A stretch of DNA of 64,000 nt, from positions 141,796,001 through 141,860,000 of the forward strand of contig CM059431.1 of assembly GCA_030390025.1 (NCBI GenBank), in the 5' to 3' direction. Positions 1-64,000 of the stretch are shown here, piece by piece. The notes beneath the pieces were generated by a model. The model was not told the origin of the DNA, did not search any database, and worked only from the letters and a program-made list of their open reading frames with translations. Position 1 is the first letter of the stretch; every line of letters begins with the position of its first letter. Source of the stretch: Squalus acanthias (lineage: Eukaryota). The translations under genes were made by a program, and so were the position numbers.

Positions 1-3000
1 GGGTCACCATCAGTAATGCTAGACTCGGTTCACCAGGTTCACCAACAGTAATGTTAGAGTAGTTTCAACACCAGTAACGACAGAGTAGGGCTACCACCAG
101 TTATGTTAGAGCATAGTAAACACCAGTAATGTTAGAGTAGAGTCACCACCAATAATTTTCGAATGGTGTCACCATCAGTTATGATAAAATAGTGTCACCA
201 CCAATACTGTTTGAGTGGAGACACAACCAGTAATTTTAGAGTAGGTTCACCACCAATAAAGTTAGCGTAGAGTCACCAGCAGTAATGTAATCATCGTGTC
301 ACAATCAGTAATGTTAGAGTAGCGTCACCACCAGTAATGTTACAGTAGGATCACCATCATTACTGTTAAAGTAGAGTCACCACCAGTAATGTTACAGTAG
401 AATCACCATCAGTAATGCTAGACTAGGTTTACCACCACTAATGTTTGACCAGGGTCACCAACAGTAATGTTAGAATAGTTTCAACAGTAGTAACGATAGA
501 ATAGGGTCATCACCCGTTATGTTAGTGCCGGGTAAACACCAAAAATGTTAGAGTAGGTCCACCACCCGTAATATTCGACCAGGGTCACCAACAGTAACGT
601 TAGAGTAGGGTCACCACCAGTAATGTTAGAGTAGGGTCACCACCAGTAATGTTAGAGTTGAGACACCAACAGTAATGTTAGAGTAGGGTCACCACCAGTA
701 ATGTTAGAGTAGGGTCATCACCAGTAATGTTAGAGTTGAGACACCACCAGTAATGTTAGAGTGCAGTCAGCACCAGTAATGTTAGTGTGGGGTCACCACC
801 ATTAATGTTGGAGTAGATTCAGCACCAATAATGTTAGAGTAGGGTCACCAACAGCAATTATACAGAAGGGTTACAATCAATTATGTCAGAGTGGGGTAAC
901 CAAAGGTACTGTTAAATCACGGTCACCACCAGTAATGTAGGAGAATGGTCACCATCAGTAGTGTTAAATTAGTTTCACGAGGAGAAACTTTAGAGTAAGG
1001 TCACCAACCGTAACGTAAAAGTAGGATCAACACCAGTAAGGTTAGATTTGGGATATAACGATTAATTTTAGAGTAGGTTCACCACTTGTAATGTAGGAGT
1101 AGGATCACTACTGGCAATGATAGACTAGTGTCATGACATTTACACTGAGAGTACGATCAACTTCATTAATGTTAGAGTAGGATCACCACCTGTAATGTTA
1201 GATTAGGGTCACCACCAGTAATGTAAGAATGGTGTCATCACAAGTAATGTTAGAGTAGGGTCATCATCAGTAATGTTACAGTCGAGACAGCACCAGTTAT
1301 GTTAGAGTAGTGTCACCAGCAGTAATGTAATCACCGTGTCAAAGTCAGTATTGTTAGAGTAGAGTCACCACCAGTAATGTTACAGTAGGATCATCATCAG
1401 TAATGCTAGACTAGGTTCACCATTAGTAATGTCCGACCAGGGTCACCAACAGTAATGTTAGAAAAGTTTCAACAGCAGTATCGCTAGAGTAGGGTCACCA
1501 CCAGTTATGTTAGAGCAGGGTAAACACCAATAATGTTACAGTAGGTTCACCACCAGTAATGTTCGACCAGGGACACCAACAGTAATGTTAAAGTAGTTTC
1601 ACCACCAGTAATGTTAGAGTAGGGTCTCCACCAGTAATGTTAGAGTAGAGTCACCAACAGTAATGTTAGAGCAGGGTCACCACCAGTAATGTTGGAGTAG
1701 GGCCACCACCAGTAACGTTGGAGTGGGATCACCATCAGTAATGTTAGAGTAGAGACACGACAACATTTATGTTAGGGTATGGTCAATACCATTAATGTTA
1801 GCGTGGATTCACCATCAGTAATGTTAGTATAGGGTCAGCACCAGTAATGTTAGTGTAGTTTCACCAACAGTAATGCTAGAGTAAGTCACCATCAGTAATG
1901 TTAGTTTAAGTTCCCCACCATTGATTTTAGAGTGGGGTCACAATCAGCTATGTTAGAGCAGTGTCACCATCAGTTGTGTTAGTGTAGTTTCACCACCTGT
2001 AACGTTAGAATAGTGTTACCACCAGCAATGTTAGAGTACAGTCACCATAAATAATGTTAGAATTTGGTCACAACCATTAACGTTAGAGTAGAGGCACACC
2101 AGTAATTTAAGTGTTGGTTCACCGCCAGTAATGTTAGAGTAAGGTCAACACCAGTAATGTTTGAGTATGGCCACCAATAATGTTAGAGTAGGGAAACCAC
2201 AAATTTAATGTTAGAGTAGGTCAGCTAACCTAATGTTAGAGTGATTCACCACCAGTAAGGTTAGAGTAGGGTCTCCACCAGTAATGATAGAGCAGTGCCA
2301 ATACAGTAATGTTAGAGTAGAGTCTCCACCAGTAATGTTAGAGTAGCGTCACCACAAATGATGTTAGTGTAGGATTGCCATCATTAATTATAAAAGTGAG
2401 AAGTCGCACAACACCAGGTTAGAGTCCAACAGGTTTATTTGAAACCTGACGAAGGAGCAGCCGCTCCGAAAGCTTGTGATTTCAAATAAACCTGTTGGAC
2501 TATAACCTGGTGTTGTGCGACTTCTCACTTTTGTCCACCCCAGTCCAACACCGGCATCGCCGCATCATGATCATTAATGATAGACTAGAGATACCACCAG
2601 TAATGTTAGAGTGAAAAAGCACCAGTAATGTTAGCGTAGGAACAACACCATTAATTTTAGAGTAGAATCGCCACCATTAATTTCAGAGTAGGCACGCCTC
2701 CAGTAATGTTATTGTAGGGTCAACAGCAGTATTGTTAGAGAAGAGTCAGGACCAATAATGTTAGAGTAGGGTCACCACCAGTAATGTTAGAGTAGGGTCA
2801 CCACCAGTAATGTTAGAGTAGGGTCACCACCCGTAATGTTAGAGTAGGGTCACCACCAGTAATGTTAGAGTAGGGTCACCACCAGTACTGTTAGAGCAGG
2901 TTCACCACCAGTAATGTTAGAGCAGGTTCACCTCCAGTACTGTTAGAGCAGGTTCACCACCAGTAATGTTACAGTAGGATCACCACTAATAATGAAGCAG

Positions 3001-4060
3001 TAGGATCACTACCAGCAATGGTAGTGGAGATTCATGGCATGTACTGTGAGTGTAGGATCAACTTCAGTAGTGTTAGCGTAGGGTCAACACCGTTAATGTG
3101 AGAGTAGGGTCACCACCAGTACTGTTAGAGCAGGTTCACCACCAGTAATGTTAGAGTAGGGTCACGACCAGTAATGTTAGAGTAAGGTCACCATCAGTAA
3201 TGTTAGAGTAGGATCACCACCAGCAATGTTAGAGTAGGGCCACCACCAGTAATGTTAGAGTAGGGTCATCACCAGTAATGTTAGAGTAAGGTCACCACCG
3301 GTAATATTAGAGTAGGGTCACCTGCAGTAATGTTAGAGTAGGATCACCACCAGCAATGTTAGAGTAGGGTCACCAGCAGTAATGTTAGAGTAGGGTCACC
3401 ACCAGTAATGTTAGAGTAGGTTCACCACCAGTATTGTTAGAGTAGGGTCACCACCAGTAATGCTAGAGTAGGGTCACCACCAGTAATGATAGAGCAGGTT
3501 CACCACCAGTATTGTTATAGTAGGGTCACCACCAGTAATGTTAGAGTAGGGCCACCAGCATTATGTTAGAGTAGGGTCACCACCAGTATTGTTAGAGTAG
3601 AGTCACCACCAGTAATGTTAGAGTAGGGCCACCAGCATTAATGTTAGAGTAGGGCCACCAGCAGTAATGTTAGAGCAGGGTCACCACCAGTAATGTTAGA
3701 GTAGGGCCAGCAGCATTAATGTTAGAGCAGGGTCACCACCAGTAATGTTAGAGTAGGGCCAGCAGCATTAATGTTAGAGCAGGGTCACCACCAGTAATGT
3801 TAATGTCGGGTCACCACCAGTAATTTTAGAGCAGTTTCACCACCATTAATGTTAGAGTAGGATCACCACCAGTAAAGTTTGATTATTGTCACCACCAGTA
3901 ATGTTAGAGTAGGGTCACCACCAGTAATGTTAGAGTAGGGTCGCTACCAGTAATGTTAGAGTAGGGTCAACAGCAGTAATGTTTGAGTAGGGTCACCAGC
4001 AGTAAAGTAAGATTAGAATCATCGTCAGTCATGTTAGAGCCGATTCATCATCATTCATCA
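1..4060 (+). repeat. 26-bp tandem satellite, consensus GTAGGGTCACCACCAGTAATGTTAGA
   Basis: Head-to-tail copies with no spacers; near-perfect runs at ~600-720 and ~2760-3960, degenerate elsewhere. Confidence 0.97.
2393..2569 (+). mobile_element. Short palindromic Penelope-derived insertion with hammerhead core
   Basis: ~52-bp inverted arms (2393-2444 / 2480-2531) around CTGACGA-A-GGAGC-AGCC-GCTCC-GAA-AGCT; flanked by ATCATTAAT(T/G)ATA duplication (2380-2392, 2570-2582); same family at 15403 and 47289. Confidence 0.8.
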
Positions 4061-4378
4061 TCACAGTACAAAACAAATCTTTATACAATGGATGAGTGAC
4101 GATTTCACCAAATTAACATGTGACTTCAAGAACCTAATGCAGAGTCCGGGAGGGATGTTGCCTTCAGTTTTCACCAGAGATTCGCAGAGCACATTCCCTC
4201 TGGGATTACTTTCCGTTCATTGATTTTAATGGACGGAGTTTCATGGACTAACTTGTACAATTTCCCCAGTGGCGGCCGGGGCGCACTGAAGGGGAAAATC
4301 GCCCCTTGTTTGTTAAGTGACTGTAACTAACGCCAATTATTGTGTAACATGATTTTCTCACAGGGGCAGCGGCGGTCC

Positions 4379-4385
4379 TATAAAG
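4379..4385 (+). promoter_or_regulatory. TATA box of left GPCR gene
   Basis: TATAAAG 85 nt upstream of ATG 4464, CCAAT at ~4333; TATA kept at the same position in the paralog (60111-60117). Confidence 0.6.
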
Positions 4386-4463
4386 GGGGAGCATTTACGG
4401 ATCTCCGATTGAATCTAGTCGGAAACGTAAAGCCGCTCAATCTTCACAAAAATCTGCAAAACA

Positions 4464-4533
4464 ATGGCACGGCCAGCAATTCTACAGATAAGGGACATTT
4501 ACTATCATTTTCTCGCAGCCTTTGGCGTTCCCG
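4464..4533 (+). CDS. GPR139/GPR142-like GPCR, coding exon 1 (MARPAILQIRDIYYHFLAAFGVP)
   Basis: ATG 4464, 70 nt, donor G|GTAAGT; phase 1 matches the acceptor at 5283 (G+CG=Ala); paralog has an exon of the same length. Confidence 0.88.
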
Positions 4534-5283
4534 GTAAGTCAATGTATCCCTGTTGCCTTATAGCTGTTGACTATCTCAGTGTTAATGCAACATATTCCGA
4601 GAATGTCCTCATTGCAGTTTCATTCATCCACCGGGATCAGTCGCTGAATATCAGCGGGAATCCTACCAGACCGCGCGGCCGCTGTTCTGATGGGCAGATC
4701 CTTTGTACCGGGCGCTCAGCCTTCCTCCCTATACTGAGGGAGGGCGAGGCTAATTCCCCGGGCTCTCCAACCGTGCATAGATCACTAAAGAACGTGTTGC
4801 TCAGTGTCTATAATTTTCACCTCATTTGTGCCGTTGTTCCTTGTCTATATTAACGTGATAATTCCTCGGACTGCAGCCACCTCCACCCAACAGGGGCTTT
4901 GAAAGATATTTTGAGAAATAATTTCCACTCAAGAAGATGCTCCACTCCCCTCGGCGGAATTTGGACATAAATTGAACGTTTTTGTCTCAGCTGAATGTTT
5001 AATTTGAATTATATCGTTCCATTAATTGCCGTGAAATAATATTTAATATTTGACAAAGACTGAGTGAAGTATGCTGGAAGGATGATGGATTTTCAGTCCC
5101 TCTATATTGAATGTCCAATGAATAATTTATGTTAAACAAAATTCATTAACCCTCGCCTATATTCATGATAAAAATCCGTGTGCATAACCCTAAGTAGGGA
5201 CACATCTGAACATTTCCCCACAATATGCTGTGAGATTTAACCGAGTGACCCTGTTACTGACCTCTTGTCCCTCTTTCTCACAG

Positions 5284-6188
5284 CGAACCTACTGACAATC
5301 GTGATTCTCTGCAGAGGAAACTGCGGCCTTTCCAAATGTATCTCAGTCTACATGGTGGCCATGGCAACAGCAGATCTACTGGTCATGATCATGAATATAT
5401 TAGTGAATCGCATTTTACGTTATCACTTTCCACATTCCTTCCTGACCTACACTGTCGTTTGTAAGATAATTTTATACCTGCAATGTGTCGCCCTGTATTT
5501 GTCGGTGTGGTTTACAGTCTCGTTCACCTTTGACCGATTTGTAGCTATATGTTGTGAGAGGTTTAAAACCAAGTATTGCACAGTGAGAACTGCGGCCGCG
5601 GTTATAACAACGGTCTCTGTCCTGATCTGTTTACAGAGCCTCGTGTTTTGGTTTGCATTTGAACCTGAGCGAACCATTAACAATGTTCACTGGGGTTGCC
5701 GACCCAGAGCGGAGTTTTCTTCATCGCCTGTAGGAGTGGCGTTTTCCTGGTTACGTCGCATTTGTTTTTCTTGGCTTAGTTTTGCTTTGATATTACTGTT
5801 TAATTGTTTGACAGCCAGACGTATTTTAGTGGCCAGTAGAGCCCGCAGGGGACTCCGGGGTCACAGCAGTGAGAATCAGAGCGATCCAGAGATGGAGAAC
5901 CGAAGGAAATCCATCATTTTACTGTTCAGTGTATCAGGCAGTTTTATACTGCTGTGGCTGACAACTATCGTTAGTAATTTAACTACCAGACTGACAAGCA
6001 CCGTGCATTACGAAGGCGATTATGCCGCCCCTGCCTATATTGCCACAGAAACCGGATATATGCTCATGTATTTGAGTTCCTGTACAAACACATGTATTTA
6101 TGCAGCTACTCAAACTAAATTCAGGGAAGAGCTGAAGCAGGTGGTGAAATCTCCTTGCACATTTATTGGCAAAAAATCGAAAAATTAA
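5284..6188 (+). CDS. GPR139/GPR142-like class A GPCR, coding exon 2 (spliced product ~324 aa)
   Basis: Pyrimidine tract + CAG acceptor; hydrophobic 7TM pattern with MATADLLV (TM2), C3.25, DRF, WGC (ECL2), SFILLW (TM6), NTCIY (NPxxY variant). Family assignment from recalled motifs. Confidence 0.92.
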
Positions 6189-6559
6189 AACAAATATCCC
6201 GGTCCAATCTAGAGATAAATCAAAGCCCGTGTTCCATTTTGGAATAGCCAGATTTCTGTTTGGACAGAAAGCGGTTTGTTATTGTGAAAATGAACAGGAA
6301 TCAGAAAACATTTCTCCCAGTTTGTGCTGGGTGTTTGATGTCTGCTGCTTTCCCCGAGTGATCATAATCGATTCCCGTAAAACAGCGCACTTCCCGCTCA
6401 AGATTCAAAGAGAACAGTCATGACTGAGCTTCAGCAGTGGAGTAGAACATGTGGGCGTCAGCGTTAACTGCCTCACACCGCAGGTACTGGAATGAGACAA
6501 CAACAGAAAACGCTGGAAAAACTCAGCAGGCCAGGCAGCATCCGTGGAGAGAGAAAGAG

Positions 6560-6596
6560 AGTTAACGTTTCAGGTCGATGACCTTTCGTCAGAACT
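6560..6596 (-). ncRNA. Minimal type I hammerhead ribozyme motif (inverted copy)
   Basis: Exact reverse complement of 7242-7278. Confidence 0.75.
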
Positions 6597-7241
6597 GTGA
6601 AGAACCGGAAATCAAATAGATTTAAGGCCAGAGTAAAGCTGGGAAAAGGGGGAGGGGATAAAAGAACAAAGGGGGAGATGAAGAGACATTAAGTATACTG
6701 CAATTTAGTATACTGTATTCGCTGCTCACGATGTGGTCTCCTCTACATTGGGGAGACCAAACGCAGATTGGGTGACCGCTTTGCGGAACACCTCCGTTCA
6801 GTCCGGAATTCACCGCTTCACTCCCACTCTGACCTCACCGTCCTCGGCCTATTACACTGTTCCACGGAAGCGCAGCGTAAGCTCGAGGAACAGCACCTCA
6901 TCTTTCGTTTAGGCACGCTACAGCCCTCTGGACTCAATATCGAGTTCAACAATTTTAGATCATAACCTCAGCTCCAATCACATTTATATTTTATTTTTTC
7001 CATCCTTTTATTTGCCCCCCCCACCTTTTTTTTCCTCCTAGAAGCTGGCAGCTGTCCTTCATTCTGCCAGTGGATTTCACACTTCTTTCAGCCTTAATCT
7101 GTCGCATTAACACCACCTCTAGCCTTGCATATCTCTTAATGTCTCTTAATGTCTCTTCATCTCCCCCTTTGTTCTTTTATCCCCTCCCCCTTTTCCCAGC
7201 TTTACTCTGGCCTTAAACCTATTTGATTTCCGGTTCTTCAC

Positions 7242-7278
7242 AGTTCTGACGAAAGGTCATCGACCTGAAACGTTAACT
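7242..7278 (+). ncRNA. Minimal type I hammerhead ribozyme motif
   Basis: AGTT-CTGACGA-A-AGGTC-ATC-GACCT-GAA-ACGT-T-AACT: stem I AGTT/AACT, 5-bp stem II, palindromic ACGU stem III. Confidence 0.8.
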
Positions 7279-9049
7279 CTCTTTCTCTCTCCACGGATGC
7301 TGCCTGGCCTGCTGAGTTTTTCCAGCGTTTTCTGTTGTTATTTCAGATTTCCAGCATCCGCAGTATTTTGCTATCGTACTGGAATGAGACGCTCAGTTTA
7401 ATTAACAGATACATTTTCTTTAGTGTAGAAACAATGTGTTACAATGGCGGTTATCTGTAATTCTGTAATCTCGGTGTGAATGTTGCAGGCGCTGGTCTCC
7501 CCATCAGACTCCGCCCCCCATTGTCTCCTGGACCAATAGAACGGGGCCCTGTCTCCTGATCAGTGTCCAATGATGGAGACAGCAGGAACTTGACTCGTCA
7601 ATGAGACATTAGACATCTTTGTTCACAGATATTTACTGAAAATCTCAACTGGTCATCACAATGTTGGAATGTTATAACAGGGGACAGTCCATTCTACCCA
7701 ATCAGTTCTTGTCGACTTTTACCCTCCACCCGCGGCAATTGTTCCATACACTTCACCCAGCCGGTCTCAACATCACTTCAACCTATTTTTATTTAGCCGT
7801 CTATACAGTTTAATCTTCAATATTGAAATTATTTCTGCCTCCGTTATTTCCATCGTCTCACAACTCTCCATGTAAAGGGGTTTTCATACCTTTAGTGCTA
7901 AATCTCTTACATGTATCATTGTATCTCTGGCCGTTAGTTCCTGATCCTTCAACTAACGGAAGGTTCTGCTTCTATCTATCCTGTGCCATCCTTTCTTAAA
8001 GTAAACCACCTGGGTACGACTCGCCTAAAGATATGAGTCTGGTATCAAAGCACAGTCTAGTGAAAGTCTGGAAAGTGTACCTAAGATGGTTAATTGCAAG
8101 CTTTCTCTTGGTGATATCTGAATCCTTGATTTGGCTAAAGAAATAAAATAATATATTTGATAGCCTGGCAAATGCGCGAAACCTCCTGACGCTTTGTACA
8201 TGAGAAACCAGCATGCTCTATGCGTGATGAAGGTATTCTGAGGAACGGATCCAAAAACATGGTCAGTCACGCAGACAACACCATTACATGAAATGGTTAT
8301 TGTGGTTCTGGATAGTGAGAACTTATGTAAAAACAATGGACGGAGATCTGCGCAATAGAATTATGATGCTGAGGAGATATTGTCCCGTGTTCACCTTAAA
8401 TACTCTAACGCCAACGAAGGGGGCGCTGTAAGGAAAGGATTAATCAGGCTATCCGAACGAATGTTAATGTTATAGAGTATTGTTTTCTCTTTATAACGTA
8501 GGAATGTTAACCTTTAGTCTTGTCCTGTGAGGCAGGGAATTACAAGTCTGTTTAAAGTACCACTGGGCTGTTGGGCCAGGGCTGACTCTGCAACAATGGT
8601 CAGTTTCAGGATGAAGTAATCAGCGATTTAATTAAACACATGTCATTGCAAGAAGATTCGTCAATTTCAGTGAACTTTCATCATTTGGTAACAGTTTGGG
8701 AAGACATGCAGTTTTGCAAAGGAAAACATCTGGACATCCATCATCATTTTCAATTAGTACAATAGATACAGAAACAGACAGAATTACTGTTAAACGTTTC
8801 ACTTGGTACAATTGCAATTATTTGGTCAAGAGTGAAACTATCGATAAGATAAGTCAATTAAATTATCTTTATGAGGAGATTAATTTTAACGTTCAAATTA
8901 TTATGCAGTGCAGAATTGTGTGGATTGTCAAGTGCAGCGAGTGAGACAATGTATTATTCGGTTTGGTACAGCATAAAATAGGAGTTCAGGACTGTGACAT
9001 GTTTGGGTCTCCATCCAACCATCATCAGGTGTGATTCTAATTTCTACCT

Positions 9050-10288
9050 ATCTAACAGAAAGCAAAGAGTTGGGATAAATGGTTCATTCTCAGACTGGCA
9101 ATCAGTAACTAGTGGTGTTCCACAGGGGTCAGTGCTGGGTCCCCAACTCTTTACAATCTATATTAACGATTTGGAGGAAGGGACCAAGTGTAACATATCA
9201 AAATTTGCAGATGATACAAAGATGGGAGGGAAAGTAGTGAGTGAGGAGGACATAAAAAACCTGCAAGGGGACATAGACAGGCTAAGTAAGTGGGCAGAGA
9301 TTTGGCAGATGGAATACAACACTGGAAAGTGTGAGGTGATGCACTTTGGCAGGAAAAATCCTAGAGCAATTTATTATCTTCATGGCAAGAAACTGGAGAG
9401 TACTGAAGTGCAAAGGGATCTGGGGGTCCTGGTGCACGAAACTCAAAAGGTTAGTATGCAGGTGCAGCAAGTGATTAAGAAGGCAAATGGAATGTTGGCT
9501 TTCATTGCTAGGGGGATAGAATATAAAAATAGGGAGGTATTGCTTCAGTTGTACAAGGTATTGGTGAGACCGCACCTGGAATACTGCATACAGTTTTGGT
9601 GTCCTTACTTAAGGAAAGACATCCTTGCTCTCGAGGCAGTGCAAAAAAGGTTCACTCGGTTAATCCCGGGGATGAGGGGGTGGTCATATGAGGAGAGGTT
9701 GGGTAGATTGGGACTCTACTCATTGGAGTTCAGAAGAATGAGAGGCGATCTTATTGAAACATATAAGATTGTGAAGGGGTTGGATCGGGTGGATGCGGGG
9801 AGGATGTTCCCGATGACGGGTGAGACTAGAACTAGGGGACATAGTCTTAGAATAAGGGGCTGCTCTTTCAAAACTGAGATGAGGAGGAACTACTTCACTC
9901 AGAGGGTGGTAGGTCCATGGAATATGCTGCCACAAAAAGCTGTAGAAGCTACATCATTAAATAAATTTAAAACAGAAATAGACAGTTTCCTAGAAGTAAA
10001 GGGCATTAAGGGTTACGGGGAGCGGGCAGGAATTTGGACATGAGTCTAGGTTCGGATCGGTCATGGCCCTGTGGGTAGTGGAGCGGGCCCAGGGACCGTG
10101 TAGCCTGATTCTGCTCCTATTTCGTGTGTGCAATTCTGTTAGATGCAGGAGATGGTGCTGTGATAGATAGTAGATTGGCGGTTAGGATCAGATCAGCCAT
10201 GATCTTATTGAATGGCGGAGCAGGTTCGAGGGGCCGATTGGCCTACTCCTGCTCCTATTTCTTATGTTCTTATGTTCTTATGTTCTTA
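9050..10288 (+). mobile_element. 5'-truncated CR1 LINE (C-terminal part of RT, open frame)
   Basis: ORF 8994-10043 with [18 protein letters not shown]; (TTCTTATG)n tail; TACCT duplication (9045-9049, 10287-10291); absent from the mirror arm (~55480). Confidence 0.95.
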
Positions 10289-10844
10289 CCTTTTAAGTGT
10301 GTGTATAAGTACTATTGCATGCATTATGTGCTTAATAAACCTATGGCACCTCACGTCAATGTTCAAGAACATTATTGAAAATCTTATGCTAACAATAGCC
10401 TCTGTAATTTAATTGTGAATAGACTTCATTCATTTTCTGTGATTAAGTGCCCCCTTTGCCCATCACTTTTTAACATTCCACTTGACCCAGACGTTCTCCA
10501 AAACCAAAATCCTCTTGGTTGCAGGGCCCCGTGGTGCCCGGGCTCTGCCAATCCGGCTGGGATCCAGCTTCTGGAGGAAGTGGTGATTAGTTGCGGGCGG
10601 TTTTGTGTAAGAGCCACATTCTCATTGACCTGGATGCGGACAACCAGTCGTATTTAAGGCCAGAGTCAGGCAGCCGGCAGAGGTTTTAGTTCCATCAGTC
10701 AGTGATGTTCTGGACCCAGCTACAATCCTGAAAAGGCGACCTGCAGTCAACCACATCATCCAAACTCCTTAGTAAAATAGAAAGGAAAGGCATGAATAAT
10801 TAACCATTACATTACCGGGTCAAATTCAGTCTAATTTGGTTCTG

Positions 10845-11395
10845 ATTCCCCGTCCCCTGTTTCTAATTAACCAGTTGTTGTATTCCCTTGTGTTTCTCTA
10901 TTTCTTATTAAACAGTTACTGTGTTTCCCTGAAATTCCCGTCACCTCTAATTCTAAATAAACAGTTACTGTCTCCCCAGTCCCCTACTTTTAAATAAACA
11001 GTTACCGTGTTACACCTATGAACCCTTTTATTCCACTTCTATTCAGAAAGTTGATTTATTCCCCTGAATTCCCTTATGCTCTATATATAATTGAACAGTT
11101 GATGTCTTCCCCTGTCCCCTACATCTAAATGAAGGATTATTGTGTTACGCTGGGCCCTATTTCTGATACCAGTTGCCATATTCCCCATTTCTCTATTTCT
11201 AATTAAGCCATTACTGTGTTCGCCTATATTCCCTTTATTCTATTTCTAATTAACAGTTATTTTGTTCCACTTAATTTTCCTGTTCTCCGTTTCTAATTAA
11301 ACATTTACAGTGTTCCCCTAAATTCCCCTTTGTCTATTTCTAATTCTGCTGCCCGTGTTCCCCTGAACTCCCCTGTCCTCTAGTTTGAGTTATAA
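10845..11395 (+). repeat. Variable ~38-49-bp minisatellite (TTCTAATTAAACAGTTACTGTGTTCCCC...)
   Basis: Recurring TTCTAATTAAACAGTTAC core; reverse-complement copy at 54478-54925. Confidence 0.85.
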
Positions 11396-12133
11396 AGATT
11401 AGGAAGGAATCCTGTTCCACAGATAGACATTCGCTCACTGAAATAATGTTTTCAGAGATTAGATTTGAATTTACCCCCTTCAATCTCAGGCCGTGTCCTC
11501 TGGTGCACCTGTTGTGGACAAGATGAAACAGCTCATCATGGTTCACCTTATCGAGTGGATTCAGAGCAGTGTCTCGCACACATTCAGGTCCCGGATATTC
11601 CTGTGATTTTTTGTGTACTGTTCATAGGATTGTTAATATGAAAAGGTTAATTAATCTTCTGGTGCTGAGGTCATTAGTTTAATGGTTTACAAATTTCAAT
11701 TCAGAATCGAACAGTCTCTATCTTAGGCCTGCATATAATACAAAGCAGACTTGCACTGATACTAAAATTTCAGTCCGGAAATCGCACTTACTAACAAACT
11801 CTACATCACTACAAAAACGCCAAAAATAAATCTTGTGAGTGTCCCGCAGGATCCCAATCGATTCAATGTTTGTTCAGTAAGTTGCTCGCGGCCCAGTCAA
11901 AAAGGCTGAAGGAATGTTGGTTTTTATCTCAAGGGGGATGAAATAGAAAGTGGAGCAAGTTATGTTTCAGTTGTAACGAGGCTTGGTTAGACCCTATCTG
12001 GAGTGCTTCATTCGATTTATGTCACTGCACCTCAGGAAGGACATATTGGCGTTGAAGTTGGTGCAGCTTAAACATCGCCTTAAATATTCAAATATGTAAA
12101 CCACTGAAACTGTTAAATATTCAAAACTAGCAG

Positions 12134-12205
12134 AGGCAGGGACGGGGAATGAACCCGCGCTTTGCGGTTTATAAGACCAACTGCTTACCGCTTCATCACC
12201 GCGAC
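12134..12205 (-). pseudogene. tRNA-Thr(CGT-type) pseudogene
   Basis: Minus strand ...GCGGTGATGAAGCGGTAAGCAGTTGGTCTTATAAACCGCAAAGCGCGGGTTCATTCCCCGTCCCTGCCT resembles vertebrate Thr-CGT; anticodon and boxes mutated. Confidence 0.7.
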
Positions 12206-12443
12206 GCCTCCACACATATCATCCGTGACTCTGGACATAACATTCCAGATGTCACACTCCAGTTGTCACACTCCAGATGCCACACCCCAGATGTCACACC
12301 CCAGATGTCAATCCTGTTTCAATGCTTATATCTGAATTAACCATCCCCCACACGGAGCTGGGGTTCCGACTGATAGTCGGTACTTTTTCTAGTTTCCCTT
12401 AAAATGCGTCAATGCTAGTCACCTCAACGTTGTCCATGTGGTA

Positions 12444-12692
12444 GAAGAAGATAGGAGCAGGAGTAGACCATTCGGCCCCTCGAACCTGCTCCGCCATTCA
12501 ATGAGATCATGGCTGATCATCCAAATTCAGTACCCCCGTCCCTGCCTTCTCCCCATATCCCATGATCCCTTTAGCCTTAAGAAATATATCTAACTCCTTC
12601 TTGAATATATTTAATGAATTGGCCTCCACTGCTTTCTGTGGTAGGGAATTCCACAGGTTCACCACACTCTGGGTGAATAAATTCCTCCTCAT
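12444..12692 (-). mobile_element. CR1 3'-end fragment
   Basis: RRNLFTQSVVNLWNSLPQKAVEA...GYGEKAG followed by CR1 3' UTR. Confidence 0.85.
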
Positions 12693-15402
12693 AAACATAA
12701 GAACATAAGAAGTAGGAGCAGGAATAGGCCACATGGCCCCTCGGGCCTGCTCCGCCATTCAATAGGATCATGGCTGATCCGAACCTAGACTCATGTCCAC
12801 GTCCCTGCCCGCTCCCCATAACCCTTAATTCCCGTATCAGCTAGGAAACTGTCTATCTCCGTTTTAAATTTATTTAATGTCGCAGCTTCCACAGCTCTCT
12901 GAGGTAGCAAATTCCATAGATTTACTACCCTCTGAGTGAAGACGTTTCTCCTCATCTCAGTTATGAAACGGCAGCCTCTTGTTCTAAGATTATGGCCCCT
13001 AGTTCTAGTCTCACCCATCAGTGGAAACATCCTCCCTGCCTCCACCCGATCAAGCCCCCTCACAATCTTATATGTTTCGTAAGATCGCCTCTCATTCTTC
13101 TGAATTCCAAAAAGTAGAGGCCCAACCTACTCAACCTTTCCTCATAAGTCAACCCCCTCATCTCCGGAATCAACCGAGTGAACCTTCTCTGAACTGCCTC
13201 GAGAGCAAGTATATCTTTTCTTAAATATGGAAACGAAAAGTGTACGCAGTATTCCAGGTGTGGCCTCACCAGTACCTTGTATAACTGAAGCAAGACTTCC
13301 CTGCTTTTATACTCCATCCCCCTTGCAATAAAAGCGAAGATTCCATTGGCCTTCCTGATCACCTGATGTACCTGCATACTAACCTTCTGTGTTTCATGCA
13401 CCAGGACCCCCAGATCCCTTTGTCCTGGAGCACTTTGCAGTTTCTTTCCATTTAGATAATAACTTGCTCTTTGATTTTTCCGCCAAAGTGCATAACCTCA
13501 CACTTTCCAACATTATATTCCATCTGCCAAATTTACGCCCACTCACTTAGCCTGTCTATGTCCTTTTGCAGGTTTTTTATGTCCTCCTCACTCACTGCTT
13601 TTCCTCCCATCTTTGTATTGTCAGCAAACTTGGATACGTTGCACTTGCTCCCCTCCTCCAAATCGTTAATATAGATTGTAAAGAGTCGGGGTCCCAGCAC
13701 TGACTCTTGTGGAACACCACTAGTTACTGATTGCCAACCCGAAAATGAACCATTTATCCCAACTCTCTGTTTTCTGTTAGATAGCCAATCTTCCACCCAT
13801 GCCAGTATATTACCCCCAATCCAGTGATTTTTTTATCTTGTGCAGTAATCTTTTGCGTGGCACCTTATCAAATGCCTTTTGGAAGTCCAAAACCACCACA
13901 GCCACTGTTTCCCCTTTATCCACCCTGTTTGTTACGTCCTCAAAGAAATCGAGCAAATTTGCCAAGCATGATTTCCCCTTCATAAAACCATGCTGACTCT
14001 GTCCGATTAAATTATGCTTATCCAAATGTCCTGTTACTGCTTCCTTAATAATGGACTCCAACATTTTACCAACCACAGATGTTAGGCTAGCTGGTCTATA
14101 GTTTCCAGCCTTTTGTCTACCTCCATTTTTAAATAAGGGCGTTACATTAGCAGTTTTGCAATCTGCTGGGACCTTTCCCGAATCCAGGGAGTTTTGGAAA
14201 ATTACCTCCAATGCATCCGCAATCCCTACCGCTGCTTCTCTCAAGCCCCTAGAATGTAAGCCATCAGGTCCAGGGGATTTATCCGCCTTAAGTCCCATTA
14301 TCTTACCGAGTACCATCTCCTTAGTGATTTTAATCGTGTTTAGCTCCTCCCCCCCATAGCCCCCCGTTTGTACAGTGTTGGGATATTTTTAGTATCCTCT
14401 ACTGTAAAGACTGATACCAAATATTTGTTCAGCGTATTTGCCATCTCCGTGTTCCCCACTACTAATTTCCCGGTCTCGTCCTCTAAGGGACCAACATTCA
14501 CTTTAGCCACCCTTTTTCTTTTTATAGAACTGTAGAAACTCTTGCTATCTGTTTTTATATTTTTTGCTAGTTTACTTTCATAATCTATCTACCCCTTCTT
14601 AATTAATCTTTTAGTTATTCTTTGCTCGCTTTTAAATGCTTCCCAATCTTCTATCCTCCCACTAGATTTGGCTACTTTATATGCCCTTGTTTTCAGTCGG
14701 ATGCTATCCTTTATTACTTTACTTAGCCACGGATGGCTGTCTTTTCTTTTACTCCCCTTTTTCCTCAGTGGAATATATTTTTCTTCAAAGTTGTGAAATA
14801 CCTCCTTCAATGGACACCACTGCTCTTGTACCGTCTTACACCTTAATCTATTTTTCCAGTCTACTTTAGTCAACTCTGCTCTCATACCTTCAAAGTCTCC
14901 TTTATTTAAGCTTAGTACGCTGGTTTGAGATCCAACTCTCTCACCCTCCATCTGAATTTGGAATTCAACCATGTTATGGTCACTCATTCCAAGGGGATCC
15001 TTTACGAGGACATTTTTTATTAATCCTGTCTCATTACACAGGGACAGATCTAAGATTGCCTTCCCCCTGGTTGGTTCAGTAACATACTGCTCAAGGAACC
15101 CGTCCCTAATGCACTCTATGAAGTCTTCCTCAAGGCTGCCCTGCCCAATTTGATTTGTCCAGTCAATATGAAAGTTAAAATCTCCTATGATTATAGCTGT
15201 TCACTTATTACAAGCCCCAACTATTTCCTGATTTATACTACGACCAATAGAGTTACAACTGTTAGGAGGCCTATAGACTACGCCCACTAGTGACTTTTTC
15301 CCCTTATTATTCCTTATCTGCACGCAAACTGTTTCACTATCCTGATCCTTTGACCCAATATCATTTTTCACTATTGCAGTGATTCCATCCTTTATTAACA
15401 TA

Positions 15403-15620
15403 AATGAGAAGTCGCACAACACCAGGTTATAGTCCAACAGTTTTATTTAAAATTACGAGCTTTCGGAGCTGCTGCCCCTTCGTCAGGTACCTTTACCTGA
15501 CGAAGGGGCAGCAGCTCCGAAAGCTCGTAATTTTAAATAAAATTGTTGGACTATAACCTGGTGTTGTGCGACTTCTCATTTTTGTCCACCCCAGTCCAAC
15601 ACCGGCATCTCCGCATTAAA
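15403..15620 (+). mobile_element. Short palindromic Penelope-derived insertion inside CR1 ORF2
   Basis: ~87-bp near-perfect inverted repeat centred at ~15491; splits the CR1 GGGVAM|LIKDG sequence; AACATA duplication (15397-15402, 15621-15626). Confidence 0.88.
15493..15530 (+). ncRNA. Minimal type I hammerhead ribozyme motif (second copy on - strand at 15454-15489)
   Basis: TTAC-CTGACGA-A-GGGGC-AGCA-GCTCC-GAA-AGCT-C-GTAA: stem I TTAC/GTAA, UC cleavage site, palindromic AGCU. Confidence 0.8.
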
Positions 15621-16007
15621 AACATAGCCACCCCACCTCCCTTTCCTTCCTGTCTGTCCTTCCTAATAGTCAAATACCCTGGATGTTTAGTTCCCAGTCA
15701 TGGTCACCTCGCAGCCATGTTTCTGTAATGGCCACCAGATCATACCCATGTGTAGTTATTTGTACCGTCAAATCGTCTATTTTATTACGAATGCTGCGTG
15801 CATTCAGATAAAGAACTTTTAAACATGTTTTGTGACAATTTATTCCTACTTTTACCCCCTTTACTACTTTACCTTTATCTTTATATATTCTGTCCCTTCC
15901 TGACACGCTCTGGTTTTTAATTTCCCCCATTGCTAATTTGCTCTATTGCCTTCTCCGCTGACATTTTTGTTCTTCGCTCTCTTGAAACCACCCCCCCCCA
16001 CCACTAA

Positions 16008-16964
16008 TTAGTTTAAAGCCCTCTCTACAGCCCTAGTTATTCGATTCGCCAGGATTCTAGTCCCAGCACTGGCCAAGTGAAGTCCGTCCCAACGGAACAG
16101 CTCTCTCCCATCCCAGTACTGGTGCCAGTGTCCCAACAAGCAAAACCCATTTCTCCCACACCAGTCTTTGAGCCACGCATTTAACTGTCTGATTTTATTT
16201 ACCCTAGCCAAATTTGCTCGTGGCTCAGGTATTAATCTAAAGATTATTACCCTTGTGGTTCTGCTTTTTAATTTGGCCCCTAGCTGCTCATACTCCCTCA
16301 GCATAACCTCTTTCCTTGTCCTATCTATGTCGTTGGCACCAACATGGACCACGACAACTGGATTCTCCCCCTCCCACTCCAAGTTTCTCTCCAGCCCAGA
16401 GGAGATTTCCTTAACCCTGGCACCGGGCAGGCAACACAACCTTCGGGACTCTCGCTCTCGGCTGCAAAGAACCCTATCTATCCCCCTTATGATACTATCC
16501 CCTACCTATACAACATTTCTTTTTACTGCCCCCACTTGTATTGCCCCCCGTTCCACGGTGCTGTGGCCAGGTGGCTCATCCTTCCTGCAGTCCCTGCTCC
16601 CGTCCTCACAGGGAGTAAGAGCCTCGAACCTGTTGGACAAGAGCAAGGGCTGTGGCTCCTCCAACACTACCTCCTGGATCACCGTACCTGCCTCACTCAT
16701 AGTCACACCCTCCTGTCCCTGACCACGGACTGCATCTGAATTTGTTAATCTAATTGGTGTGACTACTTCCTGGAACACAGAGTCCAGGCAACTCTCCCCC
16801 TCCCTGATGTGTCGCAGTGTTTGAAGCTCGGACTCCAACTCATCAACACGGAGCCGGAGTTCCTCGAGCAGCCAACACTTACTGCATATGTGATCACCGT
16901 GAGCATCAATGGTGTCCACCAGCTCCCACATATTGCAGCAGTAACACATCACCTGCTCTCCCAT
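16008..16964 (-). pseudogene. CR1 ORF1 (CxxC...CxxC zinc finger, coiled coil, SGNH/GDSL esterase), one in-frame stop
   Basis: ORFs 16506-16964 and 16008-16439 are in one frame; CLPGA, HVGAND and DGLHL motifs. Confidence 0.9.
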
Positions 16965-17749
16965 TCTATGTAATTAATTCAATTTATTAATATTTTTAAA
17001 TACCCTCTGCCCCGCCTGATGAATATCACACCTGACAAACTGTAAACCACAGAGTTTAAGTTTAAAAAGAGAGAAATACTCGCCAACCAATTACTTAACT
17101 GCTTTCTGGTGACGTCACACCTCGATTGTTTTTACCTCTCTCCCTCCCTCCGAGTTCGGAGACTGGTCCCGCCTTAACTGGTCTCTGGAGCCTTTTAAAC
17201 CCTCTGCCACCGCCTCGCCTCACGCAGGTCCGCCGCCGCACCAGGAAGCTGACAAAGATGGAAAAAGGAAGGAACACCTCCCCCCCCTCACTCCCTCACT
17301 CACCAAACTCGCAGCTTAACACTCTGTTCCAATCTGCACTCCGTTACAAACTGCACTCTAGTCTCCATTATTTATACTGCTGAGATTTAAGTAAGTGAGC
17401 TCTCTGGCAGTTACAGAACCAGATTAGATCAGTTAATTAATTAATTACTCTCACCTGCTCTCCAGCACAGAGCTTGCTTAGCCCTGCCCAAGCCTGGAAG
17501 AAACTTAAAACTTGAAACAGTAAATTTAAATGCTAATTGTAAGCACACAAGACTAGAATTTATAAAAATAAGAGATTAACCTTTAAGATTTACTCCCTCA
17601 CTCACCAAACTCACAGCTTAACACTCTGTTCCAATCTGCACTCCGTGACAAACTGCACTCTCTACAGCTAGTTCAAAGGCTACTGCAGCCGATGTGTTGG
17701 CCTTGTATGGATCAAACGGTGAATGCCATTATTAATGACTGTTTTGTGA

Positions 17750-18210
17750 GTAGAAGCGTTTCCTAATTGCACTCCTGAAAAGCCTGGCTCTAATTTTCAG
17801 ATTATGCTCCCCAGTCCTAGAATCCCCAGCCTGCGGAAATAGCTTCTCTCTATCTACCTTATCTGTTCCTATTCATATCTTGAAAACGTCAATCAAATCA
17901 CTCCTCAACCTTCTAAATTCTAGGCAATACAATGCTAATTTGTGTAATATTTCATCATAATTGAAACCTTTGTATCTGGGTATCATTTTGGTAAACCTTC
18001 GTTGCACTCCCTGTAAGGCCAACATATCCTTCTTAAGGTTTGGTGCCCAGAACTGCTCACAGTACTCCAGGTGAGGTCTCAACAGCGCTTCGTATAGCTG
18101 CAGCATAACTTCTACCCCTTGTATTCTTGACCTCTAGATATAAATGCCAGTATGCTATTGGCCTTTTTGTTTATTTTCTTTGCATGTGCATGATATTTGA
18201 ATGATCTATC
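17750..18210 (-). mobile_element. Old CR1 RT fragment
   Basis: MLQLYEALLRPHLEYCEQFWAP...RRLRSDLI (ORF 17873-18106). Confidence 0.85.
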
Positions 18211-18271
18211 TGAGAGTGTAATGATGCAGGGCAACCAGTGAAGGTCCTTTAGTGACGCTGGTTCTACAGGA

Positions 18272-18333
18272 GCCCGGATAGCTCAATTGGTAGAATATCA
18301 GACCTTTAATCTGACAGTCCAGGGTACAAGTCC
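18272..18333 (+). pseudogene. tRNA-Lys(TTT) pseudogene, 3'-truncated
   Basis: GCCCGGATAGCTCAATTGGTAGAATATCAGACCTTTAATCTGACAGTCCAGGGTACAAGTCC; 3' acceptor strand missing. Confidence 0.85.
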
Positions 18334-19050
18334 TCATCCCTCACATTCATGCAGTAACGTAAAACTCTGATTATTTAATGATGGCAACAAGAGTACACCA
18401 TTTAGGCCTTCGATTCTGTTCTGCCATTCAATGAGATCTGTGACCAAACTCCCTTTGCACCAGATTCCTTAATACCTGTGGTTAACATCAATCAATCAAA
18501 GTTTAACAATTGACCCAACATTAGCTGCTGCTTGTGAAAGTGAGATACAAATTTCTACCACCCATTCCATGGAGAAGTCTTTCCTAATTTCACTCCTGCA
18601 AAGGCTTGGACCTAATCTTTAGGCTGTGGCCCCTAGTCCTAGACTCGCCAATTATCGGAAATAGCTTCTCTCTATCTGCCCTATCAGTTCCCCTTAATAC
18701 CGTGAATACTTCAATCATATCACCCCTTAAGCTTCTAAATTCCAGTGATTACAAACCTAGTTTTTCGTAATCTTTCCCTTGTAATTGAACCCTTGGACTC
18801 TATGTATTATTCTGGTAAATCTACGCTTCACTCTTTAATCCTAATACTACCTTCCGAAGGTGTAATGCCCATAAGTGAACACAGTATTCCAGGTGTGGTC
18901 TATCCAGGGCTTTGTATAGCTGTAGCTTAATTTCTCCCCCTTATATTGTAATCCTATAGATATAAATACCACCATTCAATTAGCCTTTTTGATTCTTTTA
19001 TCTACCTGTCCAAGACAATTTGATGATAAATGTGCACGGCTATTTACATG

Positions 19051-19115
19051 GGCGTGGTGGACAAACGGTAAGTCTTGTAAACCAAAGAGCGCGGGTTCGA
19101 TCCCCGTCCGTGTCT
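19051..19115 (+). pseudogene. tRNA-Thr(CGT-type) pseudogene with a 7-nt deletion in the anticodon stem
   Basis: GGCGTGGTGGACAAACGGTAAG/TCTTGTAAACCAAAGAGCGCGGGTTCGATCCCCGTCCGTGTCT; B box intact. Confidence 0.82.
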
Positions 19116-19707
19116 CGGCTAGTTTTGCATATTTCAGGCTATGTTTTCCGAATGAAACGTCCATTGGCTAGCCTCTTGATGTCTACAGGACATAGAAAGG
19201 CTAACAGACAAGTGGTTGAGGGGTGATTTGATAGAGGTGTATAAGATTATGACGGGTATGGATAGGATAGACGGGGAAAGGCTGTTCCCACTAGTTGATG
19301 GTTCAAGGACTAGGGGACACTGATTTCTGGATTTGTGCAAGTGATACAAGGGGGATGTGAAGGGAAAGAAAAGTACGCAGCGAATGGTGAAGACCTGGAC
19401 TTCGCTGCCGACGGAAGCAGTGGAAGCGGAGACACTCAATTTTTTCAAAGGGAGACTGGATAGGCAATTGAGCGAAATAAACTTGCAGAGCTATGGGGAT
19501 AGAGCGGGGGAATGGGACTGACTGGATTGCTCTACAGAGAGCCTGCACAGACTCGATGGGCCGAATCTCCTCCTTCTGTGCCGTTATGACACTATGACTA
19601 TGACTAAGTCATAAGCTGGACCACTGGAAAAGAAAATTGAATTTGTAGAGTTTGCAATGATGCACGGCAGCAAATGAAAGGCCTTTTGTGAGCTTTTGCC
19701 AACTTGA

Positions 19708-19780
19708 GCCCGGCTTGCTCAATCGGTACAGCATCAGATTTTTAACTTGAGAGTCTAGAATTCAAGTCACTGCACAGGTG
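19708..19780 (+). pseudogene. tRNA-Lys(TTT) pseudogene
   Basis: 73-nt match to vertebrate Lys-TTT with many stem mismatches. Confidence 0.82.
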
Positions 19781-20527
19781 CTGCATTCAAATGGCGGTTC
19801 TCTTCTCCATATTCGGGCTCTGATCCTTTAACAATGAGAGTAGCAACAGGAGGAGGACGTTTAACCCCTCGACCTTTTCTGTCATTTAGTGAGATCATGT
19901 GATGTAACTCGTTTTCATCACTTTGCTCCAGATTCCTTAATACCTTTGGTTAACAAAAATCCATCAATCTCAGGTTTATAATTAACAATTGAACCAACAT
20001 TAACTGCTGTTTGTGGAAGTGAGTTACAAATTTCTACCATCCATTCCATGTAGAAGTGTTTCCTAAATTCACTCCTGTAAAGGCTTGGGTCTAATATTTA
20101 GGCTGTGCCCCCGAGTCCTAGACTCGCCAATTATCGGAAATAGCTTCTCTCTATCTACCCTATCAGTTCCCCTTAATATCGTGAATACTTCAATCATATC
20201 ATTCCTTAAGCTTCTAAATTCCAGTGAAGATAACCCTAGCTTTTTGTAATCTCCCATTGTAATTGAACCCTTGGACTCTATGTATCATTCTGGTAAATCT
20301 GCGCTTCACTCTTTAATCCTAATACTACCTTCCTAATGTGTGATGCCCAGAAGTGAACACAGTACTCCAGGTGTGGTCTAATCAGTGCTTTGTATAGCTG
20401 CTGCATAATTTCTCCCCCTTATATTGTAATCCTATTGATATAAATACCACCAGTTAATTAGCCTTTTTGATTATTTTCTGTACCTGTCATGACAATTTAA
20501 TGATAAATGTAGGGTGCGAGGTAAGTG

Positions 20528-20600
20528 GGCGCGGTGGCCAAGCGGTAAGGCATCAGTCTTGTTAAACCGAAGAGCGCGGATTCGATACTTGTCCGTGCCT
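20528..20600 (+). pseudogene. tRNA-Thr(CGT-type) pseudogene
   Basis: GGCGCGGTGGCCAAGCGGTAAGGCATCAGTCTTGTTAAACCGAAGAGCGCGGATTCGATACTTGTCCGTGCCT; +1 nt in anticodon loop, T-arm mismatches. Confidence 0.85.
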
Positions 20601-22507
20601 CGGCTATTTTTGAATTATTCAGGCGATGTTTTCCAACAGGTTTTGCAAGGACAGGTTGGAGAAGCTGGATTTATTTTCATTGGAGCAAAGGAGGTTGAGG
20701 GGTGATTTCATAGAGGTGTGTAAGATTATGACGCGTTTGGATAGGATAGACGGGAAAGGCTGTTCTCACTAGTTGATGGTATAAGGGCTATGGGACACAG
20801 ATTTAAGGTTTTGGGCAAGGGATACAGGAGGGACGTGAGGAAAATAAATGTATGCAGCGAGTGGTGAAGACCTGGAATTCGCTGCCGATGGATGTGGTGG
20901 AAGTGGAGACACTCAATGTTTTCAATGGGAGACTGGATAGGCACTTGAGGGAAATAAACTTGCAGGGCTACGGGGATAGAGCCGGGAAATGGGACTGACT
21001 GGATCGGTCTACAAAGAGCCAGCATGGAGTCGATGGGTCGAATAGACTCCTTCTGAGCTGTTATGGCTCTGGCATAGCATAATTTCTCCCCCTTATATTG
21101 TACTCCTATAGATATAAAGACCAGCATTCAATTAGCCTTTTTGATTATTTTCTGTACTTGTTCATGACAATTTAATGATAAATGTACATGGACCCTTAAG
21201 TATCTTTAGACATCCACTGGTTCCAGGTTTACTTCGTTTAGAATGTATTCTGATCTCTCTTTATCTACGCTTCACTCTTTAAGGCTAATACTTCCTTCCT
21301 AATGTGTGGTGCCCGGAACTGAATACAGTCTAATCAGCGCTTTGTATAGCTGCAGCATAACTTGCCCCCTGATACTGTAGTACTCTAGATATAAATATCA
21401 GCATTGCATTAACCTTTTTTTTATTATTTTCTGTACCTGTCCATGATATTTCATGTTATATGTACATGGAAACGTAAGTCTCTTTGGACCTCCACTGTTT
21501 CTAGCCTCTCACTATTTATCACTCTGATCTGTCTTATTTGGGTCCAAAGTCGATAATCTCATACTTGCCTAGATTAAAAATCATTTGCCAAAGTTTTGTC
21601 CAGTCAGTTAATCTATTAATATCTCTTTATAATTTCATGCTTCCATCTACATCTACATATACATCTTTATCGGCAAACTTGGATATCTGGTTTGGATATG
21701 CGGTTTGTTAAGAAGATGGAAACCCATGGCATGAAGTGGAAAGTGGCGGATGGCTACAAAATATGCTCAGTGATAGGAAGCCAATAGTGGTCGTGGATGG
21801 ATGTTTTTTCAGACTGGGAGGTAGTTTGCCTTGTTGTTCACCAAGAGTAATTTTGGGTCCATTACACTTTTCACTTTTTATAAACAACATAGGGAGCAGC
21901 ATTACACACTTAGCAGATGATACGAATCTTGGAAAAGAAGTAAATCGTGATGAGGGTACTTACAGGCTTCAGGCTGACAGAGCAAGGATGGTGAAATGGG
22001 AAGAAGCGCAGATGAAGTTCAATGCGGAGAAGTGTGAAGTGAAAAGTTTAAATGAGCAGAGGAACCTTGGTGTCTATACCAAGTCAGTACAGAGTGCTGT
22101 GAGTTTGGGTAAGTGGGAGTAGTTCTTTAATTGTTAGTTCTCTTTAAATCATTCTTGATAAGAGTACTTCAGAAGTTTAAGTGAAGGGGAAAAGTTATCT
22201 ATTTGGAATTCTGTTGGTTTAAGAAGAGTAAAACAAGGTTACACTGCAGTAGCAGTAAATTGGCACATCAGGCAGTGGAAACCAGTTTTCTAATCAATCA
22301 GCAGGTGTCAAAGTCAGAGGGCGGGGCCAATTCATTGGTACCCGTATATAGGTGGAGCTGTTGCTAAGCCCGAGACACAACACTAGTAGTGTCTCCCACC
22401 CTCCCACCTCCTCTAACCTTTAGGGGTAGAGGGAATTTAAAAGGTAGGTTCGATTTATATTTTGTTTTCAGGGACTTAACTTAATAAAGTGATATAAGGG
22501 TTAAGTC

Positions 22508-23452
22508 ATGGCAGGAAATCTCGGAACCGTGTCGTGCTCCTCCTGTGCTATGTGGGAAATCAGGGACACTTCCATTGTCCCTGACAACTATGCGTGCAGG
22601 AAGTGCGTCCAGCTGCAGCTCCTGACGGACCGCATGGCGGCACTGGAGCTGCGGATGGACTCACTCTGGAGCATCCACGATGCTGAGAACTTTGTGGATT
22701 ACTCATTTAGTGAGTTGAACACACCGCGGGTAAAGGCTAGGTCAGACAGTAAATGGGTGACCAAGAGGCAGGGCAATATCAGGAAGGTAGTGCAGGAGTC
22801 CCCTGCGGTCGTCTCCCTCCAAAACAGATATACCGTTTTGGATACTGTTTGGGGAAATGACCTACCAGGGGAAGGCACCGGCAGCCAGGTTCATGGCACC
22901 ATGGCTGGCTATGCTGCACAGCAGGGCGGGAAAAAGAGTGGTAGAGCTATAGTGATAGGGGACTCAATTGTAAGGGGATTAGGCAGGAGTTTCTGTGGCC
23001 GCAACCGAGATTCCAGGATGGTATGTTGCCTCCCTGGTGCAAGGGGCAAGGATGTCTCAGAGCGGCTGCAGAACATTCTGGAAAGGGAGGGTGAAGAGCC
23101 AGCTGTCGTGGTGCATGTATGTACCAACGATATAGGTAAAAAGCGGAAAGAGGTCCTACAAGCAGAATTTAGGGAGCTAGGAGCTAAATTGAAAAGTAGG
23201 ACCTCAAAGGTAGTAATCTCTGGGTCGCTACCAGTGCCACGTGCTAATCAGAGTAGCATGAACAGGATAGCGAGATTAAATACGTGGCTTGAGCAGTGGT
23301 GCAGGAGGGAGGGATTCAAATACCTGAGGCATTGGAACCAGTTCTGGTGGAAGTGGGACCTGTACAAAAGGGACGGTCTGCACTTGGGCAGGACTGGAAC
23401 CGATGTCCTCGGGTTAATATTTGCTAAGGCAGTTCGGGAGGATTTAAACTAA
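22508..23452 (+). CDS. CR1 ORF1, open 314 aa (zinc finger + SGNH esterase)
   Basis: CSSC...CRKC, VIGDSIVR, CLPGA, TNDIG, DGLHL. Confidence 0.92.
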   Translation: MAGNLGTVSCSSCAMWEIRDTSIVPDNYACRKCVQLQLLTDRMAALELRMDSLWSIHDAENFVDYSFSELNTPRVKARSDSKWVTKRQGNIRKVVQESPAVVSLQNRYTVLDTVWGNDLPGEGTGSQVHGTMAGYAAQQGGKKSGRAIVIGDSIVRGLGRSFCGRNRDSRMVCCLPGARGKDVSERLQNILEREGEEPAVVVHVCTNDIGKKRKEVLQAEFRELGAKLKSRTSKVVISGSLPVPRANQSSMNRIARLNTWLEQWCRREGFKYLRHWNQFWWKWDLYKRDGLHLGRTGTDVLGLIFAKAVREDLN

Positions 23453-26441
23453 TATGGCAGGGGAATTGGAACCTATGTAGCGAAACAGGGGGAAGTAATA
23501 TGCAGTCAGAAACAAATGTTAGAAGGGTGAGAAACAATAAAGGAAATCCGAGTAAACAAAGGCAAGAAACACAAAGGGCCATACTAAATCATAAGTCTAA
23601 AAGGACAAAGGGTGTTAATAAAACAAGCCTAAAGGCTCTGTGTCTTAATGCAAGGATTATCCGTAATAAGGTGGATGAATTGACTGTGCAAATTGATGTT
23701 AACGGATATGATGTGATTGGGATTACAGAGACGTGGCTCCAGAACAATCAAGGCTGGGAACTGAATATCCAGGGATATTCAACATTCAGGAAGGATAGAA
23801 TAAAAGGAAAAGGTGGTGGGATAGCATTGCTGGTTAAAAAGGAGATTAATGCAATAGCTAGGAAGGTCATTAGCTTGGAGGATGTGGAATCATTATGGGT
23901 TGAGCTGCAGAACACCAAAGGGCAGAAAACGTTAGTGGGGGTTTTGTACAGACCTCCAAACAGTAGTAGTGAGGTGGGGGAGAGTATGAAACAGGAAATC
24001 AGAGGTGCATGCAAAAAAGGCGCAGCAGTTATCATGGGTGACTTTAATATGCATATAGATTGGGCGACTCAAACTGGAAGCAATACGGTGGAGGAGGATT
24101 TCCTGGAGTGTTCAAGGAATGGTTTCCTAAACCAATATGTTGAGGAACCAACTAGAGGGGAGGCTATCCTGGACTGGGTGTTGTGTAATGAGGAAGGACG
24201 AATCAGCAATCTTGTGGTGCGAGGCCCCTTGGGGAAGAGTTACCATAGTATGGTGGAGTTCTACATTAGGATGGAGAAGGAAACAGTTAATTGAGAGACC
24301 ATGTTCCAGAACGTAAATAAGGGCAACTTTGAGGGTATGAGGCGTGAATTGGCGAGGTTAGATTGGCAAGCGATATTTAAGGGGTTATCAGTGGAAGGGC
24401 AATAGCGGACATTTAGAGATCGCATGGATGAACTACAGCAATTGTACATCCCTGTCTGGCGTAAAATTAAAAAAGGGAAGGTGGCTCAACCATGGCTAAC
24501 AAGGGAAATCAGGGATAGTATTAAAAGCAAGGTAGTGGCATGCAAATTGGCCAGAAGTAGCAGCAAACCCGGGGACAGGGATAACTTTAAAACTCAGCAG
24601 AGGAGGACGAAGGGTTTGATTAGGGCAGGGAAAATAAAATATGAAAGGAAGCTTGCGGAGAACATTAAAACGGACTGCAAAAGCTTCTATAAATATGTAA
24701 AAAAAAGAGGTTAGTAAAAACAAACGTAGGTCCCCTGCAGTCAGAAACAGGGGAAGTCATAATGTGGAACAAAGAAATGGCAGATCAATTGAACAAGTAC
24801 TTTGGTTCGGTATTTATTCTGGAGGACACAAACAACCTTCCGGAAATAAAAGAGATCAAAAGATCTGGTAAGAGGGAGGAGCTGAGGGAAATCCTTATCA
24901 GTCGGGAAAAGGTGTTGGGGAAATTGATGGGACTGAAGGCTGATAAATCCGCAGGGCCTGATGGTCTGCATCCCAGAGTACTTAAGGAGGTGGCCTTGGA
25001 AATAGTGGATACATTAACGATCATTTTCCAACATTCCTTGGACTCTGGATCAGTTCCGAAGGAGTGGAGGTTGGCTAATGTAACCTCTCTTTTTAAAAAA
25101 GGAGGGAGGGAGAAAGCAGGGAATTATAGACCGGTCAGCCTGACATCGGTGGTGGTTAAAATGATGGAATCAATTATTAAAGATGTCATAACAGACAATT
25201 TGGAAAGTGGCAACATGATAGGTCCAAGTCAGCATGGATTTGTGAAAGGGAAATCATGCTTGACAAATCTTCTGGAATTTTTTGAGGATGTTTCCAATAG
25301 GGTAGACGGGGGGCGGGGGGACCAGTAGATGTGGTGTATTTGGACTTTCAGAAGGCCTTCGACAAGGTCCCACACAAGGAATTGGTGTGCAAAGTTAAAG
25401 AACATGGGATTGGGGGTAATTTGTTGACATGGATTGAGAACTGGTTGGCACCCAGGAAAGAAAGAGTAGGAGTAAATGGATCCTTTTCAGAATGGCAGGC
25501 AGTGACTAGCGGTGTACCGCAGGGTTCGGTGCTGGGGCCCCAGCTGTTTACATTATATATTAATGATTTGGACGAAGGGATTAATTGTCATATCTAAAAA
25601 ATTTGCGGATGACACTAAATTGGGAGTCAGTGTGAACAATGAGGAGGATGCTAGGAGGCTACAGAGTGACTTGGACAGGTTGGGTGAATGGGCAAATGTA
25701 TGGCAGATGAAGTACAATGTGGATAAATGTGAGGTTATCCACTTTGGTGGTAAAAATAGGGAGGCAGACTATTACCTGAATGGTGGCAGATTAGGGAAAG
25801 GGGAGATGCAACGAGACCTGGGCGTCATGGTACATCAGTCACTGAAGGTGGGAAGGCAAGTGCAGCATGCCGTCAAGAAAGCAAATGGCATGATGGCCTT
25901 CATAGCAAGGGGATTTGAGTACAGGAGTAGGGAGGTGATGCTACAGCTGTACAGGGCCTTGGTGAGGCCACACCTGGAGTATTGTGTGCAGTTTTGGTCT
26001 CCTAACTTGAGGAAGGACATTCTTGCTATTGAGGGAGTGCAACGAAGGTTCACTAGATTGATTCCTGGGATGGCCAGAATGACATATCAAGAAAGACTGG
26101 ATCAACTGAACTTGTATCCTCTGGAGTTCAGAAGAATGAGGGGGGATCTTATAGAGACGTTTAAAATCCTGACTGGTTTAGACAAATTAGATGCCGGCAG
26201 AATGTTTCCAATGTTAGGGAAAACTAAAACGAGGGGTCACAGTCTAAGGATAAAGGGGAAGTCATTTAAGTCTGAGATGAGGAGGAACTTCTTCACCCAG
26301 AGAGTGGTGAATCTGTGGAATTCTCTACCACAGAAGGTTGTTGAGGCCAGTTCGCTAAATATATTCAAAAGGGAGTTAGATATAATACTCACAACTAGGG
26401 GGATCAAGGGGTATGGTGAGAAAGCAGGAATGGGGTACTGA
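23449..26441 (+). pseudogene. CR1 ORF2 (APE endonuclease + RT), disrupted
   Basis: ORF pieces 23500-24294, 24424-24714, 24762-25328, 25331-25597, 25512-26441. Confidence 0.93.
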
Positions 26442-26854
26442 GGTAGCATGTTCAGCCATGAACGCATTAAATGGCGGTGCAGGCTCGAAGGACCGAATGG
26501 TCCACTCTTGCACCTATTTTCTATGTTTCTATGTTTCTATACACACAAATCCTTAAATGTGGCAGGAGAAGTTGAAAAGTTGGTTCAAAATTACTTGATG
26601 TAATTGGGTTTATAAATAATGGAATATAATATTGAAACAACGCGATCATGCGGGAATTTTATAAATCACTGGTAAATCCTCAGCTGGAGTATTGTTGACA
26701 ATTCTGAGCACCACACTTCAGGAAAGATGTAAACGGCTTATAAGGTGAACAGAGGAAGTTTACCAGGATTTTACCAGGGATGAGGAACTTCAGTTATGAG
26801 GAGAGGTTGGAAAAGTTAGGACTTTTCTCCTTGGAACAGAGAATGTTAAGAGGA

Positions 26855-27840
26855 GCAAAGGCTATGGGCACCGACAATATCCCGGCTGTTGTGCTGATGA
26901 CTTGTGCTGCAGAACCAGCCGCGCCTCCAGCCAAGCTGTTCCAGTACAGCGACAACACTGGCATCTATCCGACAATGTGGAAAATCGCCCAGGTATGCCC
27001 TATTCACAAAAAGCAAGACAAATGAAGCAGTCCATAGCCGCATGCAACAAGACCTGGATGACATTCAGGGTTGGTCTAATGAATGGCAGGTAACATTTGC
27101 GCCACACAAGTGCCGGGCAATGACTATCTCCAACAAGCGAGAGTCTAACCACCGCCCCTTGTCATTCAATGGCATTACCATCGCCGAATCCCCTATCAAC
27201 ATCCTGAGGTCACCATTGACCAGAAACATAAATGGACCACCACATAAATACTGTGGCAACAAGAGCAGGTCAGGTGCTAGGTATTCTGCGGCAAGTGTCT
27301 CAGCTCCTGAATTCCCAAAGCCTTTCCGGCACCTACAAGGCACAAGTAAGGAGCGTGATGGAATACTCGCCACTTGCCTGTATGAGTGCAGCTCCATCAA
27401 CACTTAAGAGGCTCGACACCATCCAGGACAAAGCAGCCGGCTTGATTGGCATCCCATCAAACACCTTAAACATTCATTCCCTCCACCACCATCGTATCAT
27501 CAACATGATGCACTGCAACAACTCCGCCAGGCTTCTTCGACAGCAACTCACAAAACCGCGACCTCTACGACCTAGAAGGACAACGGCAGCAAGCACGTGC
27601 GAACAAAACCACCTCCAAGTTCCCCTCCAATCACACGCCATCCTGACTTGGAAGTTTATCGCCGTTCCTTCATCGTCGCTGGGTAAAAATCCTGGAACTC
27701 CCTACCTAACAGCGCCTTCTCCACACGGATTGCAGTGGTTCAAGAATGCGGCTCACCACCACCTTCTCAAGGGCAATTAGGGTTGGGCAACAAATGCTGG
27801 ATTTGCCAGCGACGCCCAGATCCCGTGAATGAATAAAAAC
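26855..27840 (+). mobile_element. Second CR1/L2-group LINE family, internally deleted 3' part
   Basis: AKAMGTDNIPAVVL...WKIAQVCPIHKK; YKAQVRSVMEYSP; ends TGAATGAATAAAAA. Confidence 0.85.
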
Positions 27841-29014
27841 AAATAATTAGAGTTTTACAAGATGATGTGAGGTTTGATAGAGAAAAACGATTATCTCTGG
27901 GGAGTGGGTAAAGAACTAACGATATTGGCGAGCTTTACATATCAGTGAATCCGGAGGCAATTTGTTGCATCCAAGACTGAGTTTTAAGCCGGAAGCTCAA
28001 CTTCTCCCGATAGCTTGTGCGACTCTCACCTCGGCAAAATCATCGACTGAAGAGATTCTCAGTAAACTTCCTCATATTTGCAATCAGATCAATTACAACG
28101 GAAGCTTCCCGATGCCGGTCCTCAATCCCAGGTTTTGATCCCACCAGATCTCCTCTCTGAACATAGTGACCTTTCTCCAGTTCCAGTTAGTGCAGTGATT
28201 GTTCGAATTCTCTCTCTCCACCTTCCTGCGATACTGTTCAATCATAGAAACTTTGAATATAAGCATTATTCACCTTAATAAGAGATTCTGTTACAGGCAA
28301 ACAATGGGACTATTTTTTTGAGTGTAAACATATTTAATTTGAAAATATTTAAAAATTGTTGAGTTACTTACTTTAATAATAAATAGCTCTTTTGATTGAC
28401 CCTATCACAATATCTGCTGCCAACTCCAGCTCCGCCCACAGTAATACACCAGCGTTGGGGCGTAACCAGGGGCGGAAAGTTGTCTCCAGGTGACAACACA
28501 CAGGATACAGGAGACAATCACACATCAGCCAGTAACGATGTCACAAAGCAGCCGGTGCCCCTCCCCCTCGATGTGTTCCAGGGTCACATGACCATGCTCT
28601 GCTCCTGGTTCGCAGTCTCACTGGGCATGAACACATGTTGTGCTATCACTCCTGTCTCCGACCCCGCCCCCATTTACTCTGACTCGAGGTCGGGAGCACA
28701 CCCTCCAGAATTACCCCTTACGCATTCTCCCTCCCATCATCCAAATGCGAAGTCCCACTCTTTAAGGACCCCATGTCCAACACTTGTTTATAAATTTTAA
28801 CGTCCCCCTTCTCTATATCAGGCAGCGTGTCTCCCTCCTGCTTTGGCAGTGAGAGGCAGTTTGAGTTAATAATGCTGAGATGAGGCAGTGATATCACAGA
28901 CACTTCTGTCTTCTTAAAGCAGTCTACTCGCTTTAACAATAAGGAGCATCAGAGAAAACATTTGGGGGGATCATCAGTAGTGTCAAGTGGCTTAATCATC
29001 GTGGTAGGAAAAGC

Positions 29015-29680
29015 AAGGGTTAGATATAGGGTAAAGTTCGCTTAACACTGTACCATCAGACACTGGCTGGGCAGGTATGGCATGGGTTAGACACAGAGTA
29101 AAGCTCTATCTACACCGTGCAATCAAACCATCCGTGGGCAGCTACAGCAAGGGTTTACTCCAGAATAAAGCTCCATCTACAGTCTTCCCTCAAGTACTCC
29201 CACTGCAGGTAAAGTACGGGTCAGATTCAAAGTAATGCTCCCTCTACACTGTCCCATCATATACTCCCATGGCATGTAGAGGACGGGTTAGGTACAGAGT
29301 AAAGCTCCCACTACACTGTCCCATCAAATACTCCCAAGATATCTACAGCAATTGTTAGATATAGAGAAAAGCTCCCGCTACACACTTCCATCAAATACTC
29401 CCAGGGCAGGTACAGCACGGGTTAGATACAGTATTAAGCTTCTTTTCCACTGTCCCGTCAAATATTCCAAGGGCAGGTACGACAGGGGTTAAATGCAGTG
29501 TAAATCTCGCTGTATTTTGATTCATCAAGCACTGTCAACTGAGTTACAGCATGTGCTCAATGCAGCGTAAAGCTCCTCAGACACTGTCCAATGAAGCAAA
29601 TCAATCCAGGTACAGCACGGTACGGTTACAGGATAAACTTCCGTGTACATGTAATTTTCAAGCTCTCCCAGGTGAGGTAT
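29015..29680 (+). repeat. 67-bp minisatellite (GGGTTAGATACAGAGTAAAGCTCCCTCTACACTGTCCCATCAAATACTCCCAGGGCAGGTACAGCAC)
   Basis: Unit starts at ~29017, 29083, 29151, 29218, 29285, 29352, 29419, 29486. Confidence 0.92.
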
Positions 29681-30829
29681 GGGCAAGATTCACACACGTG
29701 TGAATCCCCAGTCAAATTGCGGCATCAAAGGCCGAGCCGTACAGCAAATGTTGAACAGCTGCCGATACCGGGTTCGATTCTCACCTCGGCAAAATCCTGG
29801 ACTGATTGGATTCTCAGGAAAGTTCCCCAATCATGATGAGCATTGCTGAAGCTTTCTGTTTTATCCCGTCTTTGATTCTGGGGGCCATGGTACCAAGAGA
29901 TATGTTGTGTGAAACCAATGACATTTCTCCGACCCCAGTTAGTGTGGTGATGATTCGCCTTCTCTCTCTCTCCACCGTCCTGAGATACTGCTGACTCCGA
30001 GAAACCACCAATATATAAAAATGATTCATGTTAATTCCATAAACTGTGATCGGAATACAATGGGACTAACTTTGCGGCTATGAATATATTTAATTTGAAT
30101 ATGTTTACAATTAATTACATTTGGTTGAACAACTTACTTTAATATTAAATGTTCTTTTCTGTCCTTGCCCATATTTATAGGGACTATACTCAATAACAAT
30201 ATCTACTGCCAACTCCAGCTCCGCCGACAATAACTCACCACTGATGGGCCATAACCAGGGGCGGAAACCTGTCTCCAGGTGATATCATAAAGGAGCCAGG
30301 AGCCAATCATACAACAGCCAGTAACAATGTCACAAAGCAGCCGGAGCTCCGCCCAGTCGAGGTGTCGCAGGGTCACATGACCATGCTCTGCACCTGGTGT
30401 GCAGTCTCACTGGGGATGAACACATGTTGTTCATTCAGTCCCGTCTCCGACCCGTTCCATCTACTGAAATCCCAGGCAATGAGCACAACCACGCAAAATT
30501 GCCGCTTACTCATTCTCCGTCCCATCCTCCAAATATGAGGTCCCACTATTCAATGGGCCAAATGTCCACCTTTTGATTTATACACCCCAAACACTCCCTC
30601 ACATGATATCAAGTAGTGCGTCTCCCTCCTTTCTCGACAGTGGAATGCAGTTTGAGGTAATGGTGCGTTGATGAAGGTATAACAACCACCTCATCTGTGT
30701 TCTAAAACTAGTCTATTCCCTGTAACAGGAAGGGCGTCTAAGGCACATTGCAGGGATCATCAGGGCTATACATGGGTATGGCCATATGAAGAATAATTGG
30801 TGGTGAAGTCATTGGCAATAATAGTTAAT

Positions 30830-31260
30830 TCTCTGTCTACACTGTCCCATCAAACACTCACAGTTCAGGTACAGCCTGGCTTACATACAGTGTAAAACAT
30901 ATTTAAAGTGCCAATAAAACACTCCCACTTCAAGTCAAGCAGGAGATGGATACGGAGTAATGTTCCCTCTAAATTGTCCAATCAAACACTCCCAGGTTCG
31001 GTACAGTATGGGTAAATACAGAGCAAAGTTCCCTCAACACTGTCCCATCTGAAACTCCCAGGATAGGTAGACAGGGGTTAGATACAGTGTAAATCTCACT
31101 GTATTATCGTTCATCAAGCACAGTGAACTCAGATACAGCATGTGACCAATGCAGTGTACAGCTCCTCTGAAACTACCCAAAGAAGCTCACCATCTCACTT
31201 AAGGCATGGTATGAATACAGGACAGAAATCCCTGCACATGTAAGCATCACGCACTCCCAG
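30830..31260 (+). repeat. 67-bp minisatellite, second array
   Basis: Same unit as 29015-29680, inside the second tandem copy. Confidence 0.88.
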
Positions 31261-31631
31261 TGAGGTATGGGCGAGCTTTACATCCCAGTGAATCTCCAGT
31301 CAAATTGCCGTATCAAAAGCCGAGCCTTTTGCCAGAAATTAAACGGCTTCCAACAGAGTGTTAGACTCTCACCTTGAAAAAATCCTGTACTGATAGGATT
31401 CTCAGTGGATCTCCTGGCCTTTCCAATCATTCATGATGCTTCCTGATTAATCCCGTCTTGTTCAATGAGAGTGTTGGTCCCATCAGATATGCTCGTTGAG
31501 TCGCAGTTAGTGTGATGCTGATTCGAAATTGCTCTCTCTACCTTCCTGAGATAATGCTCACCCCGAGAATCATTTAATATCAAAATGATTCATTAATTCT
31601 GGAATCTGTTACTCAACAACAATGGGACTAA

Positions 31632-34600
31632 AAAGAGATTGTAACGGGACAAAAGATGGCTCTAGATGAAGTGTAAATGGCAGAATGATCGAAAGCTGCC
31701 ATGTGGGAGAGAGAAAAAAAATGGGAAAAAAAATGGATAGGGGCAGAGGTTATGGTCTGAAATTGTTGAACTCTATGTTGAGTCCGAAGACTGTAAATTG
31801 ACTAATCGAATGATGAGGTGCTGCTACTCGAGCTTACGATGAGCTTCATTGGAACAGTGTAAGAGGCCGAGGACAGAGAGGTCAGAGTGGGAGTGGAGCG
31901 AAGAATTAAAGTGACAGGCGACTGGAAGCTCAGGGTCAACCTTACGGACTGAACGGAGGTGTTCCGCAAAGCGGTCACCGAAGCTGCGTTTGGTCTCCCC
32001 AATGTAGAGGAGACCGCATCGTGAGCAGCGAGGTCCCCTCTCAATCTTCTAAACTCCAGTGTGTACATCCCTAAACTACATAGTCTCTCCTCATAGGTCA
32101 ATCCCGCCATTCCTGGTATCAGCCTGGTGAATCGCCGCTGCACCCCCTCCATGGCAAGAACATCTTTCCTCAGATGAGGCGACCAAAACTGTACACAGTA
32201 CTCGAGGTGTGGTCTCACCAGTGCCCTGTACAGCTGCAGCAAGGTATCCCTGTTCCTGTATTCCAACCCTTTTGCTATGAAGGCCAGCATACCGTTTGCC
32301 TTCTTGACCGCCTGTTGCACCTGCATGCTCGCCTTCAGTGACTGGTGTACAAGAACACCCAGGTCTCTCTGTACTTCCCCCTCTCCCAATTTATTGCCAT
32401 TTAAATAATAATTTGCCCTCCCGTTCCTGCACCCAAGGTGGATAACTTCGCACTTGTCCACATTATAGTGCATCTGCCATTTATCCGCCCAATCACCCAG
32501 TCTGTCCAAATCGCTCTGGAGCTTCCTGGTCTCCTACTCTGAGCCCACCCCCCCTCCTAGTTTAGTGTCGTCTGCAAATTTGGAAATGCTGCATTCGACT
32601 CCCTGATCCAGGTCATTAATATAAATTGTGAACAGCTGGGGACCCAGGACAGATCCCTGTGGTACCCCACTTGTTACTGCCTGCCATTCAGAAAATGAGC
32701 CGTTTATTCCAACTCTCTGTTTTCTATCTGACAGCCAGTTCTCTATCCACGTCAATACTTTCCCCTTTATCCCATGAGCTTCAATTTTCCATGCTAATCT
32801 TTTATGTGGGACCTTATCGAAGGCCTTTTGGAAGTCCAGGTACACCACATCTACTGGCTCTCCCCCATCTATTTTACCAGTTACTCCCTCAAAAAATTCC
32901 AATAGATTAGTCAAGCACGATTTACCCTTTGTAAATCCATGTTGACTCTGTCCTATCCTGTCCCCATTTGCTAAGTGCTCGGCTATTTCATCCTTAATGA
33001 TGGACTCCAGCATTTTGCCCACAACTGATGTAAGGCTTACAGGTCTGTAATTACCTGCTTTTTCCCTACCCCCCTTTTTGAATAGTGGGGTAACGTTAGC
33101 TACCCTCCAATCCATGGGCACTGTTCCCGAGTCTAATGAATTCTGAAAAATCATGCTTAGTGCATCCGCTATCTCTAGGGCCACCTCCTTCAGTACCCTA
33201 GGATGCATGTTATCAGGCCCTGGGGATTTGTCCGCCTTCAATCCCTTTAGCTTCCTTAACACCATATCCTTAGAGATATTGATTTGCGTCAGTTCCTCCT
33301 TTGCCAATGTCCCTATTTTTCCCGATATCCCAGGGAGGTTTTTTGTGTCTTCCTTCGTAAAGACTGACCCAAAGTATGCATTTAGTTGGTCTGCCATTTC
33401 CTTATTTCCCATTATATATTCCCCCGTATCTGACTGCAATGGACCAACTTTGGTTTTCACCAGTCTTTTCCTCTTGATATACTTATAAAAGCTTTTGGAG
33501 TTAGTTTTTATATTTTCCGCCAGCTTGCTTTCGTAAGCTATTTTGCCCTTCTTGATTAAGCCCTTTGCCCTCCTTTGCTCTATCTTAAACTGTTCCCAAT
33601 CTTCCGCTCTGGCGCGTTTTTTGGCTATTTTATACGCCCTATCTTTGGATTTTATGCTGTCTCTAATTTCCCCTGTTATCCACGGTTGAGTCACCTTTTT
33701 AGATTTCCTTTTATGCCAGATTGGTATAAACAATTTTTGCAATTTTGTCATTCTATCTTTAAATGCTTGCCATTGTTTATCTACCTCCAGTCCTCCCAGG
33801 AACGTTGTCCAATCAGACCTACTCAGTTCCCGTCTAATGGCATCATAATTCCCCTTGTTTAAATTCAGGACCTGAGTCTCTGAGTCAATTTCTTCGCTCT
33901 CCATTTCGAGTGAGAAATCGATCATGTTATGATCGCTCTGACCCAAGGGTCCCCGTACAACAAGATTACTAATTAGTCCCTTCTCATTGCACAGTACCCA
34001 GTCCAATATAGCCTGTTCCCGAGTTGGTTCCTCGACATATTGATCCAGATAACCATCCCTTAAACACTCAAGGAATTCCTCCTCCTCATTATTTTTACTG
34101 ATTAGGCTAGTCCAATCTATATGTAAGTTAAAGTCACCTATGATGACAGCTGTGCTCTTATTGCACGCTTCTCTAATTTCCCTCGTGATGCCCTCCCCAA
34201 CCTCTATTTTACTATTTGGAGGCCTATATACCACTCCTATTAATGTTTTTCGCCCCTCGCTATTTCTTAGCTCCACCCATATAGATTCTGTATTAACTGA
34301 GTTAATATCCTTCCTTTCAATTGCATTTATCCCCTCTTTTACCAGCAATGCTACCCCTCCTCCCTTTCTTTTTTGTCGATCCTTCCTAAATACTGAATAC
34401 CCCTGTATGTTAAGCTCCCAGCCCTGCTCACCCTGCAACCATGTTTCCGTAATCCCAATTAGATCATAATTATTAACCTCTATTTCCACAGCTAATTCAT
34501 CTACCTTGTTCCTGATGCTTCTCGCATTAAGGTATAAAACCCTCAGGCTTTTTTTATGCTCACATTTTTTATGAATTAGTTTGGCCCTTTGTTTTTTGTT

Positions 34601-37190
34601 CCTCTCCTTTTTACCATTTATTTCTGTCTGCCTTTCACTTTCCTCTATTTCACTACATGGGTTTCTAGCCCCCTGCCATACTAGTTTAAATGCTCCCGAA
34701 CTGCTTTATCAAAATTTACCCCGAGAACCTCAGTTCCATCTTTGCACAGGTGTAGACCGTCCCTTTTGTATAGGTCACACCTACCACAAAACTGGTCCCA
34801 ATGCCTCAAAAATTTAAAACCCTCCCTCTTACACCACTGCTCAAGCCACGTATTTAGCCTAACTATCCTGTTCTCTGTACTCTTACTAGCACGTGGCACT
34901 GGTAGTAATCCAGAGATTACTACCTTCGAGGTCCTACTTTTTAGCTTGGCTCCTAACTCCCTAAATTCTACTTGTAGGACCTCTTCCCTTTTTTTAGCTA
35001 CGTCGTTGGTACCAACATGTATCACGACAACTGGCTGTTCCCCCTCCCCCTCCAGAATGTTCTGCACCCGCGCCGAGACATCCTTGACCCTTGCACCAGG
35101 GAGGCAAATTACCATCCTGGAGTCTTTACAGTATACTAAAGTGCAAGAAATAAAAGTAAATCGCTGTTTCACCTGGAATGAGTGTTTGGGGCCCTGGACA
35201 GTGGTAAGGGTGGAGGTAAAAGGCCATGTGTTGCATTTCCTGTGCTTGCATGGGACAGTGCCGGACGAAGGGAAATGGGTATTGGGGATGATAGAGGAGT
35301 GGACTAGGGTGTCGCAGAAGGAGCGGTTCCTTGGGACTGCTGAAAGGGGAGGTGAGGGGAAGATATTTTTGGGCGGTGGGATCACGCTGGAGGTGACGGT
35401 AATGTTGGAGGATGAGCCGTTGAATGTGAAAGCTGGTGGGGTGAAAGATGAGGAAAAGGGGAACCCTATCCTGGTTCCGGGAGGGAGGGGAAGTGGTGAG
35501 AGCAGAAGTGCGGTAAATAGAACTGAATCGGTCAAGGGCCATGTGAACCACAGTAGAGGGGAATCTTCGGTTAAGGAAATTGGATGACATATCGGAAGCA
35601 CTAGTATGGAAGGTATCATCGTCAGAGCAGATGCAACGGAGATGTAGAAACTGGGAGAATGGAATAGAATCCTTACAGTAATCGAGGTGGGAGGAAGTGT
35701 AGTCCAGGTAGCTGTGGGAGTCAGTGGGCTTGTAGTGAATGTTTGTCAATAGCTTATCCCCAGAAATGGAGTCAGAGAAGTCGAGGAAGGGAAGGGAAGA
35801 GTCGGAGATGGAGATGTGAAGGTGAGGGAAGGGTGGAAATTTTTAGCAAAGTGAATGACATTTTCTAGTTCAGAGCGAGAGCAGGAAACAACACCGATAC
35901 AGTCATCAATGTACCTGAAAAGGAGGTAAGGGAGGGGACCTGAGTAGGACTGGAACAAACAATGTTCCACCTATCCCACGAAAAGGCAGGCATAGCTGGG
36001 ACCCATGCGGGTTCCCATAGCGACACCTCAGATTTGGAGGAAGTGTGTGGAGTCAAAGGAGAAGTTGTTCAATGAGAGAACAAGTTCAGCCAGGCGGAGG
36101 AGGGTGTTGGTGGATGGGGGCTTGTTGGGCCTCTGTTCAAGGAAGAAGCGGAGCGCCCTCAGGCTCTCCTGGTAGGCGATGGAGGTGTAGAGGGATGGGA
36201 CGTCCAGAGTGAAACGGAGACGGTTGGGGCCAGGAAACTGGAAAATGTTAAAGTGGCAGAGAGCATCGGACGAGTCACGGATGTAGGTGTGAAGAGACTG
36301 GACAAGGGGGAGAAAAAATAGAGTAGTGATAGGAAGGGATATGTTCTGTGGGACAAGAACAGGCTGAAACGATGGGTCTACCATGGCAGTCCTGTTTGTG
36401 GATCTTGGGAAGGAGGTAGCAGCGGGCTGTGCGTGGTTGGGAAACTATGAAGTTGGCGGCCGTGGAGGGAAGTTCTCCAGAGGAGATGAAGTAAGTTACA
36501 ATCTTGGAATCGGTGGCTTGTTGTTCGGGAGTGGGGTCATGCTCCAGGCGAAGCTAGGAGGATCTGTCGGAGAGTTGGCGTTCAGCCTCCACTCGGTAGA
36601 TGTCGGTTCGCCAAACAACAACAGCACCACCCTTGTCAGCAGTTTTAATGACAATGTTGGGGATGGATCTGAGAGAATGGAGTGCTTCAAGTTCAGAAGG
36701 AGGTAGGTTGGAGATGGTAAGGGGAACAGAGAAATGGAGACGCCCGATGTCACGGCGGAAGTTTGCAATGAAAAGATCTAGACAGGTTAAGAGGGAGGGG
36801 TCCAGGTAGAACAAGAATTCTGAAAGCGGGAGAAAGGGTCAGCCGTGCGGGAGGAAGACTCCTGGCCAAAGAAGTGGGCACGGAGACGAAGGCGGCGGAA
36901 AAAGAGCTCAGCATCGTGCCGAGCTCGAAATTCATTGAGATGGGGGCGTAAGGGGATGAAGCTCAGGCATTTGCTGAGGACTGATCGTTCGGGGTCAGAG
37001 AGGGGAAGTTCAGAAGGGATAGTGAAAACACGGCAGGGGGTGAGATTGGAAGAAGGGATGGGGTCAGAGGAACATGAAGGGGAAGAAGGTTCCGGAGGGA
37101 TATTTGTGTACAAGAGTTGTTGAAGCTTGCTATCCTTGACACCTGAAAGGAAGAAAACAAGTTTTTTGTTCAAGCGCCGGATGAGGCGAA
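31632..37190 (-). mobile_element. Degenerate Penelope-like retroelement (RT + GIY-YIG), split by a CR1 fragment
   Basis: IKTADKGGAVVVW, LDVPSLYTSI, GVAMGTRMGP, RYIDD, YKPTD in 35126-37173; GIY-YIG LVYC (~35130) resumes as RCSRCGLLYIG at ~32030. Confidence 0.93.
32030..35127 (-). mobile_element. Young CR1 fragment truncated at both ends (ORF1 C-terminus + most of ORF2)
   Basis: ORF1 KDSRMVICLPGA...REHLN*; ORF2 open 34684-32537, single TAG at 32534-32536, continues in frame to RRLRGDL; no 3' UTR or tail. Confidence 0.95.
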
Positions 37191-37194
37191 GGAT

Positions 37195-37715
37195 GTGGTT
37201 GACTGTGTTCAGTTCTGGTCACCGCACCTTAGGACGGGTATATTAGCCTTGGAGGGTGTGCAGCCTAGATTTACTGGAATGATACATAGACTCGAAGGGT
37301 TAAATTACGAGGAGAGATTACTCAAATTAGGGTTGTATTACCTGGAATTTAAAAGCTTAAGGGGTGATTTGATTGAAGTATTCAAGATATTAAAGCGAAC
37401 TGATAGAGTAGATAGAGAGAAACTGTTTCCGATGTTCTAGGACGATGGGGCAGAGTCTAAAAAATAGAGCCCGACCTTTCAGGAGTGAAGTTAGGAAACA
37501 CTTCTACATGCAATGGGTGGTAGAAATTTGTAACTCACTTCCGCAATCTGCAGTTGATGCTGAGTCAATTGTTAATTTTAAACATGATCGTTTTTTGTTA
37601 ACCTCCGGGATATCGGGAAAAGGGATATAAATGGAGTTGGGTCATAGATCACACATGATCTAATTAAATGGCGGAACAGGCTCGAGGGTGTAAATGGCTC
37701 ACTCCTGTTCCTATA
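37195..37715 (+). mobile_element. Old CR1 3' fragment
   Basis: CVQFWSPHL...LRGDLIEVFKIL plus 3' UTR; inverted paralog of the fragments at ~18390-18900 and ~19840-20400. Confidence 0.85.
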
Positions 37716-37783
37716 ATGAGTGTGAAATGATCGTGTTTCAAGGTGCTGCCCGCAAGTGGAGATGAGAAACGTGATTTAAAAAA

Positions 37784-37856
37784 AGCCCGAACAGGGACTT
37801 GAACCCAAGACCGTCAGATTAAAAGTCTGATGCTCTGCCGACTGAGCTATCCGGGC
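37784..37856 (-). tRNA. tRNA-Lys(TTT), near-intact
   Basis: GCCCGGATAGCTCAGTCGGCAGAGCATCAGACTTTTAATCTGACGGTCTTGGGTTCAAGTCCCTGTTCGGGCT; cloverleaf with one T-stem mismatch; T-run terminator immediately downstream. Confidence 0.75.
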
Positions 37857-38229
37857 TCTGCTACCGCCACGCAATTCAACGACTTTCATTGGCTCACGTA
37901 CTGCTTTACACACTCAACCAATTGCATTTGCTTTTCCAGTAATCCCGCCTGTACAGCGCATTTCTCTCACAAACGCAGACTGACTGACTGGTTCACATCA
38001 GGAACAGTCTCCCTCCTACAAAGGACACGCTCTTTATCAGCGGCCTCAAATGGGAAAACGGAGGTATCAGTTTGTAACAGTAAATACATGAGGGCATCTG
38101 GCGCTTCTCTCCCTGACACTGGGGAACTAGTGAGACAGACTTTACAGCAAGGTTCTGTTTATTGTGAAAAAGCAAAGAAAATATTGTGACGGAATTATCC
38201 AGACTACAAACAACGCTAAAAAAGAGCTC

Positions 38230-38285
38230 TGACCCCGACGCCTTCTGATCTGGAGTCAGACGCGCTACCGTTGCGCCACGAGGTC
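38230..38285 (-). pseudogene. tRNA-Trp(CCA) lacking the T arm
   Basis: GACCTCGTGGCGCAACGGTAGCGCGTCTGACTCCAGATCAGAAGGC/GTCGGGGTCA: canonical apart from a 16-nt deletion. Confidence 0.92.
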
Positions 38286-39379
38286 ACAACAGCTCGCAGA
38301 AATAAAGCAGGACACTGCTCAGAATATACAACAGGTGGTGCAGCTTCCGAAAAAGAATTAAACTTTCGGCGTGTAGACAGTCTTTAGAACTACAAACAAG
38401 TCCGTGTGAAAATATAAACTATGGGTGTGTATATCGAATCATCGAAACTCACAGCACAGAAGGAGGGTATTCGGCCCGGTCGTCCCTGTGCTGGCTTAGA
38501 AAGAGCAGCCGTGCTGTATTTCCATATTTGTCCTCCCTAAGTGCATCACTTCACACTTCTCCGCATTGACCTCCATCTGCTATGCTTCTGCCCATTTCAC
38601 CCTCCTGTCTGTGTCATCCTGAAGTAGACAACTATCCTCATCATTATCTAATAAGGTGCCAAATTCGTGAAATTTGCAAACCTTATAATGCTGCTCGAGT
38701 CAAGTTCGTTTATAAAAGTTGCAAAGAGAAAAGGACCCGAAACAGAACCTTGGGGTCACCACTGCAAACCACCTCCCCTCGTGAAACACACCCATCCATC
38801 ACCACCCTTTACTTCCTGTCACTGAGCCAATTCTGTATCCATACCCTCACTTTTCCCTTAATTCCATGGGCTTCCATCTTATTAACAAGCCTCCTGTCTG
38901 TGTATGAGATTTATATAGAAAGTTAGTGTTTATGTGATGAGTGCGATGCGTTATATGTGGGACAGTTTAAAGTTTATTTTTATAACATGATAAATCTTTT
39001 TATAAAAATAAAATTTATATAATTGCATCTGTGATCATCTAAATGTACTTGGATGTATCTGTGTGCTAGTTATAAATATATTTGTGTGTATCTTTGTGTT
39101 AGTTATCATTGTTTTTGTGTGTGCGTGTGTGTGTTATGTATACATATATTTGTGTGTAATTTATAAGTACCATATTGAGAAATAAATATATACAAAATAC
39201 ATTTGGAATGAAGGCAGATATCCCCCAATAAAGGATAAATATTACAGGTACACGGGAAAACATTTGCAATCAGCAGAGTCATGAAATGCATTAACATGTA
39301 AAATAATCATAATAAATTTGCATCCAAAAGGGATAGACCCAATTATATTTAAAATTATCGCAATGATTTAATTTAGTTT

Positions 39380-39451
39380 TCCTTGGAGATCCAGTAGTTG
39401 GGATTCGGCGCTTTCATTGTCGCGGCCTGTGTTCGAGTCCCAGTCAGAGGC
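39380..39451 (+). pseudogene. tRNA-Glu(TTC) pseudogene
   Basis: TCCTTGGAGATCCAGTAGTTGGGATTCGGCGCTTTCATTGTCGCGGCCTGTGTTCGAGTCCCAGTCAGAGG. Confidence 0.82.
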
Positions 39452-39745
39452 TAAAGCGCAGCTTTTAATTCAATTAATCCATGCATATGTTGTGAGAAAA
39501 AAAGCCTATTGTTTTAATCACCATTAATGAACTGATGACCTTCTTTTGCAGAATGAAGGAAATGCTGACTAACCAAGAGTCGATACTTCAGTATTTTTCT
39601 GTGATGAACTGTGACCCACATCTCATTTCACAAACAGGAGTCTGGTTTAAAATGTCCATTGCTTCTGACACCAGGAATCTGGTGCTACTTATGTTAAACT
39701 GAACAGGACCGGTTATTTCTCAGACAATAATATTCTGCGACACAA

Positions 39746-39812
39746 GGTTCCCGCCCGGGCCCGGGACATTCCGCGCGTGAGGCGAAGGTGAAAACCGCTC
39801 CAGTCCGGAAAC
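39746..39812 (-). pseudogene. tRNA-Val(CAC) pseudogene, T loop deleted
   Basis: GTTTCCGGACTGGAGCGGTTTTCACCTTCGCCTCACGCGCGGAATGTCCCGGG/CCCGGGCGGGAACC. Confidence 0.78.
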
Positions 39813-41872
39813 CAGCGCTTCACTGCACACACACTGTTCAGCGAGATGCTCAATTCCTCTTTCTGCAAATTCATCACTAGTGAACCGACAATCCCAGGGT
39901 GCTGATTTTCAGATTTACATCAGTAACATTTTATATAATGTCATGTCACCGCGAACCAGCTCTCCTGCAACCGGTGCGGTCTCCCTTCCAGCCTTCCCTG
40001 CCTTGTTTGTTCCGAAGTATTCTGATTGTCATCGACCTGAAACGTTAACTCTGTTTCTCTCTCCACAGATGCTGCCTGACCTGCTGGATATGTTGATGGA
40101 GTTAGATGAAGGAGGGTGGGAGGAGGCTCATGAGGAGACTAAAAACACGGGCATGGACCTGTTGGGCTGAATGGCCTGTTCCCCTGCTGTAAATACTGTG
40201 TAATACTGTGTAATACAGCACAGATATTCCCCGTGCAAACTTCATCTACTTGAGCTACTTTTAAAGTGTTTCCGGGCTTCAACTGTTCAAATGTTTACCG
40301 CCGGTTCGCTGCTGGCGTAGACCAATTTCACTCAATGATCTTCTGACGTGGAGATGAGAGTGCTGGAACTGAGTCAAAGCTAGTCTGAACCGGGCATCTG
40401 TTGCTGTATTGTTGTGTGGGTTGTTTGGTTTTATCCTACTTTTTTCATTCAAAGTTATGAAAGTTCCGACCCTCAGTTGTTGAATAAAATGATCACAAAT
40501 TTGAATGACCGACACTCAACATTTCCTCAGTTTCCACACCCACATTCTCCAAATAATGTTCTAAATGCCATGACAATATTCAGTCCACTTTTATATTAAT
40601 GGTAATTATAATCCAAGTTCATCTCTCTTGATTAATCGAATCACATTCCAGGTGGAGTGGGTCTTTATCAATGTTTTCTTTGAAGGCTTGTGCGTGAGGA
40701 AGATTATTTAAGCTTTTGCGGCACTGACACTTAACATTTAAACTTCAGTAATATTGGGCACAAGCAATTGGTGTAAGTGTTCTGTTGGGCCGCGGGGGCC
40801 GAGTGACTCAGCGACGGATTATTAATCAATTGCATGAAGTTCGCGTGGATTTGAATTTCGCCCTAATTCGTATCAAGTCCCGTTCACCCATCGCGACTGT
40901 GCTCGCTGACCTACAGTGTCTCCTGGTTAAGCAATGCCTCGAAATCAACCGTCTCATCCTTGTTTTCAAATTGCATTTTAACTTCCCTTTTTAAAGTTAC
41001 AATTGAATCGGTTTTCCCCGCCCTCTCACGCAGTGCACGCTCTCTCACCCAGATCGTAACAACTCGCTGAGTAAAGAACAATCTCCTCACATCACTTTAC
41101 CAATTATCATAAATCAGTGTCCTCTTGTTCCCGACCCTCTTGTCAGTGGAAACAGTTTCACCCTCTCTGCGCTAATACCCCGCCACCCCCGCGCACCCCA
41201 TAATTCTGAACACCTCAATTAAATCTCCGCTTAACCTTCTTCGCTCTAAGGAGAACAATCCTAGCTTCGTTAGTCTCTCCATATAACTGAATTCCCTCAT
41301 CCCTGGACATGATGCAAGGCGGAGGATTGGAAAATATTGCCAGTTGGGAGCGGGAAAATTCGAAATGAACCAAAAAAGAAAACACAGTCACCAGCTTTGT
41401 GAATCTTTAGATCCGCTTCAGGAAACGGAATCAGATGCGAATGAAGGGCGAACCGCCCGATTGACCACAGCCGGTCAAGACACCGTTCCCTGGTTTCAGA
41501 CGTTGGAACATTTTTTCTGATGGTATCGGTGACATTAACTGCTCTGAGACATTTAAAAGATTCTCGTTACTGCAGATCAGGAAATCAAACCAAACATCGC
41601 GTTATGGACAATTAGAATACTTAGAAACAAACAAGGCGCCGAAAGGCTAGAAGGGAGACCGCACCGTTAGCAGGAGAGCTGGTTCGCGGTGACATGGGTG
41701 TGTCTGCAGTGTGCGGGACCAGACAGTCTCTGTGTGTTCACAATGAATGGCACATTCTTTAATTTGGAAATGTAAAACTGATAGTGAGCAATTGCTATTT
41801 CGGTCGCAGAAATCTGAAACTTTATCTCGCCGACACCCTGGTTTAGGGAATCATGCAGTGGCACACCCGACC

Positions 41873-41932
41873 GTCTCTGTGGCGCAATCGATTAGCGCGG
41901 AACAGTTGGTGGTTCGAGCCCACCCAGGGACG
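41873..41932 (+). pseudogene. tRNA-Asn lacking the anticodon arm
   Basis: GTCTCTGTGGCGCAATCGATTAGCGCG/GAACAGTTGGTGGTTCGAGCCCACCCAGGGACG: 14 nt (TTCGGCTGTTAACC) missing; T-runs at 41937 and 41946. Confidence 0.9.
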
Positions 41933-43828
41933 AAGATTTTAACTGTTTTTTGCCCTTTACGATTCATTGCCGCACAGTTCCAGGTTGTCAATGTGAGCTT
42001 TGGCTGCAGGAAAATATTCTGCACACATTGCCAGCTGTGCTGTTATCCAGTAAGTTCCCACCCAAATACTTTTATGAGCACTCATTTCAAATCAAATGAT
42101 AAAAACTTGCAGATGGATCATGTTCCTCCATCCAACCCGTTAGAAATATATTAAGTTATTGGGATCAAATAAACTGATGGAAATTGATTCTGTATCTCCA
42201 TATATAAAACTGGAACAGGCCATCGCACCGTGTGAGGCTACATTGAATGTGTGGCTATTGTACAGCTGGTATTGGGGAAAGCAATTTAAAACACGCTGGG
42301 CCATTTTAGTGATAATTTAGCTCCATCTAATAACTGTATTTTTTCAATGTAAAACGTTGTAAAACACTGCGGTCTGACAGCAGGCACATGCGAACATGAT
42401 GCAATATTTGTGTAGGCGTCATGCTCGGAGCTCCCTGCCTAAACCCCTCCAACTTTATCCCTCCGTCACCTCCTTCAGACCCTCATTAAAACCGATGGTT
42501 TTGAGCAGTTTGTGTCACCCCTCTTACTAGTTCCATATTTGTATAATATAATGAGCTAAAGCTGACGCCGATCAAAGGGGCATAAAACACTAAATATAAG
42601 GATGAGCTCACAAATATCAGGCGCAGTGCGGGTCTGGTCAACGTTAAACTCCTCCTTTCTCATTCAATAGAGGAAGAAGAGACTCAACGGGAGTCAGACG
42701 CCATAAAGTTTAATAAATAGAACAACAAAAGACACAAATACAACTAACATCTATTTCCAAATCTTATCAATGTACATTTATTTCACTTTAACTAAAAGCT
42801 GACTGCTATGACTTTGAAAATGAGCACCATGTGGTTTGTGTTCACTCGTGACTTGTATTCCTGTGCTTGTCCTTTAAGTTTACAATTCACTTTGTATTGG
42901 ATATTGAAGAGTCTCGCCTTTCAAGATGAGGTCACAACGCACCACGTGTAAAGCAACCGACTTGTACAATGACACATGGAGTTTGTCCAACACCTGTGCT
43001 ACCAGAGCCTTTCAGCGGGTAGATTGATGACAGAATTTGCAGAATAGGACAACAAAAATATTCCATCGTCATTGAAAGTTATTGATCATTTTTCTAAGTA
43101 AGGGTCCTGTGCACAATGATCAAGTGAAAAATAGTTTCACTATTTTAACCCTATTAATTCCTTTCATAATTCTAAATACCTCAAAGAAATCAGCGCTTAA
43201 CCTACTATATTCCAAGGAATACAAGCCTAGTTTATGTAATCTCGCCTCATAATCTAACCAATTGACCCTGGAAACATTCTGGTGGATCTGTGCTGCACTG
43301 CTTCCGAGGCCAATGTCTATCCTTTCTGAGATGCCGGGCCCAGAACTGTACAGAGTACTCCAGAGGTGGTCTAACCAGGACTTTGTACAGCTGTAGCAAA
43401 AGTTTCTCCGCTTTGTTTAACTGCCTCTGTAACAGATTATACAGCTCGTGTGATTGGATTGTATATACGAACTCGGCAAAATAAGGACTCGTTTGATCGA
43501 AATAAACTCTTTAAAAATTCGATTTGAAATCAATTCCACAAATAAATATATTTTTTTAACGAAACTGTGGAAGAATTCCGGGTTCAAGTTTCAGTGTCAT
43601 TGAATCAGGGGAACTTCGTCAGTCACCGCTCACTGTGCATCGACACGGCAGAGGCTCCAACACCTCTGACAATATTGTTTCTCCAAATTCTCAGTTTCCA
43701 AAATGGAATTGGATAATTACTTGAAAGGGAAACATGTGCAGGTCTCTGGGGAAAGAGCAGGGGTGAGGGATTAATTGGGGCACTTTCAAAGAGCCGACAC
43801 AGGCACGATGGGCGAATTACCTCCTTCT

Positions 43829-45470
43829 AAGAACATAAAAATTAGGAGCAGGAGTAAGCCATTCGGCACTTCGAGCCTGCTCAACCATTCAATGAGATCA
43901 TGGCTGATCTTCTGCCTCAACTCCATTCACCGGCCCTATCGCCATATCCCTTGATGCCATTACTAGTCAGAAATCTGTCGACTTCTGTTTTGAATATACC
44001 CAATGACTGAGCCTCCACAGCCCTTTGAGGTAGAGAATTCGAAAGATTCAACATCCTCTGTGTGAATAATTTTTTTCTCATCTCAGTCCTGAATGACCTA
44101 CCTTTATCCTGACGCTGTGGCCCCTGGTTCTAGACTCCCTAGCCAAGGGAAACATTCTCCCAGCATCTACGCTAACAAACCCTGTAATAATTTTATATGC
44201 TTCAAAGAGATCCCCTCTCATTCTTCTCAATTCAAGAGAATACAGGCCTAGTTTACTCAATCTCTTCTCATACGACAGTCCTGCTATCCCAGGAATCAAC
44301 CTCGCGATCCTTCGTTGCATTCCCTCTGTGGCAAGTATATCCTTCCTTAGGTAAGAAAGACCAAAATTGTACACAGTACTCCAGTGTGGTCTCATCAAGG
44401 CCCTATACAATTGTTTTAAAACTTCTTTACTCCTGTACTCAAATGCTCTTGCAATGAAGGCCAGCATACCATTTGCCTTCCTAATGGCTTGCTGCACCTG
44501 CACATTCACTTTCAGTGATTCGTGTACAAGAACACCCAGGTCCCTTTGAACATCTGCATGTCCCAATCTTTCACATTTAGGAAATACTATACTTTTCTGT
44601 TTTTTTCTACCAAAGTGGATAACTTCACATTTATCCACATTATATTCCATCTGCCATGTTATCGCCCACTCACTGAGCCTGTCGAGATCCCCTTGAAGCC
44701 TCTTCACATCCTCTTCACAACTGACACTGCCACCTAGCTTTGTATCATCAGCAAATTTGGAAATGTTACAATTAGTCCCCTCATCCAAATCATTGATACA
44801 GATTGTGAATAGCTGGGGCCCAAGCACCGATCCTTGCGGTACCCCACTAGTCACAGCCTGCCATCCTGAAAAAGACCCGTTTATCCCTACTCTTTGCTTT
44901 CTGTCTGTTAACCAGTTTTCAATCCATGCAACTACATTACGCCCAATTCCATCTGCCCTAATTCTGTTCACCATCCCTTTGTATGGGACCTGATCGAAGG
45001 CCTTCTGAAAATCCAAATACAGCACATCTACCGGTTCCCCTTTGTCTACTCCACTAGTTACATCCTGAAAGAACTCCAATAGGTTTGTCAAACAGGATTT
45101 GCTTTTCATAAATCCATGTTGACTCTGCCCAATCTTACTATTAGTTTCTAAGTGCCCAGTTATTGTATCCTTTATAATAGATTCCAGCATTTTCCCAACT
45201 ACTGATGTGAGGCTAACAGGTCTGTAGTTCCCGTTTTCTCTCTCCCTCCTTTCTTAAATAACGGTGTTACATTTGCTATCCTCCAATCTGCAGGAACCGT
45301 TCGTGAATCTATAGAATTTTGGAAGTTGACAACCAATGCGTCTACTATCCCAATGGCCACCTCTTTCAAAACCCTAGGATGTAGGTCATCCGGTCCCTGG
45401 GATTTTTCGACTTTTCGTCCCATTAATTCTGCTAGCACTGTTTTTTTACTAATCATAAATATTCTGTGCA
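43829..45470 (-). mobile_element. 5'-truncated CR1 LINE
   Basis: ORFs 45199-45477 and 44078-45190 (RT, FADD), 3' UTR and TATGTTCT tail. Confidence 0.93.
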
Positions 45471-45616
45471 CTGTCATTCTATGATTCTACTGCTAGTTCA
45501 ATGTTTGCCATTCTCTACAACGTTACTCAATAGAGCACCGAAATTCTATTTCTGTAAAACTATTTCCTGAAGTGCAGCACGGATGGTTATGTTCCTAAAA
45601 TCATTCTTGCTGCCGT

Positions 45617-45689
45617 GTTTCTAAAGTGCAGTGGTTATCATGTTTGCTTAACACACGAAATGTCTCTGATTCGGAATCGGGCAGAAGTA
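45617..45689 (+). pseudogene. tRNA-Val(AAC) pseudogene
   Basis: GTTTCTAAAGTGCAGTGGTTATCATGTTTGCTTAACACACGAAATGTCTCTGATTCGGAATCGGGCAGAAGTA. Confidence 0.82.
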
Positions 45690-45864
45690 TTTTGAGAACT
45701 TGTTCAATTAAATATTAGGAAAACAGAATAATTCACATTTGTGTTTAGATATTAACAATATACAATATCTCACAGCTGAGTTATATTTGCTGTTTCTCAG
45801 TTCGGTTATGTACAATTTCAAACTCTACAGTTTCTCTGTATCTCTGTATGTAGTGTCGCTGCAA

Positions 45865-46425
45865 CTCTAGAAAACCCTGGTTAGACCACACCTGGAGTAC
45901 TGTAAGCAGTTCTGGGCACCACACCTTGGGAAGGATGTATTGGCATTGGGGCAGTGCAGCGTAGGTTTACCAGAATAATACCCGGACTTCAAGGGTTAAG
46001 ATAAAAGGAGAGATTACACAAATGTGATTGTATTCACTAGAGTTTAGAAGGTTAAGGGGTGATCTGATTGAAGTTTTCAAGATATTAAGGGGAACAGATA
46101 GGGTAGATAAAGAGAAACTATTGTCGTTAGCTGGGGATTCTAGGAGTAGGGGACATAGTCTAAAGACATTTTAGGAGTGAAATTTGGGATCACTTCTACA
46201 CATAAAGTGTGGTAGAATTTTGGAAATCTCTTCTGCAAATGACAATTGATGCTAGATCGATTGATAATTTTAAAGCTGAGATTGAAAGCTTTTAGTTAAT
46301 CAAAGGTATTAAGGGAAATGGTCCAAAGGCGTGTATATGGAGTTAGGTTGCAAATCAGCCATGATCTAATTGAATGGAGGAACAGGCTCGAGGGGCTGCA
46401 TGGCCTCCTCCTGTTCCTATGTTCC
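45865..46425 (+). mobile_element. Old CR1 3' fragment
   Basis: LVRPHLEYC...FRRLRGDLIEVFK plus 3' UTR. Confidence 0.85.
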
Positions 46426-46451
46426 GATGCTCTCTCACTCGCTCCCCTCAC

Positions 46452-47036
46452 CAGCCCTGAAGGTGCAGAAAGCCCCTCTCAAAGCTGTACATTCCGGCTG
46501 ATATCAGTTGATTTGTGAGAGATGATTAAAGGATCCTGCAGCGCTGCCTCGGTCAACAGCAGCAGTTCGAAGCCGCATTTCAAACCCGGGCACAAGCCCA
46601 TCAATGATTCGCTCTTCCCCAGCTCCAGAGTGAGTGAGGCCGGGTCAAGCAGCAAAATTCCGGCCCCGCACTCTCCAATCACCCGCTGCCTGTGGAAAGC
46701 AGCGAATGCAGCCTCAATCAGCCGGTTACTGCCCATCCCTGGAATGCAAGCTGCCACGGCCCGGGCCAAATCTCCCCGTAAACCCAGCAAAGTCTTGCGA
46801 AAAGGCGGGGTAATTATATCCGGGTCACTCAGACTTCTAGGAGCATTTACAGATACCGGAGTGAGGGAAACTTTCTTTGGGCCTCAATGGGGGAAACTCC
46901 GGGCGGAAACAATTTGTGGGAACTTGCTCCTCATGAACGTTTCTTCTCGTGTGAAAGGGGTTACAATCCTTTTAAATTTAACAACAGCTGCAGCAGATTT
47001 CTGGCGTCATAAGCACTGAACATTTCTAACCAAACC
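46452..47036 (-). pseudogene. Candidate orphan 585-nt phase 0-0 pseudo-exon, protein unidentified
   Basis: TTTTAAG| acceptor, CTG|GTGAGG donor, 195 codons in the frame of ORF 46479-46790 with three TGA stops. Confidence 0.45.
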
Positions 47037-47288
47037 CTTAAAATACAGTGCGCAAAACGAGAAAGGTAAATGTTCAGGACATGCGGAGCAGAAAAGCCAT
47101 TACATTTTGACTGTCACTCGGCAAAAAATATTAGCATTTCGTTCAGTTGCAACAGAAAGTTTATTGATGGAAATTAATGTAAGTATTCACTCTCTCACAG
47201 AGTCAGTAAGGATAATGCGGAACCCTTCAAGATAGACGCAGGCGACATTGTAATTGAAAATAATGAAATGGCAGACATGTTAAACAAT

Positions 47289-47538
47289 AATGAGAAGTCG
47301 CACAACACCAGGTTATAGTCCAACAGATTTTTTTAAATTACAAGCTTTCGGAGCTATCGCCGCTTCGTCAGGTAAAGTTACAATGAGTGAATCTACAAAA
47401 GTTCACAGAATATAAACACAAAAACTGCAGAGATAGCTCCGAAAGCTTGTAATTTTAAATACATCTTTTGGACTATAACCTGGTGTTGTGCGACTTCTCA
47501 TTTTTGTCTACCCCTGTCCAACGCCGGAATTTCCGCAT
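47289..47538 (+). mobile_element. Short palindromic Penelope-derived insertion in an old CR1 (~47200-48070)
   Basis: 13-bp TSD CATGTTAAACAAT (47276-47288, 47539-47551); inverted arms; hammerhead motif on - strand at 47338-47375. Confidence 0.88.
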
Positions 47539-48402
47539 CATGTTAAACAATCACATTGTATCGGTCTTCAAATTAGAGGGAGAGGAAAAACTACCAGACA
47601 CATGGGGAAAACGAAACCTCAATCATAGAGAGGGACTGACTGGATTTAAGATGATAACTTCCAGCAGACATTTGATAAGGTTCCTCACAAGAGACTGTAA
47701 GCAAAAATCAAAGCGCAAGGAATTTGAGGCAACGTCTTGACATGGGCACAGAGGTAGGGGACACAGAGTAGTGATAATTGGTATGTGCTCCAATTGGCAG
47801 GATGTGACTAGTGGTGTCCCCTGGGATCTGGACTGCGGCCTCAGCTTTTCACTATATTGATAAATGACTTGGATGAAGGAATAGTGAACCTGATATCCAA
47901 GTTTGCTGATGGCACTAAGTTGGGGCACATTATGCAGTGTAGATGGGAGCAGTGAATTGTAAAGGGACATTGCTGATTATGTGAGAGGGCAAAACTGTCA
48001 TTAATGGAGTTTCAACGTGGGGAAGTATCTGATTACCCACTTTGGACCTCAGAAAGACAGGTCAGTGTATTTTTGAAAACATTGTGTTAGAGAATGATTT
48101 TTTTTGTGAAATAGCCAATCCTGTTAAATTTAACAAATGTTGCACCAGATTCAGAAGTCATAAGCACAGAACATTGCAAACCAGGCTCCAAAATACAGTG
48201 TATAAAATGAGATAGCTATAAATGTTCATCAGATGCAAAGAGCAGACTAAATTATGGAAGCTTCGACTGTCCCTCAGTCCCTTCTTTCATTCTGCAATCG
48301 AAACTTACTTGTTAACTAATGACAATTACAACATTATTTTCACACTGGATGCATGTAGTGAATATGATACGGCTTTGAATTAACAACTGTTGTAAGAGTC
48401 AA

Positions 48403-48475
48403 TCCGCTCAACGGTAATTGAACACGAGCCGAAAGCGGCGAAAGGGCCGAATCTTGAACATTAGATCAACAGGGA
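48403..48475 (-). pseudogene. tRNA-Glu(TTC) pseudogene
   Basis: TCCCTGTTGATCTAATGTTCAAGATTCGGCCCTTTCGCCGCTTTCGGCTCGTGTTCAATTACCGTTGAGCGGA. Confidence 0.68.
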
Positions 48476-49102
48476 ACGTGGCAACGAATCGTTGGGATAA
48501 CTTTAAATATAATTGGGTAATCCGTTTCAGACGCAAATTGATTTTTGACTTGTTTCACAAGTAAATGCAATTCATGAATCTGCTGCTTGCAGATGTAGTT
48601 ACATGTATCTGCAATAATTATTCATTTATTGGGGGGCATCTGTCTTCATTCCAAACATATTTTGTAAGTTGTCGGGACCTGGAACGCTCGACATGAATAG
48701 ATGATGAAAGCTGATTTATCAATAATTTTAAAGGAGTTGCACAGGTACTTGAGGATGAGGAACTTACACGGTTAGGGACAAAAAAAGGGGGTGTGGGACT
48801 GAGCACGGCTGCTCTTTCTAAACCAGCACAGGCACGACGGGCCGAATGTCCGCCTGTGCTGTGAGTTTCTTTGATTCTATATACACACCCACAGTTTATA
48901 TTTTCACACGGCCTTGTTTACAGTTCTAACTATTGTCTACACACCGAAAGTTTAATTGATTTTCAAGAGCTGCTCGACCTGTTGTGTATTTTGAGCAGTT
49001 TCCTCGTTTATTTTCCTGTGATGTGTTGATTCTGCGGGAGAATGAAACGATGTTTGAGAAACATTGATATATAGAAACAGCTCCTACGTTTGTCCAAACG
49101 GA

Positions 49103-49177
49103 GACCTCTTGGCGGAACAGAAGAGCGTTTGATTTCTTAGATCAAGAAGGCTGCGTGTTCAAATCTCGTCAGGATCT
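49103..49177 (+). pseudogene. tRNA-Trp pseudogene (inverted paralog of 38230)
   Basis: GACCTCTTGGCGGAACAGAAGAGCGTTTGATTTCTTAGATCAAGAAGGCTGCGTGTTCAAATCTCGTCAGGATCT; flanks ~48795-49340 mirror ~38065-38515. Confidence 0.85.
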
Positions 49178-49804
49178 GAGCTACTTTTTAGCATTGATTG
49201 GAGTCTGGATAATTCCGGAAGAATAATTTCATTGCTTTTTCACAATAAACAGAACCTTGCTGTGAAGTCTGTCTCAACAGTTCCCCAGTGTCAGGGAGAG
49301 AAGCGCCAGATGTCCTAATTTATTTAATGTAACAAACTGACACAAACACGCGTGTTCAGTAAAGTGTTCCACACAACTTGATAAACCCCGGACCCCTCCG
49401 CACTTCTAGGCGATCTCCAAATGCGCTTCATAGGGGTGTGATCAAAAATATGGAAGCCCAATCCAAAGAAGGAGCTATTAAAACGTTTGTCCAAAAGTTT
49501 CCTTAAAGCTTACGGTTTTAAGGAGCGTCTTAAAGGAGGAGACGGAAAGTTTTAGGAAGGAAATTCCAAGCAGTGAGGACAGGTTAAGGCAGACTATTTG
49601 TCGTGAGAAGAGACCGGAGTCATAGAATCATTGAATCTTAGAATCATAGAATATTACAGCACAGAATGAGACCATACGGCCCGTCCTGCCTCTGCTGGCT
49701 CTTTGAAAGAACTGTCCAATTTAGTCCCAAACCCCAAATTTTCCCCATAACCCTGCTAATTAGTTCCCTTCAAATACATGTCCAATTGCCTTTAGAAAAT
49801 TTCT

Positions 49805-50270
49805 AGAAACATAGAACATAGAAACAGAAAAATAGGAGCAAGAGTAGGCCATTCGGCCCTTCGAGTCTGCTCTGCCATTCAATATGATCATGGCTGATGC
49901 TCTATCTCAATACCATAGTCCCGCTCCCTCCCCATACCCCTTGATGCCTTTTGTGTCGAGAGATCTATCTATCTCCTTCTTAAATATATTGAGTGATTTG
50001 GTCTCCGGAGCCGTCTGTGGTAGCGAATTCCAGAGCTTCACCACCCTCTGATTGAAGAAATTTCTCCTCATCTCAGTCCTAAATGTCCTACCCGGTATCC
50101 TGAGACTGTGACCCCTCGTTCTAGAGCCCCCCAGCCAGGGGAAACATCCTCCCTGCATTCAATCTGTCTAACTCTGTCAGAATTTTATACGTTTCAATGA
50201 GATCCCCTCTCATTCTTCTAAAGTCTCTTGAATACAGACCTAGTCGACCCAAACTCTTCTCATATGACAG
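49805..50270 (-). mobile_element. CR1 3' fragment
   Basis: TRGHSLRI...MRRNFFNQRVVKLWNSLP plus TTCTATG tail. Confidence 0.88.
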
Positions 50271-51400
50271 TGCTGAAGAATTGTGATCCAGAACATGCTG
50301 CGCCTATATGCAAGCTGTTCCATTACAGCTAAAACACTGGCATCTACCCGAGAAAATGGAAAATTGCCCGGGTATATCCTGTCCACAAAGAAACAGAAAA
50401 AATCCAATCTGGCCAATTGCCGCCCCTTGAGTGTAATCTCAGTTATCAGCAACGTGATTGAATGTGTAATCGACAGTGCGATCAAGTAGCACTTACTCAC
50501 CAATAACCTGCTCACCGATGCTCAGTTTGGATTCCGCCAAGACCACGCGGTTACAGCCTTGGTCCAAACATGGAAAACAATAACTGAATTCCAGAGGGGA
50601 GGTGAGAGTGACTGCCCTTGACATCAAGGCAGCATTTAACCGGGTGTGGCATCAAGGAGCCCTAGTAAAACTGAAGTCAACAGGAATCAAGAGAAATCAT
50701 ACCGAGCACAACGTTGGCTGATCGTGGTTATTGGAGGCCCAGCATCTCAGTCTCAGGACATCGCTGCAGGAGTTCCTCAGGGCAGTGTCCTCAGCCCAAC
50801 CATCCTCAGCTGCTTCATCAATGACCTTCATCTCCATAATAAGGTCTGAAGCCATGATGTTCACTGATGATTGCATAGTGTTTAGTGCCATTCGCAACTC
50901 CTCAGATGATGACGGAGTCTGTGCCCGAATGCAACAAGACCAGGAAGACATTAAGCCTTAGTCTGACAAGTGGCAAGTAAAATTCGCGCCATACATGTAA
51001 CAGGCAACGAATATCTCCCACAACAGAGAGTATAACCAACGCCCCATTGCATTTAATGTTAGTACCATAGCCGAATCCCAAACCATTAATATCCATTCAC
51101 CAGAAACTTAACTGGATCTGCCATATAAATACTGCAGCTGCAAGAGCAGGTCAGAGGCTGGGCATTCTGCGGCAAATGACTTACATTCTGACTCCCCAAA
51201 GTCTTTCCACCATCGAATGGCACAAGTCAGGATTATGATAGAATACTCATCACATCCCTAAATGAGTGCAGCTTCAACAACATTCAAGAAGCTCGACACC
51301 ATCCAGACAATGCAGGCCGCTTGATTGGCACCTCAATCAGCACCTTTAACATTCAGTTCCTCCACGATCAACGCACCCTGGTTGCAGTGTGTATCATCTA
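50270..51400 (+). mobile_element. Second-family LINE RT fragment (another piece on - strand at ~51530-52320)
   Basis: [27 protein letters not shown]; homologous to 26855-27840. Confidence 0.85.
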
Positions 51401-52635
51401 CCGGAAACAGAGTTAACGTTTCAGGTCGATCATTTTGCATCATAGAGATGTAACAGGTTTTAAGCAAATACAGAGGCAGGGAGAGTTGCGGGGGAACTAA
51501 AAGGAAGCTCTGTAATTGGGTGAAAGGCAGGAGTGACCTGAATCTGTCAGATTTCGCACGGTTGTTGTGCCACACAACATGGTGGAGTGTGTTCTCAGTG
51601 TGAAGACGGGATTTCGTCTCCACAAATATTGTGCGGTGGTCACTCCTGCCAATTCTGTCATGGAGAGTTGCTACTGGGACTTTTTTAGGACGATTTCAAG
51701 TAGGTTTTTCCCTCGTGTTGGTTCTCTCACCACCTGCTGCAAGCTCAGTCTGGCAGCTATATCCTTAAGGATTCGGCCAGCTCGCTCAGTAGTGGTGCTA
51801 AAGAGCCACTTTAAGTGATGGGCATTGAACTCCCCCACACAAAGTATATTCTGAGCCCTGTGTTATTCAACAGGGAGGAGTAATAATTCATCAGCTGAGG
51901 TAGGTGATAATCTGACGGAGGTTTCCTTGGTGATGGAGGAGTCTGGGACATTGGCTGAAAGGTAAGATTCTGTGAGTATGACTATGTCAGGCTGTTGCTT
52001 GCCGAGTCTGTGGGACAGCTCTCCCAATTTTGGCACATGTCCCCAGCTGTTAGTGAGGAGGATCTTCCATGGTTGACTGGGCTGGGCGTGCCCTTGTCGT
52101 GTCCTAATCTAATGCCTAGTTGTCTGTCCGATATTATTCTATTTTTGCAGCGGTTTGATACAACTGATTGGATTGCTTGGCCATTTCTAAGGGCAACATA
52201 TTTCTGCGGGTCTGGAGTCACATACAGGACCGAGCTGGTAAGTATGGCATGTTTCCTTCCAGAAGGGGCATTCGTGAACCGGTTTTGTTTAGGACAATCT
52301 GATAGATACATGGCCACCAATACCAATATTAACTTTATATTGCAGATTTATTGAATTAATTGAATTTAAATCCACAAACTTCCATGGTGGGATTGTGGCC
52401 TCATATCTCCGGATAATTAGCCCAGGCCTCTGGATTTCTATGCAAGAAACTTCACCACTATGCTAACGTAATCTGCTGCTGTTTCTGAAAAAGTTGATGT
52501 TTACAATCATCGACAGTGCTCATCCATTTATATATCGTAGTCTATTGACTATCCCGATCCATTGACAGATGCCAGTCTATTGACTTTCCCCATCCATTGA
52601 TATGACCCACTCCATTGATTCTCCCGCTCAACTCA

Positions 52636-53520
52636 ATTTGCAAAAGGCGTTTGATAAGGTACCACATCGTAGACTCGAGACTAAGATTCGAGCATGTGGA
52701 GTCAGGGGACAACTAGCAGAATTGAAAACAAACTGGCTACAAAAGAAACAGAGAGTGGGGGTTACTCTGACTGGCGGCATGCCGGAAGTGACGTTCAACA
52801 ATGATCGGTGCTCGGACCACTGTGTTCACCATTTGCACAATTTTTTTGGTCTCAATAATCTGAAGTGCACTGTCAAATTTGCGGTTGGCACCAAATTGGC
52901 AGCTTCAGTTAATGCTGAACAATACTGTGAACACAGATGTTAACAAACTTGCAGGATGGGAGTGTAAATGGCAATTTAATTTCAATATAAAAATGCGTGT
53001 GGTGTTTTATTTTGGGGGGAGGAATACGATGGCCACATACTCCAACAGTAAAGTTGTATTACACTTTTATTGAATCTTGGTTAGATCATACTTGATGTAC
53101 TGTGCTCAGTTTGGACTCAATATTACAAAAAAGGATATAGAGGCACTGGAGAAGGTGCAAACAAGACTGGACTTGCGGCAGGTGGTGAGAAAAACAAACG
53201 AGGGCAAAATCTACTTCACTGAGAGGTTTTAATTATCAAGAACGACTGAACAGGCAGGGGACCTTTTCTCTAGAAAAGAGAAGGCTGAGGGGACGACCTA
53301 ATGGAGGATCCAGAATTATCAGGGGGTAGAGGTAGATAAAATATTTATGATTGTGGGGTATCCGAAATAGTGCTGATACATATAAGATAATCACTAATAA
53401 ATCCAGCAGGAATTCAGGATTAACTCATTTCCCAAAAAGTGTTTAGAATGTGGAACTCGCTACCACATGAAGTATGTTGAGGCGAATATCATTAATGCAT
53501 TTTAAGGGAAGCTAGAGAAG
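52636..53520 (+). mobile_element. Highly decayed CR1 RT fragment
   Basis: [13 protein letters not shown] and later VFRMWNSLP-like segments. Confidence 0.75.
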
Positions 53521-53693
53521 TAACGAATACCAATCAGAACCCCAGCTCCTGTGGCGATAGATCAATTCAGAAACTAACATTGCAAATGTTTGGAATCAGG
53601 GGTATGGCATCTGGAGTGTGGCACCTAGTGGGAGACATCTGGAGTATGACACCCGGAGTGGTATGTCCCGAGTCACTGATGATGCGTGGAGGT

Positions 53694-53765
53694 GTTGCTG
53701 TGATCCAGCGTCAATCACTCGGTCTTATAAACCGCAGAGCGTGTTTTCATCCCCCGTCCGTGCCT
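53694..53765 (+). pseudogene. tRNA-Thr-derived remnant (mirror of 12134-12205)
   Basis: ...CGGTCTTATAAACCGCAGAGCGTGTTTTCATCCCCCGTCCGTGCCT. Confidence 0.6.
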
Positions 53766-54477
53766 CTGTTACTTTTCAATATTTAAGGCGATGTTTAAGC
53801 TGCACCTCCTCAAAGACAATACATCCTTCATGAGGTGCAGTGCCACAAACCGAATGAAGCACTCCAGATAGGGTCTCACCAAGCCTCGTTACAACTGAAA
53901 CATAACTTTCTCCTCTTAGTCTTCCAGCCCGCTTGAGATAAAGGCCAACAATCCTTCAGCGTTTTTGAATGGACCTCCAGCACCGTACTCATCAAACAGT
54001 AAATCGAATGGGATTTTGCGGGTCACTCACATCGTTTATTTTAGCGAGTTTATAGTGAAGTAGAATATGTTAGTATGTGAGATTTCCAGAGTGAAATTTT
54101 AGTAACAGGGCAAGTCTGCTTTGTATTATATACAGGCCTGAGATATAGGCTGTTCGATCGAGAATTAAAATATGCAAACCACTGAAACTGTTGACGTCAG
54201 CACCAGACGTTGAATTACTCTTTTCATGTTAAGAAATCCTATGACAAACACACAAAGGTCCCAGGAATATCCGGGACCTGAATGTGTGCGAGACACTGCT
54301 CTTAATTCACTCGATAAGGTGGACCATGACGAGCTGTTTAACCTTGTTCAGAACAGTACAACCAGAGGACACGACCTGAGATTGAAGAGGTAAATTCAAA
54401 CTAATCTCTGGAAACATTATTTCAGTAGCGACTGTCTATCTACGGAACAGGCTTCCTTCCTAATCGTCATAATTAAA

Positions 54478-54925
54478 ACTAGAGGACAGGGGAGTTTAGG
54501 GGAACACGGGAAGCAGAATTAGAAATAGAATAAAGGAGTATTCAGTGGAACACTGGAAATTTTTAATTAGAAATAGAGGTCAGTGGAATATAGTAACTGA
54601 TGTTAGAAATAGGGACCAGCGGAACACAATAAACCTTCATTTACAAGTAGGGGACTGGGGAGACAGCAACTGTTCAATTAGAAATAGAGGACAAGGCAAT
54701 TCAGTGTAATGATCTAACTGTCTAATTAGAAATAGAATAAAAGGAGACATGGGGTAATGCAGTAAATAACTTTTTTTAGAACTAGGGGACTGGGGAGACA
54801 ATAACTGTTTATTTAGAAATAGAGGAGACGGGAATGTCAGGGAAACACAGTAACTGTTTAATTAGAAATAGAGAAACACAAGGGAATACAACAACTGGTT
54901 AATTAGAAACGGGGGACGGGGAATC
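54478..54925 (-). repeat. Minisatellite, mirror of 10845-11395
   Basis: Recurring GTAACTGTTTAATTAGAAATAGAG. Confidence 0.85.
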
Positions 54926-57586
54926 ACAACCACATCAGATTGAATATGACACGGTGATGTAATGGTTAATTATTCATGCCTTTGCTTTTTATTTTACATG
55001 TTATTTTTGGATGAGGTGGTTGATTACACATCCCCTTCTCACGATTCTATCAGGGTGCAGAACATCGCTGACTGATGGAATTAAAACCTCTGCCTGCTGC
55101 CTGACTCCTGCCTTAAATATGGTTGGCCGCCTGAATCAGTTAAATGAGAATGTGTCTCTTACACAGAACTGCCCGCAGCTAGTGACCAATTTCCCAGAGG
55201 CTGGTTGCCAGCCGGACTGGCAGAGCCCGGGTTCCACGGGGCCCTGCAACCAAGCGGATTTGGGTTTTGGAGAACGGCTGGGTCAAGTGGAACGTTAAAG
55301 AGTGACGGGTAAAGCTGAGTTTAAGTCACAGTTAATAAATAAAGCCCATTCACAATTAAAGTACAAGGCTATTGTTCGCATAAGCTTTTCAATAAGGTTC
55401 TTGAACATTGGAGAGAGTTGTCATAGGTTTATTAAGCACATAATACATGCAATAGTCCTTTACACAAACACTTAAAAGGTATAAATTAGAATCACACCTG
55501 ATGATGTTTGGTGTGGAGACCCAAACATGTCACAGTCCTGAGCTCAGAATCTTAGGCCTTTACAAAACCGAATAATCTTTCAAAACTGTAAGTTTTTAGT
55601 CATTTTTCTGACTCCCGGTACTTGAAAAGGCTCACAATTCTGCATTACACAATTATATCAAAGTTAAAATAAAGCTCAGCGTAAAGATAAGTTAATTGAT
55701 TTATCTGAAAGATAATTTCACGCATATAATCCAATGGTACCAAGTGAAAACTTTAAAAGTGAGACTTTCTGTCTCTGTATCTAAAGTACTAAGTGAAAAT
55801 GGTGATGGATGTCCAGATGTTTTCCTTTGCAAAACTAACTCTCTTCCCAAACTGTTACCAAAGAAAGAACGTTCCCTGAAATTGATGAATCTGTTTGCAA
55901 TGATATGTGTTTAATTAAATCGCGTATTACTTCATCCTGAAACTTACCATTGTTGCAGGGTCAGCTCTGGCCCATTAGCCAAGTGGTACTTTAAATAGAC
56001 TTGTACTTCCTGCTTAACAGGAAAATACAAAAGATTAACATTACTACCACAGGATTAAAAAAAGAGAAACCAACACAGTATAATATAAGCATACGTTAGG
56101 CTAGTCTGATTAACCCTTTCCTTACAGCGCCCCCTTTGTTGACGTTAGATTCTTTCAGGTCAACACTAAACAATATCTTCTCAGCAACATAGATCTATCT
56201 CGGCCTATTCTATTGCTGAGATCTCCATCCATTGGTTTGACACATGTTCTCACTCTCCATGGCGACAATAACCATTTCATGGAGTGGTGTTGCCTGCGTT
56301 ACTGACCATGTTTTTGATCCGTTCCTCAGAGTAACTTCATCACGCATAGAGCATGCTGGTTGCTTCATGTACCACGCGTCACTTCTGCAAACAGAGCGAT
56401 ATCCCAGGATCTTACAGTGCCATGACATCCGATAAAAGCCATTCCTGTCCCTTCTGCCTATCAATCAATGGATCGGGGTTCGGTGGGTGTTTGATTAGGA
56501 CCGCCCTTGCATGGTCCCGATGTTTCGCGTATTTGTCAGGCTATCAAGTATATTATTTTCTTTCTTTATCTATAGCAAGGACACAACCATCTCCAAGTGA
56601 AAGCTAGCAATTAACCAGCTTCACTACAGTGACCTGATTTTCACCAGACTGTGCATTGATACCAGACTCATATCTTTTGGTGAGTCGTACCCAGGTGGTT
56701 TACATTAAGAAGGGATGGGACAGGATAGATGGAAGCGAAACCTTCCGTTAGTTGAAGGGTCAAGAACTAACGGCCAGAGATAAAATGATAAATGTACAAG
56801 ATTTAAAACTAAGGGTAGGAGAAGCCTCTTTACATGGAGAGTTGTGAGACTGTGGATATACCGGTGGCAGAAGTTATATCAATATTGAAGATTAATTTGC
56901 AAATGTGGCTGAATATAAATAGGTTGAAGGGTGGTTGAGACCGTGTGGGTGTAGTCTTTGGAACTATTTGCTCGGGTGGAGGGTAAAAGTCGACAAGAAC
57001 TGGTTGGGTCGAATGGACTGTTATAACATTCCAACATTGTGATGACCAGCTGAGATTTTCAGTAAATATCTGTGAACAAAGATGTCTAATGTCACATTGA
57101 CGAGTCAAGTTCCTACTGTCTCCATCATTAGACACTGATCAGGAGACAGGCCCCGGTCTATTGGTCCAGGAGATAATGGGGGGCGGAGTCTGATGGGGTG
57201 ACCAGCGCCTGCAACATTCACACCAAGATTACAGAATTATAGATAACCACCATTGTAACACATTGTTTCTACACTAAAGATAACTTTATCTGTTAATTAA
57301 ATTGGGGCGACTCTTTTATTTGCCTGCGGTGTGAGGCAGTTAACGCTGACGCCCATATGTTCTACTCCACTGCGGAAGATCAATCATGATTGTTCGCATT
57401 GAAACTTGAGCGGGAAATGTGTTGTTTTAGCAGGAAACGATTACGTTCACCCGGGGAAAGCAGCAGACATCAAACACATGGCACAAAGTGGAGGAAATGT
57501 TTTCTGATACCTGTTCAATTTCACAACAATTTCGTCCTAACAGAAAGACAGACATTATAAAATAGAACACGGGCTATAATTTAACT

Positions 57587-58518
57587 CTAGTTAGGACAGG
57601 AAGCTTTGTATTGACATTTAATTTTTTTAACCAATATCAGAATAAGTGCCAAAGGAGATTTCACAAGCTTTTTCAGCTCTTCCCTGAATTTAGTTTGTGT
57701 AGCTGCATAAATACAAGTGTTTGTACAGGAGCTCAAATACATCAGCAGATATCCGGTTTCAGTGGCGATGAATGCAGGAGATGTATAATCGGGTCGGTGA
57801 TGCACGGCCAGGTTGGTAAATACAAAATTCACGGAAGATGTCAACCACAACAATACAAAACTGCCCGATACAGTGAACAGTAAAATAATAGATTTCCTTC
57901 GGCTCTCCATCTCTGGATCGCTCTGATTCTCACTGCTGTGACCCCGGAGTCCCCTGCGGGCTCTGCTGGCCACTAAAATACGCCTGACTGTCAAACAATT
58001 AAACAGTATTATCAAAACAAATGGAATATATGGGTTTAAAATATTTTGTAAGCGGAAGTAGGCTACACCTGCAGGCGATGAAAAAAAGACCTCACTGGGG
58101 CGGGAACCCCAGGAACCATTGTTGATTATTTGTTTGTGTTCAAAGGCAAACCAAAAGGGGATGTTCTCTAAACAGATCAGGACAGAGACGGTCGTTATAA
58201 CCGAAGCCGCAGTTCTCACTGTGCAATACTTTGTTTTAAACTTCTGACAACATATAGCTACAAATCGGTAAAATGTGAAGGAGACTGTAAACCACACCGA
58301 CATATCCAGGTTGGTACAAGACATGTACATCATGAACTTAAAAACGGCAGTGTAGGACAGGAATGAATATGGAAAGTGTTTACTCAAAATGTGAAATACG
58401 ATTACATTGAAGATCATGACCAGTAGATCTGCTGTTGCCATGGACATCATGTAGACCGAGATACATTTGGAAAGGCCGCATTTTCCTCTGGAGAGAATCA
58501 CCATTGTCAATATGTTCG
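57587..58518 (-). CDS. GPR139/GPR142-like GPCR paralog, exon 2 (spliced product ~333 aa; variant motifs)
   Basis: CTCTATCTTACAG| acceptor; open 7TM frame paralogous to 5284-6188; YRF replaces DRF. Confidence 0.88.
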
Positions 58519-59963
58519 CTGTAAGATAGAGGGACAAGAGTAAGTAATGGGGACACTCTGATAAATTTTACAGCGTATAGTGGGGAGATGAACCGATGTG
58601 TTCCTATTGAGGATTATGCACACGGTTTCCCTTTATAATATAGGCGAGCGTTGCCAATATATTTTTCAAACGAAAGTAATTATTAAACACCCAATATCGA
58701 GGTACTGAGAATGCGCCGTCATTCCAGCACACTTCAGTCAGACTGTGTCAAGCCGGTGGGTGGAGATTGGTGTTGGGAGGGTCGCACGTATTTAGTATCG
58801 GCAATGGTAACGGATAGCGAGCCCAACACCACCGACAGAGAGACACTGATGGCTCAACGGAGGGGAATTTTGACTTTGGGCTATAGTGTGAAACGGGCGA
58901 CATCGGATCAGCCGACCATGATCCATCTCTTCCGACTGAATCTCCACCGCTATCGCCACTGACACTATATTCATGCATAAAAACAGAACATGCTGGAAAT
59001 GCTCAGCAGGACCAGGATCAGCGGCATTATCTGTGGAGAGGGAAACACATTTAAAGTTTCATGTCGATGTCTTTCGCTAGAAATCCATTGAGGCTCCATT
59101 CACACTTTAATGCTGCGGTCCAGGTCAAGCCGCAGTACCTCGCAGGGACGGTACAGATACAGATTAAAGTCCCTTAAAGGGCAACCTAGGAAATCTCTAT
59201 AACTTGTTCATTTTCACAGTCAATAAAGTACCGGATTGCCTTACATACATTCAACCACATATTTAATTGCAGTGTGGAGCGCTTAAACCATCCCGCCATG
59301 AGGCTGGGACCATGTGATGCACCGAGCCAATTTGATGAGTTACTACAGCGGCCCCAGGAAGCAATCGATGGCATTTTACATTTAATCTCATGCCTTTAAT
59401 TGACGGAGGGGATCTCGGGAGCGGCAACCGATGTCAGCTGCATTCATTATAATTTAGAAACAGTTACTGGAAAGATATGAATTCAAATAATACATTCAGC
59501 TGAGACACACGCATTCGAAGTAGATCGAAACTCTGCTCTTTTTCTATATATAATGGCCCAAAGGGAGCTGCTCGGTAACAGAGCGGGAGCTGGTGGAGCC
59601 GCGAAGGTTCTTTGTAGCCGAGCGGAGGGGAGCAGCCCCCAGGGTGGCAATTATTGTTCCAAATATATTTCACCGTCCTCTGATGGGTGGAGGTGGCTGC
59701 AGTACAAGGAAATATAAACATTTAGTAGACAGTAAACAACGGTACAAATGAAATGATTACGATGGGCACTAAGCAACACATTCTTTGGTGATCTATGTAC
59801 TGTTGGAAGGGCCGGGGAATCAGCCGGACTGATCAGATTCCTGGTGATATTCACCGACTGATCCCGGTGGGTCAATGACTCAGCAATGAGTACATTCTCG
59901 GAATCTGTTACATTAACACTGAGATAGTGAACAACTATTAGACAACAGTATACATTTACTTAC

Positions 59964-60033
59964 CAGGAGCCCCAAAGGTTGCGAGAATAGGATAGTAAAT
60001 GTTCCTTATCTGTAGAATTGTTCGCAGTTCCAT
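59964..60033 (-). CDS. GPCR paralog exon 1 (MELRTILQIRNIYYPILATFGAP)
   Basis: ATG at 60033, 70 nt, G|GTAAGT donor, phase 1; not in the ORF track. Confidence 0.88.
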
Positions 60034-60110
60034 TTAAAAATAACTGTGCAAAATCTGTCCAGCTTTATGGTTCGGACTGGAGTGTATCGGAGATCGGTAA
60101 ATCCTCCCCC

Positions 60111-60117
60111 ATTTATA
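60111..60117 (-). promoter_or_regulatory. TATA box of right GPCR gene
   Basis: TATAAAT 84 nt upstream of the ATG, mirror of 4379. Confidence 0.6.
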
Positions 60118-60394
60118 GAACAATCGGTGCCCCGATCAGAAAAACAGATTACTAAATATTTGGCTTTAGTTACAGTCACTTAACAAACAAGGGGCGATTT
60201 TCCGCTTCAGTGCGCCGGGTCGCCAATGGGGAAATTGTACGGAAAGTAATCTCAGAGGGAATGTGCCCTGCGCTTGGTCCCTGAACCCTGAATGGAACAT
60301 CTCTCCTGGACTCTGCGTTAGACTCTTGAGGTCTCAAATCCATTCGGTGAAAACTTCACTCAACCATTGCATAACCTAGGTTTGTTTTTTTACT

Positions 60395-61565
60395 GTAATG
60401 ATAATTAGTGATGACTCCACTCTAATATTACTGGCAATGATTCATCGCTAACATTACTAGTGATGACGCCTCTCTAACATTGCTGGCTGGGACCCTACTT
60501 TAATATTAATGGTGATGACGCTACGCTGACAGTAATGGTGATGAGCCTATTCTACCGTTACTGGTGGTGATAATGCTCTAATATTATCACCGGTAACCCA
60601 ACATTATTGGTGGTGACTCTGCACTAAGATTACTGGCGGTGGTCCTACCCTAACATTACTAGTGGTGACCCTACTCTAACATTACAGGTGGTGACGCTAC
60701 TCTAACATTATTGGTGGTGACTCTACTCCAATATTACTGGTGGTGACCGTACTCTAACATTAATAGTGGTTACTCTAATCTAACATTACTGGTGGTGACT
60801 CTACTCTAACATTATTGGTGGTGACCCTACTCCAATATTACTGGCGGTGACCATACTCTAACATTAATGGTGGTGACTCTAATCTAACATTACTGGTGGT
60901 GACTCGACTCTACCATTACTGGTGGTGATCCTACGCTAAAATTATTGGTGGTCACCCGACTCAAACATTACTGGAGGTGAACCTACTCTAACATTACTGG
61001 CGGTGAACCTACTATAACATTACTGGCGGTGAACCTACTCTAACATTACTGCTGGTGACCCGACGCAAACATTACTGGTGCTGACACAAATCTAACATTG
61101 CTGGTGGTGACCCTACTTCCACGTTACTGGTGGTGACCTTACTCTAACATTACTGGTGTTGACCATACTCTAACATAACTGACGATGGCCCTACTCAAAC
61201 CATACTGGTGGTGACACAACTGTAACATTACTGGTGGTGACTCTACACTAATATTACTGGTAGTGACTCTAATCTAACATAAATTCTGTTGACCCTAATC
61301 TCACATCACTAGTGGTGTCTCTAATCTATCATTACTGGTGCTGACTCTGCAATAACATTACTGGCGGTGACCCAAGGCATCCATTGCAGTTTGTGGGCCT
61401 ACTCTAATATAACTGGTGGTATACCTATTGTAAAATTGCTGCTAATCCCCCTACTCTAACATTAATGGTAATGGCCGTGCAAAGATATGCGTTTTGAGGA
61501 TTCAATTCTAGCATTGCGGGTCATCATCCTACTAGTGTTGACTATACTTTAGCGATACTGGCAGT
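60395..61565 (-). repeat. 26-bp satellite, inverted orientation (resumes ~63607-63815)
   Basis: TCTAACATTACTGGTGGTGACCCTAC units = reverse complement of the 1-4060 array. Confidence 0.96.
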
Positions 61566-61569
61566 ATTT

Positions 61570-62620
61570 GTTTGTTTATGGGATTTATTGGCTAGACCTA
61601 ATTGCCCTTGAGAAGCTGGTGGTGAGCTGCCTTTTGAACCGTTGCAGTCCGTGTGGTGAAGGTGCTCCCACAGTGCTGTTAGGTAGGGAGTTCCAGGATT
61701 TTGACCCAGCGACGATGAAGGATCGGCGATATACTTCTAAGTCAGCATGGTGGGTGACTTGGAAGGGAACTTGCAGGTGGTGGTGTTCCCATGCGTCTGC
61801 TGCCCTTGTCCTTCTAGTTGGAAGAGGACACGTGTTTGGGAGGTGCTGCCGATGAAGCCTTGGCGAGTTGCTGCATTGCATCTTGTAGACGGTATACACT
61901 GCAGCTACGGTTCGCCGGTGGTGGATGGAGTGAATGTTTAAGGTGGTAGATGGGATGCCAATCAAGCGAGCTGCTTTGTCCTGGATGGTGTCGAGCTTCT
62001 TGAGTGTTTTTGGAGCTGCATTCATCCAGGCACGTGGAGAGTATTCCATCACACCCCTTACTTGTGCCTTGTAGATGGTAGAATTGCTTTGGGGAGTCAG
62101 GAGGTGAGACACACGCCACAGAATACCCAGCCTCTGACCTGCTCTTGATGCCACATTATTTATGTGGCTGGTACAGTTAAGTTTCTGGTCAATGGTTTCC
62201 CCCAGGCTGTTGATGGTGAGGAATTCGCCGATGGTAATGCCGTTGAATGTCAAGGGGAGTGGGTAGACTCTCGCTTGTTGGAGATAGTCATTACCTGGCA
62301 CTTCTGTGGCGCGAATGTTAACTTTAACTTATCAGCCCAAGCCTGTACATCGTCCAGGTCTTGTTGCATGCTGGCATGGGCTGCTTTATTATCTGAGGAG
62401 TTGTGAATGGTACTGAACACTGTGCAGTCATCAGCGAACCACCCCATTTCTGACCTTTTGTTGGAAGGAAGGTCATTGATGAAGCAGCTGAAGATGATTG
62501 GGCCTAGGACACTGCCCTGAGGAACTCCTGCGCTGTGATGATTGGCCTTCAAACAGCACAACCATCTTCCTTTGTGGTAGGTATGACTACAGCCAGTGAA
62601 GAGTTTACAGCCTTTGCCCA
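61570..62620 (-). mobile_element. Second-family LINE 3' part
   Basis: [37 protein letters not shown]. Confidence 0.9.
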
Positions 62621-62629
62621 TTTATTCTA

Positions 62630-63606
62630 ATCTCAATAATGACTTGGATAATGGGACCGAGTGTTTTGCAGCCATGTTTGCGGATGATACAAAGATGGGT
62701 GGGAAAGCATGTTGTGCAGAGGACTCAAAAAAGCTGCAGAGGGATATGGACAGGCTAAGTGAGTGGGAAAACATTTGGCAGATGGAGTATAATGTGGGAA
62801 AATGCGGAATTATCCACTTCGGCGGGAAAAATAAAAAAAGCCAATTATTATTTAAATGGAGAGACATTACAAAATGCTAACGTTCAGAGGGACCTGGGGG
62901 GCCTTGTGCATGAAACACAAAAAGTTAGCATGCAGGTACAGCAAGTAATCAAAAAGGCAAATGCAATGTCGGCCTTTATTTCAAGGGGGTTGGAGTATAA
63001 AAGCAGGGAAGCTTTGCTACAACTGTACAGGGTATTGTTGAGACCACACCTTGAGTACTGCGTACAGTTTTGGTCTCATTATTTCAGGAAGGATATACTT
63101 GCATTGGAGGCAGTTCAGAGACAATTCCCTTGGTTAATTCCAGAGATCTTGGGGTTGACTTATGAGGGAAGGTTGAGCAGGCTGGGCCTTTAATCATTGG
63201 AATTTTGAAGAATGAGAGCTGATCTTATTGAAACATATAAGATACGGAGGGGGCTCGACAAGGTAGCCGCAGAGAGGATGATTCTCGTCGTGGGGAAATC
63301 TAGAACTCGGGGGCACAGTTTCAGAATAAAGGGTCGCCCTTTTAGAACTGAGATGAAAAGGAATTTCTTCTCTCAGATGGTCGTAAATCTGTGGAATTCT
63401 CTGCCCCAAAGAGCTGTGGATGCTGGGTTATTATATACATTGAAGCTGGAGATAGACTGATTTTTGCTAGATAAGGGAATGAAGGGTTATGGTGAGCGGG
63501 CAGGGAAGTGGCTTTGAGTCCAAGATCAGCCATGATATTATTGAATGCCGGAGCAGGCTCGAGGGGCCAAGTGGCCTATTCCTGCTCCTATTTCTTATTT
63601 TCTTAT
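62630..63606 (+). mobile_element. 5'-truncated CR1
   Basis: FADDTKMGG...RPHLEYCVQFW...TRGH, 3' UTR and TTCTTAT tail. Confidence 0.92.
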
Positions 63607-64000
63607 AATGTCATTAGTGGTGACATTAATCTTACATTATTTACGATGACCGAACTATAACATTACCGATGGCGGTTCTACACTATCAATACTGGTGGTC
63701 AGTCAACTCTAACATTTTTGGCGGTAACCGTATTCTAACATTATTGTTGATGACGAGACACTAACATTAGCGGTAATAACGACAATTTAACATTTCTGAT
63801 GCTAACCCTACTCTACATAAGAACATAAGAATTAGGACCAGATATCATACAGTCATAGAGCCACACGGCACAGAACGAGGGCATTCGGCATATTGAGTCC
63901 GTGCCGGCTCTCTGAAGAGCAATCCAGTCAGTCCCATTCCCCCGCTCTATCCCCGTGGCCCTGCAAGTTTATTTCCCTCAAGTGCCTATCCAGTCTCCCC

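What the first reader, a model, noticed from the sequence alone, without database searches (positions are those of the whole stretch)
34489..34690. CR1 ORF2 with no in-frame AUG before the endonuclease, preceded by an in-phase U_UUA_AAC slippery site: candidate programmed -1 frameshift
Seen: ORF1 ends CAT TTA AAC TAG (34692-34681, minus strand). The heptamer T_TTA_AAC is in X_XXY_YYZ phase directly before the stop. Reading -1 from it gives an unbroken frame ([15 protein letters not shown]...[12 protein letters not shown]) continuous with the 651-aa ORF2. No in-frame ATG occurs before the endonuclease motifs: the ORF-track start at 34489 is GTG and the first Met is far inside, at DHNM. Established: U_UUA_AAC is the coronavirus -1 frameshift heptamer, whereas L1 ORF2 is made by termination-reinitiation. 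Inference: these CR1s express ORF2 as an ORF1-ORF2 (esterase-APE-RT) fusion, as in gag-pol. I cannot confirm how far this has already been reported for CR1.
Basis: partly seen in the sequence, partly recalled or inferred. Interest (0 to 1): 0.85.

Follow-up and report, generated by a model that had tools for sequence, protein, structure and literature searches.

The report
Frameshift site in vertebrate CR1 LINEs
A very common jumping gene of sharks, reptiles and birds (a CR1-type LINE) ends its first gene with a fixed seven-letter slippery sequence and a stop, and its second gene carries on one base back, often with no start codon, so the copying enzyme is likely made when ribosomes slip back one base, as in retroviruses.

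Summary
Observation confirmed. In this CR1 LINE copy, U_UUA_AAC (34690-34684, minus strand) is in phase directly before the ORF1 stop. [quoted passage not shown] This is the family state: 40 of 40 scored copies are identical over 451 nt, and intact copies exist. Genome-wide, 19,712 of 20,871 ORF1 ends reading Leu-Asn-stop use exactly T-TTA-AAC, while other conserved Leu codons vary freely. The site recurs in 6 of 6 amniote-type loci that reach it. Linkers to the endonuclease vary from 99 to 249 nt but keep the -1 frame, and no AUG position is conserved; three young families have none before the endonuclease. Programmed -1 frameshifting to an esterase-APE-RT fusion is the best explanation (0.85, untested). 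Against: no conserved hairpin or pseudoknot, only a G-tract 10 nt downstream; 4 of 6 amniote-type loci have an in-frame AUG at codon 5; L1 reinitiates without needing its AUG. Ten searches found no CR1 frameshift paper, but the primary CR1 papers were not held, and a -1 frameshift is stated for Dictyostelium TRE LINEs. This scan noted the site before, in this genome and others.

The parts
32030..35125 (-). Internal fragment of a young CR1-type LINE, both ends missing
   Evidence: 3096 nt, 1 difference from intact copy L033 and 2 from L032
34681..35125 (-). Last 147 codons of ORF1 (SGNH esterase), ending ...VREHLN*
   Evidence: Pfam PF13472 E=4.4e-10; the full ORF1 of a sister copy (P0001, 315 aa) matches PDB 4c1b_A 'ORF1-encoded protein' E=4.2e-30
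34684..34690 (-). Slippery heptamer T_TTA_AAC, in phase with ORF1
   Evidence: family-wide and genome-wide conservation
34681..34683 (-). ORF1 stop (TAG) directly after the heptamer; TAA or TAG in nearly all copies
   Evidence: 49 TAA, 7 TAG, 1 TGA among the 57 of 78 unselected copies with a stop at this position
34669..34673 (-). G-tract starting 10 nt after the heptamer; candidate stimulatory element (inferred)
   Evidence: positions 18-20 counted from the heptamer's first T are G in 20 of 20 representative copies; background for a run of 4 or more G starting in a 4-nt window is 77 of 2870
34547..34684 (-). Linker read in the -1 frame (LVWQGARN...HKKS), open, without ATG
33929..34546 (-). 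APE endonuclease domain of ORF2
   Evidence: PF03372, residues 60-259 of the stop-to-stop frame; motif start
32564..33070 (-). Reverse transcriptase domain of ORF2 (to the premature stop)
   Evidence: PF00078, residues 546-714, E=6.9e-27
32534..32536 (-). Premature TAG private to this copy
   Evidence: single difference from L033
23443..23452 (+). Same heptamer plus TAA in a second CR1 family in the window (...VREDLN*); first in-frame ATG at codon 20
16008..16017 (-). Same heptamer plus TAA in a third, older CR1 family in the window (...VERALN*)

Best explanation
This CR1 LINE family keeps an in-phase U_UUA_AAC directly before the ORF1 stop with ORF2 open in the -1 frame, and likely makes ORF2 by programmed -1 ribosomal frameshifting as an ORF1-ORF2 (esterase-endonuclease-RT) fusion. 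Shown: the heptamer, its phase, the fixed -1 frame, the open linker and the lack of a conserved AUG. Inferred: most ribosomes stop after UUA AAC and release ORF1p; a minority slip to UUU AAA and read on, giving a predicted junction ...EHLN-LVWQG... and a protein of about 1,300 residues. This would set a high ORF1p to ORF2p ratio, as in gag-pol. Least certain: what stalls the ribosome. The candidates are the adjacent UAR stop and a G-tract 10 nt downstream, acting as a protein-binding site or a two-tier G-quadruplex.
For: (1) Family state, not decay: 40 of 40 scored hits (of 736 candidates) are 100% identical over 451 nt; L032 and L033 are intact. (2) Codon fixation without selecting on the heptamer: 19,712 of 20,871 genome-wide. 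In 78 unselected copies all 57 with Leu at the penultimate codon use TTA, while three other conserved Leu use 6, 5 and 4 codons. (3) On a tree of 20 representative copies (median 60% identity) the third bases of the last three codons show 0 changes, against a mean of 4.6 and no zero among 52 other columns; the T is kept under six different residues (these 20 were chosen with the heptamer present). (4) All 11 families with 4 or more sampled copies have the heptamer in most copies. (5) 6 of 6 amniote-type loci that reach the site carry TTTAAACTAG; 51 of 55 cluster representatives that end at the expected place end in Leu-Asn. (6) Heptamer-to-endonuclease distances of 99-249 nt are multiples of 3 as the modal value in the young families; the median stop count in the -1 frame is 0 in 16 of 20 family/linker groups, while the other two frames always carry stops. 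(7) First Met at codons 256, 179 and 167 in three young families; elsewhere at 4, 5, 8, 20, 44, 45 and later. (8) In this family the -1 frame opens only 5 codons before the site, with no near-cognate start there. (9) U_UUA_AAC is among the most shift-prone heptamers on mammalian ribosomes (PMC5009743, passage).
Against: No translation data. No conserved 3' stem-loop or pseudoknot: fold z-scores are near 0 in this copy, the 20-copy consensus fold is empty and the pseudoknot scan does not beat shuffles. The G-tract starts 10 nt after the heptamer, beyond the 5-9 nt spacer given for structured stimulators (PMC8915115), and this family has the weakest G-tract score of the 20 (0.60). An in-frame AUG lies 4-8 codons after the site in 4 of 6 amniote-type loci and in several shark families. 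15 of 84 unselected junctions lack the exact heptamer and 12 have it out of phase; these look like decay and G-run slips. Lineages share ancestry, so copy counts overstate independence. The terminal Leu ends the esterase's last predicted helix, so a structural role for it is not excluded.
Confidence: 0.85

Rival explanations
1. Termination-reinitiation, as in L1 and SART1: ribosomes stop at the ORF1 stop and restart nearby in the -1 frame, at an AUG where there is one and at any codon where there is none. The heptamer would then be a pause or termination context.
For: This is the described route for L1 and SART1 (PMC5972666, passage), and for L1 it is thought independent of the AUG. It also predicts an open linker from near the stop. 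In-frame AUG at codons 4-8 in several lineages.
Against: It gives no reason to fix TTA among six Leu codons, AAC, and the T of the preceding codon under six residues, nor to keep one frame relation across 99-249 nt linkers. In this family the nearest AUG after the stop (34679) is out of frame and opens a 4-codon ORF. It may still add to frameshifting in AUG-bearing lineages.
Confidence: 0.08
2. The frame is changed at the RNA level: transcriptional slippage or editing adds a base near the junction, so that a fraction of transcripts encode the fusion directly.
For: One family has an unstable G-run just upstream, and its copies occur in all three frames (35 in phase, 24 fused, 15 in the third frame among 74; sample enriched by me for fused copies).
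Against: The window's family has no run longer than 3 in the site, and 66 of 66 copies are in phase. RNA-seq reads of a related organism list no insertion or deletion near the junction at the 5% level, depth 23-148. Fused copies do not cluster on the tree (22 changes, shuffled mean 20.5), so they arise copy by copy.
Confidence: 0.03
3. A spliced or internally started RNA brings ORF2 in frame with an upstream start.
For: The 5' leader of L032 holds donor-like and acceptor-like strings, seen by eye, and CAG/G follows the stop in the WQG families.
Against: No forward joint lands in the junction region in two RNA runs (related organism, reads mostly from dead copies). The AG is missing in some families, for example L117 and L223. 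It does not explain the codon phase.
Confidence: 0.02
4. Leu-Asn is needed by the esterase, and the nucleotides are kept by an unrelated cis element (packaging or RT binding); ORF2 starts in some other way.
For: 51 of 55 representatives end in Leu-Asn; the Leu closes predicted helix 296-314.
Against: Teleost esterase ORF1 homologues end otherwise. The match to the solved esterase stops at residue 311, and model confidence falls to 69 over residues 311-315. A cis element that is exactly a canonical slip site in the right phase before a -1 ORF would be a coincidence.
Confidence: 0.02

Closest known systems
Coronavirus ORF1a/1b -1 frameshift site (U_UUA_AAC; PMC8915115, passages)
   Same: Identical heptamer in the same phase, with the polymerase ORF in the -1 frame
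   Different: No 3' pseudoknot found here; a UAR stop follows the heptamer at once and a G-tract lies 10 nt on
Retroviral gag-pol -1 frameshifting (ALV-E gag-pol passage in PMC11835228; otherwise established knowledge)
   Same: An upstream particle-forming ORF fused at low rate to an RT ORF
   Different: Non-LTR element; ORF1 is a zinc-finger/coiled-coil/SGNH esterase protein; no protease, so the fusion would stay whole unless a host enzyme cuts it
Dictyostelium TRE5-A and TRE3-A (APE-type non-LTR elements; PMC5911963, figure-legend passage)
   Same: Stated in that review to need a -1 frameshift for ORF2: a precedent among LINEs
   Different: Other clade, unrelated ORF1; I did not see the primary papers, the site's sequence or whether it was measured
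L1 and SART1 ORF2 termination-reinitiation (PMC5972666 and PMC3894237, passages and parts 1-2 of 3)
   Same: Bicistronic LINE RNA with low ORF2 output
   Different: Those make a separate ORF2p across a 63-nt spacer or a UAAUG overlap; here there is no UAAUG, no conserved AUG and a fixed slip site
Arterivirus nsp2 frameshift stimulated by PCBP and nsp1-beta on a C-rich motif (PMC8915115, passage)
   Same: Frameshift site with no downstream structure and a short low-complexity motif instead
   Different: The motif here is G-rich; no binding protein is known; analogy only
ZfL2-1 esterase ORF1p (PDB 4c1b; PMC3905857, passages)
   Same: Same SGNH esterase ORF1 type
   Different: Teleost homologues of that type lack the Leu-Asn end; the paper's main text has no occurrence of 'frameshift'

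Membership tests
Canonical programmed -1 frameshift site | X_XXY_YYZ heptamer in phase with the upstream ORF | tested here: met
   66 of 66 copies of this family
Canonical programmed -1 frameshift site | Downstream ORF open in the -1 frame from the heptamer, with no stop | tested here: met
   983 codons in L032; linker stop counts
Canonical programmed -1 frameshift site | Heptamer conserved beyond what the protein needs | tested here: met
Canonical programmed -1 frameshift site | Stimulatory stem-loop or pseudoknot 5-9 nt downstream | tested here: not met
   a conserved G-tract 10 nt downstream instead
Canonical programmed -1 frameshift site | Measured trans-frame product | not testable with these tools
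   needs a reporter, mass spectrometry or ribosome profiling
CR1-type LINE with esterase ORF1 | ORF1 with SGNH esterase; ORF2 with APE then RT | tested here: met
CR1-type LINE with esterase ORF1 | Placement in the CR1 clade by an RT tree against reference elements | not tested
   no Repbase or Dfam references at hand; the label rests on the layout, the short-repeat 3' tail of L032 and recalled family features
Termination-reinitiation LINEs (L1, SART1) | Overlapping UAAUG or a conserved in-frame AUG near the ORF1 stop | tested here: not met
   none in three young families; present at codons 4-8 in some lineages only
Termination-reinitiation LINEs (L1, SART1) | ORF2p made as a separate protein, dependent on ORF1 termination | not testable with these tools
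   needs an experiment

The most novel reading that the evidence does not exclude
Esterase-ORF1 CR1 LINEs from sharks to amniotes have made their reverse transcriptase as a Gag-Pol-like fusion through one slip site kept since their common ancestor, and the slip is driven not by a hairpin or pseudoknot but by the adjacent stop and a G-tract 10 nt downstream: a natural G-quadruplex or protein-bound stimulator, which a 2016 review called anticipated but not known in nature.
Probability: 0.35. Interest if true: 0.9.

Novelty: new variant of a known kind. Interest (0 to 1): 0.76.

Why it matters
How LINEs translate ORF2 is described as an open question (PMC3894237). CR1 is the most abundant transposed-element family of birds, crocodilians, turtles and snakes (PMC4316615, abstract start). 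A fixed slip site gives a one-construct test of the answer for this clade. If true, CR1 ORF2p is annotated with the wrong N-terminus: the active enzyme would carry the esterase and coiled coil, which bears on how the particle assembles and on any attempt to assay or use CR1 elements. The missing hairpin points to an unusual stimulator. Young, intact, near-identical copies in this genome make the test practical.

Tried and rejected
Local RNA structure 3' of the site: MFE z-scores for 20 copies, consensus folding, a simple pseudoknot scan and Rfam gave nothing conserved. Long-range pairing of the G-tract with the C-rich codons about 630 nt upstream ranked in the top 5% in 7 of 7 elements where the motif was found in frame (9 of 16 had none), but the codons encode a conserved Pro and no compensatory change was seen: not accepted. 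In-frame fused copies as source elements: rejected, no clustering on the tree. Scans for shark-type relatives in metagenome and viral contigs found none; the prokaryote genome scan gave 21 distant bacterial esterase loci, left out of all counts. Of 20 amniote-type loci, 14 end before the site and were not counted. Low-level indels at the site in RNA reads (below 5%) remain unexamined. DNA for the named ray and alligator proteins was not obtained, so those species count at the protein level only. The Atlas look-up for the flanking element gave no answer. Papers not held: Haas 1997, Kajikawa 1997, Kapitonov and Jurka 2003, Alisch 2006, Kojima 2005; no supplements were read.
Full report
What is there. 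The window is G000:C7:141796001-141860000 of a 3.7-Gb genome; named homologues of ORF1 come from a sawshark (69%) and rays (about 50%), so a cartilaginous fish is inferred. The finding lies in a 3,096-nt internal fragment (35125-32030, minus strand) of a LINE with an SGNH esterase ORF1 and an APE-RT ORF2. The GTG at 34489 lies behind the first endonuclease motif, and the 651-aa length comes from a TAG private to this copy.

Not decay. 40 of 40 scored genomic hits (736 candidates) are identical to the junction over 451 nt. Of three full-length copies fetched, L032 and L033 have an ORF1 of 315 residues and an ORF2 of 988 codons stop to stop; L031 has one internal stop. A family that recently spread therefore had no AUG before its endonuclease. 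Two more young families share this, with first Met at codons 167 and 179.

Codon-level test. A DGLHLx pattern that ignores the junction has 33,204 matches (control 765). Of these, 20,871 read Leu-Asn-stop 18 codons later, and 19,712 (94%) use exactly T-TTA-AAC. I took the first 90 pattern hits on contig C1; 83 had an esterase end, giving 84 junctions: 57 with the heptamer in phase, 12 out of phase, 15 without the exact heptamer, which look like single changes or deletions. Among the 78 of them scoring 40 bits or more, all 57 with Leu at the penultimate codon use TTA and 52 of 55 Asn use AAC, while the conserved Leu at -23, -21 and -13 use 6, 5 and 4 codons. All 11 families with 4 or more copies have the heptamer in most copies; 7 singletons lack it. 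On 20 real representative copies (33-96% identical, chosen with the heptamer present, so illustrative only) the last three third positions show no change, against a mean of 4.6 and no zero in 52 other columns, and the T is kept under His, Gly, Asp, Ala, Ser and Cys.

Breadth. Full-length shark, ray and alligator ORF1 homologues end in Leu-Asn after varied residues, whereas teleost esterases of the other type do not. Of 150 listed 50%-identity representatives, 78 reach the end of a profile that omits the last 14 residues; 55 stop at the expected place and 51 of these end in Leu-Asn (the search profile itself held the Leu-Asn). A metagenome scan gave 20 amniote-type loci (bird-like by recall); the 6 that reach the site all have TTTAAACTAG, 5 in phase with the matched frame and one after an upstream shift in that copy.

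The frame downstream. Heptamer-to-endonuclease distances are 99-249 nt and their sequences barely align, yet the modal values in the young families are multiples of 3; in six such families 173 of 185 copies keep the -1 relation. The linker's median stop count in the -1 frame is 0 in 16 of 20 groups, and the other frames always hold stops. In-frame AUGs fall at codons 4, 5, 8, 20, 44, 45, later, or nowhere. In the window's family the -1 frame opens only 5 codons upstream, with no near-cognate start. ORF2 translation must therefore enter at or just after the site.

Mechanism. Frameshifting explains every fixed base: U_UUA_AAC allows re-pairing on UUU AAA and is among the most shift-prone heptamers (PMC5009743). 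The predicted product is ORF1p extended by LVWQG... to about 1,300 residues. The stimulator is the weak point. No conserved hairpin or pseudoknot was found. What is conserved is a G-tract in fixed register: G at positions 18-20 in 20 of 20 and at 25-26 in 19 of 20, the window's family being the exception. It includes third codon positions of the -1 frame, which suggests an RNA-level role. G-quadruplexes stimulate frameshifting in synthetic constructs, with natural use 'not currently known but anticipated', and arteriviruses use a protein-bound C-rich motif with no structure. Either could apply; neither is tested.

Rivals. Reinitiation is the described route for L1 and SART1 and need not use an AUG. 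It fits the open linker and the AUG at codon 5 in 4 of 6 amniote-type loci, but not the fixed codons (0.08; it may coexist). RNA-level slippage and splicing get little support: two RNA runs of a related organism cover the junction at depth 23-148 and list no indel or forward joint there at the 5% level, though such reads come mostly from dead copies. Fused copies in a family with an unstable G-run do not cluster on its tree. A structural need for the terminal Leu is possible but cannot fix codons.

Literature. Ten full-text searches found no paper reporting a CR1 frameshift. Seen as passages: PMC5009743 (first 300,000 of 449,034 characters held; no 'CR1'), PMC4255032, PMC11835228, PMC3708506, PMC5972666, PMC4316615, PMC5006619, PMC5911963, PMC3905857, PMC8915115; parts 1-2 of 3 of PMC3894237. 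PMC5911963 states that Dictyostelium TRE5-A and TRE3-A need a -1 frameshift, so the idea has a precedent among LINEs. The primary CR1 papers were not held and may mention the overlap. Earlier notes of this scan report the same site in this genome and in others; they are not independent evidence, but they gave me the TRE and esterase-paper leads.

Verdict. A real, deeply conserved feature; programmed -1 frameshifting is likely (0.85) and unmeasured. New variant of a known kind: known recoding, in a LINE clade where I found no report of it, without the usual structured stimulator. Interest 0.76.

Noticed in passing
window 35126-37218 and 31824-32029, minus strand: The CR1 fragment lacks both ends and sits inside another retroelement: the flanks read ...TLVYC on one side and RCSRCGLLYIGETKR... 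on the other, which resembles a Penelope-type GIY-YIG domain (recalled; Pfam gave no hit). A copy missing its 3' end does not fit ordinary target-primed insertion.
   Followed up: partly
L174-L193 and relatives (family ending ...ASTVGGG): An unstable G-run just before the heptamer puts copies in all three frames; some have ORF1 and ORF2 fused in one frame of up to 1,290 codons. They do not form clades.
   Followed up: yes
L032:1850-2380: The 5' leader of the intact element holds several splice-donor-like strings and one acceptor-like string, seen by eye.
   Followed up: no
window 22478-26534, plus strand: A nearly full-length copy of a second CR1 family, 74% identical to the window's family, with the same junction.
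   Followed up: partly
P0012: A protein labelled Pseudomonas aeruginosa SGNH hydrolase is 57% identical to this ORF1 and ends in GLN; probably animal DNA in a bacterial assembly.
   Followed up: no
P0033, P0049, P0154: Predicted proteins that run from the esterase into FKL..., the -1 frame peptide; probably single copies with an indel or gene-model joins.
   Followed up: no
junctions of all families: The ORF1 stop is almost never TGA, although C-TGA would still give Leu in the -1 frame.
   Followed up: partly
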